DNA of 64,000 nucleotides, from assembly GCA_031200235.1 (NCBI GenBank), contig CP133595.1, forward strand, positions 1,386,877 to 1,450,876. The letters run 5' to 3'. Both the position numbers and the translations under genes were made by a program. This stretch comes from Cuniculiplasma divulgatum. Its GTDB lineage: Archaea; Thermoplasmatota; Thermoplasmata; Thermoplasmatales; Thermoplasmataceae. This document shows, one piece after another, positions 1-64,000 of this stretch. The notes below the pieces were generated by a model that was not told where the DNA came from, did not search any database, and saw only the letters and a program-made list of their open reading frames with translations. The stretch's first letter is position 1; the number at the start of each line of letters is the position of its first letter.

Positions 1-2501
1 TCTCTTCTGGAACTTCATCTGGGCATAAGAAAGGAAGACGACAAAGACCATCTTGCAAATAAGAGGGTTAAGCTGGCTGGAGATCTTCTGGATGAACTTT
101 TCAGGAATGCATTCCAGGCTGTTATGAAGGATCTGAAGTACCAGCTTGAGAGAACCTACAACAGGAAGAAGGGAATTCGCCTGAAACCTGCTGTAAGGCA
201 GGACCTCATGACGCAGAAGATACTTCACGCAATGGCCACAGGAAACTGGATTGGCGGAAGAACCGGGGTATCACAGCTGCTGGACAGGGTTTCGAATGTC
301 AGCACAATAAGTCACATGAGAAGGATAATATCACCTCTCACAAGGTCACAACCTCACTTCGAAGCCAGGGACCTTCACCCCACACAGTGGGGGAGGATAT
401 GTCCAAACGAGACGCCAGAGGGGCAGAACTGTGGTCTGGTGAAGAATGCTGCGCTCATAATCAACGTGACCGAGGGTATTGACCCCACAATAGTCATGGA
501 AACGCTCAGGGGCATGGAAGTCCAGGATGTGGAAGGCGAGAATCCAGATGCCGGAAGGGTCTACCTGAACGGTGACCTTATTGGATATCACATGAATCCT
601 GAGGAACTCACCCAGAAGATCAGGGAGGAGAGAAGAAGAGGTAAACTCTCCAATGAGGTTAACGTCAGATACGATGGATCAACAAGAGAAGTCATCATTA
701 ACTGTGATCGTGGAAGAATAAGGCGCCCTCTTCTTGTTTTGAAGAACGGTAACACCGTGATCAACACTGATATGCTCAACAAGCTGAACGATGGCGAATT
801 TGCCGTGGAGGATCTTATCAGGCGCGGAGCCCTTGAGTTCGTGGATGCAGAAGAGGAGGAGAATCTGTACATAGCAGTCTATGCATATGATTTCCCAGAA
901 AGATGCCCCCGCTGCAATGCATACCTTTACAGGAGCAAGCTCACATGGGTTAACCCAGGTGAAGGTTCAGAACCTGATTCACCTGTAATATTGAGATGTG
1001 ATCAGTGCGGAAACACTTTTGAATCTCATAAAATCCTCACCGAGGACCACACTCACCTGGAGGTTGACCCATCGCTGATTCTTGGTGTCACTGCTTCCGT
1101 TACTCCTTATCCGGAGCACAATTCATCTCCAAGGATCACAATGGCTGCAGCCATGACCAAGCAGTCCATCGGGCTTGCCTCAACGAACTTCAGAATAAGG
1201 ACGGACACGAGGGGCCATGTGCTGCACTATCCTCAGATTCCCCTTGTGAAGACAAAGATAATGGATTTCATAAAATACGACAAGAGGCCTGCTGGACAGA
1301 ATTTTGTGGTAGCAATCATGTCGTATCAGGGATACAACATTCAGGACGCACTTGTATTCAACAAGGCTGCCGTGGAAAGAGGACTGGGCAGGAGCACATT
1401 CTTCAGGACGTACAGCGCAGAGGAGCGCCGTTATCCGGGAGGCCAGGAGGACAAGTTCGAAATTCCGACCCATGATGTCCTTGGCGCCAGAGCTGAGGAG
1501 TTTTACCGGAACCTGGATGAGAATGGAATAATATATCCTGAATCCTATGTTGAGGGTTCAGAGGTGCTTGTAGGCAAGACATCCCCGCCAAGATTCCTGG
1601 AAGAGGGTGGAGACAAGCTCGGACCACAGAGACGCAGGGAATCATCCATAACCATGAGGCCCAATGAGAAAGGCTTCGTGGACAATGTCATTCTTACGGT
1701 TTCAGAAAGCAACAGCAGGGTCGTGAAGATCAGGGTCAGGAGTGAAAGGATACCTGAACTTGGTGACAAGTTCGCATCCAGGCACGGGCAGAAAGGTGTC
1801 ATCGGTGCAGTGGTTCCGCAGGAGGACATGCCATTTACAGAAGACGGCATAATTCCCGACCTCATAATCAATCCACATGCCATCCCTTCAAGAATGACAG
1901 TGGGGCATATCCTTGAGATGATTGGAGGGAAGATTGCCTCAATGAAGGGAGAGATCATCGATGGTACCATATTCAGCGGAGAGCCCGAAAGGAGCCTGAG
2001 AGACGGTCTCATAAAATACGGCTTCAGGCAGTCGTCCAGCGAGGTCATGTACGATGGAATAACAGGACGCAAGTTTGACGCTGAAATCTTCACCGGGGTG
2101 ATCTACTACCAGAAGCTGCATCACATGGTGGCAGGGAAGTTCCACGCCAGGTCAAGGGGACCTGTGCAGATACTCACCAGGCAGCCCACAGAAGGACGTT
2201 CCAGACAGGGAGGTCTTAGGTTCGGTGAAATGGAGAGAGATACATTGATAGCACATGGTGCAGCAATGGTCATAAAAGACAGGCTTCTGGACCAGAGCGA
2301 TGGAACCATTCTCTATGTGTGTGGAAATCCCAAATGCGGCCACATTGCAATACTTGACAGAAAGAAGGGAATACCGCGCTGTCCAGTCTGTGGAAATACA
2401 GGAAATATACACCCGGTTGAAACAAGTTATGCCTTCAAGCTGATGAGGGACGAACTGAGCTCAATGGGTGTAATGATGAGATTAATATTGGGTGATTTGA
2501 A

Positions 2502-2505
<4 letters not shown>
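1..2505 (+). CDS. rpoB: DNA-directed RNA polymerase subunit B (unsplit), 5' end outside window
   Basis: Frame 1 is open from nt 1 ([30 protein letters not shown]) and runs into track ORF 124..2505. Motifs [22 protein letters not shown] and a C-terminal CxxC..CxxC ribbon are present. ATGA overlap with the next gene. Confidence 0.97.
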
Positions 2506-6694
<4,189 letters not shown>

Positions 6695-6766
6695 AGGGAA
6701 CTTTTTATAATAAACTTTTATTTTCCCTTATAATTCAAGGTCTGTTGAATCTGGAACAGTGTTGAA

Positions 6767-7195
6767 ATGAAAGAAGTCACAATCGACAACAATATAATGA
6801 GATATATTGCCCTCTTTGAGAAAGTTGGCCATGTTGAGCTGCGGGAATGCATGGAAAACGAGGACATGGTTCTCTTCATCGTGGGAGAGCGTAAACTATC
6901 CGAATTATTCAAGAGGAACCCCAACATAATCACGGAACTCAGGGAGCACATCAACAAGCATATTCTGGTGGCTGAATCTTCCAGGGATCTGGTAACCTTC
7001 GTTAAGAACATTTTTTACCGGTTCAAAGTCAGGGAGGTTATCGTTGACTGGAAGGAGGGCCAGACCGATATCCTTGTTTCTGTGGAGCAGGGAGAGGTCG
7101 GCAAGGCCATCGGGAAGGAAGGCCGCAACATAAAGCTCTTCAGGGATGCTGTGGCAAGATCATTCAACATCAAGAGCCTGAACATAAAGCAGTAG
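6767..7195 (+). CDS. nusA: archaeal NusA-like KH-domain termination factor
   Basis: 142 aa with KH GxxG loop (GKAIGKEGRNIKLFRD). Canonical position just after rpoA2. TATA-like tttttataataaa lies upstream. Confidence 0.85.
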   Translation: MKEVTIDNNIMRYIALFEKVGHVELRECMENEDMVLFIVGERKLSELFKRNPNIITELREHINKHILVAESSRDLVTFVKNIFYRFKVREVIVDWKEGQTDILVSVEQGEVGKAIGKEGRNIKLFRDAVARSFNIKSLNIKQ

Positions 7196-7334
7196 CGAAA
7201 CAGAATTTCACACCTGCACTCATGGGGGTGTCCGGAACCCCTCGCCATGATTTTCCGGCACGGGAATGGTATGGTTTTCTTTTGCCGGAACAGTTAATGG
7301 ATTTATTCAGCATGGTTTTTGATAATTACGCAGG

Positions 7335-7865
7335 TCAGAGGCCGTCAATCAGGGAACATGCGTGAAAAGCCAGCGGATAAAGATAGTACTCTTCCATACT
7401 GGAATGCCTCTCCATGAATGTGGACAGGTTTTCAAGCACCAGCTGTACAGTCCCCTCTTCCCTTTCCATTTCGCCAAGGATATCCTTGATTTTACGGTGC
7501 TCCCTTAACATAACTGGTTCCTCGGTCCTGAACTCATCTGCTTTTGCCTTGAGGAAATCAATGTCCGGTAGGTTCTCGTGGGCGGTGAAGGCCCTGAAGA
7601 ATCCCAGCACGGGAACCATGGTTTCCTCCTCCCTGTCAGCATGCCCTGAAAATATTGATGTGACTTCCTTCAGTGGGCCAAGGTTCAGAGGGCTCTCCTG
7701 CGTGGCCGTGAAGAGCAGCGTGAGAAGCTGGCTGTGCTCCAGCGTAACCGGTTCATCCATGGTGTCACCATGCCTGTCAGGTAATTTAACATATGTGGGT
7801 GGAAAAGCCCACTCTAACAGAACATGGGATGAAGGCCAGTGAAACTTTCTCATATCTCCCAGCAA
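7335..7865 (-). CDS. hemerythrin-like (HHE cation-binding) domain protein
   Basis: 176 aa with spaced H/E pairs (LEHSQL, GHADREEE, LREHRKIKD, MERHSSMEEY) typical of hemerythrin-like four-helix bundles. The start could be the internal ATG at 7853. Confidence 0.5.
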   Translation of the reverse strand: MLGDMRKFHWPSSHVLLEWAFPPTYVKLPDRHGDTMDEPVTLEHSQLLTLLFTATQESPLNLGPLKEVTSIFSGHADREEETMVPVLGFFRAFTAHENLPDIDFLKAKADEFRTEEPVMLREHRKIKDILGEMEREEGTVQLVLENLSTFMERHSSMEEYYLYPLAFHACSLIDGL

Positions 7866-8006
7866 GTTGCAATGTCCGCTGGCGAAGGCGAGGCATAATA
7901 TACGGCCAGTTTACTCTGGTATTCAGCAATCCGGATCCTGTCAGCCGGTGATAAATTCAGGGCTGTAGCATGTTTATATGAGTGTATAACATATACTCAA
8001 TCCCAT

Positions 8007-8345
8007 ATGGATCCAAATCAAAATCAACAGAACCTTGACGAGTCAGATCTGACTACACGAACAATTCTTCCCAACAAGAAGAGGGGAGAGATGTTCGGCA
8101 TAGTCGAAAAACTGTCTGGCGCTTCAAGGCTCAATGTAATGTGCGAAGACGGTTTCACCAGAAGTTCCAGAATTCCTGGAAAGATGAAAAAGAGGATGTG
8201 GATAAGGGAAGGCGATCTCGTTATTGTGAAACCCTGGCCGTTCCAGAACGAAAAGGCAGATGTCGTATACAGATATACACAGACTCAGGCAAATTATCTA
8301 AGCAGGAACAGGTTGCTTCCAGACGTGATAAATATTTTCAAGTAG
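8007..8345 (+). CDS. eif1a: translation initiation factor aIF-1A
   Basis: 112 aa S1/OB fold (GEMFGIVEKLSGASRLNVMCEDGFTRSSRIPGKMKKRMWIREGDLVIV). Confidence 0.93.
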   Translation: MDPNQNQQNLDESDLTTRTILPNKKRGEMFGIVEKLSGASRLNVMCEDGFTRSSRIPGKMKKRMWIREGDLVIVKPWPFQNEKADVVYRYTQTQANYLSRNRLLPDVINIFK

Positions 8346-8351
8346 GCCATT

Positions 8352-9116
8352 ATGCCTGAAGAATCGGCCCTTGATCAGCTCCTGAAATCAGGTGAATTTC
8401 TTCATCATCTGGACATGGACCGCAAGACTGCCGATCTTGTTTTTGACAGGAGGACAATTAAGGCGCTTTACGAATTCATGAGCAGCCAGCACATAGATTA
8501 TGTGGATTTTCCTATTTCAGCCGGTAAGGAATCTGTTGTCTTCAAGGTCATAAAGGACAAGAAGCCGCTGGTTCTGAAAATTTACAAGCTTTCCACGCTT
8601 CGGTTTTCCACAATCTGGAAATATATCGAGGGCGATTACCGCTTTGCAAGGGAAAGGATAAACAGGTCAAACATTGTATACATCTGGGCCAAGAAGGAAT
8701 ACACCAACCTTCACGAATTGAGAAAGAACGGGATTCTCTGCCCCCGTCCTTACGATTTCCATAAGAATCTGCTCCTGATGTCATATATCGGGTCAAAGTC
8801 CACTCCTGCACCCAGGCTCAGGGATGCGGACTGCGATTTTGATAGTGCATACGGTGAGGTCCGGGGTTTCATGCGCACCATGTACCAGAAGGCAAAGCTG
8901 GTACACGCTGATCTCAGCGAATATAACATACTTTATCACAGAAAACATGCATACATTGTTGACGTCGGGCAGTCTGTGTCCAGGGAACATCCCGCCGCAG
9001 ACTATTTCCTGGAAAGGGATTTGAGGAACATATCAGTATTCTTCACCAAGAAGGGCGTTGAAGCCCCATTCCAGGAACTGCTTGGATTCGTGAAGGGTGC
9101 TGATGCCGGCGAATAG
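8352..9116 (+). CDS. rio1: RIO-type serine/threonine protein kinase
   Basis: 254 aa. ISAGKESVVFK nucleotide loop, LVHADLSEYNIL catalytic loop, IVDVGQSV metal loop. Conserved aIF1A-Rio-KH operon context. Confidence 0.9.
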   Translation: MPEESALDQLLKSGEFLHHLDMDRKTADLVFDRRTIKALYEFMSSQHIDYVDFPISAGKESVVFKVIKDKKPLVLKIYKLSTLRFSTIWKYIEGDYRFARERINRSNIVYIWAKKEYTNLHELRKNGILCPRPYDFHKNLLLMSYIGSKSTPAPRLRDADCDFDSAYGEVRGFMRTMYQKAKLVHADLSEYNILYHRKHAYIVDVGQSVSREHPAADYFLERDLRNISVFFTKKGVEAPFQELLGFVKGADAGE

Positions 9117-9156
9117 GTTTATTTATGATGATTCATAAGGAAATGAGGTCTGCAGC

Positions 9157-9723
9157 ATGGATGAAGTTACTGACGGAAATGTTTGGGAAATAAGGGTCCC
9201 CAGGGACAGGCTTGCAGTTCTTATAGGAAAGAACGGTGACACCAAGAGAGAACTGGAGGAGAAGGCAGAAATAGCCCTGGAAATAGATTCAAGGGAAGGG
9301 GACGTGACCGTCATCCAGAAGGGAGATCCACTCAAGGCAGCACTTTCCATCAGCGTGATTCAGGCCATTGCCAGGGGTTTCAGCCCACAGAAGGCATCAT
9401 TTCTGTTCGAGGAGAATTCCCAGCTTATTGTCATCTCTCTGCGCGAATTTGCCAAACCAGGTTCTCACAGGATTTCTGAAATCAAGGGCAGGATCATAGG
9501 AACCGGCGGAAAGACCCGGAAAGTCATGGAAGAACTGACAAACACCAGCATATCGGTCTATGGTGACACCGTATCTGTTATTGGCGACTATGTGTCGGTG
9601 GAATACGCTCGCGAAGCCATAAACATGCTTATCAATGGCAGCAGGCAGAGAACAGTTTACACATACCTGGAAAAGAACGCAAAGAATCTGAGGCTCAAAC
9701 GTATCGAAGAGACATTCGGGTAG
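9157..9723 (+). CDS. KH-domain RNA-binding protein (Pno1/Dim2-like)
   Basis: 188 aa with two KH modules (IGKNGDTKRELEE; IIGTGGKTRKVMEE). Third gene of the aIF1A-Rio operon. Confidence 0.8.
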   Translation: MDEVTDGNVWEIRVPRDRLAVLIGKNGDTKRELEEKAEIALEIDSREGDVTVIQKGDPLKAALSISVIQAIARGFSPQKASFLFEENSQLIVISLREFAKPGSHRISEIKGRIIGTGGKTRKVMEELTNTSISVYGDTVSVIGDYVSVEYAREAINMLINGSRQRTVYTYLEKNAKNLRLKRIEETFG

Positions 9724-9735
9724 CTGTATACCGGC

Positions 9736-9747
9736 AAATATTATATC
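9736..9747 (+). promoter_or_regulatory. TATA box for tRNA-iMet
   Basis: aaatattatatc centred about 28 nt upstream of tRNA position 1. Confidence 0.5.
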
Positions 9748-9769
9748 CGGTCATCGGATAACCTGTGGA

Positions 9770-9844
9770 AGCGGGGTAGGGTAGTTAGGAGATCCCGACG
9801 GGCTCATAACCCGTAGATCAATGGTTCAAATCCATTCCCCGCTA
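9770..9844 (+). tRNA. initiator tRNA-Met (CAT)
   Basis: Hand-folded cloverleaf. Acceptor AGCGGGG/CCCCGCT gives A1:U72. Anticodon stem ACGGG/CCCGT has three G:C pairs next to loop CTCATAA. T arm AATGG-TTCAAAT-CCATT. No encoded CCA; followed by TTTTT. Confidence 0.88.
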
Positions 9845-10558
9845 TTTTTCAAGGTATTTTTCTCTTATCTTGCACACGAGATCCTTAAGTACGGACTTCC
9901 CAACTGGATCGGCTGGTGTATATCCTGATTTATATATTGTGTCTGCAGTTGTTTTTCCAATGGCGAATATCCTCGTTCCAGTATTCATGATAGCGGAAAC
10001 CACAGACCGATCCTTCAGTATTATTTCCGCCTCCTGCGATGACGTTATGATTATTCCGAGGCATCCGCCCAGAATATATTTTAAGAGGTTGGAAAGGTCA
10101 AGAGGCACACTGCGGTAAATTGTGAACAGTTTGAAATCATAGCCCTCCTTCAGCAGGAAATCCCGCACAACCATGTTTGACTGCTGACTTGACAGGAGCG
10201 CGATTCTGCGAGACTTCCAGTCATTGCGCCTGATCAGTTCCACGATCCCGCTGGAAGTCTGGTCATCAGGAATCAGGGAATCCAGGCCTATGGACCGCAG
10301 GGCGTCACCGGTGATCTTTCCGATGGAAATATATGTACGATCGGTGCCGAAGAAACCAATGTTGGATCTGATGGTGTCAGCGCCACGTGCACTGGTCACT
10401 ATGACGATTTCAGGATTGAATGACCGGAATGTATCTGTGTTAAATGGCAGTTCTTCGAGCCGTGTGACCGGTACGTTTACTATTTCCATTCCGGGGCAAT
10501 TTATATTTCCTGCGGCCTTGCCTTCAGGTCTTGTGACAATCAGTGTCTTTCCGGTCAT
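9842..10558 (-). CDS. hemD: uroporphyrinogen-III synthase
   Basis: 238 aa with HemD-like two-lobe pattern (LIVTRPEG.., IVTSARG, IITSSQEA). 4-nt overlap with hemC. Confidence 0.75.
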   Translation of the reverse strand: MTGKTLIVTRPEGKAAGNINCPGMEIVNVPVTRLEELPFNTDTFRSFNPEIVIVTSARGADTIRSNIGFFGTDRTYISIGKITGDALRSIGLDSLIPDDQTSSGIVELIRRNDWKSRRIALLSSQQSNMVVRDFLLKEGYDFKLFTIYRSVPLDLSNLLKYILGGCLGIIITSSQEAEIILKDRSVVSAIMNTGTRIFAIGKTTADTIYKSGYTPADPVGKSVLKDLVCKIREKYLEK

Positions 10559-11454
10559 GCCACTCCGTCCCGGCTGTAACCGAATTCAGGAGGAATCCGC
10601 GATCTGATACCAGAGGTGAATTCATCCACATCCTGCCTGCTTCTCACCGTGGAAGCAAAATCCCGGTATTCTCTGGTGTTCAGAGAATAAAGCCTGATGG
10701 TGAGTGTCCACACTGTTCCGGATCTGGTGCATATCATGCCTGCCGGCATGGAGCATCCCAGGTTCAGCCTGCGCATAGCTTCTCTCTCCATTTCCATTGC
10801 AAACTGTGTTTCCTGATTCTTCAGCCTTTCAACAGCGGAAAAAGCACTGCTTCCACGCATTCCCACCACTGCGATTATTCCCTGGTTGGCAGCAGGCATG
10901 AATGTTTCTGTCCCAAGCCGGTGGTATTCAGTCTCAATGCCGAGTCTGGTAATTCCAGCCTCTGCGAGGATTATTCCGTCGTAATTGCCATCCTTGTACT
11001 TCTGGATACGTGTGTCTATGTTTCCTCTTATGTTTTCTGCAACAAGGTCGGGTCTCACCATTGAAAGCTCCTTGATGCGCCTCAAACTTGATGTCCCTAT
11101 GTGGGACCCGGCCGGGAGTTCCTCCAGAGGTTTCCCGGCTATTAGAACGTCATTGAAGTTTTCCCTGGGAAGTACGGATATGACCTGGAGCCCATCCGGA
11201 AGGTCAGATGGAAGATCCTTTGCACTGTGAACTGCCACATCAACTTCACCAGAAATGACCCGCCTGTTTATCTCCTCCACAAATATACCGGTTCCGGGTG
11301 CCCTGTAAAGCGGGGTGGTATTTTCCACATCACCCGATGAGTTAAATCTGTGTATGCTGGCATCAATGCCTGCGACAGTCAGCCTTTCAGCCACCATCTC
11401 CGCCTGCCTGACAGCAAGACGGCTTGGCCTTGTGCCTATTTTAATATGAGTCAT
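10555..11454 (-). CDS. hemC: hydroxymethylbilane synthase (porphobilinogen deaminase)
   Basis: KIGTRPSRLAVRQAEMV, GTSSLRR, and a cysteine in NLGCSMP. Start placed at ATG 11454; the track start at 11505 would abut the divergent trm5 ATG and leave no promoter space. Confidence 0.88.
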   Translation of the reverse strand: MTHIKIGTRPSRLAVRQAEMVAERLTVAGIDASIHRFNSSGDVENTTPLYRAPGTGIFVEEINRRVISGEVDVAVHSAKDLPSDLPDGLQVISVLPRENFNDVLIAGKPLEELPAGSHIGTSSLRRIKELSMVRPDLVAENIRGNIDTRIQKYKDGNYDGIILAEAGITRLGIETEYHRLGTETFMPAANQGIIAVVGMRGSSAFSAVERLKNQETQFAMEMEREAMRRLNLGCSMPAGMICTRSGTVWTLTIRLYSLNTREYRDFASTVRSRQDVDEFTSGIRSRIPPEFGYSRDGVA

Positions 11455-11504
11455 GGCTACCGTATTGTCTTTCAAGTTAAAACTGTCACTCAGGGTGTTA
11501 ATCA

Positions 11505-12518
11505 ATGAAAAATCCCGGCATTGTTGTTAATAAATATCAATCTGAGGGAATCATAAGGAAACTTCTCTCCATGGATATTATTCGCAAGGATTTGAAAATA
11601 AGGCAGGACGGTGATCTGGTCATGATTCCGCTGAAGCAACACGCAGAATTCCAGGGGTATATGGCAGTGGAAATGGATTTCGAGTCCAGAGCCATCCAGA
11701 AACCGCCGGTAGAAACCATAAAAAAAATTTCCGGTGTCAAATCAAAGATGTCTGTGATACCGGACAGATGGATACGACTGGGGGATGCGCTGATCATCAA
11801 GGAGTCCAGAAAACCATCCCGCAGTGTGCTCCAGTCCATTGCACAGGTTCTGGGCGTGAAATCCATATATATTGACCGTGGCAGGATACAGGGAAACATC
11901 AGGCATCCGGAAATGGAAATTGTGTACGGGGTACCGGGAACTGTTATTCATCTGGAAAATGGAATCCGATACTCAATGGATCCATCCAGGGTAATGTTCT
12001 CTCCCGGAAATGTCAATGAGAGGATACAGCATGGAAAAATGACACTTGACGGGGCCACTGTTCTGGACATGTTTGCCGGAATCGGCTATTTTTCTCTTCC
12101 TCTGGCAAAATATACGCACCTTTCAAAGATCTATTCAGTTGAGATAAATCCAGAATCATATGGCTTCCTGAAGAGTAATGTGGCGATCAACAGGCTTCAG
12201 GACAGGGTGATACCGATTCTGGGAGACTGCAGGGACGTTTCACCTGCAATGCGGTTTGATTACATAGTAATGGGGCACTTCAGCTCACTGGAATTCATTT
12301 CTGCGGCTTTGATGCGATCCGGACCTGGAACGATTCTCAACTTTCACCTGCTGGTGCCCACCCATGAACTTTCAGCATACTGGCACGAGATTATCGTTCT
12401 TGCCAGGCGGCTGGGTTATATCCTGGATTTCATTGAACAGAGGAAAGTAAAGTCTTACGGACCACATCTCTGGCATATGTCACTGGATATGGTGGTTTCA
12501 AGGGGTCTGTTGCAATAG
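11505..12518 (+). CDS. trm5: tRNA (guanine37-N1)-methyltransferase Trm5/Taw22 family
   Basis: 337 aa Met-10+ like. MFSPGNVNER, SAM motif VLDMFAGIGYFSLPLAK. Confidence 0.8.
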   Translation: MKNPGIVVNKYQSEGIIRKLLSMDIIRKDLKIRQDGDLVMIPLKQHAEFQGYMAVEMDFESRAIQKPPVETIKKISGVKSKMSVIPDRWIRLGDALIIKESRKPSRSVLQSIAQVLGVKSIYIDRGRIQGNIRHPEMEIVYGVPGTVIHLENGIRYSMDPSRVMFSPGNVNERIQHGKMTLDGATVLDMFAGIGYFSLPLAKYTHLSKIYSVEINPESYGFLKSNVAINRLQDRVIPILGDCRDVSPAMRFDYIVMGHFSSLEFISAALMRSGPGTILNFHLLVPTHELSAYWHEIIVLARRLGYILDFIEQRKVKSYGPHLWHMSLDMVVSRGLLQ

Positions 12519-12576
12519 ATCCGTGAAACATCGCCAAAATCCATAAATAATCTGTCTGACTACTATATTAAGTATA

Positions 12577-12906
12577 ATGAGAAGGAACTATCATAAACCG
12601 AACTATAATTCTAGAAATGGTATGCAAAAAAGGTCCAATATGCCAAAGGATACTGGACCGAAAAAGTCACGAAGGCTTGACATGCGGAAAACCGAGGAAT
12701 TCAACTTCATGCTTGGAAAGATTGTGGAAGAACTTCCCGACAGCGTGAGAGGCGCAGTTAAGGGCAGTCTTTATTCCATTGCTTCAAAAAAAGGCACCAG
12801 AGAGGCCAGGGACTATATTGTTAAAATTAGGACCGATGGTCTCATAGACGATGATATGCAGAAGAGACTTCTAGATCTTCTGGCGGACTACAGCAAGTTC
12901 AGGTGA
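12577..12906 (+). CDS. hypothetical small basic protein
   Basis: 109 aa with a basic N-terminus and helical C-terminus. TATA-like cataaataat lies about 30 nt upstream. No family recognised. Confidence 0.45.
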   Translation: MRRNYHKPNYNSRNGMQKRSNMPKDTGPKKSRRLDMRKTEEFNFMLGKIVEELPDSVRGAVKGSLYSIASKKGTREARDYIVKIRTDGLIDDDMQKRLLDLLADYSKFR

Positions 12907-12916
12907 GTCCAGGGGA

Positions 12917-13648
12917 TCACTTTTCCCTCCATCTGGTCAGGTATCTTGCCAGAGAGAAATATGCCACTGTTTCCGCAAGCATCACAGGTATTTCCATTGC
13001 CATGAGCGGCGAAAGGCCGAAGGCACCCTGAGTCAGGACTGCGGCTGGCGTTACGGGAGAGACGGATAAGGCGTAAATGGCTATTTTCGGTATGAATGTA
13101 TATGGATAGAACGTGGGAGGAAGAACCGTCATCACAACGGACATTATGCCTGCTATACCCCACACATTCCTGACATGTTTTATGCTGCTTGACACAATGA
13201 ATGATATGGACGATGTGGAAACAACAAGCAGTGCAAGTATCCCGGCAAGTGCCAGCACATCAGTAAGCGTGAAGACATTCTCGAAGTATCCCAGGATGGA
13301 ATAGAGAACAATTCCCGGCAGGGAAAACATGAGGTAGCTCAGGGTTAGGCCAAGCATATAGTCTGAAGGATTCACACGGCTGGCCACATACAGATCCTGC
13401 ATCCTGAGTTGAAGCCTCATGAAAGCCGCATCACCTGCACTGGAAAGTGCTACTGATGCCACAAGTCCTATGAAGCCACCCACAATGGCGTATTTGACCA
13501 GTGTTCCGCGGGAGATTATAAAAACAATGAAAAGGAGGGTCAGAGGTGAACTGAGGGAAGCGATGATATACGAAGGCCCCCTTCCCACGGTTCTCAATCC
13601 GTAGTACCACGCCAGCAGAAACGTGAATTTAAGATTCAATGCTAACAC
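12917..13648 (-). CDS. ABC-2 type transporter permease
   Basis: 243 aa with about six hydrophobic spans. Overlaps the upstream ATPase gene by 20 nt. Confidence 0.75.
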   Translation of the reverse strand: MLALNLKFTFLLAWYYGLRTVGRGPSYIIASLSSPLTLLFIVFIISRGTLVKYAIVGGFIGLVASVALSSAGDAAFMRLQLRMQDLYVASRVNPSDYMLGLTLSYLMFSLPGIVLYSILGYFENVFTLTDVLALAGILALLVVSTSSISFIVSSSIKHVRNVWGIAGIMSVVMTVLPPTFYPYTFIPKIAIYALSVSPVTPAAVLTQGAFGLSPLMAMEIPVMLAETVAYFSLARYLTRWREK

Positions 13649-14468
13649 CCCTGCTTATGAAAATATCCTCCAGAGTGATGGGCCTGATTGCGAATCCCAT
13701 ATCTATGTATCTGTCTGCCATCTCCCTTTTCACGTACTTTATGGACAGGGAGCCTATGTGTATGCAGTCCTGGCACTGGCCGTTGATCTCCACTCTTATC
13801 TTGCCCCTGAATCGGGACAGCAAATCCGCTGGGGTACCCTGTTCCAGAGAACGTCCATGGTCAACAAGTATCACTTCATTGGAAAGCTGCTCAGCCTCCT
13901 CCATATAATGTGTGGTCAGTATGACCGTGGAACCGATACGACGAATGGCTGACCATACCTCAAGTCTGGATATGGGATCAAGCCCGGTTGTAGGCTCATC
14001 AAGGAACACCACTTCGGCGTTTGCGGCAAGGGCCATGGCCACAAACATCTTCCGTTTCATCCCTCCTGAAAGTGTGTCCGTGGGATAGTGCTTCGCCTCC
14101 CGCAGATCCAGCTCATCCAGTGCCATGGAAGCCGACTGAGCAGCTTCCTTGAAGGACATTCCCCTGCCGACAAGATAGAGTTTCACCTGTTCAAATGCTG
14201 TGAGAATCCCGATAGGTGCGGCCTCCTGCGGAATGCTCACAATGCTCTTCCGGATAGAACCTGCTTCCGTGATCACATCCATTCCGTTAACCCTGGCAGT
14301 CCCGGAGGTGGGAAGCAACTGTGTTGAAAGTATTCGTATAAGGGTAGTCTTTCCGGCGCCGTTCCTGCCTATGATGGCCGTGACCTTCTCTGAGGCAGAG
14401 ATATCAAGTTCCCTGAGAGCATAGTTGCCGTCAGAATATCGTTTTGTCAGTTTCTCTGTCTCAATCAT
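13629..14468 (-). CDS. ABC transporter ATP-binding protein
   Basis: Walker A GRNGAGKTT, signature LSGGMKRK, Walker B VVFLDEPT. Start set at ATG 14468 (MIETEKLTKRY); the upstream 73 codons of the track ORF are not protein-like. Confidence 0.9.
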   Translation of the reverse strand: MIETEKLTKRYSDGNYALRELDISASEKVTAIIGRNGAGKTTLIRILSTQLLPTSGTARVNGMDVITEAGSIRKSIVSIPQEAAPIGILTAFEQVKLYLVGRGMSFKEAAQSASMALDELDLREAKHYPTDTLSGGMKRKMFVAMALAANAEVVFLDEPTTGLDPISRLEVWSAIRRIGSTVILTTHYMEEAEQLSNEVILVDHGRSLEQGTPADLLSRFRGKIRVEINGQCQDCIHIGSLSIKYVKREMADRYIDMGFAIRPITLEDIFISRGVSIES

Positions 14469-14608
14469 ACAGGGCAGAAATTTGACTCCATATTTAAACA
14501 AATCCTGAATAGCCCTTTCCGTAGACATTGCAGAAAGGAACAGTTGATCGCCTGATCCTGAATCATGACATGACGAAAAAATCAATAGGAAGCATAATCT
14601 GCCATTAA

Positions 14609-14914
14609 ATGGACCACAATGACGTTGAAACCGATCTGAGGCAGAGGGTGCGGCGCTACATTGAAATTGAGGATGCTGCACTGGCAAAAATCACAATAGC
14701 CGTTCCGGACAATTCAATGCTGAAGGACTTCGCTGACAGCGCAATGACCATGATTCGGAGTTATTTCTCAGACGCGAAACACTTCTTGGAGAAGAATGAT
14801 CCGATCAACGCATTTGCTGCACTAAATTATTCATATGGGTGGATTGACAGTCTTGTAAGGCTGGGTGTACTGGATGGGCACGATGATCACAGACTTTTCA
14901 CACTTTACAGGTGA
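14609..14914 (+). CDS. DUF357-family protein
   Basis: 101 aa. SYFSDAKHFLEKNDPINAFAALNYSYGWIDSLVRLGVLD matches my recollection of the archaeal DUF357 pattern. Confidence 0.6.
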   Translation: MDHNDVETDLRQRVRRYIEIEDAALAKITIAVPDNSMLKDFADSAMTMIRSYFSDAKHFLEKNDPINAFAALNYSYGWIDSLVRLGVLDGHDDHRLFTLYR

Positions 14915-14953
14915 AGCAGCCGCTTTTTATCTGCAATTGAATTATGGTGCTTC

Positions 14954-14962
14954 TTCGTTCCG
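14954..14962. repeat. target-site duplication, left copy (TTCGTTCCG)
   Basis: Identical 9-mer at 16168..16176. Identity extends to 11 nt (TCTTCGTTCCG) if 2 nt are taken from the right inverted repeat. Confidence 0.8.
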
Positions 14963-14983
14963 GACTCTGGGACATAAGTAGCC

Positions 14984-15949
14984 CTACCCATTCACAAGCA
15001 TCAGGTTGTGCAGAAGTCCCTTGCAGAATCCTGAGGTCTCTATACGATCTTTTCTTCTCTGGAATATCATGTGCCCTGTCGATCTCTTGTCTGAGGAGAA
15101 TCCTGCCTCGGAGTTGCTTCTTTTGAAGTATTCCCTCAGGTATGCTATGGGATCGTTCATGAACCTAAGGATCATATGCCTCCATGCCCATGGCCCCCTT
15201 ATTCTGGAATTCTTCTTCGGTATGATGAATATCCTTGTGTTTTCAGAGAAGTCATCAAGTATGCTCTGTCCAGAATAGTATCTGTCCAGCCTGATGCTTT
15301 CCAGATCTATCCTCAGATTGGCGATCATGTCCAGGGCTTTCATGTATGCGTCCCTCTCCGATCTGAGGGAGACGGCATACCCAATGTACATCCTTGTACT
15401 GAGGTCCATCAGGGCGAATGAATAGACGAACTGCCCTTTCTTTACGGATTCTCCATGTTTCTCCCTCATTGATCGGTAATGCTTGGTTACAGTGAGGGAA
15501 TAGCCTGTTCCATCGCCAGCAGCATCACATTTCCCGATCTCCTTTTTCCTCAGTGTTTCAATGAAGAGGTTGTTCAGTATCATGATAACAAGGGGATCTG
15601 AATAGAGCCTTTCAACGGTCTTGTATGAGATGATTCTGTCAATTCCAAACAGCGGCAGCCCATATGCCATTCTCCTGTTGCTTAGCTTCATTATCTCCTT
15701 TGTCAGGAGTATGAATGCTTTCTCCTTAGCGTTCAGTAAAGATGGCCTGCCATATTCATTTATGGCAATGGAGGATGCATGATCGATCATGGATCTGAGT
15801 TCCACTGACATTCCAAGAAGTCTTTTCCTGTATATTTCCTCATATTTCTTTGTATCTGAGATCACCGGCACTGAGAATTTCTGCCTGTACTCTTCTATCA
15901 GTGTGTTGATGTTATCCCTGAATGCCTCGTACTGATCCTGGGTGATCAC
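14984..15949 (-). CDS. DDE transposase
   Basis: 321 aa. Candidate DDE residues AAGDGTGYS, IRLDRYY, NSEAGFS. Y-x2-R-x3-E-x6-K signature present in YFKRSNSEAGFSSDK. Confidence 0.85.
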   Translation of the reverse strand: MITQDQYEAFRDNINTLIEEYRQKFSVPVISDTKKYEEIYRKRLLGMSVELRSMIDHASSIAINEYGRPSLLNAKEKAFILLTKEIMKLSNRRMAYGLPLFGIDRIISYKTVERLYSDPLVIMILNNLFIETLRKKEIGKCDAAGDGTGYSLTVTKHYRSMREKHGESVKKGQFVYSFALMDLSTRMYIGYAVSLRSERDAYMKALDMIANLRIDLESIRLDRYYSGQSILDDFSENTRIFIIPKKNSRIRGPWAWRHMILRFMNDPIAYLREYFKRSNSEAGFSSDKRSTGHMIFQRRKDRIETSGFCKGLLHNLMLVNG

Positions 15950-15983
15950 GAAAGTATGATATATACCGAATATATATACATTT

Positions 15984-16148
15984 GTGAAGAAGGTTCAGGT
16001 TGTTGAGGCCAATGAGATTACTGTAAGAAACATTCAAGCCTATATGGAAAAAGTTGTGACAAAATTCGGATCAGGAGCAAAGGTGGATTGCCCCAAGGAA
16101 TTCCTGGGAAAGAAGGCCTATCTCATAATTGAAAAAGACCAGGAGTGA
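15984..16148 (+). CDS. small IS-encoded protein, DUF2080-like (putative transposon-encoded)
   Basis: 54-aa ORF absent from the track (under 60 aa): VKKVQVVEANEITVRNIQAYMEKVVTKFGSGAKVDCPKEFLGKKAYLIIEKDQE. The G-S-x-x-V-x-x-PKE-x-x-GK pattern is as I recall DUF2080. Start is GTG 15984 or ATG 16044. Confidence 0.5.
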   Translation: MKKVQVVEANEITVRNIQAYMEKVVTKFGSGAKVDCPKEFLGKKAYLIIEKDQE

Positions 16149-16167
16149 CGACTTCTGTCCCGAAGTC

Positions 16168-16176
16168 TTCGTTCCG
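16168..16176. repeat. target-site duplication, right copy (TTCGTTCCG)
   Basis: Identical to 14954..14962 and lies immediately outside the right inverted repeat. Confidence 0.8.
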
Positions 16177-16210
16177 ATAACATATTTATAACCATACAGG
16201 ATAAGGGAGC

Positions 16211-16255
16211 CATTCCACACTGAAAGTATCTTATTGTACTAAGCAATGTGGAATG
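16211..16255 (+). promoter_or_regulatory. stem-loop in the leader of the S13-S4-S11-rpoD operon
   Basis: CATTCCACA (16211-16219) is perfectly complementary to TGTGGAATG (16247-16255). An inner AGTA..TACT pairing is also possible. Sits between TATA-like catatttataacc (about 16183) and the S13 start. Confidence 0.4.
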
Positions 16256-16265
16256 ACACGGTCAA

Positions 16266-16841
16266 TTGAAGGATGGTTTAATGGCTCAGGATCAGAAATC
16301 AGAGAAGAAAGAAACGAAAGAGAAGAAGGATACGAAAGAGACGAAAAAAGAGGCAAAGAAAGAGGTCCCTAAAAAAGAGGTCCCCAAGGAGAAGAATGAG
16401 GATTTCCAGTACATTGTCCGTATCGGAAGTAAGGATCTTGACGGTGAGAGAACGGTCAGGCTTGCTCTTGCAGATCTTAAAGGTGTAGGTGACAGGCTGT
16501 CGCAGATAATTGTTGGGAAACTTGGGGTTCCGGCCGACAAGAAGATCGGTGAACTGAAAGAGGAAGATATTGACAGGATCCGGGATTTCGTGGAATCAAG
16601 GGACTATGAGGGCATTCCATCATGGGCGCTTAATCACAGAAGGGAGCTTGTCACAGGTGATGACATTAACTTGGTATCCAACGATCTGGACCAGATTATA
16701 CAGGACGACATCAACCTGATGAAGAAGGTGAAGATGTATCGCGGTGTAAGGCACGAAAGGGGCAAGAAAGTTAGAGGACAGAGGACAAGATCAAATGGAA
16801 GAAAAGGCCTTACCGTTGGAGTCCAGAGGAAGAAGGAGTAA
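16266..16841 (+). CDS. rps13: 30S ribosomal protein S13 (uS13) with Lys/Glu-rich N-terminal extension
   Basis: The core FQYIVRIGSKDLDG...YRGVRHERGKKVRGQRTRSNGRKG is canonical uS13. Start is TTG 16266 or ATG 16281. Confidence 0.93.
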   Translation: MKDGLMAQDQKSEKKETKEKKDTKETKKEAKKEVPKKEVPKEKNEDFQYIVRIGSKDLDGERTVRLALADLKGVGDRLSQIIVGKLGVPADKKIGELKEEDIDRIRDFVESRDYEGIPSWALNHRRELVTGDDINLVSNDLDQIIQDDINLMKKVKMYRGVRHERGKKVRGQRTRSNGRKGLTVGVQRKKE

Positions 16842-16854
16842 AGGAGAGATTTAA

Positions 16855-17463
16855 ATGGGAGATCCAAAATTTCCAAAGAAAACATATTCAACGCCCAGGC
16901 ACCCCTGGGAGAAAGAGCGTATTGATTCTGAAAGAGAGCTTCTCAATAAGTTCGGACTTAAGAACAAGAGGGAACTGTGGAAGAACATGGAGCTTCTGAA
17001 GTCATTCAGGAGCCAGGCAAGGGAACTTCAGGCGAGAATGAGAACCAATGACGACAACGCGGTAAAGCAGTTCCAGTTGCTCATTAAGAGACTCAATCGC
17101 TACAGTATCATATCAGAGAACGCAACACTTGATGATGTACTTTCACTTACAATCGAGGACATACTTGCAAGAAGGCTGCAGACAATCGTGTACCGCAAGA
17201 ACTATGCCAGGACACCCAAGCAGGCCAGGCAGCTTATCACCCATGGGCATATCACCATGGACGGAAGGCGCGTAACAGTTCCCGGCGTTATTGTGGAAGG
17301 CCACATGGAGGGTCAGATTGGCTACACAGAGAGTTCACCGCTAAATGATGAGCTTCATCCACTCAGGCAGATTATAATGAATGGCCCCGGTGCACAGCAG
17401 GGTGAAACCGGTCAGGAAAATGACAGCCAGGATGAGACAGAGTCAGGGGAAGAGAAACAATGA
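16855..17463 (+). CDS. rps4: 30S ribosomal protein S4 (uS4)
   Basis: 202 aa. [17 protein letters not shown] and S4 domain [28 protein letters not shown]. Acidic C-terminal tail. Confidence 0.95.
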
Positions 17464-17843
17464 ATAAAACAGGTATAGCTCATATTTATGCTTCGCAGAA
17501 TAACACCATCATACTGGTGACCGACACAACAGGTGCCGAGACACTTGCAAAGGCCACAGGCGGGATGGTTGTAAAGAACGACAGGGACGAATCAAGCCCA
17601 TATGCGGCAATGAAGGCTGCCGATCTGATAGCAGAGAAACTGAAGGAAAAGGAAATTTCTGATCTCATAATAAAGGTCAGGGCACCAGGCGGAAGCAGAT
17701 CAAAGATCCCAGGTCCTGGAGCACAGTCTGCCATCAGGGCTCTTTCCAGAGCTGGTTTCAAGATTCTCCGTATCGAGGAAGTAACACCCGTTCCCCATGA
17801 CGGCACAAAGAAAAAAGGCGGAAAGAGGGGAAGGAGAGTTTAA
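17460..17843 (+). CDS. rps11: 30S ribosomal protein S11 (uS11)
   Basis: 127 aa. [42 protein letters not shown]. Confidence 0.95.
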
Positions 17844-17847
17844 GCGC

Positions 17848-18669
17848 ATGACCCTTAGGATCCTTGAATTGCAGGATAATTACATTAAATTTTCAATAGA
17901 TGGAATTGATTCAGGAATAGCCAACTCCATAAGGAGGACTCTGATCAACGATATCCCGAAACTTGCCATTGAAAAGGTCACATTCCATCATGGCCAGATA
18001 AGGGATGGAGAGGGAAATGTCTATGATAGCTCCCTGCCTCTTTTTGATGAGATTGTCGCTCATCGTCTTGGACTGATTCCACTTGTCACCGACCCAAAGA
18101 TGAACTTCAGGAATGAATGCAGCTGCGGAGGTCAGGGATGTCCCCTGTGCACAATGACATATTCAATCAACAAGATCGGCCCGGCAATGGTCACATCTGG
18201 AGATCTCCAGCCAGTGGGAAATCCGGAACTCGTTCCAGCAGACAGAAACATACCAATAGTGAAACTGGGACCAAAGCAGGCAATACTTGTGACAGCAGAG
18301 GCGATAATGGGAAGGGGTCGGGATCACACAAAATGGCAGGCGACATCTGGTGTTTCATATAAATATCACAGGGAACTCAGGATAACCAAAGCCGACTTCG
18401 AAAACTGGGAATTCTACAAGGAAAAATGCCCAAAAAGTGTGCTTTCAGAAGATTCAAAGCAGATCAGCTTCACCGACGATGACAGGTGCCCATGGATTTC
18501 ACAGCTGCTGGACAGGCAGGGAGTGAAGATCATAGAGGATGACACAAATTTCATTTTCCAGTTTGAAACAGATGGTTCCTACAAGGCAATTGACGTTCTC
18601 CAGTACGCCATGAAGAGACTGCCGCAGAGGCTCAACACACTCCTGGACAGCCTTGTAACCCCAGACTGA
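17848..18669 (+). CDS. rpoD: DNA-directed RNA polymerase subunit D
   Basis: Starts [37 protein letters not shown]. Cysteine cluster [11 protein letters not shown]. Canonical position after S11. The track start at 17797 lies inside rps11. Confidence 0.92.
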
Positions 18670-18708
18670 CCATAATATTATTTCATTACCTTCCCATATG
18701 ACATAATT

Positions 18709-19479
18709 ATGACAGATTTTTTCAAGTCGCTTGACGCCATTGGAAAGGATGTAATGGAAGGATTCAATCGCAATTCCTCAAACAATTCCCCATCAAACCT
18801 GGTGGGAATGGGGGCTGATGGTACAGCTACACATTATCTCGACAAGATCTGCGAGGACATAATAATCCAGGGAGTTAACGAAATGGACATACCTGTAAAT
18901 ATAGTGAGCGAGGAAGCCGGCATAATAAACAGGGGCTATGATACGAATCTGGTCATTGATCCTCTGGACGGCACATTCAATGCGCTCCACGGCATACCTT
19001 TCTATTCCGTATCCATGGCCGTAATGGGAAGGGACTTCTCATCATTAAGCGCTGGCTATGTGAAGGATCTTTATGGCGGTGACGTATATCATGCTGTCAG
19101 GGGAAAGGGTTCATACTTCAATGGAAAGAAGATATCAGTTTCAAAGGAACCGGTTGGATGCTGGATTTCCAAAGCAGGGAAATGGCAGGATCCTATAAAC
19201 CGCAGGATCATGAGCCTCAGGGGAAAACACCGCAGGCTTGGATGCGCTTCCCTTGAAATGTGCCTTGTTGCCAAGGGATCTGCCGACCTCATGGCATACG
19301 TGGGAGAAGGTGTTTTCATAAGAAATATAGATATTGCTGCGGGGGCCCTCATTGTCAGGGAAGCTGGAGGTATTGTTGTGGATCAGGACGGCAGCGATCT
19401 GAATCTTGGACTTGACGTTGCAGAAAGATCCCACGTGATCGCTGCAGCAAACAGGCAGCTTCTGGAGGGGATAGTTTGA
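18709..19479 (+). CDS. suhB: inositol monophosphatase / fructose-1,6-bisphosphatase family protein (possible NADP phosphatase)
   Basis: 256 aa with IMPase motifs SEE, VIDPLDGT and a downstream metal-binding region. Confidence 0.85.
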   Translation: MTDFFKSLDAIGKDVMEGFNRNSSNNSPSNLVGMGADGTATHYLDKICEDIIIQGVNEMDIPVNIVSEEAGIINRGYDTNLVIDPLDGTFNALHGIPFYSVSMAVMGRDFSSLSAGYVKDLYGGDVYHAVRGKGSYFNGKKISVSKEPVGCWISKAGKWQDPINRRIMSLRGKHRRLGCASLEMCLVAKGSADLMAYVGEGVFIRNIDIAAGALIVREAGGIVVDQDGSDLNLGLDVAERSHVIAAANRQLLEGIV

Positions 19480-20294
19480 AGATAGGTTTCTCTGTAAGGA
19501 AGGGCTGTTCAAGATGTGCCAGCATTGTGCAGAGGATAGTGGAGATACTGCCCGAAGACTGGGACCTGTATTATGACAGGGAAACTGCCAGATTCCTTGA
19601 CCTGAAGGGAACGGACATAGACAGGATGAAAGTCGACATGGTCATTGCTGTTGGTGGAGACGGCACGGTTCTCAGGGCCATACAGAGGGCAAACACGCCT
19701 GTTCTGGGAATCAACATGGGAGGACTGGGCTTTCTCTCCGAAGTGGAGATTGGCGACGTTGAAAGGTCAATGTACCGCATAATGAGGAATGATTACCGCA
19801 TAGAAAGCACAATGAAGCTGAAGGTCCTGATCAATGGCGTGGAGACCATGGAATGCACCAATGAGGCGGTAATTCATACAAGCAAGATCGCCAAGATACG
19901 GAAATTCAAGCTTTACATAGGCGACAATTTCTTTGACACAACCACGGCTGATGGCCTCATAATTGCCACACCCATTGGCTCAACGTCGTATTCATACAGT
20001 GCGGGGGGACCCATAATCTATCCCACACTTGATGCGGCGGTCATATCCTACATCGCGCCGTTCCGCTCAAGAATAAGACCGGTGGTATTCCCATCTGACA
20101 AGGAAATATTTGTGAGATTTGGCGGCAAGGACCAGAGCTGCGTGGTCATACTGGACGGGCAGACGCAGTACAATGTGGATGAGCGGGATGAGATATCCAT
20201 AAGGGTATCGGAAAACAAGGCCAGATTCGTGACATTCCGTGAATCTTTCTACGACCGTATAAGGGAAAAGCTGATCAAGAATGTGGTCTATTAG
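19476..20294 (+). CDS. nadK: NAD kinase
   Basis: 272 aa. VIAVGGDGTVLRA, NMGGLGFL, ATPIGSTSYSYSAGGP. The TTG start overlaps the suhB stop (TTGA). Confidence 0.9.
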   Translation: MKIGFSVRKGCSRCASIVQRIVEILPEDWDLYYDRETARFLDLKGTDIDRMKVDMVIAVGGDGTVLRAIQRANTPVLGINMGGLGFLSEVEIGDVERSMYRIMRNDYRIESTMKLKVLINGVETMECTNEAVIHTSKIAKIRKFKLYIGDNFFDTTTADGLIIATPIGSTSYSYSAGGPIIYPTLDAAVISYIAPFRSRIRPVVFPSDKEIFVRFGGKDQSCVVILDGQTQYNVDERDEISIRVSENKARFVTFRESFYDRIREKLIKNVVY

Positions 20295-20643
20295 AAAAAG
20301 AACGCTTCAGATGATAATGGAGGCCTCAAAGGATTCATATCCCAGGGAATTCGGGGCATTCCTCCGTGCTGAAAACAACGTGATTTATGAAATTGCCATA
20401 CTCCCAGGGACAGTGCAGGGCGATCATCACACAATATTCCAGCTTTACAGCAAGCCCATTGACTTCTCACTTGTGGGGAGCGTACACTCGCACCCTTCTG
20501 GATTCACCATCCCAAGCGATGCAGACCTGTCAATGTTCTCCAACACAGGTGCTGTCCACATAATAGTTGGCTATCCCTATAACCTTGAGAATTTTACAGC
20601 CTATGACCGATCCGGAAAAAGAATAGAGATGAAGGTTATCTGA
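20281..20643 (+). CDS. JAB1/MPN/Mov34 (JAMM) metalloprotease domain protein
   Basis: 120 aa with E (PREFGAF) and the JAMM motif HSHPSGFTIPSDAD. Confidence 0.85.
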   Translation: MWSIRKRTLQMIMEASKDSYPREFGAFLRAENNVIYEIAILPGTVQGDHHTIFQLYSKPIDFSLVGSVHSHPSGFTIPSDADLSMFSNTGAVHIIVGYPYNLENFTAYDRSGKRIEMKVI

Positions 20644-20666
20644 TTCCCGGTTTTGGATCAAGGGCG

Positions 20667-21554
20667 TCAGTTACTGTCTGCAAGTTCCCTGTCTTCCTTC
20701 TCGTACTCATCGTATCCTATGACGTCATAGTATTCTGACCTGGTCATGAGGCGTTCCATGAAATCCCTCTGGGTGCCGGACTTCTTCAGGTCTGAGTAGA
20801 CATATTCAACGGTTTTCAGCATGGCCCTGAATGCTGTCAGGGGAAAAATCACAGCCCGGTAGCCGATCTCCTTTATCTCCTCAACAGAAAGAAGCGGGCT
20901 CTTGCCAAATTCAGTCATATTGGCCAGCAGTGGGGCTTTTACTTCGGAGGCAAACCTTTCAAATTCTGATCTGGATTCCAGGGCCTCAGTGAAGATCATA
21001 TCTGCCCCTGCCCTGAGGTATTCTCTGGACCTTTCAATTGCATCATCCAGGCCATTTACCGATCGCGCATCTGTTCTTGCAATGATGACAAAATCCATGT
21101 TCTTCCTTGCGGAAACTGCAGCCTTTATCTTCAGCACCATATCGTCTTCGGGGACTATCCTCTTGCCGTTCAGGTGGCCGCATCTCTTGGGAAGAACCTG
21201 GTCCTCAATATGAATGGCGCTTGCCCCTGCGTGCTCCATTTCCCTGACTGTGCGGATAACATTAATTGTTTCACCAAAACCTGTATCAATGTCCACAATG
21301 AGAGGAAGCCTGGTGACCGCAGTGATCCTTCTAACTTCCTCTGCCACTTCAGTTAATGTTGTTACAGAAAGGTCAGGAAGTCCCATGTTTCCTGCCACGC
21401 CAGATCCCGAGAGGTAGAGAGCATTGAATCCCGACCTCTCGGCAAGAATTGCGGACACACCGTTGAAGACGCCCGGTGCAACACAGAAGCCGTTCTTCAG
21501 TATCTTCCTGAGTTCTGAGGGCCCTGAGTTTATATTATCTCTTAAAACTGACAT
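20667..21554 (-). CDS. prpB: methylisocitrate lyase (isocitrate lyase/PEP mutase family)
   Basis: 295 aa. LYLSGSG, IVDIDTGFG, IHIEDQVLPKRCGHLNGK. Confidence 0.85.
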   Translation of the reverse strand: MSVLRDNINSGPSELRKILKNGFCVAPGVFNGVSAILAERSGFNALYLSGSGVAGNMGLPDLSVTTLTEVAEEVRRITAVTRLPLIVDIDTGFGETINVIRTVREMEHAGASAIHIEDQVLPKRCGHLNGKRIVPEDDMVLKIKAAVSARKNMDFVIIARTDARSVNGLDDAIERSREYLRAGADMIFTEALESRSEFERFASEVKAPLLANMTEFGKSPLLSVEEIKEIGYRAVIFPLTAFRAMLKTVEYVYSDLKKSGTQRDFMERLMTRSEYYDVIGYDEYEKEDRELADSN

Positions 21555-22869
21555 CGGAAATCACCTCCATTAATTCCCTTACCTGGTGCTTCTGGAAACT
21601 TTTCATGAAATCCATCAGTATGGCTGAGTTCTCGGGCCCCATCACTCTCTCGCCCTTTGCTTTCAGGTCATCCCAGGTGTAAGGCTTCCTGAAATGCCCC
21701 TTGGGGGCATCCATCTCTTCAGTGAATGTTCCGTTCTCTGCCTCAACAGTGATCTTAACAGGCAGATAATCAGGGTACATCCTGTTGAATCTTTCTGTCA
21801 CCCTGTACGAGGATCTGTCGATTAAACCCAGAATACGGGAATCGTGAAGAAGATCGTCGCTGTATGATTCTGGATTTGGTGCGCCGTGAAGCAGGGTGTA
21901 AGCAACGATATAGGGCATGCTGTGATCAGCAGTCTCCCTTGTTCTTGGCCTCAGCTTCTCTGGATCCTTTATGATAATGCTGTAGGCAACCTGGAATGTT
22001 TCAACATCAATTCTCTTTATCTCACCTTTTACTTTACTCCTGATATTCAGGGCAACCTCTGCAGCGCTCATTGCATGGTATTCCACCGGAAAATTCTTTA
22101 TCATTGTGCGAAGGACCTTGCCGAATCCAAGCTCCAGCGAGAATTCTCCGGATACCTGCTTGAAGAACCCCATCTCGCCAGTGAAGACTGGCGATGGTCC
22201 CGTGAAACCCTCAGAAGCCAGAAGAGCAGCAAAAACAGCATTCCTGGAAGCATCGGACGCGGTACAGCCCTTCCACATGCTGAGCTCCCCGGCCCTTGTC
22301 TGCCTCATGCTTATGCTGTTGTTGAGTGAAAGGCTGATGGCATTCTCGAATTTCTTCACGTCCATATCCATCAGGTTGGCGAGGCCAGAAGCTGCCGATA
22401 TTGAAATGTACGTTACGTGATCCCAGCCCCTGTCCCTTATTGAAACTGCATCAGCAAGAGACCCTACAACATCATAAGCCAGGGAGGCAGCTTCAAGAAC
22501 TGCCTTGCCATCATAATCCATGGCATCAGCAATTGCAAGCAGAGGGGGTATGTTGTCAGAGGGATGCAACGCCTCCTTGGAGAGGTAAGTGTCGTTGTAG
22601 TCCAGGTACCTGGTCATGGATCCGTTTATGAAGGCTGCAATATCCGGAGTGGCCCTTCCGGCTCCAAAATAAACTCGTGATGAAAGATTGCCGGAGAGTG
22701 GAAGGAACACTTTCTTCTCTATCCTGACAGGAGGTGCATCCCTTGCACCAAATGAGGTGATTATGGAATCCGCAATTCTTTTTTTCATCTCCTCGGAGAC
22801 ATCTGAGGGAATATGGGACCTTCTGATTTCATCCGAATGCTCAATAATTTTAGCTATGACTGCATCCAT
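21535..22869 (-). CDS. prpD: 2-methylcitrate dehydratase (MmgE/PrpD family)
   Basis: About 444 aa, PrpD-like over its full length and followed directly by prpB. Start taken as ATG 22869; the track start at 22878 is TTG. Confidence 0.8.
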   Translation of the reverse strand: MDAVIAKIIEHSDEIRRSHIPSDVSEEMKKRIADSIITSFGARDAPPVRIEKKVFLPLSGNLSSRVYFGAGRATPDIAAFINGSMTRYLDYNDTYLSKEALHPSDNIPPLLAIADAMDYDGKAVLEAASLAYDVVGSLADAVSIRDRGWDHVTYISISAASGLANLMDMDVKKFENAISLSLNNSISMRQTRAGELSMWKGCTASDASRNAVFAALLASEGFTGPSPVFTGEMGFFKQVSGEFSLELGFGKVLRTMIKNFPVEYHAMSAAEVALNIRSKVKGEIKRIDVETFQVAYSIIIKDPEKLRPRTRETADHSMPYIVAYTLLHGAPNPESYSDDLLHDSRILGLIDRSSYRVTERFNRMYPDYLPVKITVEAENGTFTEEMDAPKGHFRKPYTWDDLKAKGERVMGPENSAILMDFMKSFQKHQVRELMEVISDVSFKR

Positions 22870-22948
22870 ATTCTGCAATGGAATCGGACTATTTAACGGA
22901 ATTCAGTGCTTTATGCTGAAAGTAAATATAGACTATTAATCTATATTT

Positions 22949-23089
22949 TAATGCCCACGCATTAAATTCTCATTCTCCAGTAACGAAATGCCATGAGATC
23001 AAGGCAAACATTTAAATGCGGGCATGACAATTGTTGTAAGCTTAGGACAGGCAGAAACATGGTTGCCATGGTAGTATGCGGGCATGAAT
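22949..23089. promoter_or_regulatory. cluster of ATGC..GCAT palindromic and direct repeats upstream of the actin-like gene (candidate operator or centromere-like site)
   Basis: TAATGC-CCAC-GCATTA at 22949-22964. Exact 12-mers ATGCGGGCATGA at 23016-23027 and 23076-23087. Related ATGCCATGA at about 22988 and TGCCATGG at about 23064. Confidence 0.45.
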
Positions 23090-23135
23090 ATGCTCCTTGT
23101 TGCTATGGATTAATCCTGTTATGCTGAGTCTGTGA

Positions 23136-24134
23136 ATGAAAGGTGAGGGAAGATTGATAACAGTTGGTATCGACCTAGGATATGGTGACACGAAAGTCAT
23201 CGGAGTGGACGGCAAAAGAGAGAAGTTCCCGTCAAGATGGGCTGGAACTGAGGCTAAGAACTGGGGAATAGGGGGATCAACAACGATCCTTACCATAAAC
23301 GATGGTGAGCCATTCTTCTTTGGAGACAATGCCACGGGCGCAAACGTCAGGGAGCCCCAGGGAGATGGGAGACTTTCTGACCCGGACTCGTTGCCGCTTC
23401 TTGCCGGAGCCCTCTGGATGAGCGGAGCCGGAACAGACGGAAACCAGGCAGAAATAGTACTCGGAAGCGGAACCCCCCTGGGTACATTTGAACATGAACT
23501 CAATGCCGCGAAGGAATTTCTGGAAGGCAAGGAATTTGATATAAAGTCAGTATCCGGAGAGACCAGAAAATTCAAGCTTTCAAAACTGGTTATGAGACCA
23601 CAGGGAGTAGGGGCGGCACTTTATCTACTTGACCAGGGCCTGATTAAAACCCAGTACGGATACGGGGTTGTGGTGGATATCGGCTCAAGGACTACTGATG
23701 TCCTCACTGTTAACCTGAAGAACATGGAACCCGTTGTGGAAATGTCTTTCAGTATACAGGCAGGAGTCGGCGATCTTGTCTCAGGCATAAGCAAAGCAAT
23801 TGCCAAGGAGACAGGGTTCATCGTGCCAACCGATATAGCCAGGGAAGCCATTTCCCAGACAGTAGTATTCAAGCAGAGAGAAGTTGGAGGGCCAAAGGTA
23901 TCAGAGCCTCTTATGAACACTCTTGCCTCAAAGATCCTTGACAAGCTCAGGGAGAATCTCAGGGAAGAGCTTGACAGAATTACTGCGCTCATACCGGTTG
24001 GCGGAGGTTCAACACTCATAGGCCACAGGCTAGAGGCACTTGCGCCTGGCACCCTCATAAAAATACCAGCCGAGGATATCCAGTTTGCAAATGCTCTGGG
24101 ATACAGGGATGCAGCCAGCAGATCAGCGCAGTGA
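23136..24134 (+). CDS. actin-fold ATPase, ParM/Ta0583-like archaeal actin homologue
   Basis: 332 aa. Phosphate-1 GIDLGYGDTKVIG, GSGTPLG, DIGSRTTD, IPVGGGS. Close to my recollection of Thermoplasma Ta0583 (GYGDTKVIGVDGKR..FPSRWA). Confidence 0.85.
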   Translation: MKGEGRLITVGIDLGYGDTKVIGVDGKREKFPSRWAGTEAKNWGIGGSTTILTINDGEPFFFGDNATGANVREPQGDGRLSDPDSLPLLAGALWMSGAGTDGNQAEIVLGSGTPLGTFEHELNAAKEFLEGKEFDIKSVSGETRKFKLSKLVMRPQGVGAALYLLDQGLIKTQYGYGVVVDIGSRTTDVLTVNLKNMEPVVEMSFSIQAGVGDLVSGISKAIAKETGFIVPTDIAREAISQTVVFKQREVGGPKVSEPLMNTLASKILDKLRENLREELDRITALIPVGGGSTLIGHRLEALAPGTLIKIPAEDIQFANALGYRDAASRSAQ

Positions 24135-24141
24135 TTTTTTT
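24135..24141 (+). terminator. oligo-T tract after the actin-like gene
   Basis: T7 run immediately after the TGA stop. Confidence 0.4.
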
Positions 24142-24218
24142 GCTGCACAATTTCCCTGACAAATTATTTATTGTGGCTGGAGATGGGCACCATCCTTCTT
24201 CTATGAAAGGATGAGAAC

Positions 24219-24623
24219 ATGGCAGCCAGGAAAAAAAATGACAATGAAACTGAGGAGGAAGCGGACCTCAGTGAAACAATTATTAAGCTTGAAAAGGAAG
24301 ATATCTCCGCCATAAACCTTCTGAGGCAGCAGGGCGAATCCGCGTTGCAGGTTATACGCAGGGCATTGCAGGATTCACTTGAGTATGGAGTCATGAAAGA
24401 TATGCTCTCATCAATTGACGGGAGGATTACGGAACTATCCAACAAATACAAGACAAGCCAGTCCACAATTATTAATTTCAAATATGATGTGGACGACGGG
24501 CTCAGAGTACCAGAAGAGCTCAGGAAGGGGGAGGACAGGAATCAGAAGGTCACCAACCTGAAGCAGGCTCTGGAAAAAAAATGGTCCGAACTTGAGGAGA
24601 AAAAGGAGAAGAATAAACAATAA
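24219..24623 (+). CDS. ribbon-helix-helix DNA-binding protein with charged coiled-coil C-terminus (ParR-like architecture)
   Basis: 134 aa. TIIKLEKEDISAINLLRQQGESALQVIRRALQDSL reads as strand, helix, G-x-S turn, helix. The C-terminal 60 aa are K/E-rich heptad-like. A GATGG-GCA-CCATC palindrome (24182-24194) lies between TATA-like aaattatttatt and the ATG. Confidence 0.55.
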   Translation: MAARKKNDNETEEEADLSETIIKLEKEDISAINLLRQQGESALQVIRRALQDSLEYGVMKDMLSSIDGRITELSNKYKTSQSTIINFKYDVDDGLRVPEELRKGEDRNQKVTNLKQALEKKWSELEEKKEKNKQ

Positions 24624-24663
24624 CGCACACATCAATTTAAATAGTGTAGAAGCATAATTTATC

Positions 24664-25104
24664 ATGCCACTTTCCATAGGCGAGGATGCGCCAGATTTTG
24701 AAGCAATAGATGATGAAGGCAACCGTATCAGGTTTTCGGACTATTCAAAAGGGAAAGTTGTTCTCTACTTCTATCCCAAAGATGAAACTCCAGGTTGCAC
24801 AGCTGAAGCATGTGCCTTCAGAGATGAATGGGACGAGTTCCGCAAGCTCGACTGCACAATCATAGGTGTCAGCTCAGATTCTGTGGAATCTCACAAAAAG
24901 TTCAAGGAACACAGACAACTGCCCTTCAAGCTTGTATCTGATCCGGACCAGAAGATCCGGTCAATGTACGGGGCCAAGGGTTTTATTATACCGCCAAGAA
25001 TCTCATTTGTGATTGTTAATGGAAAGATAATACACACCTACAACTCCCAGATGAATGCCACGAATCATGTCAGGGAGGCCAGGCTCGTTCTTGAAAAAAA
25101 TTGA
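24664..25104 (+). CDS. bcp: peroxiredoxin, Bcp type
   Basis: 146 aa. [15 protein letters not shown] active site. Confidence 0.9.
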
Positions 25105-25118
25105 TGGATTAATCCATC
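25103..25118. terminator. perfect 16-bp palindrome spanning both convergent stop codons
   Basis: GATGGATTAATCCATC contains the bcp TGA and the complement of the CDGSH gene TAA. Confidence 0.45.
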
Positions 25119-25345
25119 TTATAAAATGAGGTTACCTTTACCCTGTTTCCCTGTTCATCGTAGAGATATGTGTCACCCTTTTCGTCAAGAGTCTTCTTGT
25201 GAGTGCCATCGCAGTATGGCTTATTCTTGGAAAGTCCACATGCGCACAGATGCAGTTCCTGATCTCCAACCTTCACCACATATGGGTGGTTTCTTTCGTG
25301 CAGTACCAATCTTGCCATTTTATATCCCATTTGACATGTTTTCAA
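25109..25345 (-). CDS. CDGSH iron-sulfur domain protein
   Basis: CACGLSKNKPYCDGTHKK motif. The start may be the internal ATG (MARLVLHE, 25315). Confidence 0.85.
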   Translation of the reverse strand: MKTCQMGYKMARLVLHERNHPYVVKVGDQELHLCACGLSKNKPYCDGTHKKTLDEKGDTYLYDEQGNRVKVTSFYKMD

Positions 25346-25443
25346 CCTAATAAATCATTATCCATCTGACTTGGAAAGCATCTTTAAGATTTTCCACAGT
25401 CAATATATGTAGCAATTTACCATGGACAGCTGTTTGAACTTAT

Positions 25444-26010
25444 ATGCATCTTATGGCCAGTTCAATCCAACAGCATGATATTTATGTGAATAGCCCATCA
25501 TCCCAAGACTTGAGGAAGATACTTCTCATCATAGGTCTCGCAATACTGGTGGCAGGGCTCCTTATGGCGGCCTCAATGCCTGAACTTGAGAAACCGCATA
25601 TCAGGACTTATGACAAACTGAATTCATTTTCTGCCGGAGAATATGTATCTCTGGAACTGAACATCACTGGGCAGTCAGAGATATCCACACAGGGCCTCAG
25701 CACCTACCTTATAGATGCATCGCAGCTTTCCATGGTCAATGCATCCAATATAGGGCTGTATAATATCCATGAAGTGCTCAACCTTACGGTGAGCGGTGTT
25801 GCAACCCACTCATATGTCGTGTCTGCGGGCCACTATTATGTTGTTTATTTTGGCAACTCATCTTCAAACATAAACTATACGGTAATCAGAGACTACGGCC
25901 TGGTCTCATTCATGGGCACGTTATACGTAGCAGGGCTGGCAATGATACTGATTGGAATAGTTGGCACAGCTCTAGGGGCGGTGCTCAGGCCAAAGAATAT
26001 GAATCAATAA
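25444..26010 (+). CDS. hypothetical membrane-anchored protein with N- and C-terminal TM helices
   Basis: 188 aa. Hydrophobic spans ILLIIGLAILVAGLLMAA and LYVAGLAMILIGIVGTALGAV flank a domain with several N-x-S/T sequons. Confidence 0.5.
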   Translation: MHLMASSIQQHDIYVNSPSSQDLRKILLIIGLAILVAGLLMAASMPELEKPHIRTYDKLNSFSAGEYVSLELNITGQSEISTQGLSTYLIDASQLSMVNASNIGLYNIHEVLNLTVSGVATHSYVVSAGHYYVVYFGNSSSNINYTVIRDYGLVSFMGTLYVAGLAMILIGIVGTALGAVLRPKNMNQ

Positions 26011-26091
26011 GGCTGATCCGGAAACCGATGCCGGTCGATAACTGTTATATGCCAGAAAATTATATAATATCAAGGAAACTGAGGGAAAGGT

Positions 26092-26469
26092 ATGGCATTC
26101 ATAATTGAAATAGATGATTCATTGGAGACTCCGCTCTACGCCCAGATCAAGCTGTCAGTCATATCAGGCATCAAGACAGGCAAACTCAAGCCAGGTGATG
26201 TTCTTCTCTCATCCCGTGAACTGGCAAAGTCACTTGGGATAAATTACCACACTGTCAACAAAGCATACGATCTCCTTGTGCAGGAGGGGTTTCTCATACG
26301 GGACAAGAAAAAGAGAACATTTGTAAATAAATGGGCCAGTGGAGATGATTCCAGATTCCTCAAACGCTGGGAGGACCTGGAAAAAAGCCTCATAGAAGAG
26401 GCAAAGGCACGTGGAGTCACCAGTGTGAGGATACTGGACATTGTCAGGGAAGCACTGGGAAACAGCTGA
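26092..26469 (+). CDS. GntR-family winged-helix transcriptional regulator
   Basis: 125 aa. LLSSRELAKSLGINYHTVNKAYDLLVQEGFL. Confidence 0.85.
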   Translation: MAFIIEIDDSLETPLYAQIKLSVISGIKTGKLKPGDVLLSSRELAKSLGINYHTVNKAYDLLVQEGFLIRDKKKRTFVNKWASGDDSRFLKRWEDLEKSLIEEAKARGVTSVRILDIVREALGNS

Positions 26470-26491
26470 TTCAATCCATGGGGTATAGACC

Positions 26492-27592
26492 GTGATACAG
26501 TACCTCATTAATGTTGCAGATTCAACTGTAATCATATTTCTACTTGCTTATATAAATTTCATCATGCCATCACTGACTCCAAGATCTGTGCAGTTTGGTG
26601 TAAGAATTCCGCCGGAAAGGATCGCAGATCGTTCCTACCTTTACATAAGGAAGCGATTCAGAATTCACGTTGCTGCATCCTCAAGCATCGTTCTGATATC
26701 GAGCCTTCTGGTATGCATTATCACTGGATCGGCCGGATTTTCGCCACTTTTCATACTTGTGGAAATTCTCACAATGTGGTTTGTATATCTCGATGCACGG
26801 AGACACCTGAGAAATGTTAAGATCAGTGAAAAATGGACTGAAGGGTATATACAGAAGATGCCGGCCGTTATCACGCCCGAGAGACCTGCTACGGTACGAA
26901 TACTTCTGTATTTTGTTATGCCGCTGACTGTCATAGTTTCCACTGCTGTCATCGCAATGAGGGAATATCCATACATGCATGCAATTCTGCCCGTGAAATT
27001 TTCTGGCGCAGACCCGGTTGCATTTGCCCACAAGACAGTTCAGCTGGTTCTGACACCTGTATATTCTCAGCTTATTTTCCTGGGGATATATTCCATACTT
27101 GTCTTTGCACTCTGCCGCGTAAAGGTTGTGCCAGAGTACCCTGATCTGGACAGATCCCTGGCAGTCCAGCGCCATTACAGGCTTGGCGTAATTTTTGCCC
27201 TATCCGTTCTTCTTACAATGGTTGAAGTAGATATCATGCTATCGGGAATGGCCCAGTGGGAGATTGTTCCAGGCATCTTTACAGAATTTTCTGTTATTCC
27301 ATCTGTAGTGGGACTTGTCCTTGTGGTTGCAATAGTGTCAAGGATGAGGCACCGTTTTCCCGGTCAGCTGAATGTGGAATCAGCTGGACCCAGGCGCGTG
27401 ATGAACAGGGATGATGATTCATTCTGGAAGGCTGGCATGATATATTATAACCGTGATGATCCTTCGGTAATTGTTCCAAAGAGGTTCGGCATAGGCTATA
27501 CGGTCAATTACGGCAACCCACTCATTAAAATTGCAATACTCATCCTCCTAGCCTCTCTGGTATGGCTTCTTATAAGGCCTATTGTGGGTTGA
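26492..27592 (+). CDS. polytopic membrane protein (DUF1648/DUF5808-like)
   Basis: 366 aa with multiple TM spans. The C-terminal IYYNRDDPSVIVPKRFGIGYTVNYGNP resembles the DUF5808 motif as I recall it. GTG start. Confidence 0.55.
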   Translation: MIQYLINVADSTVIIFLLAYINFIMPSLTPRSVQFGVRIPPERIADRSYLYIRKRFRIHVAASSSIVLISSLLVCIITGSAGFSPLFILVEILTMWFVYLDARRHLRNVKISEKWTEGYIQKMPAVITPERPATVRILLYFVMPLTVIVSTAVIAMREYPYMHAILPVKFSGADPVAFAHKTVQLVLTPVYSQLIFLGIYSILVFALCRVKVVPEYPDLDRSLAVQRHYRLGVIFALSVLLTMVEVDIMLSGMAQWEIVPGIFTEFSVIPSVVGLVLVVAIVSRMRHRFPGQLNVESAGPRRVMNRDDDSFWKAGMIYYNRDDPSVIVPKRFGIGYTVNYGNPLIKIAILILLASLVWLLIRPIVG

Positions 27593-27652
27593 CATTGTAT
27601 GCCCTGTTCGCCATGAATCTAATAAGGCCAAACCCACTGAAGGCGAGTCTTC

Positions 27653-28421
27653 ATGAAAAGAATTGCCGCATACCTCATTGAGGGGATATTCGCTGTTGCT
27701 GCTGCCCTGATTCTGGCAATCATCTTCCTTCAGGATTTCAGGTTCTTCGTCATGCCTGAATCATTTGTTGTGAAGCTTTATATTTATTCCTTCCTGGGAC
27801 TCATAATTGCCATTGTTCTTATAATTGCTGCAGGAAGGATAAGGGATGTGTCTGATGTTCAGGAAAAAGGAATCTATGGTTATATAAGGGTCTCTTTTGG
27901 ATTTCTCTGGATCATAGATGGTGTCCTGCAGATACAGCCAGAGATGTCATTCGGCTTTGTTTCATTCGTCATAAATCCGGTAGTTTCCCAGTCACCGTCA
28001 CTCATCGGGCAGTTACTCAGGCCTGCAATTGAATTATGGCTGTCCCATCCGGTCTTTCTTGATGCCCTCTCTGGAGTGGCCCAGATATTCATAGGGATGG
28101 GGATTCTAATCTACAGACAGGGCAAGCATCTCAGGATATTTCTCTGGATATCCCTCTTGTGGTCGCTGTATCTCTGGATTCTGGGAGAGGCCTTCGGGGG
28201 AATATTCATTAAAGGCGCCTCCTACCTGACTGGATTTCCGGGGTCTGCATTCATATATGCAATAATATCCATCCTCATGATATCATATTCTGACACAGGG
28301 GCTCTCAAAAGGGATATCGCTGCCTTCATGGCAGGTCTCTTTGCAATTTCGACTGCCCTTCAGGCCATTCCGCAATATGGATTCTGGAGAGCCGAGAATC
28401 TCTTCAACATTCCATCTTCAC
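27653..28421 (+). pseudogene. polytopic membrane protein gene, 5' fragment interrupted by a TnpB element
   Basis: The hydrophobic ORF runs into the element. Joining 28421 to 29616 gives ...NIPSS-L-VINQQPLIL... in frame (1116 nt, 371 codons plus stop). Confidence 0.8.
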
Positions 28422-28429
28422 GATCTCCA

Positions 28430-28473
28430 GTCGCAAGGAAGCCCACCTCTTCAGATGTGGGAGGAATTGCGAC
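28430..28473 (+). repeat. left-end subterminal hairpin
   Basis: GTCGCAA-ggaag-CCCACCTC-ttca-GATGTGGG-aggaa-TTGCGAC: 7-bp outer stem plus an 8-bp inner stem with one mismatch. Identical in copy 2 (53828..53871). Confidence 0.7.
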
Positions 28474-28477
28474 ACTC

Positions 28478-28498
28478 TTATATATTGAGTGTATATAT
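28478..28498 (+). promoter_or_regulatory. TATA box region of tnpB
   Basis: ttatatattgagtgtatatat, about 25 nt upstream of GTG 28506, suggesting a leaderless transcript. Confidence 0.5.
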
Positions 28499-28505
28499 CA
28501 ATATT

Positions 28506-29576
28506 GTGCTCAAGACCCTTCAGATAAAGCTGCTTCCCCATGATGAACAGCAGGGAGCATTGGTTGATACCTTCATCAAATTCAACAGTGCCTGCAACTT
28601 TGTTTCCAGGATAGCGTTTGAAGGGAAGCTGTATAACAAGGTTATTCTCCAGAAAATCACGTACAGGGACATCAGGGAGAGGTTCGGTCTTGCTGCACAG
28701 CTTGCCATCAGGGTCATAGCAAAGGTTGTTGAAACCTATAAGGCTGATAGGACATCTTTCCATGAGTTCAGGGATTTTGGTTCCATTGTATATGATCAGA
28801 GGATACTGAGCTTCAAGGGTGTTGATGAGGTGAGCATCAGTACCACCAGTGGAAGGGTAAGAGTACCCATAACCATTGGAAAATATGGTGATATACCTTT
28901 TGAAAGGATCAGGGGTCAGTGTGATCTCATCAGGAAGAACAAAATGTTCTACCTCATGGTTGCCGTTGAAGTTCCTGAAGAACCCATCATCAAACCGAAT
29001 GACACCATGGGAGTTGACATGGGCATCGTGAATATTGCGGTGGATTCTACCGGGAAGTACTATTCCGGTGATGAGATCAATGAGGTCAGGGAACACAATG
29101 CTGATCTCCGTTCCCGTCTCCAGTCTGTAGGGACCAAATCCGCAAAACGCCATCTGAAGAAACTCTCCGGAAAGGAGGGCAGGTTCGCCAGAACCACCAA
29201 CCACATAATATCTGAAGAGATCGTTCAGAAAGCCAAAGGCACCTCTTCTGCCATTGCCATTGAAAACCTCAGTGGCATAAGAATGAGGACAACCGTTAGG
29301 AAAGGCAACAGGTACATCCATAATTCGTGGGCTTTCAACCAGCTCCGGTCGTTCATTGAATACAGGGCAAGGGAAGCAGGAATCCCTGTCATTGTTGTGG
29401 ACCCACACAACACCAGCAGGGAATGTCCCCATTGCCATGCCATAAGCAGGAAGAACAGGCTGGAACAATCCAGGTTCAGATGTATTTCCTGTGGGTTTGA
29501 GGGAGAAGCGGATTTCATCGCCTCCCTCAACATCAGGAACAGGGCTGCTGTCAGCCAGCCTATTGTAGCCTCATAA
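28506..29576 (+). CDS. tnpB: TnpB (RuvC-like RNA-guided nuclease, IS200/IS605 accessory protein)
   Basis: The N-terminus LKTLQIKLLP..EQQGALVDTFIKFNSACNFV is typical. RuvC residues in GVDMGI, IAIENL, EADFIASLNI. Zinc finger CPHCH..CISCG. GTG start is preferred over ATG 28455, which lies inside the left-end hairpin and upstream of the TATA. Confidence 0.9.
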   Translation: MLKTLQIKLLPHDEQQGALVDTFIKFNSACNFVSRIAFEGKLYNKVILQKITYRDIRERFGLAAQLAIRVIAKVVETYKADRTSFHEFRDFGSIVYDQRILSFKGVDEVSISTTSGRVRVPITIGKYGDIPFERIRGQCDLIRKNKMFYLMVAVEVPEEPIIKPNDTMGVDMGIVNIAVDSTGKYYSGDEINEVREHNADLRSRLQSVGTKSAKRHLKKLSGKEGRFARTTNHIISEEIVQKAKGTSSAIAIENLSGIRMRTTVRKGNRYIHNSWAFNQLRSFIEYRAREAGIPVIVVDPHNTSRECPHCHAISRKNRLEQSRFRCISCGFEGEADFIASLNIRNRAAVSQPIVAS

Positions 29577-29631
29577 GAGTTACAAGCCAGCATGCTTTAG
29601 CAGTTGGTAGTTGACTTGTGATCAATCAACA
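29499..29631 (+). ncRNA. candidate omega-RNA (scaffold overlapping the tnpB 3' end, plus flanking guide)
   Basis: Three consecutive stem-loops: GAGGGAG..GCG/CGC..CTCCCTC (29499-29528), GGCTG-ctgt-CAGCC (29543-29556), CCAGC-a-TGC-ttta-GCA-GTTGG (29587-29607). The 5' boundary and guide length are assumed, not observed. Confidence 0.45.
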
Positions 29632-29962
29632 ACCCCTGATTCTGTCAGAATGGCTGCGTGCCATTTCTCTCAGCTTTTATTACCATCATATTGTGTGGAA
29701 TTTGGTATTTGTGGTAGTCATGGCGGTCACAGCAGTTCTATGGGTTGTAAGACCAAAGATTTCCGCCTTGCTGACAATCGCATTTTCTCTGTTTGTGTGG
29801 TTTGTTGGTCAGGACTTCGGAGTTCTTGGAGGGTACGGCACGGATCCCAATACGGCTTTACCTGTAATATTACTTGCATTCGTGTTTCTATTGCACGAAA
29901 GGATCTATGTTAGAAATGATATTCTACAATTCGATTCTGGCAGGGCAGACCAGCATATCTGA
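29616..29962 (+). pseudogene. polytopic membrane protein gene, 3' fragment
   Basis: The hydrophobic frame (VINQQPLILSEWLRAISLSFYYHHIVWNLVFVVVMAV...) continues the 27653 frame once the element is removed. Confidence 0.8.
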
Positions 29963-30025
29963 ACCGCAATACTTTCCTAACGTGAATAATGAACCATCTG
30001 GAACGCTTGGCGATTCGCGGAATCT

Positions 30026-30042
30026 AAAAAAACAAAAATAAA
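30026..30042 (-). terminator. T-rich tract downstream of tRNA-Pro
   Basis: The minus strand reads tttatttttgttttttt about 20 nt after the tRNA 3' end. Confidence 0.45.
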
Positions 30043-30059
30043 GGATCATTGGTGAAATA

Positions 30060-30135
30060 TGGTGGGGCCGTTGAGATTTGAACTCAAGTTACCAACACCC
30101 CAAGCTGGTAGGATACCAAGCTACCCCACGGCCCC
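30060..30135 (-). tRNA. tRNA-Pro (GGG) with encoded CCA
   Basis: Minus strand GGGGCCG...CGGCCCC-A-CCA. Anticodon arm CCAGC-TTGGGGT-GTTGG. T arm TTGAG-TTCAAAT-CTCAA. Confidence 0.9.
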
Positions 30136-30354
30136 TCACGAGAATGGAAGGATTTCATCTATCAGGTCAGTGTGAGACAGAATCATCCTTCTGCAGCAGT
30201 ATCTGTGAAGGTGGAGATCATCCATTGTGGACGCAATCTCGTCAGGGGTAGGTTCCCTCCCAGAAGCCCTGATCTCTGTCATCTTCTCACTGAACTTGAC
30301 ATAATCTGATGCTATCACCCTTCCGCAGCTGAAACATCTTACAGGTATAATCAT
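30136..30354 (-). CDS. rpoN: DNA-directed RNA polymerase subunit N (Rpo10)
   Basis: MIIPVRCFSCGRVI...HRYCCRRM zinc bundle. Start at the internal ATG 30354. Confidence 0.92.
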   Translation of the reverse strand: MIIPVRCFSCGRVIASDYVKFSEKMTEIRASGREPTPDEIASTMDDLHLHRYCCRRMILSHTDLIDEILPFS

Positions 30355-30361
30355 TGCATCA

Positions 30362-30769
30362 TCACCTGTAGGACTTCTGCCTCTTTGCTCGGGCACCCTT
30401 TCCTGAGGGTTTCTTTGGCATCTTTCTCCTTATGTCATTCACAAGTAGGGTTCTATCGTACTGCCTGAACATCTCCTCGATCTTGTCATCCTTAAGGAAC
30501 TTCACTATGCCCTTCGCAATGGCAGTTCTTGAAGCATCGGCCTGGCCAGTCATTCCTCCTCCGGCAACCTTTACGTCTATGTTCACTTCATTGGCTCTCT
30601 CCCCTATTATGAGGAGGGGTTCCTCAATTTTCTGCCTGAGAATCTGAACCGGGTGGAATTCCACAGGATACCCGTTTATTGTCACCTGTCCGTTTCCTTT
30701 CCTGGTAACGGCCCTGGCTATGGCAGTTTTCCTCTTGCCCGAGGTTACTACTACGTTTTGTCCTTTCAT
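30362..30769 (-). CDS. rps9: 30S ribosomal protein S9 (uS9)
   Basis: GKRKTAIARA..GGGMTGQADA..KKPSGKGARAKRQKSYR. Start at ATG 30769, one nt after the L13 stop; alternative ATG at 30787. Confidence 0.93.
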   Translation of the reverse strand: MKGQNVVVTSGKRKTAIARAVTRKGNGQVTINGYPVEFHPVQILRQKIEEPLLIIGERANEVNIDVKVAGGGMTGQADASRTAIAKGIVKFLKDDKIEEMFRQYDRTLLVNDIRRKMPKKPSGKGARAKRQKSYR

Positions 30770-30770
30770 T

Positions 30771-31193
30771 TTAATACTTGCCTCCAAGTCTTTCTGCTAC
30801 CTTGCCAAGGGTAACGAAGCCACTGACCTTGGAATTCTTCACTTCCTCCACGGTTTCCATGTCCTTGCCGGCATATTCTTTCGGAACACTGCTGAATACA
30901 AAGCATCTCGAAAGTGCATCCTTTCCAGTAGTCTTCTTCTTGGGAAGCATATCTCCGATGGATCTCCTCAGGATCTGATTGGATGTCCTTGGATAGTAAG
31001 GACCCTTCCTCACGCTTCCAATATCCAGTCTTTCCCGGAATTTTTTCAGTACAAATTCTTCTGATCCGGTCACAGCAACATTTTTGGCATTTACAATGAC
31101 CACTTCCTCTCCCCTGAGCAGTTCCTTAGCCACATGGGCGGAAAGCCTGCCATAAATAAGGTTAGTTCCGTCTATAATCTTCAGCATTATCAC
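30771..31193 (-). CDS. rpl13: 50S ribosomal protein L13 (uL13)
   Basis: 140 aa. IIDGTNLIYGRLSAHVAKELLRGEEVVIVNA. Confidence 0.93.
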   Translation of the reverse strand: MIMLKIIDGTNLIYGRLSAHVAKELLRGEEVVIVNAKNVAVTGSEEFVLKKFRERLDIGSVRKGPYYPRTSNQILRRSIGDMLPKKKTTGKDALSRCFVFSSVPKEYAGKDMETVEEVKNSKVSGFVTLGKVAERLGGKY

Positions 31194-31558
31194 CCCACTA
31201 TCTTGATGCCTGTTCCTTTCGGATTCTCGTGGGCAACATCAACAAGACTCTTGAATTCTGCGCCTGAATCACTTAGCTTCTGGATTGCACCCCTTGACGC
31301 CTTGAGTGCTGCAATGGTGACCTTCCTTTCGAAATAACCCGATCCTAGAAGCGATCCGGGGACTACTATTATGTCGCCGTCATTGGCCAGTTTATCAATC
31401 TTTCCCACGTTTACGCTGGCATATGATCTTCTCCGGGAGTTGATTCTCTTGGCTACGTCTCTCCAGAACACTGAACTGTTTTCCCGTGAAACCTTCAGGA
31501 GTTCGTCCACAGTTTCCTTCAGGACAGTACTTTCTTTGTTATTAGATTTAATTGACAT
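31190..31558 (-). CDS. rpl18e: 50S ribosomal protein L18e
   Basis: 122 aa. SSVFWRDVAKRINSRRRSYASVNVGKI..IVVPGSLLGSG. ATGA-type overlap with L13. Confidence 0.9.
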   Translation of the reverse strand: MSIKSNNKESTVLKETVDELLKVSRENSSVFWRDVAKRINSRRRSYASVNVGKIDKLANDGDIIVVPGSLLGSGYFERKVTIAALKASRGAIQKLSDSGAEFKSLVDVAHENPKGTGIKIVG

Positions 31559-31629
31559 GGTATTCTACCGATACTCTCTCCGCATTGTGAATCCATAATA
31601 AAAGTTTTCTCAAGCTACCATCAATGGTA

Positions 31630-32355
31630 CTAAGAGTCGACTTCATTATTTTCGCTCCATGGTGCCAGTACGAATCTCAGAATTCCCATCAGTTTATAGA
31701 ATTCGGATTCAGTTATGGCGGATCTGGCCAGTATCCTCCTTATCATTATCAGGCTGTTCTGCATCTTGTAATCTGGATATCCGTATTTTCTCATTATTTC
31801 CTGTATCTTGCTGTTGATAAGTTCCATCTCTTCTCCAGTGGCAGGATCAGGTATGTTGGGGTCAGATTCCGGCAGATGCTTCAGCATTTCATACAGTATT
31901 ATGGATACTGCATGTGATAGATTGTACACAGGGTATTCCGGATTGCCCGGGATATGAATGAAGGCATTGCATATCTCGATCTCGGTGTTTCGCAATCCGT
32001 CTGCTTCCCTGCCAAATACAAGTGCTATCTTTTCTTTTCCCGGAGAATGTATGTTCCAGAAATCCCATGGAGTCACAGGGAGCCTCCTGAACTTCCTGTC
32101 GCTGAGCGTCTGTTCACTGGACGTGGCAGCAACAACAGTGCAGTCCGCAACCGATTCCCTGAATGAAGTGAATCTGCTTGCGGATAAGAGGATGTCCTTG
32201 CCGCCCATTGATCTTGCAAGGGCTTCATCATCTATTTCAGGGCCGTTCACTATACGCAGATCATGTAAACCAGCATTTCTGAGAAGTCTGGCCACTGCAC
32301 CAATATTGCCCTGAATTTCAGGTTCCACAAGCACAACGCAGACCATTTCTGACAT
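31630..32355 (-). CDS. SpoU/TrmH-family RNA 2'-O-methyltransferase (TrmJ-like)
   Basis: VVLVEPEIQGNIGAVARLLRNAG, LVFGREADGL, IPGNPEYPVYNLSHAV. Start uncertain (ATG 32355, 32346 or 32439). Confidence 0.8.
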   Translation of the reverse strand: MSEMVCVVLVEPEIQGNIGAVARLLRNAGLHDLRIVNGPEIDDEALARSMGGKDILLSASRFTSFRESVADCTVVAATSSEQTLSDRKFRRLPVTPWDFWNIHSPGKEKIALVFGREADGLRNTEIEICNAFIHIPGNPEYPVYNLSHAVSIILYEMLKHLPESDPNIPDPATGEEMELINSKIQEIMRKYGYPDYKMQNSLIMIRRILARSAITESEFYKLMGILRFVLAPWSENNEVDS

Positions 32356-32416
32356 CTGCTGGAGTGCTGTGGAAAAGTTATGGATAAAATTCTCTTTTTT
32401 TTCCTTGAGCTCAGAC

Positions 32417-33193
32417 TTACTCTGTGTTCTTCTGTTCAACCTTGGCCTCTTCCTGGTTTTTTTCTTCAGAAGCAGCCTCAGTAGGTTCAGCCGGCTTTTC
32501 CTCAGGCTTGGGTGTCTCTTCTCTCTTGTAACTCTCCCTTATCTCTATGTCCTTTCCAGGAATATATTTTCTAATATCTGAAACAAGCCTGAATTTGGCC
32601 TCAAGCCAGGCAACGTCAAATTTGGTCTTTTCAGGCACTGAAATGGAAATAACATCTCCGTTCTCCTCAACACTGAACTCGCCTGAATCCACATTGTAGT
32701 TATAATCTATGAGCGCACGGATCTTGTCGGGCACCTGATCCACAACGCCCAGTACAGTGTATTTGTAAAGGACTGGCTTTCCTGCCCACTGATGATTATA
32801 ATCAACAAGAACTCTTCCCGGTGTGACGGATATTACCTTACCTCGTCTCCCCCCTATGGATACTTCCTGTCCGGGTACCGGGTCAATCTTCTGCCTCTGG
32901 AATTCCCTCACCGTATGGACCTTTATGTTCTTGGGGTCCCTCAGGCCATAGGCATCCTCTGCCTTTATAGAAACCTCATACTCCTTTCCGGTTTCAGCCT
33001 GTTTCAGGGATTCGTTAACCTCCTTGAAGAGTACGTCTGATCCCACAATGAGCACTGTTTCCTTGTACTTTGTATTCTCATCATATATGCCATTGTCTTT
33101 AGCTAGCTGTTCGCTGTTCGTTGATACCAATTTCTTGTCTTCCCCAACGTACATCTCGAAGTTGATTCTGATAAAATCCCCGTCATTCATCAA
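32417..33193 (-). CDS. FKBP-type peptidyl-prolyl cis-trans isomerase (long archaeal type)
   Basis: 258 aa with FKBP core and insert-in-flap pattern (VLVDYNHQWAGKPVLY). Acidic and Lys-rich C-terminal tail. Confidence 0.75.
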   Translation of the reverse strand: MMNDGDFIRINFEMYVGEDKKLVSTNSEQLAKDNGIYDENTKYKETVLIVGSDVLFKEVNESLKQAETGKEYEVSIKAEDAYGLRDPKNIKVHTVREFQRQKIDPVPGQEVSIGGRRGKVISVTPGRVLVDYNHQWAGKPVLYKYTVLGVVDQVPDKIRALIDYNYNVDSGEFSVEENGDVISISVPEKTKFDVAWLEAKFRLVSDIRKYIPGKDIEIRESYKREETPKPEEKPAEPTEAASEEKNQEEAKVEQKNTE

Positions 33194-33264
33194 TTCTCAC
33201 CAAATGTTGGTAATGTGGCGGAGAGTAGAAAAATGTATTTATAAATATCGAAGTGAGGCGTCCT

Positions 33265-34947
33265 TCAGGATGTGATAACACCTGTTGAACCGTCCACATA
33301 AACATTTGTCCCGTCTTCAAGACTCTTCAGAAGCTTTGTGTTGTGTATGAAAGGTATGCCTGTTTCAGAGAGTTCCTCCTCACTGGCATGCCCGATGCTT
33401 TCAAGGAATATTATTCCGGCGAATTCCGCAAGATCCGAAATCCTGGCGCCCTTCATGTTCTCTGTAACGTATATATCTCCGGGACCGTCAAGTTTCCACG
33501 TCACGGTTCCCTTGAAGTTCTTCCCCGAGGGATACCCTCTTCCCATGAATTTGCCAATGGTGGCCACTCTCACATCGTTTGTGCCGCCAAAAAGGAAATA
33601 CGGTGCGCCGGAGGTAACGACCACGCGCTCTCCCTTCTTGAGGCCTGTCTTTTTCTCAACAGCAGACATGATATTCTCAAAGTTGGACAGGTCATTGCTT
33701 GAGCTCTCAATAAGCAGGGGAACAACTCCGGAATAGAGGCTCAGCTTATTTGCAAGGCCCCGCGCAGGAACTGCTGAAATAATTGGAACTCCCGGTCTCA
33801 CGGCAGATATCATCTTTGGAGTGTTTCCTGTCTTGGAGAATGTCACTATGGCGCTGGCCTCAATCTCGGATGCCACGATCTTGGATGCACGGGCAATGGA
33901 ATAGGCAACATGGTTTCCTAAAAATTCACGTGGTTCAGCGTAGTTGGAATTCCTGGATTCAACAAATTCTGCTATTTCATTGAGGTATCTCACTGCCAGA
34001 TCCGGATAGTCTCCAACGGCGCTTTCCTCCGATAGCATTACAGCATCCGTGTTGTCCAGAATCGCGTTGGTTACATCTGAAACCTCAGCTCTGGTGGGGC
34101 TGCTGGATTTTACCATGGATTCCAGCATCTGTGTGGCAACTATGGCAGGAACGCCGTGTTTGTGGGATTCTTCTATGATGTGCTTCTGGGCCATTGCAAC
34201 CTCCTTCAGTGGAAGCTCAACACCAAGGTCTCCCCTGGCAACCATCACAAAGTCTGATACACGGGATATTTCCTTTATGTTCACATATCCGCTCTTGGTT
34301 TCAATCTTCGATACGATTAACTGGTCTCCACCCCTTTCCGAGACCTCCTTCTGCAGCGTCATCACATCTTCCTTCCTCTGGACGAAGGACTGTGCGAAAA
34401 ATTCAACGCCTGCACTTATGCCCTCCTGCAGGAACTGCCTGTCCCGTTCTGTCAGCGTACCGAGAGGAAGAAACTTGCCCGGTATATTGACTCTGCTCCT
34501 GTCTCTGAGGTCCCCGTCATCCAGGGATTCAAGCTGAATGCTGGAAGAATTCTTAGAGAGTACTCTCATCCTGACTCTACCGTCACTTAACAGCAGTGTT
34601 TCTTTGGGCTCAAGCCCCTTTGCTATTTCCGGGTGACTCAGGGTTATGTCACCTTCAGAACCATTGAGGGTGAGGTTCAGTTTCTGGCCGGCCTTCACAA
34701 TCTTGTGCCCGTCTGGAAATTTGCCGGTTCTGAGTTCCGGTCCCTTGAGGTCAACCATGACCCCGACGTGCATCCCTGTCTTCCTGTTCAGTGATTCCAG
34801 CGTTTCCTTTACCTTTGCAATGTATCCCGCCTCAATATGGGCAGTATTGATCCTGATGCAAGAAAGTCCATAACGGTACATTTTTTCCAGCACATCTGTC
34901 TTGAAGCTGGAAGGGCCTATTGTGGCGACAATTTTCGTCCCTGCCAT
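33265..34947 (-). CDS. pyk: pyruvate kinase with C-terminal PEP-utiliser-like extension
   Basis: 560 aa. TKIVATIGPSS, MVARGDLGVELP, ATQMLESM. About 90 extra C-terminal residues. Confidence 0.92.
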   Translation of the reverse strand: MAGTKIVATIGPSSFKTDVLEKMYRYGLSCIRINTAHIEAGYIAKVKETLESLNRKTGMHVGVMVDLKGPELRTGKFPDGHKIVKAGQKLNLTLNGSEGDITLSHPEIAKGLEPKETLLLSDGRVRMRVLSKNSSSIQLESLDDGDLRDRSRVNIPGKFLPLGTLTERDRQFLQEGISAGVEFFAQSFVQRKEDVMTLQKEVSERGGDQLIVSKIETKSGYVNIKEISRVSDFVMVARGDLGVELPLKEVAMAQKHIIEESHKHGVPAIVATQMLESMVKSSSPTRAEVSDVTNAILDNTDAVMLSEESAVGDYPDLAVRYLNEIAEFVESRNSNYAEPREFLGNHVAYSIARASKIVASEIEASAIVTFSKTGNTPKMISAVRPGVPIISAVPARGLANKLSLYSGVVPLLIESSSNDLSNFENIMSAVEKKTGLKKGERVVVTSGAPYFLFGGTNDVRVATIGKFMGRGYPSGKNFKGTVTWKLDGPGDIYVTENMKGARISDLAEFAGIIFLESIGHASEEELSETGIPFIHNTKLLKSLEDGTNVYVDGSTGVITS

Positions 34948-35020
34948 TATTGAGAATTAACTTGAACTATATAACCGTGCAATTATCCTGCCGGCATCAT
35001 GGCAGAGGCATGGTGATTCG

Positions 35021-35734
35021 TCAAATATTATCCGTCAGGACCGATGTTCCTATGAGGAAACCAGCAAATGCAGATAGTTCAGCACTGTTAAGTAATGAAG
35101 AATCAAGGCCGCTTTCAAGGATAATGTCAACATGATGTTCCCGTAGGTAATCGTTCACAACTCTATCCTGGGGGTCCATTCTCAGGCTCCTGAGGTCGCG
35201 CCTGTTGTATCCATATACGACTCCATCCATGGGCTCTATTTCAGATAGAAACCGCAGATCGTGGAATTCAATCAGAACTTCCATCCCGTAGTTCCGTGCC
35301 GTACAGGCGAGCTCTTCCACCGCATGTGGAGGCAGAAAGTCCATTATGAGGAGAATGGCATCACTTCCAGCATTGTATGCATTCTCCACCATTACGGGGG
35401 TGGAAATAAAATCCTTGTCAAGAATGGGCAGATTGAATTCCTGGCATATGCTCAGATCCTCATAGGAACCATTAAAGTAATCAGGTTCAGTGAGAATGCT
35501 CATGCCTGCCGTTCTGGCATCAATTTTACTCCTGAAATAGTCATGTACAGAGGGGTACCTGTCATTCAGGAAACCCGACGGGGAGCGCCTTTTGAACTCC
35601 TTTATAATGCCAGGTTTTCCATGGGCCTTTATTCGATGGAGCTCTCCAATCAGGCTAATAGTGTCTCTTGTTCTGGAATATGGAAAGCGGGGTCTTCCCG
35701 GGTTGTCCATGTAGATTTTTTCAACAGTGTTCAT
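35021..35734 (-). CDS. trpC: indole-3-glycerol phosphate synthase
   Basis: 237 aa. IIKEFKRRSPSG, LTEPDYFNGS, and a C-terminal GFLIGTS motif. Confidence 0.88.
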   Translation of the reverse strand: MNTVEKIYMDNPGRPRFPYSRTRDTISLIGELHRIKAHGKPGIIKEFKRRSPSGFLNDRYPSVHDYFRSKIDARTAGMSILTEPDYFNGSYEDLSICQEFNLPILDKDFISTPVMVENAYNAGSDAILLIMDFLPPHAVEELACTARNYGMEVLIEFHDLRFLSEIEPMDGVVYGYNRRDLRSLRMDPQDRVVNDYLREHHVDIILESGLDSSLLNSAELSAFAGFLIGTSVLTDNI

Positions 35735-36294
35735 GCGGAAAGGAACTCCCTGATTATCATGTCTCCAAACTCAGAATAATGGCTTTCAGGGTGGAACTGC
35801 ACCCCATAAATTCTATCATCCTTTGAATGGAATGCCATTATTGTACCATCTGTTTCGGATACTGCATCCACGGTTATTGCGCTTGAGGGAGTTATGGCAA
35901 GTGAGTGGTATCTCACCGCGTGAAAGTCGCCGTTTATTGCCTTCAGGATTCCACCTCCCAGGTTAGAAATGGTGTCAACCTCGCCATGGTAAAGTCTGTC
36001 TGTCCTGTAAATTCCTGATCCCAGATGAAATCCGAGCAATTGGTGTCCAAAGCATATACCGAGGATCTTTTTGAATTTCGTTCTGGATATGAAATCAAGT
36101 GTGCTTCCGCGATCGCCGGGATTGAGCGGGTTTCCAGGACCGGGAGAAATCACCAGGAACTGGAATTTAGCAGCGTATGCCGGATCCGGAAGGCCGTCAT
36201 TTTCAAAAAGTTCAACTTCTGCCCCCAATCTCCTGATCATATCCACAATGTTGTAGACAAAAGAATCATGGTTGTCGATAACCATCACCTTCAT
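35731..36294 (-). CDS. trpG: anthranilate synthase component II (glutamine amidotransferase)
   Basis: 187 aa. IDNHDSFVYN, GICFGHQ, VQFHPES catalytic triad context. Confidence 0.92.
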   Translation of the reverse strand: MKVMVIDNHDSFVYNIVDMIRRLGAEVELFENDGLPDPAYAAKFQFLVISPGPGNPLNPGDRGSTLDFISRTKFKKILGICFGHQLLGFHLGSGIYRTDRLYHGEVDTISNLGGGILKAINGDFHAVRYHSLAITPSSAITVDAVSETDGTIMAFHSKDDRIYGVQFHPESHYSEFGDMIIREFLSA

Positions 36295-37481
36295 GATTTC
36301 ACTCCTGAAATTACTGTACCCGCCTTTGCAATGATCTCCTCAACTTCCCTTTCAGGGACAGAATCCTTAACGATTCCTGCACCTGCCTGCGTGTAGGTCA
36401 TATCATGCGTCCTGAACATCGTCCTTATGCCAAGAGCCATATCGGCACTGTCCAACCCCATGAGGCCAACAGATCCTGCATATCCTCCCCGGGGAACCTC
36501 CTCATGGCTGTCTATGATCTCTATGGCCCTCCTTTTTGGTGCACCGCTTACGGTTCCGGCAGGGAATATACTTAGAAGGACATCAAGTGGAGAGACTGTA
36601 TTTCTGAGTCTTGATTCCACCGTGCTCACAAGATGTATTACCGAAGAAAATTCCTCAGGAACCATGTCGCCTGTAACCTTTATGGTTCCGGGATCGCTGA
36701 TTCTGGAAAGATCGTTCCTAGCAAGGTCCACAAGCATCCTGTGCTCACAGAGCTCCTTTGTGTCAGCCAGCAACTCCAGTATACTTCCGTTTGAATTCAC
36801 TTCGCCAGGGGTCCTCTGCCTGGTTCCGGCTATTGGGTTTATGAGCGCGTGTTTCCCATCCTGCCTGTAAACATTCTCCGGGGAGCTTCCCACAACCTCC
36901 AGATCACCGAATTTATAATAATACACGTATCGGGATCTGTCATTGACAAGAAGATGCTTCAGAAGCCCGAAGCTGTCCACGGAATCAGGGATGCGGAACT
37001 GCTGGGAAATTACTGCCTGTAGAAGTTCCCCCTCCCTTATCCGATTTCGCACATCACCTATGGTTTCTCTGAGTATTCGCCTCTCTCTGTCATCAATCCT
37101 TGGCCTTGCACCCCCGATAACCGGAACACCGGAAGGTCTCTCAACCTTTCCTGTATGTACGGAATCTGGAACTATATATGAGAAATAAGGCCAACCGGAA
37201 GATTTCCTCAGGCTTATTCCAAAGACTTCCTCCACCATGTCGTATGAAAATATAACGGGAGCAAAATGAGGCGCATTCAGGATGGTGCTATTATGAAGTT
37301 CCTCCAGCATCTTCATGAACGTGCTGCCGGGTTTCCCCCTTCCGGATTCAGGTGCAGATGCCGTTGTTATCAGCACTTCTTCCCCGTGCAAACGGTTTTT
37401 ATCATTGAACCTGCACATATATGCAAAATCCGCATTTCCTGAAAGCAGATCAGGAATCTGTGTATATACGCTGCCTTTCAC
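36291..37481 (-). CDS. trpE: anthranilate synthase component I
   Basis: 396 aa. FPAGTVSGAPKRRAIEII, RGGYAGSVG, GAGIVKDS. Confidence 0.9.
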   Translation of the reverse strand: MKGSVYTQIPDLLSGNADFAYMCRFNDKNRLHGEEVLITTASAPESGRGKPGSTFMKMLEELHNSTILNAPHFAPVIFSYDMVEEVFGISLRKSSGWPYFSYIVPDSVHTGKVERPSGVPVIGGARPRIDDRERRILRETIGDVRNRIREGELLQAVISQQFRIPDSVDSFGLLKHLLVNDRSRYVYYYKFGDLEVVGSSPENVYRQDGKHALINPIAGTRQRTPGEVNSNGSILELLADTKELCEHRMLVDLARNDLSRISDPGTIKVTGDMVPEEFSSVIHLVSTVESRLRNTVSPLDVLLSIFPAGTVSGAPKRRAIEIIDSHEEVPRGGYAGSVGLMGLDSADMALGIRTMFRTHDMTYTQAGAGIVKDSVPEREVEEIIAKAGTVISGVKS

Positions 37482-38085
37482 GGCTCACCACCTCCATGAA
37501 TTTGTTTATAAGTTCGATATCCTTCTTTCCAGGATAAGATTCGATGGAACTGCTCACATCCAGAAATCCAGGATGCACTTCCATTATGGAGCTTACATTC
37601 TCAGGTGAAATTTTCCCAGCCAGACCAATTCTTTCGTGGAATTCTGGCAAGTCCTTTCCCTTTATAATTTCCGCAACTGGAACGCCTGTATCTATGAGGA
37701 CAAGATCGGCACCGCAACTGATGCGATCTCTGCCAATATTTACCGCAGAGATCACATCCCTTGTCCTCATTACTGATATGATCTTCTTTCCAGTCTTTTC
37801 TCTGACTCTTGAGATGTCATCGCACGTATGGTCGAAGTGAAGCTGAACATAGTCCTGCTGGCCATTATTCATCAGAACGCTTTCCATGTCAGTATGCACT
37901 GTGGCAACCACAGCTCCTGCATCTTTCAACCTTGGGACTAGATCCATAGTCCCTTTTCTTGGAGAGAGATCAGAAATCACCACCCCAAGTATGGCAGCTC
38001 CGGCCCTTAAAGCAGCAATACCGTCATCAATGTTGGTTATTCCGCATATTTTCACGAAAGGGGCACTGTCATGCAAATTCAACAA
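37450..38085 (-). CDS. trpF: phosphoribosylanthranilate isomerase
   Basis: FVKICGIT near the N-terminus. No in-frame ATG is nearby. Candidate TTG starts at 38085, 38082 or 38076 follow a GGAGGA motif (38086-38091) and overlap the trpD stop. Confidence 0.8.
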   Translation of the reverse strand: MLNLHDSAPFVKICGITNIDDGIAALRAGAAILGVVISDLSPRKGTMDLVPRLKDAGAVVATVHTDMESVLMNNGQQDYVQLHFDHTCDDISRVREKTGKKIISVMRTRDVISAVNIGRDRISCGADLVLIDTGVPVAEIIKGKDLPEFHERIGLAGKISPENVSSIMEVHPGFLDVSSSIESYPGKKDIELINKFMEVVSRERQRIYTDS

Positions 38086-39028
38086 TCCTCCTGAGGTGAG
38101 CGTATGCAGCACCTGAGAGAATGCATTCAAGAGCTTTGCTGTACGCGTCGTCAAGGCTGTAATAACCTCTTGCCGCAACAAGAGCTGGTGCTGCATTCAG
38201 GGCAATGAATTCGGCTGTGGCCCTCGATTTCCCGGAAAGCCCCTGAACAGTCATGGCAAATGATTTTTCAGGATCAGGTGATTCAATATGTTTTTCATCG
38301 GGACTGGTACTCAACAATTTTTCAGGTTCAATGGTGATTTTCCTGATTCCATTAGAATTCACGTGCAGTAGCACGGTTCCGGAAAAGGGTGAAACCTCAT
38401 CCATGCCGTCATCTGCGTGGAGTGAATACCCTGTCTTTCCTTCTGCCTGAATGAATTCGGCGTAAATTTTCTGGATATTGGTGTCCGCCGCCCCAAGCAC
38501 CACAGTTTCAGGATCTGCAGGGTTGGTGATGGGCCCCAGATAGTTAAAAACCGTCTTGCGGGCAACAATTTTCCTGGCTGCAGCAAATTTCGCAAAACTG
38601 TCGTTGTGAAGAGGAGCAAGCAGGAACGCGAAGTTCAGTGCACTTATTCTGTCCCTTAACCCATCTTCATTAAAGTTGAAATTATAGCCAAGGTACTTCA
38701 TGAAGTCAGCACTCCCTTTATGGTTTGAAGATCCAAAGTTGCCGTGTTTGACAACCGTGTGTCCCATTGCAGAAACAACAACCGAAGCTGCAGTGCTCAC
38801 GTTTATGGTGTTTTTCCCATCTCCTCCGGTTCCAACGATATCAATGGCACCGGATATACGTGGAAGAAAGGATCTTTCCCTTACAGCACGGGAGTAGCCT
38901 GAAATCTCATAACCGTCAATGAGCTCTGGAATCGCCTCACGCAGGAAATTTGCCTTTTCCTCGTCTGAAGAATTCTCAAGAAGGATTTTCAATCTGGCAT
39001 ACGCCGATGCCATTCGGTCATTGCTCAT
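38069..39028 (-). CDS. trpD: anthranilate phosphoribosyltransferase
   Basis: DIVGTGGDGKNTINVSTAA, KHGNFGSS. Start at the internal ATG 39028 (MSNDRMASAY). Confidence 0.9.
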   Translation of the reverse strand: MSNDRMASAYARLKILLENSSDEEKANFLREAIPELIDGYEISGYSRAVRERSFLPRISGAIDIVGTGGDGKNTINVSTAASVVVSAMGHTVVKHGNFGSSNHKGSADFMKYLGYNFNFNEDGLRDRISALNFAFLLAPLHNDSFAKFAAARKIVARKTVFNYLGPITNPADPETVVLGAADTNIQKIYAEFIQAEGKTGYSLHADDGMDEVSPFSGTVLLHVNSNGIRKITIEPEKLLSTSPDEKHIESPDPEKSFAMTVQGLSGKSRATAEFIALNAAPALVAARGYYSLDDAYSKALECILSGAAYAHLRRIVEFA

Positions 39029-39035
39029 CTTCCGT

Positions 39036-39782
39036 TCACCCCTTAACATGATCCTGAACCTCCCTGATCTGCTCCTGAAGCTCCACAAAATCATCAAGCC
39101 GGTTTTCCCTGACCATGGGGACAAGAAGTGTGCCTAAGGCCACTCCCTTTGAACCAAGATCCATGATTCTGCCTATCTGGTCCATTGACCGGATACCAAA
39201 GCCGAAATTCACTTCCCTGCCAGGCAAAAGCTCAATTATCCTTCTGGAAACCTCCTCAAGATCATATGGAATACGTATGCCTGTGGCCGGCTGAAGGCCG
39301 TAATAAATCCATGATTCTGTCATTCTACTGATCCGTTCTATGACTCCATCAGGTGTGGCTGGATTGAAGAACGGTATGAAATCAAGGCTTCCCTGTATCC
39401 GGGTTATGACATCTGATGCAATTGCACTATAGTCCACCAGCAGGTCGGGAACAATTACACCGGAAAAACCGGAATCACTGAGATGTGGAATAAAATCTGA
39501 TGACTGTCTTGCAAGATCTCTGTAATACGTGAGAAGATACGTTCGGACATTTTTTTTTCCAAGTATATCCGCATACTGTTCCAGATGGTCGCTTTGAAAA
39601 TTCTTCTCAGCAATTTCATGTGTTTCTTTTATTTCCGGTCCGTCGTATCTTGGATCAGATGAAGGGAATCCCACCTCAACATATTTTACAACTGCAGGGT
39701 CAACATTCTCTAGAAAGCCACACAGTGTTCCGTGATCCGGGAACGAAGATGTGAAATAAAGTATGGTTGAAGGGCTGTTCAT
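39036..39782 (-). CDS. trpA: tryptophan synthase alpha chain
   Basis: 248 aa. YVEVGFPSSDPRYDGPEI, and a GFGI loop near the C-terminus. ATGA overlap with trpB. Confidence 0.85.
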   Translation of the reverse strand: MNSPSTILYFTSSFPDHGTLCGFLENVDPAVVKYVEVGFPSSDPRYDGPEIKETHEIAEKNFQSDHLEQYADILGKKNVRTYLLTYYRDLARQSSDFIPHLSDSGFSGVIVPDLLVDYSAIASDVITRIQGSLDFIPFFNPATPDGVIERISRMTESWIYYGLQPATGIRIPYDLEEVSRRIIELLPGREVNFGFGIRSMDQIGRIMDLGSKGVALGTLLVPMVRENRLDDFVELQEQIREVQDHVKG

Positions 39783-41032
39783 TGGTCATCCCTGAAAATG
39801 GACATGTCAAGCAGTCCATGTCCGCTCACATTCACAACGACTGTCTTTCTCTCGTCCTTATGGCTTCTCACGTAATCAATGGCCGTGGCAATGGCATGCC
39901 CTGATTCCGGTGCTGCAACGATTCCCTGAGTTCTTGAGAAAATCTTGAGAGCTTCTATGACGCTTTCCTGACTTTCATCGACTGTCTTTATTCTTCCAGT
40001 ATTGACAAGCATTGAGAGGGACGGGGCAGCGCCGTGGTACCTGAGCCCGCCTGCATATATTTTCTCCGGCATGAAGTCTGCCCCTAGAGAAAACATCTTC
40101 ACAGATGGCAGGATCCTTGCGGTGTCCACATAATCATATTTATATTCTCCCTTTGTGAATTTAGGGACCTCAGCTGCCGTTGATGCTATCACCTCCACAT
40201 CCTTGAATTTCTTCATGAGGGGAAATGAGAATCCGCCGAAGTTACTGCCGCCACCAACGCAGCCTATAAGGACATCAGGTTCAGTTCCCATGATCTCAAG
40301 TTGTTTTTCCGTTTCCAGACCTATGATGCTCTGGTGCGTCAGCACGGAGTTGAACACACTTCCGACAAGGTATCTGAGATTGTGGTCCAGAGCATATTCA
40401 ACTGCCTCGCCTATTCCTATTCCCAGTGAACCCGGATGATCCGGATTCTGCTTAAGCATGCTTCTGCCGAATTCCGTTTCGTCAGAAGGGCTTGGAGAAA
40501 CTTCTCCACCATAAAGCTGCATGATCTTCTTTCTCAGGGGCTTCTGCTGGTAACTTATTCTAACCATGAAGACCTTGGCCTTGATTCCTGCAAATGAAGC
40601 AGCAACGCTTGTGGCCGTGCCCCACTGTCCAGCACCGGTCTCGGTTACAACTTTCTCGACACCCTCATTTGCCGCATAGATGGCCTGGGGCACAGCGGTG
40701 TTTATCTTGTGCGATCCAGTTATGGTGGCCCCTTCATATTTGTAGAGTATCTTGCCGGAGTAATCCAGATATTTTTCCAATCCTCTTGCCCTTACAAGCG
40801 GAGTAGGGCGTCCTGTCTGCTCATATATCTCCCTTACCTCATCTGGAATCTTCAGGAATCTCTGGAATGTGAACTCCTGTTTCAGCACTTCCTTTGGTAG
40901 GATGCTGTTCAGAAGTTCTATGGAGGATTTGTTCTTCTCATTGTCAAGGGGTGGCGGAAGCTGTTCCGGAAGATCGGGAACAACATTGTACCATTTTTCT
41001 GGGATCAGATCACTTTTCTGTGTTGATAGCAT
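39779..41032 (-). CDS. trpB: tryptophan synthase beta chain, TrpB2 type
   Basis: IPEKWYNVVPDLPEQLPPPL N-terminus, GSHKINTA, GGGSNFGG. Start set to ATG 41032 because the first ATG codons (41065-41042) overlap or abut a TATA-like tttaaatattat. Confidence 0.9.
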   Translation of the reverse strand: MLSTQKSDLIPEKWYNVVPDLPEQLPPPLDNEKNKSSIELLNSILPKEVLKQEFTFQRFLKIPDEVREIYEQTGRPTPLVRARGLEKYLDYSGKILYKYEGATITGSHKINTAVPQAIYAANEGVEKVVTETGAGQWGTATSVAASFAGIKAKVFMVRISYQQKPLRKKIMQLYGGEVSPSPSDETEFGRSMLKQNPDHPGSLGIGIGEAVEYALDHNLRYLVGSVFNSVLTHQSIIGLETEKQLEIMGTEPDVLIGCVGGGSNFGGFSFPLMKKFKDVEVIASTAAEVPKFTKGEYKYDYVDTARILPSVKMFSLGADFMPEKIYAGGLRYHGAAPSLSMLVNTGRIKTVDESQESVIEALKIFSRTQGIVAAPESGHAIATAIDYVRSHKDERKTVVVNVSGHGLLDMSIFRDDQ

Positions 41033-41050
41033 GTAATCTACCATCATTGT

Positions 41051-41062
41051 ATAATATTTAAA
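41051..41062 (-). promoter_or_regulatory. TATA box of the trp operon
   Basis: The minus strand reads tttaaatattat, centred about 25 nt upstream of ATG 41032. Confidence 0.5.
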
Positions 41063-41218
41063 CATTAATGTTTAGTATAGCTCACTATAGATATTTGTAT
41101 ACCATCAGGTACGATATAAACAATTCCACAGACACTGATTATTTTGCTGCCTGTCATACTTCACTGAATTTTCTCCCCGTATGTCATTCTTTATATTTAG
41201 AAAGAAAATCAAGTATGG

Positions 41219-42190
41219 ATGCCCAGAACTATTCTTGGTTATGATGTGGGTGGGACAAAAATTTCAGCCGTGATCGGCGATGAAAATGGCAGGATCATCA
41301 AGTCGCTGAGGAAACCGACTGTAAGGCACCTGGGTGGAGGCAGGCTCAAGGAAGATCTCATAAACATGGGCTGGAAGCTGCTGGATGAGGTTGGTGTAAA
41401 ACAGCCGGATAACATAGGAGTTGTGTTTGCAGGACTGGTGGACAGGGAGAAGGGAATGGTATTATCGTCCCCAAATATTCTGGGCCTCAGAAATTTCCCA
41501 ATTAGCGAAGCACTTGAGACTGAATTTGGAGTGCCTGTTGATCTTGAAAATGATGCTACAGGAGCAACAATAGCGGAAAGGATGTTCGGCAATGGCAGAG
41601 GCATCGATAACTTCGTTTACATGACGCTGAGCACTGGCATCGGCGGCGGGGCATTCCTGAACGGGCAGCTTTACCGTGGTGCACATGGAATGGCGCTGGA
41701 GGTTGGCCATATGGTGGTCATGTCCAACGGCCCAGTCTGCGGGTGCGGACGGAGAGGTTGCCTGGAGGCAATTGCAGGTGGCAGGGGAATAGCAAGACGT
41801 GTTTCGGAAAACATCACGGCCGTGAAGGAATCTGAACTCTTTTCAAAGGTTAAGCCTTCAGAGATAGATGCGAAGAAGGTCTTTGAGTTCAAGCGAAAAG
41901 GCGATATGTTTTCCCAGCTCATAGTAGAGGAGACCATATATTACCTGGCAGTGGGCATTGTAAACATAATCAACATACTGGACCCGGAAGTTCTCATCAT
42001 AGGTGGTGGCATAGCCAACGCCGGCAATGATCTATTTGGGCCACTGAGAACAGCGGTCAGGGAGGAATTCAAGAGTATGTACAGGCCAGTGAAGATTTTG
42101 AGGGGACTGAAGAACGGGCCGGATCTTGCCCCTGTTTCTGTGCCGCTCTTCAACCGGCTTGTTGCGGAAGGAAATCCTGACACGAAATAA
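41219..42190 (+). CDS. ROK-family sugar kinase (glucokinase-like)
   Basis: 323 aa. GYDVGGTKI, ENDATGA, zinc motif GHMVV..CGCGRRGCLE. Confidence 0.88.
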   Translation: MPRTILGYDVGGTKISAVIGDENGRIIKSLRKPTVRHLGGGRLKEDLINMGWKLLDEVGVKQPDNIGVVFAGLVDREKGMVLSSPNILGLRNFPISEALETEFGVPVDLENDATGATIAERMFGNGRGIDNFVYMTLSTGIGGGAFLNGQLYRGAHGMALEVGHMVVMSNGPVCGCGRRGCLEAIAGGRGIARRVSENITAVKESELFSKVKPSEIDAKKVFEFKRKGDMFSQLIVEETIYYLAVGIVNIINILDPEVLIIGGGIANAGNDLFGPLRTAVREEFKSMYRPVKILRGLKNGPDLAPVSVPLFNRLVAEGNPDTK

Positions 42191-42298
42191 TTGGTCATTA
42201 TCACTCCCGATTCAGAAAACCTCTAAGTCTTCACAATTAAAACTTCCGCTTCATGTATTAGTATATGTTAATATATAGATATACAGCATAAATAATGC

Positions 42299-42673
42299 AT
42301 GAGTGGCGACGGAACCTGGCACGGAGTTGAAAGGCGCCTTGTTGAATGGTATCCAATTGTTGATGCCCAGAAGTGTGACGGATGTGGAATGTGTCTGCTT
42401 ACCTGTGGAAATGATGTATATCGGTGGGACCTTCATGCGTCAAAGCCCGTAGTCGTAAATCCCGGAAAATGTGTGATTGGATGCACAACCTGCGGAAAGC
42501 TCTGTGACAGGGATGCCATAGCATTTCCAGAGGATCCAAAAAAATTTGTCAGAAACGTAGTGATCAAGTACAAGATTTTCCCCAGGGTTAAGGAAGATCT
42601 TGCTGCGAGGCTTGAGAAATTCCCGGAGCACTCTGTTCATCTGGAGGAGGATGTTATAAATGACAAACAGTAA
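42299..42673 (+). CDS. 4Fe-4S dicluster ferredoxin-domain protein, paralogue 1
   Basis: 124 aa. WHGVERRLVEWYP..CDGCGMCLLTCG...CVIGCTTCGKLC. Confidence 0.75.
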   Translation: MSGDGTWHGVERRLVEWYPIVDAQKCDGCGMCLLTCGNDVYRWDLHASKPVVVNPGKCVIGCTTCGKLCDRDAIAFPEDPKKFVRNVVIKYKIFPRVKEDLAARLEKFPEHSVHLEEDVINDKQ

Positions 42674-43046
42674 TGCAGCAACCCCATTTGCAATATGGCA
42701 CGGAATGGAAAGGAAGAATATAGACTGGCATCCGACAGTGGACGAGAGCAAGTGTACGGGTTGCGGTCTCTGTGTGGTGACCTGCGGCGAAAAAAGGAAC
42801 GTATTCGGTTATGATCTGGAAAGGAGCAAGTCGGTAGTCATGTTTCCAGAGAACTGTATGGTTGGATGCAACAACTGTGGAGTTGCCTGCCTCTGGAATG
42901 CAATCTCATTCCCTGACCTGTCATACCTGAAAGAAGTTGTGGAGAGAATTCCTGCCGGTCAGGTCCAGAAAGAGTTTCAGAAAAAAATATCAGACAATCC
43001 TTCCCTAATTGCAGCTCAGAGCAATGCATCCTTTTCGAAGCTTTAA
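42660..43046 (+). CDS. 4Fe-4S dicluster ferredoxin-domain protein, paralogue 2
   Basis: 128 aa. WHGMERKNIDWHP..CTGCGLCVVTCG...CMVGCNNCGVAC. Overlaps paralogue 1 by 14 nt. Confidence 0.75.
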   Translation: MTNSNAATPFAIWHGMERKNIDWHPTVDESKCTGCGLCVVTCGEKRNVFGYDLERSKSVVMFPENCMVGCNNCGVACLWNAISFPDLSYLKEVVERIPAGQVQKEFQKKISDNPSLIAAQSNASFSKL

Positions 43047-43238
43047 CCGCTTCCCAGAACGGAATAATTCATTGCTCTTCACAGGTATCCCTGGTGGAAA
43101 GCCATCCAGATTCATAAATACAATTTACCATATGAATGGCTTCAGTCCAAATTTGTTAGAACCTGGAAGAAAATCCTGCATTGAACGTGGCATCTGGGAA
43201 CCTGCCTTTTATTTTGGTGTCATTGGTTCAGCATATGT

Positions 43239-44141
43239 TTATGGGAAAAGCGAATCTGCGTATTCCTGTGAACTGCATTCAATATCAGGTTGTATACGGT
43301 AATTTGCCACCTCTTTACTCAACCACTCCTCTGTGCCAGTGAATTTAAACCCCTCATGGTTGGCCTTTTGAGTTGACAGAATAAAGTCCACATCCTTATA
43401 GTATCCGGATTTGTCTTGCTCTGATTGTGACTGGAAAGAAACAGTTTTTCCCATGACTTTTCCTATTAAGTTAAGAAAGGTTCGTATGTCGAAACATTCT
43501 GCTGATGCGCCATTGTATGGCCATTTCTTATCATGTGTTTCCAGCCATGCCAAAAACCGGCCTGCGTCATCCACCCAGGTAAAGTTTCTTCTGCCGGCTT
43601 TTTCGGGTGCCCAGAAAGGTCTGCCCTGTTCTATCCTTCTGAGATGATCCTGAAATCTAAGGGTACTGTCACAGTTGCCCAAAATGCTGGGGAATCTCGC
43701 AGATGAAACCGCAAAATCAGCGTTCTGGTATACATAGGCCTCAACATTTCTCTTTCCATCTGAGTAGGATTTTTCGCTCTCTTTATCATCAAATTCATAA
43801 CTAAAAGGGTCAAATTGATCTTCAGATAATAATCCCGATTTGTCTGAATATACAGCTGCGCTTGAGGTGAATATATACGAATCAGTTTTTCCCGCCATGA
43901 TATCAGTGAGTTCCTTTACGTCCTTAATCCTGAAAGCCAGCTGATCATAAACTGCATCAAAGTGATCCAAATTTCCAATTGATTCTTTAACGGATAGTGG
44001 ATTGAATCTGTCAAAATGTAAATATTTTGCCTCACCTGCAAATGATACCTTAGTTTTTCCATTTGAGGCAGCAAAGACCTCATGACCATCATTCAGCAGG
44101 TATTTGACAAGGAAACGCCCTATAAATCCAGTTCCGCCCAT
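43239..44141 (-). CDS. NAD-dependent epimerase/dehydratase family protein
   Basis: 300 aa with N-terminal Rossmann motif GGTGFIGRFLV. Confidence 0.8.
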   Translation of the reverse strand: MGGTGFIGRFLVKYLLNDGHEVFAASNGKTKVSFAGEAKYLHFDRFNPLSVKESIGNLDHFDAVYDQLAFRIKDVKELTDIMAGKTDSYIFTSSAAVYSDKSGLLSEDQFDPFSYEFDDKESEKSYSDGKRNVEAYVYQNADFAVSSARFPSILGNCDSTLRFQDHLRRIEQGRPFWAPEKAGRRNFTWVDDAGRFLAWLETHDKKWPYNGASAECFDIRTFLNLIGKVMGKTVSFQSQSEQDKSGYYKDVDFILSTQKANHEGFKFTGTEEWLSKEVANYRIQPDIECSSQEYADSLFP

Positions 44142-44224
44142 AACTAGAATCCGAATATAACGCCAGAATAACAGACAGCATTTTTAATTGCCGTGTGGCC
44201 CTGCAAATCTTAATACTGCATAAG

Positions 44225-44298
44225 AGCCGCCGACGGGATTCGATCCCGCGACCTCGTGCTTACCAAGCACGCGCTCTACCAGGCTGAGCTACGACGGC
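44225..44298 (-). tRNA. tRNA-Thr (GGT)
   Basis: Minus strand GCCGTCG..CGGCGGC acceptor. Anticodon arm CGTGC-TTGGTAA-GCACG. T arm GCGGG-ATCGAAT-CCCGT. Confidence 0.9.
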
Positions 44299-44321
44299 AC
44301 GGCAATGGTGATGTTTTGGAC

Positions 44322-44336
44322 GGTATATAATTTTTT
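44322..44336 (-). promoter_or_regulatory. TATA box for tRNA-Thr
   Basis: The minus strand reads aaaaattatatacc, centred about 29 nt upstream of tRNA position 1. Confidence 0.5.
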
Positions 44337-44483
44337 CAAGACATGATTATGATATTTTCTCCGAGGCAAAAGCCAGCATATGGGGGTTTTGAAACAGGCA
44401 TATTATGAATTTTTCCGTGCATGGAACCCGAATGCGTTAGCGATTACAAATGTATTTTAGTAAGTTTGAGACTCACCATGTAA

Positions 44484-46592
44484 ATGATTACTTCCCTTAT
44501 GGATGACCCGGAAAAGATTAAGGCCGGGTGGATGAGGATATTTTCGGAATTCGGGTATCTTGACAGGATAAACAAGCTGAGTGCAATGTATCCGGAGGAA
44601 AAATCCTTATACGTATCATTCAGGGACATTTCAGAGTATGGCCGAAGCAATGGCTTTGACCAGGGACTGGCTGAGGATCCGGAGCTTTTCATTTCACTGG
44701 GAGAAGACGTCCTGAAGGAAATGATGCGCCATGATCGGGGAAATGTCACAAGAATAAATCTCAGGATCACCGACATTAGCGAGGATCCTGCATTCCGCAA
44801 GGAAATCAGGCAGTTGAGGAGTCCGGATATAGGCAAGCTGCTCAGCATAACTGGAATAATAAGGAAAAATACCGAAGTTCTCCCACGGCTCCAGATAGCT
44901 GCATTTGAATGCAGCGTATGTGGCGAGATAAATCTCGTTCATCAGGAACGGGGGAAGCTGGATGAACCGCAGGAGTGTCAGGGAAAGCTGGAGAGCGGCC
45001 TGGATCATTCCAAGGCAAAATTCAAGTTGAAATCGGATCTTTCTGAGTTTGTTGATACACAAAAGGTGGAGCTCCAGGAAAATCCTGAGACGCTTGAGGG
45101 CGGAACCCAGCCCCAGAGAATAGCAGTCATAATGGAAGATGACATCACGGGAAGGCTGTTTCCTGGCGACAGAGTGACAATCGACGGAATCCTCCGTGCA
45201 GAGCAGAAGAGAGCCGGAAACATAATGCTCACTGAATATGACATCTTCTTCTACGCTCTTCACTATAAGAAGTCGAAGGAGCTTGAGGAGATCAACATTT
45301 CAACTGAAGATGAGGAGAAGATAGTTGAACTGTCACGTACGCCCAATATAATTGATGTTCTGGCCACATCCATTGCACCCACAATATATGGCATGGAAAT
45401 GGTGAAAACAACACTTGTTCTCCAGATGTTTGGAGGAGTCCGTAAGGTCATGAGGGACGGAACTACCATGAGGGGTGATATCCACATACTTATGGTGGGC
45501 GACCCTGGAACAGCCAAGTCCCAGCTTTTGAAGTACATGACAGAGATTTCTCCACGTGGTGTTTTTGCCTTTGGCAGGGGGTCCAGTGCGGCTGGACTTA
45601 CGGCAGCAGCAGTAAGAGATGACTTCGGAGAAGGCAGATGGACTCTGGAAGCCGGAGCACTGGTGCTTGCAGACAACGGCTTTGCAGCAATCGATGAGCT
45701 TGACAAGATGGATGACAAGGATACTGCGGCAATGCACGAAGCCATGGAGCAGCAGACCATAACCATAAGCAAGGCAGGCATAATGGCCACCCTTAAGTCT
45801 AGATGTTCTATTCTGGGTGCAGCAAATCCCAAATTCGGGAGATATGATCAGAACAGGCCAATAGTGGACCAGATTGACTTTCCACCGCCCCTTCTCTCAA
45901 GGTTTGACGTTATATTCAAGATCATCGACAGGCCAGACAGGAATAATGACGAAAGGCTTGCTGACCACGTACTGAAAGCCCACAGGGTCGGTGAAATTTA
46001 CCGGAGCCTTGAACTCAATGAGATCTCTGACTTCGAGATACCTGAAGAACAGGGTTTCAAGCCGGCCGTGGAGAAGGAACTCATCAGGAAATATGTTTCA
46101 TATGCAAGGACCAGGATATTCCCACGGCTTTCAGACGATGCTATCCAGGTTCTAAAGGAAGAATACGTCAAGACAAGGGGAGGTAATCCGGATTCCATAC
46201 CAATAACAGCCCGGCAGCTGGAATCCACCATCAGGCTGGCAGAGGCAGCTGCCAAGGCCAGGCTTTCCCCCATTGTAACCACAGCAGACGCCCTGCTGGC
46301 CAAGAAGATAGTGGACTACTATCTCAAGGACGTTTCAATGAACAATGGTGAACTTGACATAGATATCTTGTATACGGGAACAAGCTCAAAGCAGCGGTCA
46401 GATCTGGAGACTGTATTCGACATAATACGGGAAATAAAGAAGGAGAAGAATCAGGCGGACATCGACGATGTTATTGCCATATCAGCATCCAGAGGACTTA
46501 CCGCAGAAAGAGCAGTGGAGGCGATCGCCAGGCTTAAGAGCGCCGGGCAGATTTACGAGCCATCCTACAGGAAATTAGATGTGATAAGGTGA
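44484..46592 (+). CDS. mcm: MCM replicative helicase
   Basis: 702 aa. Walker A MVGDPGTAKSQLL, Walker B IDELDKM, arginine finger SRFD, C-terminal winged helix. Confidence 0.95.
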   Translation: MITSLMDDPEKIKAGWMRIFSEFGYLDRINKLSAMYPEEKSLYVSFRDISEYGRSNGFDQGLAEDPELFISLGEDVLKEMMRHDRGNVTRINLRITDISEDPAFRKEIRQLRSPDIGKLLSITGIIRKNTEVLPRLQIAAFECSVCGEINLVHQERGKLDEPQECQGKLESGLDHSKAKFKLKSDLSEFVDTQKVELQENPETLEGGTQPQRIAVIMEDDITGRLFPGDRVTIDGILRAEQKRAGNIMLTEYDIFFYALHYKKSKELEEINISTEDEEKIVELSRTPNIIDVLATSIAPTIYGMEMVKTTLVLQMFGGVRKVMRDGTTMRGDIHILMVGDPGTAKSQLLKYMTEISPRGVFAFGRGSSAAGLTAAAVRDDFGEGRWTLEAGALVLADNGFAAIDELDKMDDKDTAAMHEAMEQQTITISKAGIMATLKSRCSILGAANPKFGRYDQNRPIVDQIDFPPPLLSRFDVIFKIIDRPDRNNDERLADHVLKAHRVGEIYRSLELNEISDFEIPEEQGFKPAVEKELIRKYVSYARTRIFPRLSDDAIQVLKEEYVKTRGGNPDSIPITARQLESTIRLAEAAAKARLSPIVTTADALLAKKIVDYYLKDVSMNNGELDIDILYTGTSSKQRSDLETVFDIIREIKKEKNQADIDDVIAISASRGLTAERAVEAIARLKSAGQIYEPSYRKLDVIR

Positions 46593-46897
46593 AGATGGAA
46601 ATCAACATGAAGATGATCAGTGCACAGGGTGAAGTGCTTCTGGCTGCTGCAGATTCAGACCTGATTGACAGGGATCTCAGGGAGGGGAAGCTTCACCTGA
46701 AGGTCATACCGCAATTCTACGGAGAGACAAGGGTGTCGGAGGAAACATTTCTATCGTCAATGGCCATGTGCACAATTGCCAACCTTGTTGGCAAGAAAGT
46801 AGTCAATCTTGCCATTCACAACGAGTTTATCGATCCTGAAAACGTGATCTACATCGATGGTGTTCCCCACGCCCAGTTTGCCAAGCTGGTGGAATGA
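46589..46897 (+). CDS. DUF424-family protein
   Basis: 102 aa. LLAAADSDLIDRDLREGKLHLKV..FYGE..IDGVPHAQ. Start overlaps the mcm stop; alternative ATG at 46595. Confidence 0.65.
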   Translation: MKMEINMKMISAQGEVLLAAADSDLIDRDLREGKLHLKVIPQFYGETRVSEETFLSSMAMCTIANLVGKKVVNLAIHNEFIDPENVIYIDGVPHAQFAKLVE

Positions 46898-47588
46898 CTT
46901 GGATCAGAGTGGGAAGAAAGAGGAGCTTGTTGTCCACGTTTTTGAAAGCATACAGGACAGATACGATCTCCTTGACAGCTTCATATCAATGGGGATGGAT
47001 CAGAGGTGGAGGCGAACCCTTGTATCGGAGCTTGAACTGAAAACGGGCCAGACAGTTCTGGACTGCGGAGCTGGAACAGGCAAGCTGACACATGGAATCC
47101 TGCAGGCCTGCCCCTCATGCTCAACCATATCGCTGGACATAACCCAGAGCATGTTCAGGCCATCTTACCTTCCCGAAACAAGGTTCATAACGGCAAGTGC
47201 TGAGAACATTCCTCTTGATGACGGTTCCGTGGATGCAGTTGTATCTGCATACCTCACCAGGAACCTTGAGAACCTTGACAGGTATCTTACGGAAGTGAGA
47301 AGAGTGCTAAAGCCTGGTGGCATTTTTGCAAATCTTGATATTTACAATCCAAAGACTCCGGGGTTCTCGCTGCTCTTCGGTATCTATTTCTATCATATTG
47401 TCCCGATCTTTGGAAACCTTGTGACAAGATCAACATCATACAGCTATCTTGCGGAGTCCGTCAAGAAATTCTATTCTCCAGAGGTGGTCAGGCAGAAAAT
47501 AGAGAATGCAGGCCTTACCATTAAAAAATACAGAACAATGATGCTTGGTGCAATAGCACTCCACGTGGCAGTTAAAGCTCTCCAATGA
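46857..47588 (+). CDS. UbiE/MenG-type class I SAM-dependent methyltransferase
   Basis: VFESIQDRYDLLDSFISMGMDQRWR, SAM motif VLDCGAGTGKL. Start is ATG 46857 (overlaps the upstream gene) or TTG 46899. Confidence 0.8.
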   Translation: MVFPTPSLPSWWNDLDQSGKKEELVVHVFESIQDRYDLLDSFISMGMDQRWRRTLVSELELKTGQTVLDCGAGTGKLTHGILQACPSCSTISLDITQSMFRPSYLPETRFITASAENIPLDDGSVDAVVSAYLTRNLENLDRYLTEVRRVLKPGGIFANLDIYNPKTPGFSLLFGIYFYHIVPIFGNLVTRSTSYSYLAESVKKFYSPEVVRQKIENAGLTIKKYRTMMLGAIALHVAVKALQ

Positions 47589-47630
47589 GTGATCACATTT
47601 TCACACTGGCATTATCTGCAGGGGAAATGT

Positions 47631-48908
47631 CTACTGCTTTTTCACTAGAAGGGTCAGGCCGTCCCTTGCAACTATTATGACCTTCTGTCCCTCCTCGATA
47701 CTGGTGCCGTCCACACTTCTAGCTTCCCACTGTATGCCCTCATAGGATACCCATCCCTGCGGGTTCAACTGCTTCTTTACCAGTGCGGTCTTTCCTATAA
47801 GTGCTTCAGCTCCAGTGTATTTTGAAGCCTTGAGTGAAATTGCTATCCTCCTGATCAACAGCCCAACTATCACTGCCAGAATTGCAACCAGCACAGCGGC
47901 AAGGTAGAAATCTGTTCCAATTGGTGACGGCGAATAGCCCGGGTTGCTGGAAAGATATGGCGAAGCAAGCATGAATGTTCCGACAAGAGATACGGCAACG
48001 CCTGATACCAGAGCTATGCCGTGCCCTGTTTTTGCCTCCAGGAATATGAGCACAGCCCCCATCAGCAATATTATGATACCTATCAAAGACGCACTCACCA
48101 GTTCTGCCCCAACCAGACCGAGACCTATAAATATTATGCCTATGACACTCAGGGCCACAGTCCCATGATACAGATCAGCCAGGATTGCTATGGCACCAAT
48201 GAGGATCATGATGCCGTCCACCGTTGTATTGCTCAGGAAACTGAGAAAATTGTCATAGAAAGAAGGATTCAAAGTATAGGGGTGGTACAGGGTGAGGTTA
48301 AGTGTTCCCATGAGATCTGTGAGATTGTTGGAAAGCCCGGTGATCACACCATATGACATCGCCTCAGATGCGGTGTATGCAACGTCTTCATATACCATGT
48401 TCAGGACAGCGGAAACGTTCCTGCCATGTGCCTGTGCCATTGAAGCCATGAGGCTGGCCATCGCACTCTCTGTGTGATTCTGTTCCAGTGAAGTGCCACC
48501 GACAACGATTGGAGTGGATGGCCCGATGTAGGAACCGGGGCCCATGTAGATTCCGGTGGATGCCATGGCTATATATGATCCGGCGGATGCTCCATTGGAA
48601 TCCGCAGGAATATATGTAAAAACAGGTATGCCCCGTGATTCGGTGGCATTTATTGCGCTGACCATGTCCAGCATGTTTTCCAGTATTCCGCCGGGTGTAT
48701 TCATGTCAATGATAACGGCAGCTGTGGTTGAGGATGTTAATGCTGAAAGAGAACCGGCAAGAAACTGGTCCGAGCCTGCATCAATTGCCTCGTGCAGATT
48801 AAGTATTACCACAGATTTTCCAGTGGATGCCGTGGAGTGGGAAGACAAGACCAGCAGCATTGAAACTGCCACCAGCACTATGGCCAGAGTTGTGAGCATC
48901 TTCCGCAT
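47631..48908 (-). CDS. NfeD-like membrane-bound ClpP-class serine protease
   Basis: 425 aa: signal/TM, ClpP-like domain (IDMNTPGG, SNGASAGSYIAM), several TM helices, C-terminal OB-like NfeD domain. Confidence 0.8.
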   Translation of the reverse strand: MRKMLTTLAIVLVAVSMLLVLSSHSTASTGKSVVILNLHEAIDAGSDQFLAGSLSALTSSTTAAVIIDMNTPGGILENMLDMVSAINATESRGIPVFTYIPADSNGASAGSYIAMASTGIYMGPGSYIGPSTPIVVGGTSLEQNHTESAMASLMASMAQAHGRNVSAVLNMVYEDVAYTASEAMSYGVITGLSNNLTDLMGTLNLTLYHPYTLNPSFYDNFLSFLSNTTVDGIMILIGAIAILADLYHGTVALSVIGIIFIGLGLVGAELVSASLIGIIILLMGAVLIFLEAKTGHGIALVSGVAVSLVGTFMLASPYLSSNPGYSPSPIGTDFYLAAVLVAILAVIVGLLIRRIAISLKASKYTGAEALIGKTALVKKQLNPQGWVSYEGIQWEARSVDGTSIEEGQKVIIVARDGLTLLVKKQ

Positions 48909-49120
48909 ATACAGTTAGTAGAGTGAATCTCTATAATTATATTTCCAGAAGATGATATTCGGAATTCCGGGAGTTTTCTGATGGAAAATTTCAGGTACTG
49001 TACAGAACCTGCCGTGAGCCCAATTCCTATCTTCCGTTCATGTATGGAATGGATCGGCAAGTCAAGAAGTGTTCATGAAATTCCGTAAAGAATTTTATGC
49101 ATCCATAAGATAAGCATCGG

Positions 49121-50410
49121 ATGGAAAGAATTTACATTCGGGATCTCAGGCACTCAATGGATAACTCAGAAGTTGAGCTCAATGGCTGGATTCAGGAAGT
49201 CAGGAAGCTCAAGAAGATTTCATTCTTAATACTGCGTGACAGCACAGGAACCGTTCAGGTAACTCTTAAGCCGGAGAATATTCCAGACATTGACATCATT
49301 ACTGGAGTCAACCGGGAATCCGTTATATCTGTGCGAGGTACAGTCACAAAGGAAGGCGTTGCCAAGTCCGGCATAGAAGTTGTTGCAAAATCAGTGAAGA
49401 TTCTGAATCAGGCGGGAACTCCTCTTCCTCTTGGAATTACTGACCCGGTGGAAGCTGACTTTGATACAAGGCTGAACAACAGATTTCTGGATCTGAGGAA
49501 ACCAGACAAGCACCTGATTTTCAGGGTCGAGAGCTCCCTTCTCTGGGGCATCAGAAAATTCCTTATGTCAAAGGATTTCATCGAGGTACATACACCTAAA
49601 ATCGTGGCAGCCGCCACGGAAGGTGGCGCCGATCTTTTCAGGGTACAGTATTTTGAAAAGAATGCCTACCTGAACCAGAGTCCGCAGCTTTACAAGGAGA
49701 TACTGATCTCAGGCGGGATAGATCGGGTTTTTGAGGTTGGGCCGGCTTTTCGGGCAGAGGAGCATAACACAGTAAGGCATCTGAACGAGTTCACTTCTGT
49801 GGATATCGAGATGGCTTTCTCGGATCATAACGATGCCATGAGGATGCTTGAAAATGCAGTAAGATCCGGAATTCAGGAAGTTGTGGATAAAAATATTGAG
49901 TCCCTTGAACTCCATGGCATACATCTGAAGGTTCCGGATGTACCGTTTCCCAGGATCACATACAGGGACTGCATTTCAATTCTGGAGAAAGAGGGACAGT
50001 CAGTCACATTCGGCGAGGACTTCACTCCAGAGCAGCTCAGGGAAATAGGAAAGAAATTCCCGGATTTCTATTTTATCACAGAATGGCCGTCATCTGTCAG
50101 GCCTTTCTATACCATGCCAAAGCCGGGGGATGATGAGGTCACCAACTCTTATGATCTGCAGTTCGGAGAGAAGGAGATAACTTCAGGAGCACAGAGAGTC
50201 CATGATCCTGATTTACTAGAAAAGAGGTTCAGGCAGAAAGGCCTGGATCCTTCTGCCTTTGAATTCTATATAAAGGCTTTCAAATATGGCATGCCACCAC
50301 ACGCAGGCTGGGGACTGGGACTGGAAAGGCTCAGCATGATCATACTGAACCTCCCCAACATACGTGAGGTTACTCTATTTCCTAGGGATAGAACGAGAAT
50401 TGTCCCCTGA
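49121..50410 (+). CDS. aspS: aspartyl-tRNA synthetase (archaeal type)
   Basis: 429 aa. N-terminal OB domain, class II motifs FRAEEHNTVRHLNEF and GLGLERL. Confidence 0.95.
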   Translation: MERIYIRDLRHSMDNSEVELNGWIQEVRKLKKISFLILRDSTGTVQVTLKPENIPDIDIITGVNRESVISVRGTVTKEGVAKSGIEVVAKSVKILNQAGTPLPLGITDPVEADFDTRLNNRFLDLRKPDKHLIFRVESSLLWGIRKFLMSKDFIEVHTPKIVAAATEGGADLFRVQYFEKNAYLNQSPQLYKEILISGGIDRVFEVGPAFRAEEHNTVRHLNEFTSVDIEMAFSDHNDAMRMLENAVRSGIQEVVDKNIESLELHGIHLKVPDVPFPRITYRDCISILEKEGQSVTFGEDFTPEQLREIGKKFPDFYFITEWPSSVRPFYTMPKPGDDEVTNSYDLQFGEKEITSGAQRVHDPDLLEKRFRQKGLDPSAFEFYIKAFKYGMPPHAGWGLGLERLSMIILNLPNIREVTLFPRDRTRIVP

Positions 50411-50677
50411 TTCCTTTCTTTTCCTCCCATCGTCACCAAAAGCTACTTGATCCATCTCTTCATAGCTGGCTATTTCCAGGTCATCTCTTAGAAATTTTTT
50501 CTTGGACATCAATGACCAATTAATACATTTAAAAAGCGATATTTAAACATTTCTTATGTGTAATAGAATAAAACCATGATTGAATAGTCTGCTGGCTGAA
50601 GTAATGTGAAATCAAATGCTGCTTCGTGGCGATGCAACCATATTATAGGTTGAATCCAATATTCGTGTGGTGACGAA

Positions 50678-51016
50678 ATGTCGGAGATGATTACTTATTC
50701 TGATTTCGAAAAGGTCGATATAAGGGCTGGAAGAATAATTTCCGCTGAACCTTTTCCTGAGGCAAAGAAGCCAGCAATCAGGCTCACAATAGATTTTGGC
50801 AGCCTGGGGTTGAAGAAGTCCAGTGCCCAGATTACCATGCACTATGTTCCAGAATCACTGGTAGGAAAGACTGTGATAGCAGTTGTTAATTTCCCACCGA
50901 AACAGATAGCCAACTTCATTTCTGAGGTACTGGTTCTGGGGCTCCCCGACAGCAAAGGCAATACTGTCCTCGTCTTCCCAGATAAGGACGTTGAACCCGG
51001 TGCAAAACTTCACTGA
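50678..51016 (+). CDS. tRNA-binding domain protein (CsaA/Trbp111-like)
   Basis: 112 aa. FEKVDIRAGRIISAEPFPEAKKPAIRLTIDFG. Confidence 0.85.
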   Translation: MSEMITYSDFEKVDIRAGRIISAEPFPEAKKPAIRLTIDFGSLGLKKSSAQITMHYVPESLVGKTVIAVVNFPPKQIANFISEVLVLGLPDSKGNTVLVFPDKDVEPGAKLH

Positions 51017-51069
51017 CGCCAGACCTTTGACCTGTGAAAATTCCATATTCGTGCATCGAATATCCTGGC

Positions 51070-52041
51070 ATGAAATCAGATGGAAGTATCAGCCGCATAG
51101 GAGTTGTGGGTGCCGGTAACATGGGGGCATCAATTGCCGAGGTTATGGCCTTCAACGGGTATGATGTTGTCATGAAGGACCAGAACGACGAGCTTATACA
51201 GCGGGGTATGAAGAAGATCAGGGACATTGTATCATCACAGGTCAGATATCAGGAAGGCAGGTATAAGAAAGAGGCGGACAGGATCAGGCTGCTTGGAATA
51301 GAACTCACGCATGATCAGGAAGATGTGCTGAAACAGAAAATGAGGCCAGAATTTACAGAAACAGAAGCAGAGAAGGTTCTGTCAAGAATCCACACAACTG
51401 TTGACTATTCCGAGATGTCTAATGTCGACTTTGTCATAGAGGCTGCATTCGAAAATCTTGACGTGAAAAGAGACATTTTTAGATCACTTTCATCAGTGGT
51501 GGGCGAGAATACAATCCTTGCATCCAACACATCTTCCCTTAGCATAACTGCAATAGCTTCAGGCACGGGAAATCCTTCAAGGGTCATAATTACACACTTC
51601 TTCAATCCTCCATTCACTCTTCCACTTGTGGAGGTGGTAAAAGGGCTGAAAACTTCATATGAGACAGAGAAGAGAACAATGGAATTCATTGGGGGATTGC
51701 ACAACCACAGGAAACAGATGGTTCCAATTTCGGTTAAGGAGAATCCCGGATTCGTGGTGAACAGGATGCTGGTCCCCATGCTGAATGAGGCCGTTTTCCT
51801 GATGCAGGAGGGCGTAGCTTCTGCGCGGGATATCGACACTGCCATGAAACTGGGTGCAGGTATGCCCATGGGGCCACTTGAACTGCTGGACATGGTTGGA
51901 CTGGACGTTACCCTGGACGTATGCAACGTACTGCAGCATGATTTCGGGGACCAGAAATACAGGCCATCCGTGCTTCTGCAAAAGATGGTGGAAGCTGGCC
52001 TTTTCGGTAAAAAATCAGGTGAGGGCTTCTACAAATACTGA
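51070..52041 (+). CDS. 3-hydroxyacyl-CoA dehydrogenase
   Basis: IGVVGAGNMGASIA Rossmann motif, NTSSLSI, HFFNPP, GFVVNR. Start at ATG 51070 rather than GTG 51034. Confidence 0.88.
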   Translation: MKSDGSISRIGVVGAGNMGASIAEVMAFNGYDVVMKDQNDELIQRGMKKIRDIVSSQVRYQEGRYKKEADRIRLLGIELTHDQEDVLKQKMRPEFTETEAEKVLSRIHTTVDYSEMSNVDFVIEAAFENLDVKRDIFRSLSSVVGENTILASNTSSLSITAIASGTGNPSRVIITHFFNPPFTLPLVEVVKGLKTSYETEKRTMEFIGGLHNHRKQMVPISVKENPGFVVNRMLVPMLNEAVFLMQEGVASARDIDTAMKLGAGMPMGPLELLDMVGLDVTLDVCNVLQHDFGDQKYRPSVLLQKMVEAGLFGKKSGEGFYKY

Positions 52042-52043
52042 CC

Positions 52044-52331
52044 TCATTTTACCTGCTTCACGTCTTTCAGTTGCTTGTTAAGCAGAACAACTGTGGGGCT
52101 AACAACATATTTTGACTTGGATATTCTGGCGATTGAAATGAGGGCGGTCTTGTTTCTGTTGTTCCTGAATATGCTCCTTATCTCGTGGATCATGGTCTTG
52201 TTCACTGACAATTCCACGTAGATCGGGTTTCCCATGTGGTACCACGTGGCTATTATGGAACCACTTTCCGTGTTTTCCACATCCTCCCGGTCCACTTCAA
52301 AATCAAACCTTTGCCCAACTTCTATTTTCAA
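52044..52331 (-). CDS. hypothetical protein
   Basis: 95-aa ORF. No recognised motif. Confidence 0.35.
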   Translation of the reverse strand: MKIEVGQRFDFEVDREDVENTESGSIIATWYHMGNPIYVELSVNKTMIHEIRSIFRNNRNKTALISIARISKSKYVVSPTVVLLNKQLKDVKQVK

Positions 52332-52456
52332 ATCAGCTACCTGTTAGCATAGAAAAAAACTTGTTATTTAAGCTTTTTCTGTATGGGGTCCGTCAGAAAG
52401 TTGTTAAATATGGAATGGAAACCACACCATATAAGCAAAAGCAGGGAATTTCGCAT

Positions 52457-52903
52457 TTACTCTTCCTTTTCCACCAGCGTTATTCCAAGAACCTTTTCAA
52501 GTTTCCTGGCGACCTTGATTTCAGGAAGAAGGTCTCCGCGTTCCATGCTTGAAAGCACATTTTTCCGCTCAAGGATCTTTGCTGCAAGCTCATCCTGTGT
52601 CATGTTCAGCTTCTCCCTGGCCTCCTTTATGAGTTCGCCATAATCCTGGACAACGGTGAGGCTGTCGATGTTGTCCCGGGTTCGTCTCCGGGATGTTGGC
52701 TTTGCTGGAGGGACAATAATCCGTTTCTGGTTGATCTTTATGGTTGCGATTGGTTCTTCTGCAGCAGGTTTGCTGAAGCTGGTCCTGATACTTTCTGCAG
52801 GGGTGCCAAATTTAGCGCAAGCATCGCACACATTCAGGATTGCACCATCTATTCTCACCTTTGTCAGGTGGGGCACATTCTTTCCGCACATTTCGCAGTC
52901 CAT
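52457..52903 (-). CDS. mbf1: archaeal multiprotein-bridging factor 1 (zinc ribbon plus Cro/C1 HTH)
   Basis: MDCEMCGKN..CDACAKFG ribbon and the C-terminal HTH LNMTQDELAAKILERKNVLSSMERG. Start at ATG 52903; upstream ORF codons are not protein-like and would overlap flpA. Confidence 0.88.
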   Translation of the reverse strand: MDCEMCGKNVPHLTKVRIDGAILNVCDACAKFGTPAESIRTSFSKPAAEEPIATIKINQKRIIVPPAKPTSRRRTRDNIDSLTVVQDYGELIKEAREKLNMTQDELAAKILERKNVLSSMERGDLLPEIKVARKLEKVLGITLVEKEE

Positions 52904-53123
52904 GCTTTCCTTATTGGAACCGGGAATAAAAACATGATTCATTAATGGCACTGCCTCTTTCAAACTGGCAAAATAACACCTGTCAGGGATGGAAAATATG
53001 ACATAGATGAAACCCATGCACATGGGCTGACATCCGGTTCCTTCGGAGATACAACAATGCAACTGTTGGCGATTAAACCAGAGCGTGCCGAATGGGATGG
53101 ATTCAGCAGAGATATGATGCATA

Positions 53124-53768
53124 TTGAACACTCTGCCCATTGGGGTTGTTAAGCAGAAGAATTCGCTATACACAGTTTCACGAAGCAATAGGCCTGTTTA
53201 TGGAGAAAAGATCAGAAAGATTGAAGTGGGGTATCTTCGTGAGTGGAACCCAAAAAGGAGTAAGCTGGCGGCAGCCATAGTGAAGCGTATCACAACTGTT
53301 CCTCTGAGGCAGAATTCCAATGTGCTGTATCTCGGTGCAGCGTCAGGAACAACGGTCAGCCACATCTCGGACATATGCAGCAGCGGAAGAGTGTATGCCA
53401 TTGAGAAAGCCTACGATCCTTTTGTTCAGCTTCTCGATCTTTCACAGCAGAGGGACAATATATACCCAATAATCGAGGATGCCGGGCAGGTCGATCGTTT
53501 CAGGTTTTTCATTGATCGGGTGGACATGATATACCAGGACATTGCCCAGCGCAACCAGGTCCAGATATTCAACAGCAATGCAGCAGCATTTACAGATGCC
53601 AAAGATGCCCTGCTTGTCCTGAAGATAAGGGCAATTTCAAGCAAAGGGCATGAGAGGGACATACTGCAGGAGGCAACTTCAAGGATTGAGGGTTTCAGGG
53701 TGCTGGAAACGGTGGATCTGTCGCCATTTTCAAAATCAAATTACATGTTAAGGCTCAAGAGGCTGTGA
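53124..53768 (+). CDS. flpA: fibrillarin-like rRNA/tRNA 2'-O-methyltransferase
   Basis: 214 aa. VYGEKI, LREWNPKRSKLAAAI, SAM motif VLYLGAASGTTVSHISD. TTG start; there is no in-frame ATG near the N-terminus. Confidence 0.9.
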   Translation: MNTLPIGVVKQKNSLYTVSRSNRPVYGEKIRKIEVGYLREWNPKRSKLAAAIVKRITTVPLRQNSNVLYLGAASGTTVSHISDICSSGRVYAIEKAYDPFVQLLDLSQQRDNIYPIIEDAGQVDRFRFFIDRVDMIYQDIAQRNQVQIFNSNAAAFTDAKDALLVLKIRAISSKGHERDILQEATSRIEGFRVLETVDLSPFSKSNYMLRLKRL

Positions 53769-53819
53769 CCAGCCATTGCCAGAATTATCCCGGCAATCCG
53801 GCTTGGAAATGGTATTCAC

Positions 53820-55013
53820 GATCTCCAGTCGCAAGGAAGCCCACCTCTTCAGATGTGGGAGGAATTGCGACACTCTTATATATTGAGTGTATATATCAAT
53901 ATTGTGCTTAAGACCCTTCAGATAAAACTGCTTCCCGATGATAAACAGCAGGGAGCATTGGTTGATACCTTCATCAAATTCAACAGTGCCTGCAACTTTG
54001 TTTCCAGGATAGCGTTTGAAGGGAAACTGTATAACAAGGTTATTCTCCAGAAAATCACGTACAGGGACATCAGGGAGAGGTTCGGTCTTGCTGCACAGCT
54101 TGCCATCAGGGTCATAGCAAAGGTTGTTGAAACCTATAAGGCTGATAAGACGTCTTTCCATGAGTTCAGGGATTTTGGTTCCATTGTATATGATCAGAGG
54201 ATACTGAGCTTCAAGGGTGTTGATGAGGTGAGCATCAGTACTACCAGTGGAAGGGTAAGAGTACCCATAACCATTGGAAAATATGGTGAAATACCTTTTG
54301 AAAGGATCAGGGGTCAGTGTGATCTCATAAGGAAAAACAAAATGTTCTACCTCATGGTTGCCGTTGAAGTTCCTGAAGAACCCATCATCAAACCGAAGGA
54401 CATCATGGGAGTTGACATGGGCATCGTCAATATTGCGGTGGATTCTACCGGGAAGTACTATTCCGGTGATGAGATCAATGAGGTCAGGGAACACAATGCT
54501 GATCTCCGTTCCAGGCTGCAATCTGTGGAGACCAAATCCGCAAAACGCCATCTGAAGAAACTCTCCGGAAAGGAGGGCAGGTTCGCCAGAACCACCAACC
54601 ACATAATATCTAAAGAGATCGTTCAGAAAGCCAAAGGCACCTCTTCTGCGATTGCCATTGAAAACCTCAGTGGCATAAGAATGAGGACAACCGTTAGGAA
54701 AGGCAACAGGTACATCCATAATTCGTGGGCTTTCAACCAGCTCCGGTCGTTCATTGAATACAGGGCAAGGGAAGCAGGAATCCCTGTCATTGTTGTGGAC
54801 CCACACAACACCAGCAGGGAATGTCCCCATTGCCATGCCATAAGCAGGAAGAACAGGCTGGAACAATCCAGGTTCAAATGTATTTCCTGTGGGTTTGAGG
54901 GAGAAGCGGATTTCATCGCCTCCCTCAACATCAGGAACAGGGCTGCTGTCAGCCAGCCTATTGTAGCCTGATAAGAGTTACAAGCCAACATGCTTTAGCA
55001 GTTGGTAGTTGAC
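53820..55013 (+). mobile_element. TnpB-only IS200/IS605-type element, copy 2 (1194 bp)
   Basis: Same ends as copy 1, preceded by TTCAC (53815-53819). Intergenic between flpA and a methyltransferase gene. Confidence 0.9.
53904..54971 (+). CDS. tnpB: TnpB (RuvC-like RNA-guided nuclease)
   Basis: 355 aa with nine substitutions relative to copy 1, and a stop one codon earlier. RuvC and zinc-finger residues are intact. Confidence 0.9.
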   Translation: MLKTLQIKLLPDDKQQGALVDTFIKFNSACNFVSRIAFEGKLYNKVILQKITYRDIRERFGLAAQLAIRVIAKVVETYKADKTSFHEFRDFGSIVYDQRILSFKGVDEVSISTTSGRVRVPITIGKYGEIPFERIRGQCDLIRKNKMFYLMVAVEVPEEPIIKPKDIMGVDMGIVNIAVDSTGKYYSGDEINEVREHNADLRSRLQSVETKSAKRHLKKLSGKEGRFARTTNHIISKEIVQKAKGTSSAIAIENLSGIRMRTTVRKGNRYIHNSWAFNQLRSFIEYRAREAGIPVIVVDPHNTSRECPHCHAISRKNRLEQSRFKCISCGFEGEADFIASLNIRNRAAVSQPIVA

Positions 55014-55029
55014 CATCGAATAAGATGTC
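54897..55029 (+). ncRNA. candidate omega-RNA of copy 2
   Basis: Same three stem-loops as copy 1. The terminal stem has A at 54988 pairing with T 55002, where copy 1 has a G:T wobble. The presumed guide would run into the start of the downstream gene. Confidence 0.45.
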
Positions 55030-55777
55030 CGATTTCAGGGAATTCTTTTCAGTAAATGCCCGGGAATATTCAAAGAGCAAATCCCACAGCCAGGGATCCG
55101 ACCTGGTTGTCCTGATGAATATGCTTCAACCGAGGCCGGATATGAATTGCCTGGACATGGCTCCAGGAACAGGCTTCACAGCCATGGAACTTGCCAGAAA
55201 GTGTGGCAAGGTCACTGCCGTTGATGCAACTGAAGAGATGCTTTCTGAGGTAGTCAAGAATGCAACAGAGGCCGGATATACCGGAATTGAGTTTATGGAA
55301 AGAATGGTGGAAAGCACCGGGCTTGAATCAGGGTTATATGATGTAGTAACATGCAGGAGGGCAGCCCACCATTTCTCTGATAAAGGAGCCTTCCTGTGGG
55401 AAGTGATGCGTGTCCTGAAACCCGGCGGCAAACTGGGGCTTGTGGATATGGTGGTGCCTGAGGCAGATAATTCAGACCTACTCAACAGAATTGAAAGGAT
55501 AAGGGGTCCCTCCCATGTCGGTGCCGAAAAAATTTCAAACTGGATACATTTTGTTTCAGCGGCAGGATTCAGGATCATTGAGACCAGGGAAACTCAGGAG
55601 GAATACAGCGTGGAAGCATGGATGGCGCCAGCGTCGACCAGCGGGGAAGCTTTCAAACAGGTGAAGCAGGTCCTCGAAACTGCCACCGGAGACGATCTGA
55701 AGGGTGCTGGAATCAGTTCAGACAGAAAAAAGATAAACAAGCACAGGATGATTTTGATAGCTGAAAAGCCAAGTTAA
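55025..55777 (+). CDS. class I SAM-dependent methyltransferase
   Basis: 250 aa. CLDMAPGTGFTAMELA, LKPGGKLGLVD. Confidence 0.8.
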   Translation: MSDFREFFSVNAREYSKSKSHSQGSDLVVLMNMLQPRPDMNCLDMAPGTGFTAMELARKCGKVTAVDATEEMLSEVVKNATEAGYTGIEFMERMVESTGLESGLYDVVTCRRAAHHFSDKGAFLWEVMRVLKPGGKLGLVDMVVPEADNSDLLNRIERIRGPSHVGAEKISNWIHFVSAAGFRIIETRETQEEYSVEAWMAPASTSGEAFKQVKQVLETATGDDLKGAGISSDRKKINKHRMILIAEKPS

Positions 55778-55804
55778 TATCTTGTTGTATTCTTTCCCAC
55801 TGAA

Positions 55805-58519
55805 ATGAGTGATAACGGCGTTGAAAAAAAGACTGGAGAGCTTGATCTTCAATTCTTCGAAAGTGTTGGTTTCACAAAACGGAAATGCATCAAGTGTGGC
55901 TCATTTTACTGGAGTTCCGATCCAGAACGAAAGACATGCGGAGATCCACCATGCGATTCCTATTCATTCATAGGCAACAGTCCGGTCCTGAAACCTTATT
56001 CTCTCAAGGAAATGAGAGAGGCATTCCTGTCTTTCTTCAAGGGAACACATCATATTGTTGACCCGTACCCGGTGGTTCCAAGATGGCGGGACGACGTTCT
56101 TCTCGTTAATGCCTCCATCTACGATTTCCAACCACATGTAACATCTGGAAGGGTGAAGCCTCCGGGTAACCCCCTCACAATGTCGCAGCCGTCAATAAGA
56201 ATGACTGATACCGATCTTGTTGGGGAGACCGGCAGGCATCTGACGTGCTTTGAGATGCTTTGCCACGATGCTTTCAATTACCCGGACAGTTATGTTTACT
56301 GGAAAGAGGAGACTGTGAAATATTGCTATGATTTTCTCAATTCAAGGCTGGGGGTGGACGGTATGCTCATAACTTTCAAGGAGAAACCCTGGTCAGGTGG
56401 CGGAAATGGAGGCAATGCTTTCGAAGTGTTTGTCAGGGGTCTTGAGGTTGCCACTCTCGTATTCATGGATCTTCGTGAAGACGAAAGCGGGGAATTCGAG
56501 ATCGATGGCAAGCACTACTCCAGAATGGAGATGAAGATTGTGGATACGGGGTACGGCCTGGAGAGGTTGACCTGGCTTTCACAGGCCACTCCCACAGTCT
56601 ACCAGGCAGTGATGCCAGAAGTTGTCCAGGAAATAGTTAACAGGAGCAGGGACGGAAAAATGGACAATACTGTGCTTTCCATACTTTCTGCTGCCGCTGT
56701 TCAGGAAGAACCATTCAACAGATCCAGGATGATCGAGAGATCTATGGAGATCTTGAAATCCTCAAAGAAAACAGTCACACGGGAGGAACTGGATCGTATT
56801 TTTGAATACACAAAGTCCGTCTTCACCCTTGCTGATCATTCAAAAACTCTCATGGTTCTGTTCTCGGATTTCGTTATACCTTCCAACGTTAAGGTTGGAT
56901 ACCTTGCCAGGCTGCTCATAAGGAGATCAATGCGGGCCATCAAGGATCTGCAGGCGGACCTTAATCTGGTAAATCTGATTGACATGCACTGGAAATCACT
57001 TGCAGAGATCTTTCCAGGATATTCCAGTGCATTTGCATCCGAAGCTCTCAGAATAGAGGAGGCAAAGTTCACTGAAAACGAGAGAAAGTCGCAGCCAACG
57101 GTGCTTCGCATGTTTGACAGGAAGAGGGCCCTTACAGCGGACGATCTCGTCACGCTCTACGATTCATATGGCATAGTTCCTGAAGAGGCCGTATCAATTG
57201 TGGCAAAGGAACGGGGTGTGTCAGTTGAGATTCCCGAAGATTTCAACTCTCTCGTGGTCAAGAGGCACGAAACCGCAAAGGCCGAAATGGCACCGGCGGA
57301 CAGTTTCCCGGATATATACACGAGGCCCCTGTATTATGACGATCCAACAATGCAGGAGTTCAATGCCGTGGTTCTTTACTCAAGGGGAAATGACATAATT
57401 ACAAATCAGACTGCCTTCTATCCCGAAGGCGGAGGCCAGCCCTTTGATCTTGGATACTTCACATATAAAGGCCATAATGTTGATGTCACTGCAGTTCACA
57501 GGCACAGGCAGGCAGTCGTTCATACCATTTCTTCAGCAATCCCTGAGAAATCAAGGATAATCGGCCATATCGACTACGTGCGGAGGAGAAGGCTGATGGT
57601 CCACCATTCCGCCACTCACCTTCTACTGGGCGTATTGAGAGAGGTTCTCGGAAACCATGTATGGCAGAGCGGTGTCCAGAAGGGTACCGAAAGATCAAGG
57701 CTTGACATCACACATTTCAAACGCCTGACACCTGAAGAAATAAAAGAAGTAGAAAGAAGATGCCTGCTTCATATAACTGAAAACCGGCCCATAACCGTCA
57801 GGAACATTGAATGGAATACCGCGCTTTCAAAATACGGATTCAGACTGTTTGAGGGAGGCGTTCCCGAAGGCCGCGAAATCCGTGTGGTTGAGATTCAGGG
57901 AGTGGATGCAGAAGGCTGTGGAGGTACCCACCTTCGATCAACAGGGGAGATCGGCTTCCTGAAAATACTCAGGGTGGAGACCCTGCAGGAGGGCATCCAG
58001 AGGATAATATTCGCTGCTGGGGACGCAGCCTTGGAATTTGTGCAGGAAATGTATGAATCCGAGCTTTATCTGGAAACAATGCTGTCTGTAAAGCCGGAAG
58101 ATCTGTCCACGTCTGTTGAGAGGCTATTCCGGGAGAACCTTTCTCTCAAGAAGGAAAGGGACAGGCACATAAAGGAAGAGGTGGACAGGATAATCTCAGA
58201 AGGATCTTCCGTCTCGTCCGCCGGGGATATTGTGTTACTTTTGCATCAGGTATCCGACCCGGATGTGCTCAAGGCTCTGGTGGCTGCAATATTTTCAAGG
58301 AAGATAAGAACAGCTGTGGTGCCATATGGAAATGCGAATGCCCTAGAAGTGCGCATAATATCAGACGGAAACGAGGGTGCAAGGCTCCTTGCTGTGGAAA
58401 TCGTTAAGCATCTTTCCGGAAAAATTGCAGGATCCGGCAGGCATATAACCATAACTGGAATTTCTTGGTTCCCAGATGAAAAATTAATAAGCCGGATTTT
58501 AGATGAGAAGCACAGCTGA
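55805..58519 (+). CDS. alaS: alanyl-tRNA synthetase
   Basis: 904 aa. Editing-domain HHSATHLL and CGGTHL motifs, C-terminal DHHA1-like region. Confidence 0.95.
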   Translation: MSDNGVEKKTGELDLQFFESVGFTKRKCIKCGSFYWSSDPERKTCGDPPCDSYSFIGNSPVLKPYSLKEMREAFLSFFKGTHHIVDPYPVVPRWRDDVLLVNASIYDFQPHVTSGRVKPPGNPLTMSQPSIRMTDTDLVGETGRHLTCFEMLCHDAFNYPDSYVYWKEETVKYCYDFLNSRLGVDGMLITFKEKPWSGGGNGGNAFEVFVRGLEVATLVFMDLREDESGEFEIDGKHYSRMEMKIVDTGYGLERLTWLSQATPTVYQAVMPEVVQEIVNRSRDGKMDNTVLSILSAAAVQEEPFNRSRMIERSMEILKSSKKTVTREELDRIFEYTKSVFTLADHSKTLMVLFSDFVIPSNVKVGYLARLLIRRSMRAIKDLQADLNLVNLIDMHWKSLAEIFPGYSSAFASEALRIEEAKFTENERKSQPTVLRMFDRKRALTADDLVTLYDSYGIVPEEAVSIVAKERGVSVEIPEDFNSLVVKRHETAKAEMAPADSFPDIYTRPLYYDDPTMQEFNAVVLYSRGNDIITNQTAFYPEGGGQPFDLGYFTYKGHNVDVTAVHRHRQAVVHTISSAIPEKSRIIGHIDYVRRRRLMVHHSATHLLLGVLREVLGNHVWQSGVQKGTERSRLDITHFKRLTPEEIKEVERRCLLHITENRPITVRNIEWNTALSKYGFRLFEGGVPEGREIRVVEIQGVDAEGCGGTHLRSTGEIGFLKILRVETLQEGIQRIIFAAGDAALEFVQEMYESELYLETMLSVKPEDLSTSVERLFRENLSLKKERDRHIKEEVDRIISEGSSVSSAGDIVLLLHQVSDPDVLKALVAAIFSRKIRTAVVPYGNANALEVRIISDGNEGARLLAVEIVKHLSGKIAGSGRHITITGISWFPDEKLISRILDEKHS

Positions 58520-58527
58520 AGGAATAG

Positions 58528-60240
58528 ATGAAAAACGAATCCATTAATGCCATAAGGAACGTGGTTGCCAGATATTACGACATCTCCTCAATAAATGAGC
58601 TTGAGGATTCAGTGGTTATAAAGACACAGAACCTGGACGATTATCCGGAGGAATACTTTGACAGGCTGGTCAGGGACCTGGAAGCACTGGGGTATATTGC
58701 ATTCACCAACGGCAGTTCGTCGGATGAAATAATAATCATAGACAGGCCAAGGCAGAGCGGTAATAAATTCCTCAAGCTTTTATTGCTTGCAGCCTCGTTG
58801 GTGAGCACAGCCTATTTTGGGATTGTTTATCAGGCCTCATATTTTCCGGAATCAGGACTGGCGGGAAACATTTTTTCAGGCATAATATTCTTCCTTCTGC
58901 CGCTTTCGGTTGTGCTTGGAGCCAGAGAGGCGGGCAAGTACGTGGCACTCAAGAAAAACGGGATGTCATACACCTTTCCGATTTTCGTGCCAGATCCTCT
59001 GGGAATTGGCACCATGGGTATTATAAATGCACCCAGCAAGCCGTACACCAGCAGGAAGGCAATGATTGAAATAGGATCATATTCCTTATTGTTCGGTCTT
59101 GTTATTTCAACTATTTTTTATGTGCTGGGGTCGGTCCTTACATTCTATTACCCACCCTCTGCAGCAGTGGTAAATTCCCCTGTGGAAAGGATTGGCTCGC
59201 CAATTCTGCTCCAGATCATATCCATGGGCATGGTGCCATCCAATGGGATTCTGGATCCACTTGCCCTTGCTGGCTGGGCTGGGTTAATAACCACGGCCTT
59301 CAATGCTCTTCCGCTGGGCTTCCTGGATGGCGGGCTTATATCCTCAGCCGTATTCGGGAAAAGAAGCGTTTACCTTTCATATCTTTCGGTTCTCGCCATA
59401 CTTGGCCTTGGAGTCATATATCCACCCTGGATAGTTCTCGCTGTATTTGCTCTTCTTGTGGGATTACGTGGACCGCAGCCCCTTAACAACCACTTCAGGC
59501 TGAGATCAAATGCCAAGGTTCTTGCCGCAGTTGCCCTTGTTGTGATCGTAGTGGGCATAGCGCCATTTCCATTTCAGACTTCCCTTAACAGCTTCACAAT
59601 CTCGGCTTCTCAACTAAACTTCGTCACATATCAGGGGAACAGCTCAGTGGCTGTAAACATGGAGATAAACAACACTGGTTCCTCAACAATGGTTCCAGCA
59701 TTCGAGATCTCCCCATCCGTTGCCTTCACGCTTTCCGGAAAGAGTAAATCAATATCGCCCGGGCAGGATTACGGTTACAGCCTCGATCTGAACACCAGCG
59801 GTTCAGTGCACCCAGGGTTCAATCAGTTCACGATTTCTGTATATTCAGGCAGCGTAGTCAAGACTTTTTCAGTGATTGTTATCAGCGTGAATCTCACCAG
59901 GGCTTTCATGTTCAACAACCAGGCACCCCTTTACATGTCAGTGAATAAAAGCCAGCAGTTCTCAATCTCACTGACGCCACCGGCTAATTCCAATCTCTCG
60001 GTGGTTTCCCTTGTGTCTCCTGCTGTGAACTACACTTATTACGTGCCACTTACCTCTGGTACACTTGTAGAATCCGTGAATGGATCAGTGGTGCCAATTA
60101 AACCCTTCTCCCTGAATGCCCATCTCAGCAGCACCACTCTGAACCTTACTTTTATGATGCCCCATCTTGTCGACGCATGGGAGATTGTGGCATACAACAG
60201 CACATATTCCGCGGCGGTGGCATTCATAAGGGTGACATGA
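58528..60240 (+). CDS. M50/site-2-protease-like membrane protein with degenerate HExxH and C-terminal beta-rich extracellular region
   Basis: 570 aa. GAREAGKYVALKKNG sits where M50 proteases have HExGHxxxAxxxG. NALPLGFLDGG is retained. The C-terminal 230 aa are rich in N-x-S/T sequons. Confidence 0.65.
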   Translation: MKNESINAIRNVVARYYDISSINELEDSVVIKTQNLDDYPEEYFDRLVRDLEALGYIAFTNGSSSDEIIIIDRPRQSGNKFLKLLLLAASLVSTAYFGIVYQASYFPESGLAGNIFSGIIFFLLPLSVVLGAREAGKYVALKKNGMSYTFPIFVPDPLGIGTMGIINAPSKPYTSRKAMIEIGSYSLLFGLVISTIFYVLGSVLTFYYPPSAAVVNSPVERIGSPILLQIISMGMVPSNGILDPLALAGWAGLITTAFNALPLGFLDGGLISSAVFGKRSVYLSYLSVLAILGLGVIYPPWIVLAVFALLVGLRGPQPLNNHFRLRSNAKVLAAVALVVIVVGIAPFPFQTSLNSFTISASQLNFVTYQGNSSVAVNMEINNTGSSTMVPAFEISPSVAFTLSGKSKSISPGQDYGYSLDLNTSGSVHPGFNQFTISVYSGSVVKTFSVIVISVNLTRAFMFNNQAPLYMSVNKSQQFSISLTPPANSNLSVVSLVSPAVNYTYYVPLTSGTLVESVNGSVVPIKPFSLNAHLSSTTLNLTFMMPHLVDAWEIVAYNSTYSAAVAFIRVT

Positions 60241-61307
60241 TCATGATTGCAGGTTTCTTCATCAATCCCATAGCAGGATGTGGTGCCATGCACGGGATGA
60301 AGGGATCGGATTACATGAAGATGAGTGAATGCAGGGAATCAGTGTCTCTCGCCCTTGCTGTGGAATTCCTGAGAAGAATCAACCCTGAAAACATCACTTT
60401 TTTCATACCCTCAGGAGATATGGGTGAAAAGGCATTCACTATTACAGGCCTTGATAACTACAGGACTATCTATGATCCGGCTGAACCTTCAACTTCAATG
60501 GACACAAAGAAATTTATTGAAATACTCTCCAAGAGATCTCCTGGCATCCTTGTCTTTTTTGGTGGAGACGGGACTGCAAGGGACATTGTGGATGCGCATC
60601 CTACATTTCCAGTAATTGGTGTCCCGGCAGGTTCAAAGATGTACAGTTCTGTTTTTGCCATCAGCCTGGACTCTGCTGTCAGGGTCTTTAATGATGTCGC
60701 ATCCGGAATGGTGGAAGATTTTGTACCATCAGAGGTCATAGATCTTGATGAAAGAGTCTATTCCACAGGCAGGATAGAGACAAGGTTTTACGGAGAACTT
60801 CTGGTGCCAAACAGCAGCAGGATACTTATGGAATCAAAGGCGGAATATACAGATGATTATGTTCAGGACGCCGCGGAATACATTCATGATCACATTGAAA
60901 ATGATGTTGATTACCTCATAGGTCCGGGTACAACATGCAAGAGCGTTCTGGCACTTTTCGGTCAGAAGGGGAGCATTCTTGGGTTCGATCTGTTCAGAAA
61001 TGGCAGAATCATGGAAACCAGCATGAATGAGGCGAGACTGTACGAGATAGCCAGCAGCAGTACAAGGATGATCATTTCTCCCATTGGAGGGCAGGGCTTT
61101 TTGCTTGGCAGAGGAAACAGAGAAATTTCGCCCAGGGTACTGAAAAAGATCGATCCACGCAACATAACTGTTATAGCATCCCCGAGGAAACTTGAAAACC
61201 TTAAAGTTCTCTACATCGATACTGGTGGCGAAAAAATCGACTTTCCACAATATGTCAGAGTGTTATATGGATATGGCAAATTTAAGATGGTTAAAGTGGA
61301 ACAATAA
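60237..61307 (+). CDS. ATP-NAD kinase-like family protein (COG3199-like)
   Basis: MIMIAGFFINPIAGCG, FGGDGTARDI. ATGA overlap with the upstream gene. Confidence 0.7.
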   Translation: MIMIAGFFINPIAGCGAMHGMKGSDYMKMSECRESVSLALAVEFLRRINPENITFFIPSGDMGEKAFTITGLDNYRTIYDPAEPSTSMDTKKFIEILSKRSPGILVFFGGDGTARDIVDAHPTFPVIGVPAGSKMYSSVFAISLDSAVRVFNDVASGMVEDFVPSEVIDLDERVYSTGRIETRFYGELLVPNSSRILMESKAEYTDDYVQDAAEYIHDHIENDVDYLIGPGTTCKSVLALFGQKGSILGFDLFRNGRIMETSMNEARLYEIASSSTRMIISPIGGQGFLLGRGNREISPRVLKKIDPRNITVIASPRKLENLKVLYIDTGGEKIDFPQYVRVLYGYGKFKMVKVEQ

Positions 61308-61364
61308 CACGGTTTTACCGGAATCTATCAAAATCTATAATTATGTGATGCGGATACTCTAAGG

Positions 61365-63107
61365 TTGATTAAAACTGATTCAGAAAACCGTGGCTTTTCT
61401 GATCTTTCAAAATTTGTGAAAAGGTCTCCCAGATGGTACACAATCATTTGGTTAACAGTGGTTATACTGGCGTTTGATTATTTCCTTCTCAGGAATGTCT
61501 ATCTGGTCATTATCGGAGTCCTTGGATCATACCTTCTGGTAATAGGCATCGACATGCTTTTTGTGAAGATTGCCCAGGTTTATTTCCCGGCTAGAAGGAT
61601 CCTGTTTCTTGATTTTCTGTCGCTCCTTATCGCCTCAATTTTCTTCTGGGCTGTGTATTTTTCCAGGATATTCACCAATCCTGAGATCATGCTTATGGTA
61701 TCCATATCTTCAGCCACTCTGCTGAGGGTTTTGATATTCTATACATATTATTCTGACAGGCCGCTCAAGTTTATCCCACCCACACTCAATTATACATTTG
61801 CAGCAATGGTAGCCCTTTCAATTATCTTCCAGGAATGGCTCACAATAATACCATTCGTCGTGTCTTCGGTCATATACATAGCATGCGGTGTGATCTTTGT
61901 CAAGAGTTCAACTCGTGGGTTTGCCAGGGAGTATGGTGAAAGCCCAGCCAAGATCATAAAGATGTTTCTGAATTACAACAACGAAGAAGTCAGCCAGGAG
62001 GTTGGTAACAATTTCTTTGGAAGGCTGTATAGACACGTGAGGCGTGTCCCAGTCAAGGTGATGGATATCAGGAGAGTGGCCGACGGATCCCGCATGACAA
62101 CACTGGTCTTTCCATATGTGCATCCCGGGCCCTTTGGAACCCTCGGTTCAAGTGATCTTCCAAAAAGACTTCAGACAAGGCTTTCCGATCTTGGAACAGA
62201 CCTGATGGTTTTCCATACCACAACCACAAACAGCAACAACTGTTCAGGCGATGATGACATAGACGAGATTGCATCCGCCGTAAGAACATCACTTCAGGAC
62301 ATGGATTATGTCAGGCTCATGTCGCGCTTCAAGAAGATCAATGTTGGCAAGTATGTCATAGGAATGCAGAGGTTTGGAGACTTTGGCCTTGGGGCAATAA
62401 TTCCTGAACGGGAACCATTTGACGATGTTAAACTCAAGGAGGGCCTCAAGATAATACACCATGTGGAGAGGAGCACTCTCAAGGAATTTGCTGCAATAGA
62501 CGCACAGAATTTCTTTACGGAAAAAGCTCTTGAGCTCGATGCCTGTGACGGCATGGAGAAGGCATTTGAACGCGAACTAAAGAGGCTGGAATCAAAGTAT
62601 CCATCAAGGATTGGATATTACCGGATTTATGAGCCTCTTCCTGAATTGGGTTCAATGGGAGTTCAGGCGCTTGTCACTGAAATACAGGGAAAATACCAGG
62701 CAACCGTGCTTACGGATTCAAACAACGTGACCAGGGAAGTTATTGAGGCAGCCAGAAAGAGAGCAGCTGACAGGATTGCATCTCTTGAAATATACACAAC
62801 TGACAACCACTATGTCAATGCCAGCAATCTGGACGTCAACCCCCTTGGGAAAGATGGAAATATTGACGATATTGTTGGGCTCATAGCGCGCACAGTTGAA
62901 AAGGCCATGGAATCTGTCACTGATGTTGAAGTTGGCATGAAGACAGTTAATGTAAAGGTCAGGATGGGAGATGAAAATACTTACCAGAGGCTAATAGATT
63001 CTGTATTTGATTCACTGAGGAGGGCTAAGTACACAATAATCATCACCATTCCATCAAGCATAATTGCTTCAATAGCTATTTTCAGATATCTGGTACCAGT
63101 CCTGTAA
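61365..63107 (+). CDS. large archaeal membrane protein (DUF2070-like)
   Basis: 580 aa. N-terminal half has about six TM helices, followed by a soluble domain and a C-terminal TM helix. TTG start. Confidence 0.6.
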   Translation: MIKTDSENRGFSDLSKFVKRSPRWYTIIWLTVVILAFDYFLLRNVYLVIIGVLGSYLLVIGIDMLFVKIAQVYFPARRILFLDFLSLLIASIFFWAVYFSRIFTNPEIMLMVSISSATLLRVLIFYTYYSDRPLKFIPPTLNYTFAAMVALSIIFQEWLTIIPFVVSSVIYIACGVIFVKSSTRGFAREYGESPAKIIKMFLNYNNEEVSQEVGNNFFGRLYRHVRRVPVKVMDIRRVADGSRMTTLVFPYVHPGPFGTLGSSDLPKRLQTRLSDLGTDLMVFHTTTTNSNNCSGDDDIDEIASAVRTSLQDMDYVRLMSRFKKINVGKYVIGMQRFGDFGLGAIIPEREPFDDVKLKEGLKIIHHVERSTLKEFAAIDAQNFFTEKALELDACDGMEKAFERELKRLESKYPSRIGYYRIYEPLPELGSMGVQALVTEIQGKYQATVLTDSNNVTREVIEAARKRAADRIASLEIYTTDNHYVNASNLDVNPLGKDGNIDDIVGLIARTVEKAMESVTDVEVGMKTVNVKVRMGDENTYQRLIDSVFDSLRRAKYTIIITIPSSIIASIAIFRYLVPVL

Positions 63108-63252
63108 TACATCCACACTCCTGTTGATCCAGGAATTATTGTCTGACAGATCAATTGTCTATGTAGGTAACAGTGTTTGAATACCTGCATGTTAACTGAT
63201 CGATCCTTGGTCAGACAAAAATGTTTATATATGTCCTAAATTATATAATGGT

Positions 63253-63594
63253 ATGGAATTAGTCGCCGACGGAAATATAATCAGATCGCTAAACAGAAGC
63301 GAATTAAGGAGGAAGGTTCTCTTCTATCTCCTGTCCATACATCCCTACAGATCCTATCTCTCCGAGATATCGAGAGCCGTGAAATCTGATCCTTCCAATG
63401 TGAAGGGATGCCTTGAAGGGCTGGGAGTAAGATATACCGGGGAGGAATCTCTGGTTGGGCTGGGTCTCGTATCATTCGAGCAGTCGAAAAACGGCTTCAA
63501 GTATTACAAGATCAACACGGACTTCATTGAGGACGTAAAGGCACTGAAAACCATGTTTAACCACAAGAAAGTATTTGCAGTGGAAATAGGCTGA
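63253..63594 (+). CDS. winged helix-turn-helix transcriptional regulator
   Basis: 113 aa. RRKVLFYLLSIHPYRSYLSEISRAVKSDPSNVKGCLEGL. A 9-bp inverted repeat TTGTCTGAC/GTCAGACAA (63139-63147, 63210-63218) abuts its TATA. Confidence 0.65.
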   Translation: MELVADGNIIRSLNRSELRRKVLFYLLSIHPYRSYLSEISRAVKSDPSNVKGCLEGLGVRYTGEESLVGLGLVSFEQSKNGFKYYKINTDFIEDVKALKTMFNHKKVFAVEIG

Positions 63595-63692
63595 TTCTAT
63601 TAATTATCATTAAACCAACTTCCGTCGGCTTCGTTATTTTTTCAAAATTTTCATAAGAAAGACTTAATTATCTAAATTAAATGGAGTGAGAG

Positions 63693-64000
63693 GTGGATAC
63701 TACGGTTGAATCTGTTGATGAATGGGTCAAGAAGCTGAGTATTACGTCCACGAAGGACGTGCAGGTACCCAGAATGCTGTTTGACCAAGTCATCGGACAG
63801 GAGGAAGCAAGGGAGGTTGTCAAGAAGGCGGCCATACAGAAGAGACATGTTCTTCTCATCGGCGAGCCTGGAACGGGCAAATCCATGCTGGCTCAGTCCA
63901 TGGTTGACTTCCTTCCCAAGGATGAATTGGAGGATATACTAGTTTTTCCAAATCCAGAGGATTCAAACAGACCGAAGATCAAAACTCTTCCGGCCGGGAA
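63693..64000 (+). CDS. lon: archaeal Lon protease (LonB), 3' end outside window
   Basis: GTG start after an in-frame [42 protein letters not shown]. Confidence 0.9.

Follow-up and report, generated by a model that had tools for sequence, protein, structure and literature searches.

A conserved small gene with a ParR-like layout accompanies the Ta0583-family actin gene in Cuniculiplasma divulgatum and related archaea

Description

Here, we describe a two-gene cassette on the chromosome of the acid-mine archaeon Cuniculiplasma divulgatum, in which the gene for a ParM-like actin-fold ATPase is directly followed by a gene for a 134-aa protein with the layout of a ParR adaptor. The reading of the pair as ParM plus a ParR-like protein is, at the level of sequence, well supported by linkage, co-divergence, the two modules of the partner, a ribbon-helix-helix (RHH)-like structure model and an alignment to pCBH ParR. 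We hold it to be somewhat probable that the pair forms a chromosomally fixed ParM/ParR-type module, with the partner coupling a DNA site to filaments. The closest characterised relative of the ATPase is Ta0583 of Thermoplasma acidophilum, known structurally and biochemically since 2006, which has no assigned function, partner or cargo and is repeatedly cited as an orphan ParM-like archaeal actin. Published accounts (PMC2651865, PMC3160578, PMC4911067) treat it as ParM-like or actin-like and as standing alone, and neither a partner nor a DNA site for it was found in the searchable literature (which leaves out Roeben 2006 and Hara 2007), in line with the original prediction that no adaptor had been assigned. 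"The window" below is the whole 64-kb stretch of DNA that was analysed. The genes and their parts are as follows.

23142..23148, plus strand: Shine-Dalgarno-like GGTGAGG, 5 nt 5' of TTG 23154
23154..24134, plus strand: Ta0583-family (ParM-like) actin-fold ATPase gene, assigned by PDB and Pfam matches and alignment to Ta0583
24135..24141, plus strand: seven-T run directly 3' of the actin stop codon
24219..24623, plus strand: 134-aa partner protein, ParR-like adaptor candidate, with homologues downstream of actin genes
24273..24392, plus strand: N-terminal RHH-like domain of the partner, aa 19-58, ETIIKLEKEDISAINLLRQQGESALQVIRRALQDSLEY (AF2, Foldseek, hhalign)
24558..24593, plus strand: C-terminal amphipathic motif L-K-x-x-L-E-x-K-W-x-E-L, aa 114-125, candidate filament-docking helix

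The actin-like ATPase

Judged by its sequence, the first gene encodes a ParM/Ta0583-family actin-like protein. The product matches Ta0583 (PDB 2fsj) at E = 7e-135 with 61% identity across 325 residues, which bears out the resemblance that had been proposed, and it also matches bacterial ParMs in the PDB (pCBH, Dh-cParM1 and 3js6, range 1e-14 to 4e-4). Pfam domains ALP_N (PF17989, 9e-32) and MreB-like_C (PF21522, 7e-46) are both found above their gathering scores, NCBIfam matches to PRTRC-D and ParM both lie below cutoff, and the phosphate-binding motifs GIDLGYGDTK, DIGSRTTD and PVGGGS are all in the ORF. The longest ORF, from ATG 23136 (23136-24134), has the 332 aa originally given, but the conserved start appears to be TTG 23154, for a protein of probably 326 aa, because the alignment to Ta0583 begins at 23154 and TTGATA is invariant across 13 aligned loci. 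The GGTGAGG ahead of this start is presumably complementary to the archaeal 16S 3' end, and (A)GGTGA is kept at its position in the upstream alignment, with columns that are not all invariant. The seven-T run is a possible archaeal terminator signal.

A co-diverging partner gene

The 134-aa ORF starts 84 nt after the actin ORF. The protein has 57 close homologues, all unnamed, and its family comprises only 15 clusters among 1.84e9 (1.84 billion) representatives, with every named member labelled "hypothetical protein". An HMM of the N-terminal domain places a partner directly 3' of the actin gene in 38 archaeal loci. These loci span several different, unrelated flanking contexts, and the pair is kept though the flanks differ between clades. 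In loci L043 and L035 the actins are 98.5-98.8% identical to Ta0583 itself, with the partner gene 7 bp downstream; in clades other than A-plasma, the Thermoplasmatales clade of the window, the two genes are at most 21 bp apart or overlap. Pairwise identities of actins and partners are correlated (r = 0.90 over 351 pairs), and four genomes each carry two paralogous cassettes in which each actin has its own partner. The partner gene is absent from six archaeal loci with an actin gene, of the Ferroplasma and Acidiplasma type. By these comparisons the small gene is conserved and co-evolves with the Ta0583-type actin, close Ta0583 orthologues included.

Architecture of the partner

The partner is laid out as a conserved N-terminal domain and a C-terminal motif around a hypervariable linker. 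Pfam, NCBIfam, PHROG and PDB sequence searches gave no match to the 134-aa protein, curated RHH models (RHH_1, CopG, Arc, ParD etc.) gave none at E <= 1 for it and ten relatives, and a PDB profile search returned no RHH protein. Designed-repeat proteins and Tfx from the latter search were dismissed as helix-composition matches. The validated pCBH ParR likewise gives no such match, so the absence of one for the partner says little.

The original prediction had read the N-terminus as an RHH. No curated model or significant Foldseek match backs this reading; the predicted structure and a profile alignment are compatible with it. The AF2 model of aa 15-64 (pLDDT 86) consists of an extended strand followed by helix 12-21 and helix 28-49. 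A Foldseek search with the full-length model was diluted by long helices and was repeated on the N-domain alone, yielding 13 matches, all at E > 1 and none significant, of which about 10 are RHH or RHH-like folds as we read the PDB entries (RHH-type matches at TM 0.64-0.71). They include ParD1 (8c24_E, TM 0.71, rmsd 1.9 Å) and ParD2 (7b22), and further non-significant ones are MazE-mt1, AtaR, SeqA-N and TCP. With hhalign, the N-domain profile aligns to residues 2-40 of pCBH ParR over 38 columns in register (P = 0.0017), a score reached by 0 of 409 controls (0/300 shuffles and 0/109 real fragments). The plasmid homologues of pCBH ParR are all at least 85% identical, and similarity between the full-length proteins is not significant. 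A G/N-E-S/T turn ahead of helix B, typical of RHH DNA binders, is conserved in the partner. Taken together, the modelled N-terminal domain is compatible with an RHH fold.

The quoted N-terminal sequence and the K/E-rich tail are present as described, and the tail carries the C-terminal motif, in which L118, E119 and W122 never change across 41 sequences and L114 hardly does. The motif lies within a predicted helix (aa 107-133) and is kept across clades whose linkers cannot be aligned. We infer, by analogy with the C-terminal helix of ParR on ParM, that this L-x3-L-E-x2-W helix may dock on the ATPase.

Linkage, co-divergence and the C-terminal motif would also fit a dedicated filament partner or regulator (a nucleator, capper, bundler or membrane tether) of a cytoskeletal system, with no specific DNA site and an RHH-like domain that only dimerises or oligomerises. 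The residues of the putative beta-strand that would face DNA are variable and often acidic, the N-domain is net negative, and the Foldseek match of highest probability is SeqA-N, which uses its RHH-like fold for oligomerisation and not for DNA binding; all of this, like the lack of centromere-like repeats described below, speaks for such a protein. A role in shape or organisation is also plausible since Thermoplasmatales have no cell wall (PMC10354927). This alternative accounts less well for the in-register profile match to the N-domain of a DNA-binding ParR, the conserved turn before helix B and the conserved dyad elements in both promoter regions, and we regard it as unlikely. We continue to lean towards a partner that couples DNA to filaments.

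Promoter-proximal elements

Conserved non-coding features of the cassette look, from their sequence and position, like promoter elements and not like a parC.

22924..22948, no strand: palindrome AAATATAGACTA / TAATCTATATTT, 12-nt arms, 92% complementary, in the divergent promoter region shared with prpD
22984..22996, plus strand: upstream box CGAAAT-GC-CATGA, ~14 nt 5' of the TATA-like box (26 nt start-to-start)
23004..23017, plus strand: BRE/TATA-like element GCAAAC-ATTTAAAT, (nearly) invariant in 13 loci
23025..23052, plus strand: conserved block TGACAATTGTTGTAAGCTTAGGACAGGC, a candidate operator or leader element surrounding the presumed start of transcription
24161..24172, plus strand: TATA-like AAATTATTTATT, with TTTAT(A) invariant in 13 A-plasma-clade loci
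24182..24194, no strand: dyad GATGG-GCA-CCATC, 3' of the TATA-like box and 5' of the small gene, unique in the window
24191..24213, plus strand: inverted repeat CATCCTT-N9-AAGGATG, overlapping the small gene's ribosome-binding region

The GCAAAC-ATTTAAAT element is the presumed promoter of the actin gene, from the archaeal consensus, and AAATTATTTATT at 24161-24172 the presumed own promoter of the small gene; transcription is predicted to start near 23040 and 24195. The upstream box overlaps one of the related ATGC/CATG sites reported earlier; its pattern CGAA-N3-12-CATG was found 5' of the actin gene, in the orientation of that gene, at 11 of 31 loci, against 1.8% of background windows. These loci fall into six groups (our own grouping), several with different flanks, and the pattern is found in 0 of 5 partner-less loci. 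The consensus TTGaCAATTGnTGtnAGCTTGGAACAGA holds at 23025-23052 in most A-plasma-clade loci, with AAT (23029-23031) invariant in 13/13; L007, L009, L010 and L012 diverge 3' of this AAT core. The 22924-22948 palindrome, which may belong to the prpD promoter, is kept in L003, and other relatives have TGTATCTTAGATACA-type palindromes at the equivalent place.

Around the small gene, the GATGG-GCA-CCATC dyad had been put forward for binding assays. It is there, but across 13 loci only its inner A-T/T-A pairs are kept, and the outer G-C pairs occur in about half. In the overlapping inverted repeat, 98.9% of cells are paired in the 13 loci, ATCCTT and AGGATGA are invariant, and the repeat also occurs in the distant L031. 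Changes in it are only one-sided and wobble-compatible, no two-sided covariation was seen across these loci, the predicted RNA hairpin is thermodynamically unexceptional (z = -1.4), and an Rfam search found no family.

Conserved elements at or around both presumed promoters, the small gene's own TATA-like box in the A-plasma clade and the RHH-like fold would also suit a partner that acts as an RHH-type transcription factor only, for the actin gene and for itself, and never touches the filament. Such a factor would leave unexplained why an amphipathic C-terminal motif stays invariant across clades despite a free linker, and why Bacillota counterparts have an analogous motif; nor would a plain repressor need to follow the divergence of the ATPase so closely, even in the paralogous pairs. 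A purely regulatory role is thus improbable, and coupling to filaments is again the better reading.

The flagged repeats

The repeat cluster at 22949-23089 had been taken for the centromere of the cassette. Its main components are these.

22947..22966, no strand: palindrome TAATGC-CCAC-GCATTA (22949-22964), full arms TTTAATGC-CCAC-GCATTAAA, not conserved
23016..23027, plus strand: first exact 12-mer ATGCGGGCATGA, which overlaps the 3' end of the TATA-like box and covers a variable spacer
23076..23087, plus strand: second exact 12-mer ATGCGGGCATGA, in a poorly conserved leader

Everything described for this locus, namely the palindrome, 12-mers, related sites, ORFs, motifs, 84-nt gap and dyad, was recovered at its coordinates. 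The palindrome arms extend to 8 nt (22947-22954 and 22959-22966), the two ATGCGGGCATGA copies are exactly 60 bp apart with no other exact copy in the 64-kb window, and the related sites ATGCCATGA (22988) and TTGCCATGG (23063) were confirmed. Of 5000 first-order Markov simulations, 23 gave an exact 12-nt direct repeat in a 257-nt region, as did 9 of 1275 real stretches of that length from the same sequence, so the pair is locally unusual but nothing extraordinary when 64 kb are scanned. The small gene itself contains another exact 12-mer pair, GGAAAAAAAATG, within the same 2.1 kb. When up to 1 mismatch is allowed, the pattern GATGGNNNCCATC occurs once in the window against 3.9 expected, and further GATGGNNNCCATC or CGAAAT..CATGA sites in the window are absent or at chance level.

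A parC at 22949-23089, to which the small protein would bind cooperatively in the manner of R1 and pSK41, would have the canonical position upstream of parM, and the 12-mer pair is both locally improbable in simulation and unique in the window. There are two copies only, however, the first of which simply spans the TATA-to-start spacer, and 12-mers and palindrome alike differ among strains that share 87-97% identity in the small protein, amid flanking bases that do not change. The central bases of the first 12-mer are altered in L022 (ATGTAGGCATGA), L001 (ATGTGAGCATGA) and L003 amid an otherwise invariant block; in L022 the second is ACGCGGGCATGA, and L001, L002 and L003 have degenerate forms of it; and the right arm of the palindrome is degenerate in L001 and L002 (GCATAT), the palindrome being absent in L003. 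Orthologous loci hold nothing comparable: no direct-repeat family of at least three copies was found in nine orthologous upstream regions, no iteron array or repeat family of that size lies near the cassette or in orthologous loci, and there are no tandem repeats near the cassette. A k-mer enrichment of CATGG and TGGAAC in the upstream regions was set aside as a sign of short iterons, since common descent of the loci dominates the signal, which does not count as independent evidence. In place of the parC array that lies beside a ParMRC operon there are thus two strain-variable 12-mers; strain comparison rules out the 12-mer pair and palindrome as a conserved centromere, the flagged pair is by this comparison not the cassette's cis site, and a parC here is very doubtful. 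If the partner of the favoured module does use a nearby cis site, better candidates on sequence conservation are 22984-22996, 23025-23052, 24182-24194 and 24191-24213.

Genomic setting

The cassette is flanked by genes for NAD kinase, JAB, PEP mutase/ICL, PrpD and Bcp, and synteny of these flanks extends over the A-plasma clade, Oxyplasma and Thermogymnomonas. GC is flat around the cassette, without anomaly, and contigs bearing the locus reach 2.0 Mb. Housekeeping flanks, synteny and flat GC contrast with the plasmid or mobile-element carriage of ParMRC systems; on these features the cassette is chromosomal, as had been predicted, and vertically inherited. That the genes are chance neighbours or a decaying, functionless remnant of an integrated plasmid is highly improbable and strongly disfavoured, because, although horizontal transfer of a bacterial ParM has been proposed as the origin of the Ta0583 family (PMC2651865) and related cassettes occur within Bacillota conjugative elements, both ORFs are intact in all 38 paired loci across family-level divergence, the motifs are conserved, the flanks are syntenic and there is no GC anomaly.

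Proposed mechanism and meaning

In the reading we favour, the first gene would supply an ATPase that forms filaments, as polymerisation has been reported for Ta0583 (PMC2651865). The RHH-like domain of the partner would dimerise and probably bind DNA, and a coiled coil and variable linker would join it to the amphipathic C-terminal helix, which would dock on the ATPase by the ParR-ParM analogy. So built, the partner could couple a DNA site to growing filaments, nucleating or regulating them, and would probably also control transcription of the cassette. A bolder version, put forward tentatively and in our view rather unlikely, is that Thermoplasmatales possess a resident chromosomal ParMR-type actin machine, in which the RHH protein tethers a chromosomal site or the nucleoid to filaments with no iteron-type centromere. 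If true, it would be the first type II, actin-driven DNA-segregation or -positioning system of an archaeal chromosome.

A long-orphaned archaeal actin thereby gains a testable candidate partner, and with a conserved, co-evolving gene of ParR layout the open Ta0583 question becomes one for direct experiments. Should the adaptor bind chromosomal DNA, archaea would have an actin-driven system for handling DNA. The cassette would then also represent a plasmid partition module that became domesticated on a chromosome, parallel to the chromosomal ParMR cassettes reported from bacteria in 2025. Should the adaptor not bind DNA, an archaeal ParM-like cytoskeleton would have its first known accessory protein.

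Comparison with known systems

The ATPase belongs with Ta0583 (PDB 2fsj/2fsk/2fsn) in one family, with 61% full-length identity and the same Pfam domains. Among bacterial systems, pCBH ParMRC of Clostridium botulinum (PDB 6ixw/6izr) is the nearest by ATPase, its ParM being the best bacterial PDB match (E = 1e-14). Gene order is likewise parM then parR, and pCBH ParR (~125 aa) has an N-terminal strand-helix-helix in register with the archaeal N-domain, a coiled-coil-like middle and a C-terminal amphipathic KQAFLNGMKSF, against KQALEKKWSEL in the archaeal partner. Unlike the chromosomal archaeal locus, which has no recognisable repeat array, pCBH is a plasmid of 257 kb, and its ParR binds and shifts a 130-bp parC in EMSA (PMC6599009).

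The pSK41 ParR of Staphylococcus (PDB 2q2k) is an RHH dimer in which LLKIKKEDY...GTKTAHIREALRRYIEE resembles, by eye, IIKLEKEDI...GESALQVIRRALQDSLEY of the partner, whereas hhalign gives a weak alignment of 12 columns (E = 0.037) and BLASTP none. The pSK41 parC has several 20-bp repeats, and the archaeal locus has none comparable. Among structural relatives of Ta0583, pSK41 ParM is reportedly the closest (PMC4911067). ParMRC of plasmid R1 of E. coli shares the combination of an actin-like motor with a small RHH adaptor, but is plasmid-borne and bacterial, and the adaptors have no detectable sequence similarity. Its parC comprises ten iterons flanking the promoter. The C-terminal helix of R1-type adaptors binds ParM, according to Gayathri 2012 as cited in PMC6599009.

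In Bacillota MAGs, a small protein is encoded directly 3' of a Ta0583-like ATPase, and the gene after it encodes a T4SS coupling protein. The N-terminus of the small protein is hydrophobic and strand-like, and its C-terminus bears an L-x-x-[RA]-[WFY] motif. Homology to the archaeal partners found no support (hhalign E = 0.3, not significant), leaving an architectural analogy only. The chromosomal setting is shared with Dh-cParM1 and Cb-cParM, bacterial chromosomal ParMs with adjacent, highly divergent ParR candidates (PMC12270681; PDB 8x1i) that were recognised from context and a predicted RHH (PMC12270681), and Dh-cParM1 matches the archaeal ATPase at E = 3e-5. In contrast to these bacterial cParMR cassettes, the archaeal cassette keeps its synteny across family-level divergence, and its partners form a family of their own, marked by a distinctive C-terminal motif.

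Description

The original prediction placed a ParMRC-like cassette here, made of a repeat cluster, an actin-like ATPase gene and a ribbon-helix-helix (RHH) adaptor gene. Every sequence feature that it drew on is present in the window, and these are listed together with elements conserved among related loci.

Features of the cassette (window coordinates, forward strand)
22924-22948, palindrome AAATATAGAC..TCTATATTT in the divergent prpD-actin promoter region
22949-22964, palindrome TAATGC-CCAC-GCATTA
22984-22996, conserved CGAAAT-N-CATGA box 5' of the actin promoter
upstream of the actin gene, conserved BRE/TATA-like element
23016 and 23076, two exact copies of ATGCGGGCATGA, 60 bp apart
23025-23052, block at the presumed transcription start, conserved in most A-plasma-clade loci
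23154, TTG start, conserved together with its Shine-Dalgarno sequence
23136-24134, 332-aa ORF with motifs GIDLGYGDTK, DIGSRTTD and PVGGGS
24161-24172, conserved TATA-like box between the genes
24182-24194, dyad GATGG-GCA-CCATC
24191-24213, inverted repeat CATCCTT-N9-AAGGATG, 98.9% paired across 13 loci with changes of wobble type only
24219-24623, 134-aa ORF, 84 nt after the 332-aa ORF

The first gene encodes, as predicted, an actin-fold ATPase of the Ta0583 type: it matches Ta0583 (PDB 2fsj, E = 7e-135) with 61% identity over 325 residues, and carries the Pfam domains ALP_N and MreB-like_C. Matches to ParM proteins are weaker (pCBH, 1e-14; Dh-cParM1, 3e-5; also 3js6), and the NCBIfam models PRTRC-D and ParM both fall below cutoff. 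The longest ORF begins at ATG 23136, but relatives and Ta0583 align from TTG 23154. At this codon TTGATA is unchanged in 13 related loci, with a Shine-Dalgarno sequence of AGGTGA type (here GGTGAGG) 5 nt upstream, and the product is therefore probably 326 aa.

Scanning one genome per GTDB species with the ATPase alignment returned 65 loci; T. acidophilum and T. volcanium were not among them, and two Thermoplasma sp. MAG loci (L043 and L035, ATPases 98.8% and 98.5% identical to Ta0583) were used as stand-ins. In 38 archaeal loci, a homologue of the small protein, detected by tblastn and an N-terminal-domain profile, lies directly 3' of the ATPase gene. Both stand-ins carry a 102-aa family member 7 bp 3' of the ATPase gene, and therefore the same kind of partner gene adjoins near-identical copies of Ta0583. 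The cassette is flanked by housekeeping genes, with flat GC content across the locus, and the flanks (identified by Pfam) are conserved in the A-plasma clade, to which the cassette belongs, and in Oxyplasma and Thermogymnomonas, with NAD kinase, JAB, PEP mutase/ICL and PrpD on one side and Bcp on the other; in E-plasma, Thermoplasma and other clades the pair is retained with different flanks. Clades other than A-plasma have the two genes overlapping or no more than 21 bp apart; in the A-plasma clade a separate, conserved TATA-like box precedes the small gene.

Across 351 pairwise comparisons, ATPase identity and partner identity are correlated (r = 0.90), and the partner diverges faster. Four Thermoplasmatales genomes each hold two paralogous cassettes with their own cognate partners (L040/L042, L031/L038, L034/L039 and L032/L041), whose ATPases are 52-57% and partners 18-25% identical, which suggests orthogonal cognate pairs. 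No partner gene was detected near the ATPase in six archaeal loci of Ferroplasma and Acidiplasma type (L020 and L023, Acidiplasma aeolicum; L024-L026 and L030, Ferroplasma sp.); L023 has, by eye, a tRNA-gene-like sequence just upstream of the actin gene. When 1.84 billion cluster representatives were searched exhaustively with HMMER, the partner family came to only 15 clusters (E <= 1e-3), every named member of which is a "hypothetical protein". The 134-aa protein has an identical (100%) counterpart, also hypothetical, in "Thermoplasmatales archaeon A-plasma". In the Thermogymnomonas acidicola draft (L056), each match to actin, PrpD and NAD kinase is broken in two, and the partner ORF is intact; the split genes may be draft-sequencing frameshifts or real pseudogenes. 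Overall, the ATPase and the small protein very probably work together.

In alignments of the partner, a hypervariable linker stands between two conserved modules. The N-terminal domain (aa 19-58) comprises a hydrophobic strand-like segment, helix A, a G/N-E-S/T turn and helix B ending L-E-Y, and the C-terminal motif is L-K-x-x-L-E-x-K-W, with L118, E119 and W122 invariant in 41 sequences and L114, L118 and W122 on one face of the predicted helix. Sequence-model searches (Pfam, NCBIfam, PHROGs and PDB among them) returned nothing assigning the N-domain; the experimentally validated pCBH ParR, which shifts its own parC in EMSA (PMC6599009), has no NCBIfam or PHROGs match either, and ParRs are known as a group to have no signature motif (PMC12270681). 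In an AF2 model of aa 15-64 (pLDDT 86), two helices come after an extended segment. Foldseek against the PDB gave 13 matches, all with E > 1 and therefore none individually significant, about 10 of which we take, from their entries, to be RHH or RHH-like folds. Among them are M. tuberculosis ParD1 (TM 0.71, rmsd 1.9 A over 46 columns), V. cholerae ParD2, MazE-mt1, AtaR, SeqA-N and TCP domains. Against pCBH ParR, the N-domain profile gives an in-register alignment to residues 2-40, with 38 columns that span strand, helix A, turn and helix B (P = 0.0017). It scores 19.8, which no control reached (maxima 17.1 for 300 shuffles and 16.9 for 109 real protein fragments); similarity to pSK41 ParR is weak. 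Predicted topology, Foldseek folds and the controlled profile match make an RHH/ParR-type domain likely. The adaptor proposal is probably right, and we have moderate confidence in the partner as a DNA-binding, filament-docking, ParR-like adaptor.

The repeat cluster does not hold up as the centromere. Of 5000 simulations, 23 contain an exact 12-nt repeat within 257 nt, as do 9 of 1275 real windows; the pair is locally unusual, but the case against a centromere outweighs this. There are two copies only, with no further exact copy in the 64 kb, and both vary between strains with 87-97% identical small proteins within an otherwise invariant block: the counterparts in locus L022 are ATGTAGGCATGA and ACGCGGGCATGA, and the second copy is degenerate in locus L001. 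The first copy just covers the 3' edge of a conserved TATA-like box, ATTTAAAT (23010-23017), and the variable spacer after it. The palindrome at 22949 is decayed in L001 and L002 and absent from L003, orthologous upstream regions hold no direct-repeat family of at least three copies, and no tandem repeats were found near the locus. Strain variation and the lack of arrays in orthologous loci argue against the repeats as parC, and a role as the partner's centromere is very improbable. The small gene itself contains another exact 12-mer pair, GGAAAAAAAATG (24229-24240 and 24572-24583), an illustration that chance alone yields such pairs at this scale.

Any of the conserved elements could be a candidate operator for the partner. 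The CGAAAT-N-CATGA box is found upstream of 11 of 31 loci, in several groups with different flanks, in 1.8% of background windows, and in none of the five partner-less loci examined. As CGAAAT-N-CATG(A/C), it recurs 5' of the actin promoter in L027, L028, L038-L041 and L056, with flanks unrelated between groups. The inverted repeat, also found in the distant L031, overlaps the small gene's ribosome-binding region and might act as a hairpin in translation or as an operator on the DNA. Of the dyad, only the inner part is conserved. The prpD-actin palindrome, which reads TGTATCTTAGATACA or ATATGTATCT-T-AGATACATAT in relatives (L004, L008 and L009, near 3760-3850), may belong to the control of the prpD/methylisocitrate-lyase genes and not of the cassette.

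Acidophilic Bacillota MAGs (L046-L061) encode Ta0583-like ATPases of 36-47% identity, often in several copies each (up to five), and most of their loci (13) have a directly downstream protein of ~100 aa with N-terminus LQFRVSIG...LLRLAEAGL and C-terminal motif ...L-x-x-[RA]-[WFY]-G-D-D. Homology between bacterial and archaeal small proteins is without statistical support. A T4SS coupling protein is next in L048-L053 (Pfam T4SS-DNA_transf, 1e-42 in L050); the gene order is consistent with a ParMR module carried by conjugative elements, which these loci likely are. Acid-environment bacteria are a plausible donor pool, and the data agree with a published proposal of bacterial plasmids as the source of the archaeal genes (PMC2651865).

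In the searchable literature (PMC2651865, PMC3160578, PMC4911067, PMC10354927), Ta0583 is a ParM-like protein without a partner, an earlier mention of the downstream ORF being possible, and nothing relevant appears there on an archaeal ParR or on neighbouring genes. Chromosomal ParMR cassettes are known from bacteria only (PMC12270681). The reading that fits the locus best is a ParM-ParR-type pair domesticated on the chromosome, and the best bacterial structural match of its ATPase is the ParM of the pCBH system (PMC6599009).

Follow-up and report, generated by a model that had tools for sequence, protein, structure and literature searches.

The 64-kb stretch of DNA analysed here (the window) contains a repeat pair, one copy of which splits a membrane-protein gene while the other lies between a fibrillarin gene and a methyltransferase gene (Table 1). 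In an ungapped comparison (offset 25398), positions 28417-29615 and 53815-55013 differ at 25 of 1199 bp, which corresponds to 97.9% identity with no indels, and the first 89 nt do not differ at all. In both copies, homology extends from TTCAC to GTTGAC; similarity drops at once outside 28417 and 29615, and the outer flanks are unrelated from the first outside base. No inverted repeats were found in the window and no terminal inverted repeats on the element. A previous sequence-only reading had described two recently active elements that are colinear over 1194 bp with at least about 25 substitutions, bounded by TTCAC and GTTGAC, embedded in unrelated flanks and devoid of terminal inverted repeats or duplications, and our comparison returned the same picture. 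A small correction applies to the left end: homology does start at TTCAC, but this pentamer is target DNA and lies outside the element. From left to right, the order is host TTCAC, an 8-nt linker, a 44-nt hairpin, a TATA-like putative promoter, a presumably leaderless tnpB, a predicted ωRNA scaffold, the right-end hairpin and TTGAC.

Table 1. Positions in the window of the two elements, their parts and their insertion sites
Feature	Position	Strand	Evidence or remark
Membrane-protein gene split by copy 1	27653..29962 (27653-28421 and 29616-29962)	+	Spliced translation of 371 aa
Copy-1 target and predicted TAM, TTCAC (host DNA)	28417..28421	+	In empty sites; TCAC at 41/44 left junctions
Copy 1, 1194-bp element, very probably IS1341-type (TnpB-only) IS200/IS605	28422..29615	+	Empty-site skip; ORF restored on removal
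Left-end hairpin	28430..28473	+	7-bp outer stem GTCGCAA/TTGCGAC, purine loop GGAAG/AGGAA, inner 8-bp stem, TTCA loop
A/T-rich TATA-like boxes, putative archaeal promoter of a leaderless tnpB mRNA	28478..28498	+	8-28 nt upstream of GTG; read from the sequence, function inferred
tnpB of copy 1, 356 aa, GTG start, TAA stop	28506..29576	+	Pfam, NCBIfam, structure alignment
Predicted ωRNA scaffold overlapping the tnpB 3' end; folded span is the 3' 141 nt	29475..29615	+	Fold and covariation
Right-end hairpin CCAGCATGC-TTTA-GCAGTTGG	29587..29607	+	Stem covaries in relatives
Right-end terminal motif TTGAC (transposon-encoded motif, putative right TnpA cleavage site)	29611..29615	+	Ends of relatives
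Predicted guide of copy-1 ωRNA (TTGTGATCAATCAACAACCC)	29616..29635	+	Inferred from TnpB biology
Copy-2 target and predicted TAM, TTCAC	53815..53819	+	Present in empty alleles L030-L033
Copy 2, same 1194-bp element, between fibrillarin and methyltransferase genes	53820..55013	+	Empty alleles; filled junction
tnpB of copy 2, 355 aa, TGA stop one codon before that of copy 1	53904..54971	+	Pfam, NCBIfam
Predicted guide of copy-2 ωRNA (CATCGAATAAGATGTCCGAT)	55014..55033	+	Starts at the junction missing 42 bp

Both insertion sites are found empty in other genomes. The uninterrupted copy-1 site (CATCTTCAC joined to TTGTGATC) is present in mine-drainage metagenome contigs and in related Thermoplasmata genomes, and TTCAC is already part of it (CCATCTTCAC joined to TTGTGATC in metagenome contigs and in the related genomes L055/L056). 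Exactly 1194 bp are absent at this position from contigs of runs X8, X15 and X18, with a 2-nt AC ambiguity, and the empty allele TTCAC followed by TTGTGATCAATC is present in run X18. The copy-1 empty-site sequences are simple joins, showing no target duplication. Removing copy 1 restores a 371-aa ORF that is colinear with three intact orthologues of 371 aa each (L056, L057 and L058), and the intact orthologous gene carries the site as TTCAC/TTGT. No Pfam domain was detected in the interrupted membrane protein. The copy-1 insertion is a knockout of a conserved membrane-protein gene that is polymorphic among natural mine-drainage populations.

The copy-2 site is empty in four public assemblies (L030-L033), and the filled junction is reproduced in the independent assemblies L028/L029. 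The filled allele lacks 42 bp adjoining the right end (junction 55013/55014) that are present in the empty alleles, and copy 2 is therefore not a clean insertion. The insertion would have removed the probable promoter region of the neighbouring methyltransferase gene. Two further alleles would be recognised by their junctions: GGTAGTTGAC followed by TGACGTGTTGAG for a filled copy-2 allele retaining the 42 bp, and TTCAC followed by CATCGAATAAG for an empty allele without them. The fibrillarin protein is identical in assembly GCA_000447225.1, which we take to be 'A-plasma'; an exact-protein look-up of AlaRS returned nothing on record.

Further copies of the element are present at other sites. 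A third copy (L054) with 98.7% identity has different flanks and GTCAC at its left junction, more near-identical copies appear as loose contig ends that carry TTCAC with further flanks, and in run X1 the depth of the element is about four times that of its flanks. Together with the presence/absence polymorphism among mine-drainage populations, this depth supports the earlier suggestion of recent activity. Narrow read placement at the element ends yielded no new right flanks, with matches stopping exactly at the boundary.

We observed that both ends are conserved well beyond these copies. The left-end hairpin folds as DNA, its structure is kept by all 35 distinct variants among 46 loci, with covariation in the inner stem, and it is conserved across several archaeal phyla; in relatives, CTTATATAT follows it immediately on the 3' side. 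Upstream of the hairpin, at a distance of 5-9 nt, TCAC occurs in 41 of 44 distinct left junctions across archaea, whereas the base at -5 varies (T in 23, A in 10, G and C in few). The conserved target core is TCAC with a preference for T at -5 (NTCAC), a refinement of the TTCAC of the sequence-only reading, and the additional copies described above carry this motif. At the right end, the two window copies differ in the hairpin only by G/A at 29590, where either a G-U or an A-U pair is kept, and the stem covaries in relatives (CTCC..GGAG in L043, CCCCAT..GTGGGG in L017). Every complete relative terminates in TTGAC or CTGAC and then continues into unrelated DNA; the right end TTGAC, correct for the window copies, is thus refined to YTGAC across relatives. 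Both ends bear subterminal imperfect hairpins, and the empty alleles at both sites place the insertion directly 3' of a conserved tetra-/pentanucleotide target, as expected from the IS200/IS605-type insertion without duplication that had been proposed.

Within the 1194 bp, tnpB is the sole ORF with a family match, in a scan that left out one long antisense ORF. Both ORFs pass the Pfam thresholds (for copy 1, Cas12f1-like_TNB at 7e-20, plus OrfB_IS605), and both match the NCBIfam model NF040570 (guided_TnpB) over residues 8-346, scoring 168 bits (copy 1) and 172 bits where the cut-off is 100. Alignment to Cas12f and TnpB structures in the PDB confirmed that both proteins keep the RuvC residues D (GVDMG), E (AIENL) and D (EADF) and the CPHC..CISC zinc motif, as had been read from the sequence. 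With a full-length model match, the RuvC D/E/D residues and a zinc ribbon, the proteins belong to the TnpB family. Exact-protein look-ups of three start variants of TnpB returned nothing on record. The earlier description of the substitutions as mostly synonymous or conservative holds only roughly: the 23 coding differences comprise 13 synonymous and 10 non-synonymous ones, and only 3 of the 9 amino-acid changes are K/R or D/E. The dN/dS between the copies, a comparison that had been suggested on the same occasion, is 0.21. Both tnpB genes are intact and under purifying selection.

The 3' 141 nt fold with a minimum free energy of -52.7 kcal/mol (z = -4.1), and the consensus fold of eight relatives shows compensatory changes at eight pairs in the 3' region. 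This suggests a conserved, covarying ωRNA-like structure. A search with Rfam at gathering thresholds found nothing in the element and only three tRNAs in the window. The element also occurs in assembled contigs of RNA runs, which is to be read as presence only, as its depth ratio there is like that in the DNA runs.

Each copy is very probably a non-autonomous, IS1341-type (TnpB-only) IS200/IS605 insertion sequence of an acid-mine-drainage Thermoplasmatales archaeon. This interpretation is supported directly by the boundaries, the target motif, the lack of duplication, the population polymorphism, the intact and selected tnpB genes and the structured 3' region. From analogy with characterised systems we infer the identity of the transposase, the expression and processing of an ωRNA and TAM-dependent cleavage. 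A Y1 (HUH) TnpA encoded elsewhere would bind both subterminal hairpins on single-stranded DNA; its left cut would fall 3' of TTCAC and its right cut 3' of TTGAC. The circular single strand thus released would be reinserted 3' of another (T/N)TCAC without duplication. The transcript of the element would give rise to the ωRNA, whose 3' end would run into the right flank as the guide. TnpB with this ωRNA would then cut the element-free allele, in which TTCAC is followed by the former right flank, and repair of the break from an element-bearing copy would favour retention and spread. The occupied site would be spared because the guide sequence there is preceded by TTGAC and not by TTCAC.

Analogy and comparative evidence point to TTCAC as the predicted TAM. 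According to the literature, TAM and TnpA target are identical, and the occupied site is protected by the right-end motif (PMC11043419; bioRxiv 10.1101/2023.03.14.532601). It is conceivable, though rather unlikely, that the copies are real insertion sequences but that the TAM is not TTCAC, being only the 4-nt TCAC or a drifted motif, or that the nuclease is inactive through its shortened C-terminus or ωRNA. The variable base at -5 fits such a possibility, and so does the dispensability of this position in Sulfolobus TnpB (PMC11043419). Furthermore, the window subfamily lacks both a 22-aa C-terminal tail and an apical ωRNA hairpin of about 31 nt that are found in relatives, so that nuclease or ωRNA competence is not guaranteed. 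However, all characterised systems use the TnpA target as TAM, the nuclease retains intact catalytic residues and shows the low dN/dS given above, and the hairpin loss is apical with the base of the stem retained.

Where the transposase is encoded is a separate question. We built a Y1 HMM from four TnpA sequences with solved structures (PDB), which detected TnpA in 80 of 80 control loci. It found no Y1 tnpA in six frames of the window, in agreement with the sequence-only reading, and none in the fetched DNA of the 46 loci with the same left end. Among 80 TnpA-bearing loci from a genome-collection search with a Sulfolobus TnpA query, none had the same ends or a close TnpB, and a Thermoplasmatales-type tnpA (Thermogymnomonas query) was absent from four mine-drainage runs at at least 80% identity. 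The element thus encodes tnpB and no transposase, as in IS1341. The family with these left and right ends comprises TnpB elements, TnpB-less mini-elements and, in Methanohalobium, iscB elements. The mini-elements occur in a sister species with distinct flanks, and the mini-element gave no Rfam match at E<=1. Because they share the same ends without TnpB, the ends would be moved by a factor supplied in trans. This is in line with reports of solo TnpB elements being mobile, with mobilisation in trans as the probable route (PMC10691335).

A mover other than a Y1 TnpA, either an unrecognised transposase or TnpB/ωRNA-dependent copying, could in principle be served by the left-end hairpin; we regard this as very unlikely. 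The absence of tnpA from all 46 left-end loci despite the sensitivity of the HMM, its absence from the window and the conservation of the hairpin across several archaeal phyla would be compatible with it. Against this, the element is built exactly like an IS200/IS605 member (hairpins near both termini, cleavage 3' of a pentamer, neither inverted repeats nor a duplication), the mini-elements imply that TnpB is dispensable in cis, and about 75% of tnpB genes in general lack a nearby tnpA (bioRxiv 10.1101/2023.03.14.532601). Different copies have unrelated right flanks, and on this ground we reject guide-directed copying as the origin of new copies. Scarcely more probable is the related proposal that the family is propagated in genomes without any cognate Y1 TnpA and that the exact 42-bp loss at copy 2 is a trace left by this route, or else by self-targeting via the near-cognate TTGAC. 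If true, IS1341-type elements would be moved by an unrecognised transposase or by nuclease/ωRNA-dependent copying. Finally, that the two copies arose by segmental duplication or as an assembly artefact has only the bare fact of a repeat within assembled sequence in its favour and is already refuted by the empty-site alleles, with flanks unrelated from the first base beyond the repeat, filled and empty junctions both recurring in independent assemblies and runs, and additional copies at other sites.

When comparing the element to known systems, we find the closest agreement with the IS1341 group of IS200/IS605. Both have a single tnpB ORF, subterminal hairpins, no inverted repeats, no target duplication, insertion 3' of a pentamer, a structured RNA region at the tnpB 3' end and multiple polymorphic copies; archaeal IS1341 examples are known to carry 3' sense-overlapping RNAs (PMC4615843). 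The window element is set apart by its NTCAC target, YTGAC right end, GGAAG/AGGAA purine-loop left hairpin and short TnpB (355-356 aa), and our searches found no cognate TnpA. ISDra2 TnpB from Deinococcus radiodurans (PDB 8EXA, 8H1J) and the Sulfolobus islandicus TnpB (PMC11043419) belong to the same family, NF040570, and share the RuvC D/E/D residues and the zinc ribbon. The logic predicted here is also theirs: the transposon target serves as TAM, the right flank serves as guide, and the right end carries a motif other than the TAM. However, the window TnpB is only weakly similar in sequence to ISDra2 TnpB (E 8e-5), the TAMs of ISDra2 and S. islandicus are TTGAT and TTTAA instead of the predicted TTCAC, and both elements carry tnpA whereas the window elements do not. 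TTCAC itself is the non-cleaved right-end motif in S. islandicus but the target here.

The same concept of a TAM and a transposon-encoded motif has been described for IS605-family elements of Geobacillus stearothermophilus (Meers et al., bioRxiv 10.1101/2023.03.14.532601), where non-autonomous tnpB and iscB elements are served by TnpA in trans and TnpA at times uses alternative boundaries. In that bacterial host, TTCAC is the right-end motif and function has been shown by experiment. The best solved-structure matches of the window TnpB are to Cas12f (PDB 9NZQ, 8J12, 7WJU), over the RuvC and zinc-ribbon half with E 1e-22 to 4e-20. The NCBIfam Cas12f2 model matches only partially, with 144-146 bits, far under its cut-off of 450, and the window showed no repeat array; we thus do not assign the protein to Cas12f (type V-F CRISPR). 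In contrast to Cas12f, the window gene is part of a mobile element with transposon ends on both sides.

The window element is well supported, yet it is an ordinary representative of a very common family, and the current understanding of that family is unchanged. What mobilises solo-tnpB elements is a general question, which this locus illustrates but does not settle. The locus adds one well-delimited, evidently active archaeal TnpB element with exact ends, natural empty sites, an NTCAC logo and two predicted guides, so that assays of the TAM and the ωRNA can be designed directly. Its TnpB is a small (355 aa) protein of an acidophile that is nearer in sequence to Cas12f than to ISDra2 TnpB and may suit the mining of compact nucleases.

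Our results support the description and interpretation that the sequence-only reading gave of the two TnpB-only elements in the window. Both elements belong to the IS1341-type TnpB family as ordinary members, are sharply delimited and were active recently. What is new here is limited to the particular member, its ends, the loss of 42 bp from one flank and the associated mini-elements. The regions 28417-29615 and 53815-55013 align over 1199 bp without gaps and with exactly 25 mismatches, where at least about 25 substitutions had been counted before. Both copies share TTCAC at the start and GTTGAC at the end, and immediately beyond these limits similarity is lost on either side, in agreement with the claim of unrelated outer flanks. 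Terminal inverted repeats and duplications had been described as absent; the repeat finder reported no inverted repeats in the window, and nothing is duplicated relative to the empty alleles of the sites. The window (G+C content 46.8%) has 187 TTCAC sites when both strands are counted; the left-end and right-end motifs occur only at the two copies.

Copy 1 is located inside a gene. Without the element, the ORF starting at 27653 and the ORF at 29618-29962 form a single frame of 371 aa, and at the insertion point the uninterrupted orthologues from related Thermoplasmata MAGs, also 371 aa long, read ...CCATCTTCAC|TTGTAATCAATC.... In assembled contigs of three mine-drainage/tailings runs, position 28419 is joined to 29614, which corresponds to a skip of 1194 bp; its exact position is ambiguous by 2 nt, the AC with which TTCAC and TTGAC alike terminate. 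In one of these runs (X18), the joined, empty contig is covered as deeply as the flanks, and another metagenome run (X1) contains only the filled form. Copy 2 lies between a fibrillarin gene and a methyltransferase gene, and its site is empty in four NCBI assemblies that encode an identical fibrillarin protein. Since both empty alleles retain TTCAC and show no duplication, TTCAC is target DNA and the element boundaries are those listed in the table, which bears out the proposed insertion 3' of a short target.

Coordinates of the elements, their reading frames and the related mini-elements (window positions unless a locus is named)
Feature	Position	Strand	Remarks
Element copy 1	28422-29615		boundaries from empty-site alleles
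Element copy 2	53820-55013		boundaries from empty-site alleles
tnpB copy 1	28506-29576	+	GTG start, 356 aa
tnpB copy 2	53904-54971	+	355 aa
Antisense ORF over tnpB copy 1	28404-29468	-	354 aa
Antisense ORF over tnpB copy 2	53748-54866	-	372 aa
Mini-elements	L003 ~67-343; L010 ~7235-7558		YF2.bin89

When comparing the alleles of the copy-2 site, we find TTCAC + TGACGTGTTGAGAATAACCAGTATTTTTATCTTATTACTCGC + CATCGAATAAGATG in the empty form and TTCAC + element + CATCGAATAAGATG in the filled form. Thus, 42 bp immediately to the right of the element are absent (3697-3738 of the empty allele L030; window junction 55013/55014). The filled right junction was reproduced in two independent assemblies, and a search for an allele with both the element and the 42 bp found none. 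A TATA-like TTTTTATC ahead of the methyltransferase start falls within the lost segment. This segment opened with TGAC, the last four bases of the element itself; the loss is bounded on the left by the final base of the element (1-nt ambiguity) and on the right by a point 3' of CTCGC, which differs from NTCAC at one position. The loss may be due to mis-cleavage by the transposase at a pseudo-site, or to self-targeting by TnpB via the near-cognate TTGAC followed by end joining. It is also possible that an unrelated deletion preceded the insertion.

Further copies, which the sequence-only reading had proposed to search for, do exist. A third complete copy, 98.7% identical, is present with other flanks (left ...GTATG|TCAC, right TTCTGTCTCC) on an acid-mine-drainage metagenome contig, and loose contig ends yield at least two more left flanks (...GAACTCC|TTCAC and ...AAGTTTA|TTCAC) and one more right flank. 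In run X1, the depth of the element is ~4x that of the flanks. The three copies differ pairwise by 13-25 differences with a Nei-Gojobori dN/dS of 0.18-0.32; for the window pair, the comparison suggested earlier, dN/dS is 0.21, with 13 synonymous and 10 non-synonymous differences in tnpB and nine residue changes. Over their first 89 nt, which cover the linker, the hairpin and the promoter region, the window copies are identical; of their two 3' non-coding differences, one preserves a base pair of the right-end hairpin. Taken with the polymorphism of the sites, this divergence and dN/dS support recent activity and selection on tnpB.

Both ends of the element are structured. At the left end, a symmetric purine loop (GGAAG/AGGAA) separates an outer stem of 7 bp from an inner stem of 8 bp, which carries a TTYA-type loop at its tip; this fold is kept in 35/35 distinct variants while the inner-stem sequence varies. 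The right end has a similar stem of 8-9 bp between AAG and TAG, with TTTA as its loop; 3 nt further downstream follows TTGAC, whose last base is the right cleavage point. The right-end stem covaries in relatives. The left hairpin lies downstream of its cleavage site and the right hairpin upstream of its own, the geometry known from IS608.

The left-end hairpin pattern GTCGCAAGGAAGC-N12-26-GGAATTGCGAC matched 25 loci among species-representative genomes and a further 21 among metagenomes. These are mostly from Thermoplasmata; the other hosts are Thermoproteota, Methanohalobium, Aenigmatarchaeota, Micrarchaeota, Nitrososphaerota, Methanomethylicaceae and one cyanobacterial MAG. TCAC is found 5-9 nt upstream of the hairpin in 41 of 44 distinct left junctions (the two window junctions included) and the remaining three are one base off. 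All complete relatives terminate with TTGAC or CTGAC, beyond which the DNA is unrelated. From these left junctions and YTGAC right ends we thus predict the TAM 5'-TTCAC with the core TCAC, the motif that had been proposed by analogy. The expectation of TTCAC at all copy flanks holds for the core at these 41 junctions; the first T varies (position -5: T 23, A 10, G 4, C 4), and no conservation was found further upstream across the left junctions. The right-end motif YTGAC is one base apart from the predicted TAM. In characterised systems, the TAM is the TnpA target and the right-end motif is uncleaved (PMC11043419; bioRxiv 10.1101/2023.03.14.532601), and the predicted pair of the window family matches this logic.

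Each copy contains one long sense ORF, whose product matches Cas12f1-like_TNB (7e-20) and OrfB_IS605 in Pfam and, over nearly the whole length, the NCBIfam model NF040570 'RNA-guided endonuclease TnpB family' (168 and 172 bits, cut-off 100); the NCBIfam Cas12f2 model scored far under its cut-off. Among solved structures, Cas12f proteins are the top matches (E 1e-22), whereas ISDra2 TnpB matches weakly (E 8e-5). Alignment to solved Cas12f/TnpB structures recovers the RuvC D, E and D in GVDMG, AIAIENL and EADFIASLNI and the zinc ribbon in CPHC...CISC, all of which the sequence-only reading had recognised in both genes. The antisense ORFs are probably a shadow of the tnpB sense frame.

The last 141 nt of the element, the predicted ωRNA (guide RNA) region, fold with -52.7 kcal/mol (z = -4.1), and a consensus fold computed from eight relatives contains 48 pairs, of which 8 show compensatory changes; Rfam gave no match to this region. 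In relatives, tnpB continues to a TGA stop that is part of the terminal TTGAC, and an additional hairpin, GGGTG...CACCC, is present. In the region 29566-29585 (54964-54983 in copy 2), compared with three related loci (L001, L009 and L034), the window subfamily has 9 nt in place of ~31 nt, which trims the apex of this hairpin, keeps its base TTGTAGC/GTTACAA and ends TnpB 22 residues earlier. As three copies at different sites have the shortened form, it is evidently still mobile. In RNA runs (assembled contigs only), depth ratios are similar to those in DNA runs.

The reported absence of a Y1 tnpA was confirmed with an HMM built from four PDB chains, which found TnpA in 80/80 control loci and had no match in the six-frame translation of the window or in any of the 46 loci with this left end. 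The TnpA loci of the genome collection have neither these ends nor a close TnpB, and four mine-drainage runs gave no match at >=80% identity to a Thermogymnomonas tnpA. Most tnpB elements are solo, and they are presumed to be mobilised in trans (bioRxiv 10.1101/2023.03.14.532601; PMC10691335). Our working explanation is that a putative TnpA would likewise serve the window elements in trans.

The sister-species MAG YF2.bin89 (Thermoplasmata) contains 277-bp and 324-bp elements with the same left end (~60 nt, 95% identical to that of the window) and the right end (~33 nt), flanked by TTCAC or ATCAC. In place of tnpB, they include ~180-230 nt of strongly structured non-coding sequence, for which Rfam gave no match; the junction of left end and interior also occurs in mine-drainage runs X8, X18 and X33. 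In a Methanohalobium MAG (L015, L027), the left-end hairpin with NTCAC abuts the 3' end of an iscB on the opposite strand, which occupies the first ~1400 nt downstream of the hairpin and encodes RRXRR and HNH domains. This orientation is expected if the IscB guide also comes from the right-end side. Another locus (L022) encodes a 446-aa TnpB with an HTH domain, likewise on the strand opposite to the left-end hairpin.

Lastly, we note some additional observations. In mine-drainage metagenomes, 54915-54965 (tnpB C-terminal/ωRNA core) and 53845-53870 (left-end hairpin) have 10-40x the depth of the remaining element, which indicates that related elements form a large, diverged family there. An E-plasma relative (L001/L013, scaffold KI542675.1) is a decayed copy with a ~170-bp internal deletion that removed TnpB residues ~253-308; the TTCAC at its left end and the TTGAC at its right end are retained. 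The contig JBMFTY010000036.1 (L002/L021, 2273 bp) has the 3' part of an element at its start and a 5' part at its end, suggesting either two copies separated by ~1.8 kb or an assembly that broke within repeats. A 47-nt direct repeat in the window (5182-5228 and 60500-60546, 70% identity) is most likely a chance match.
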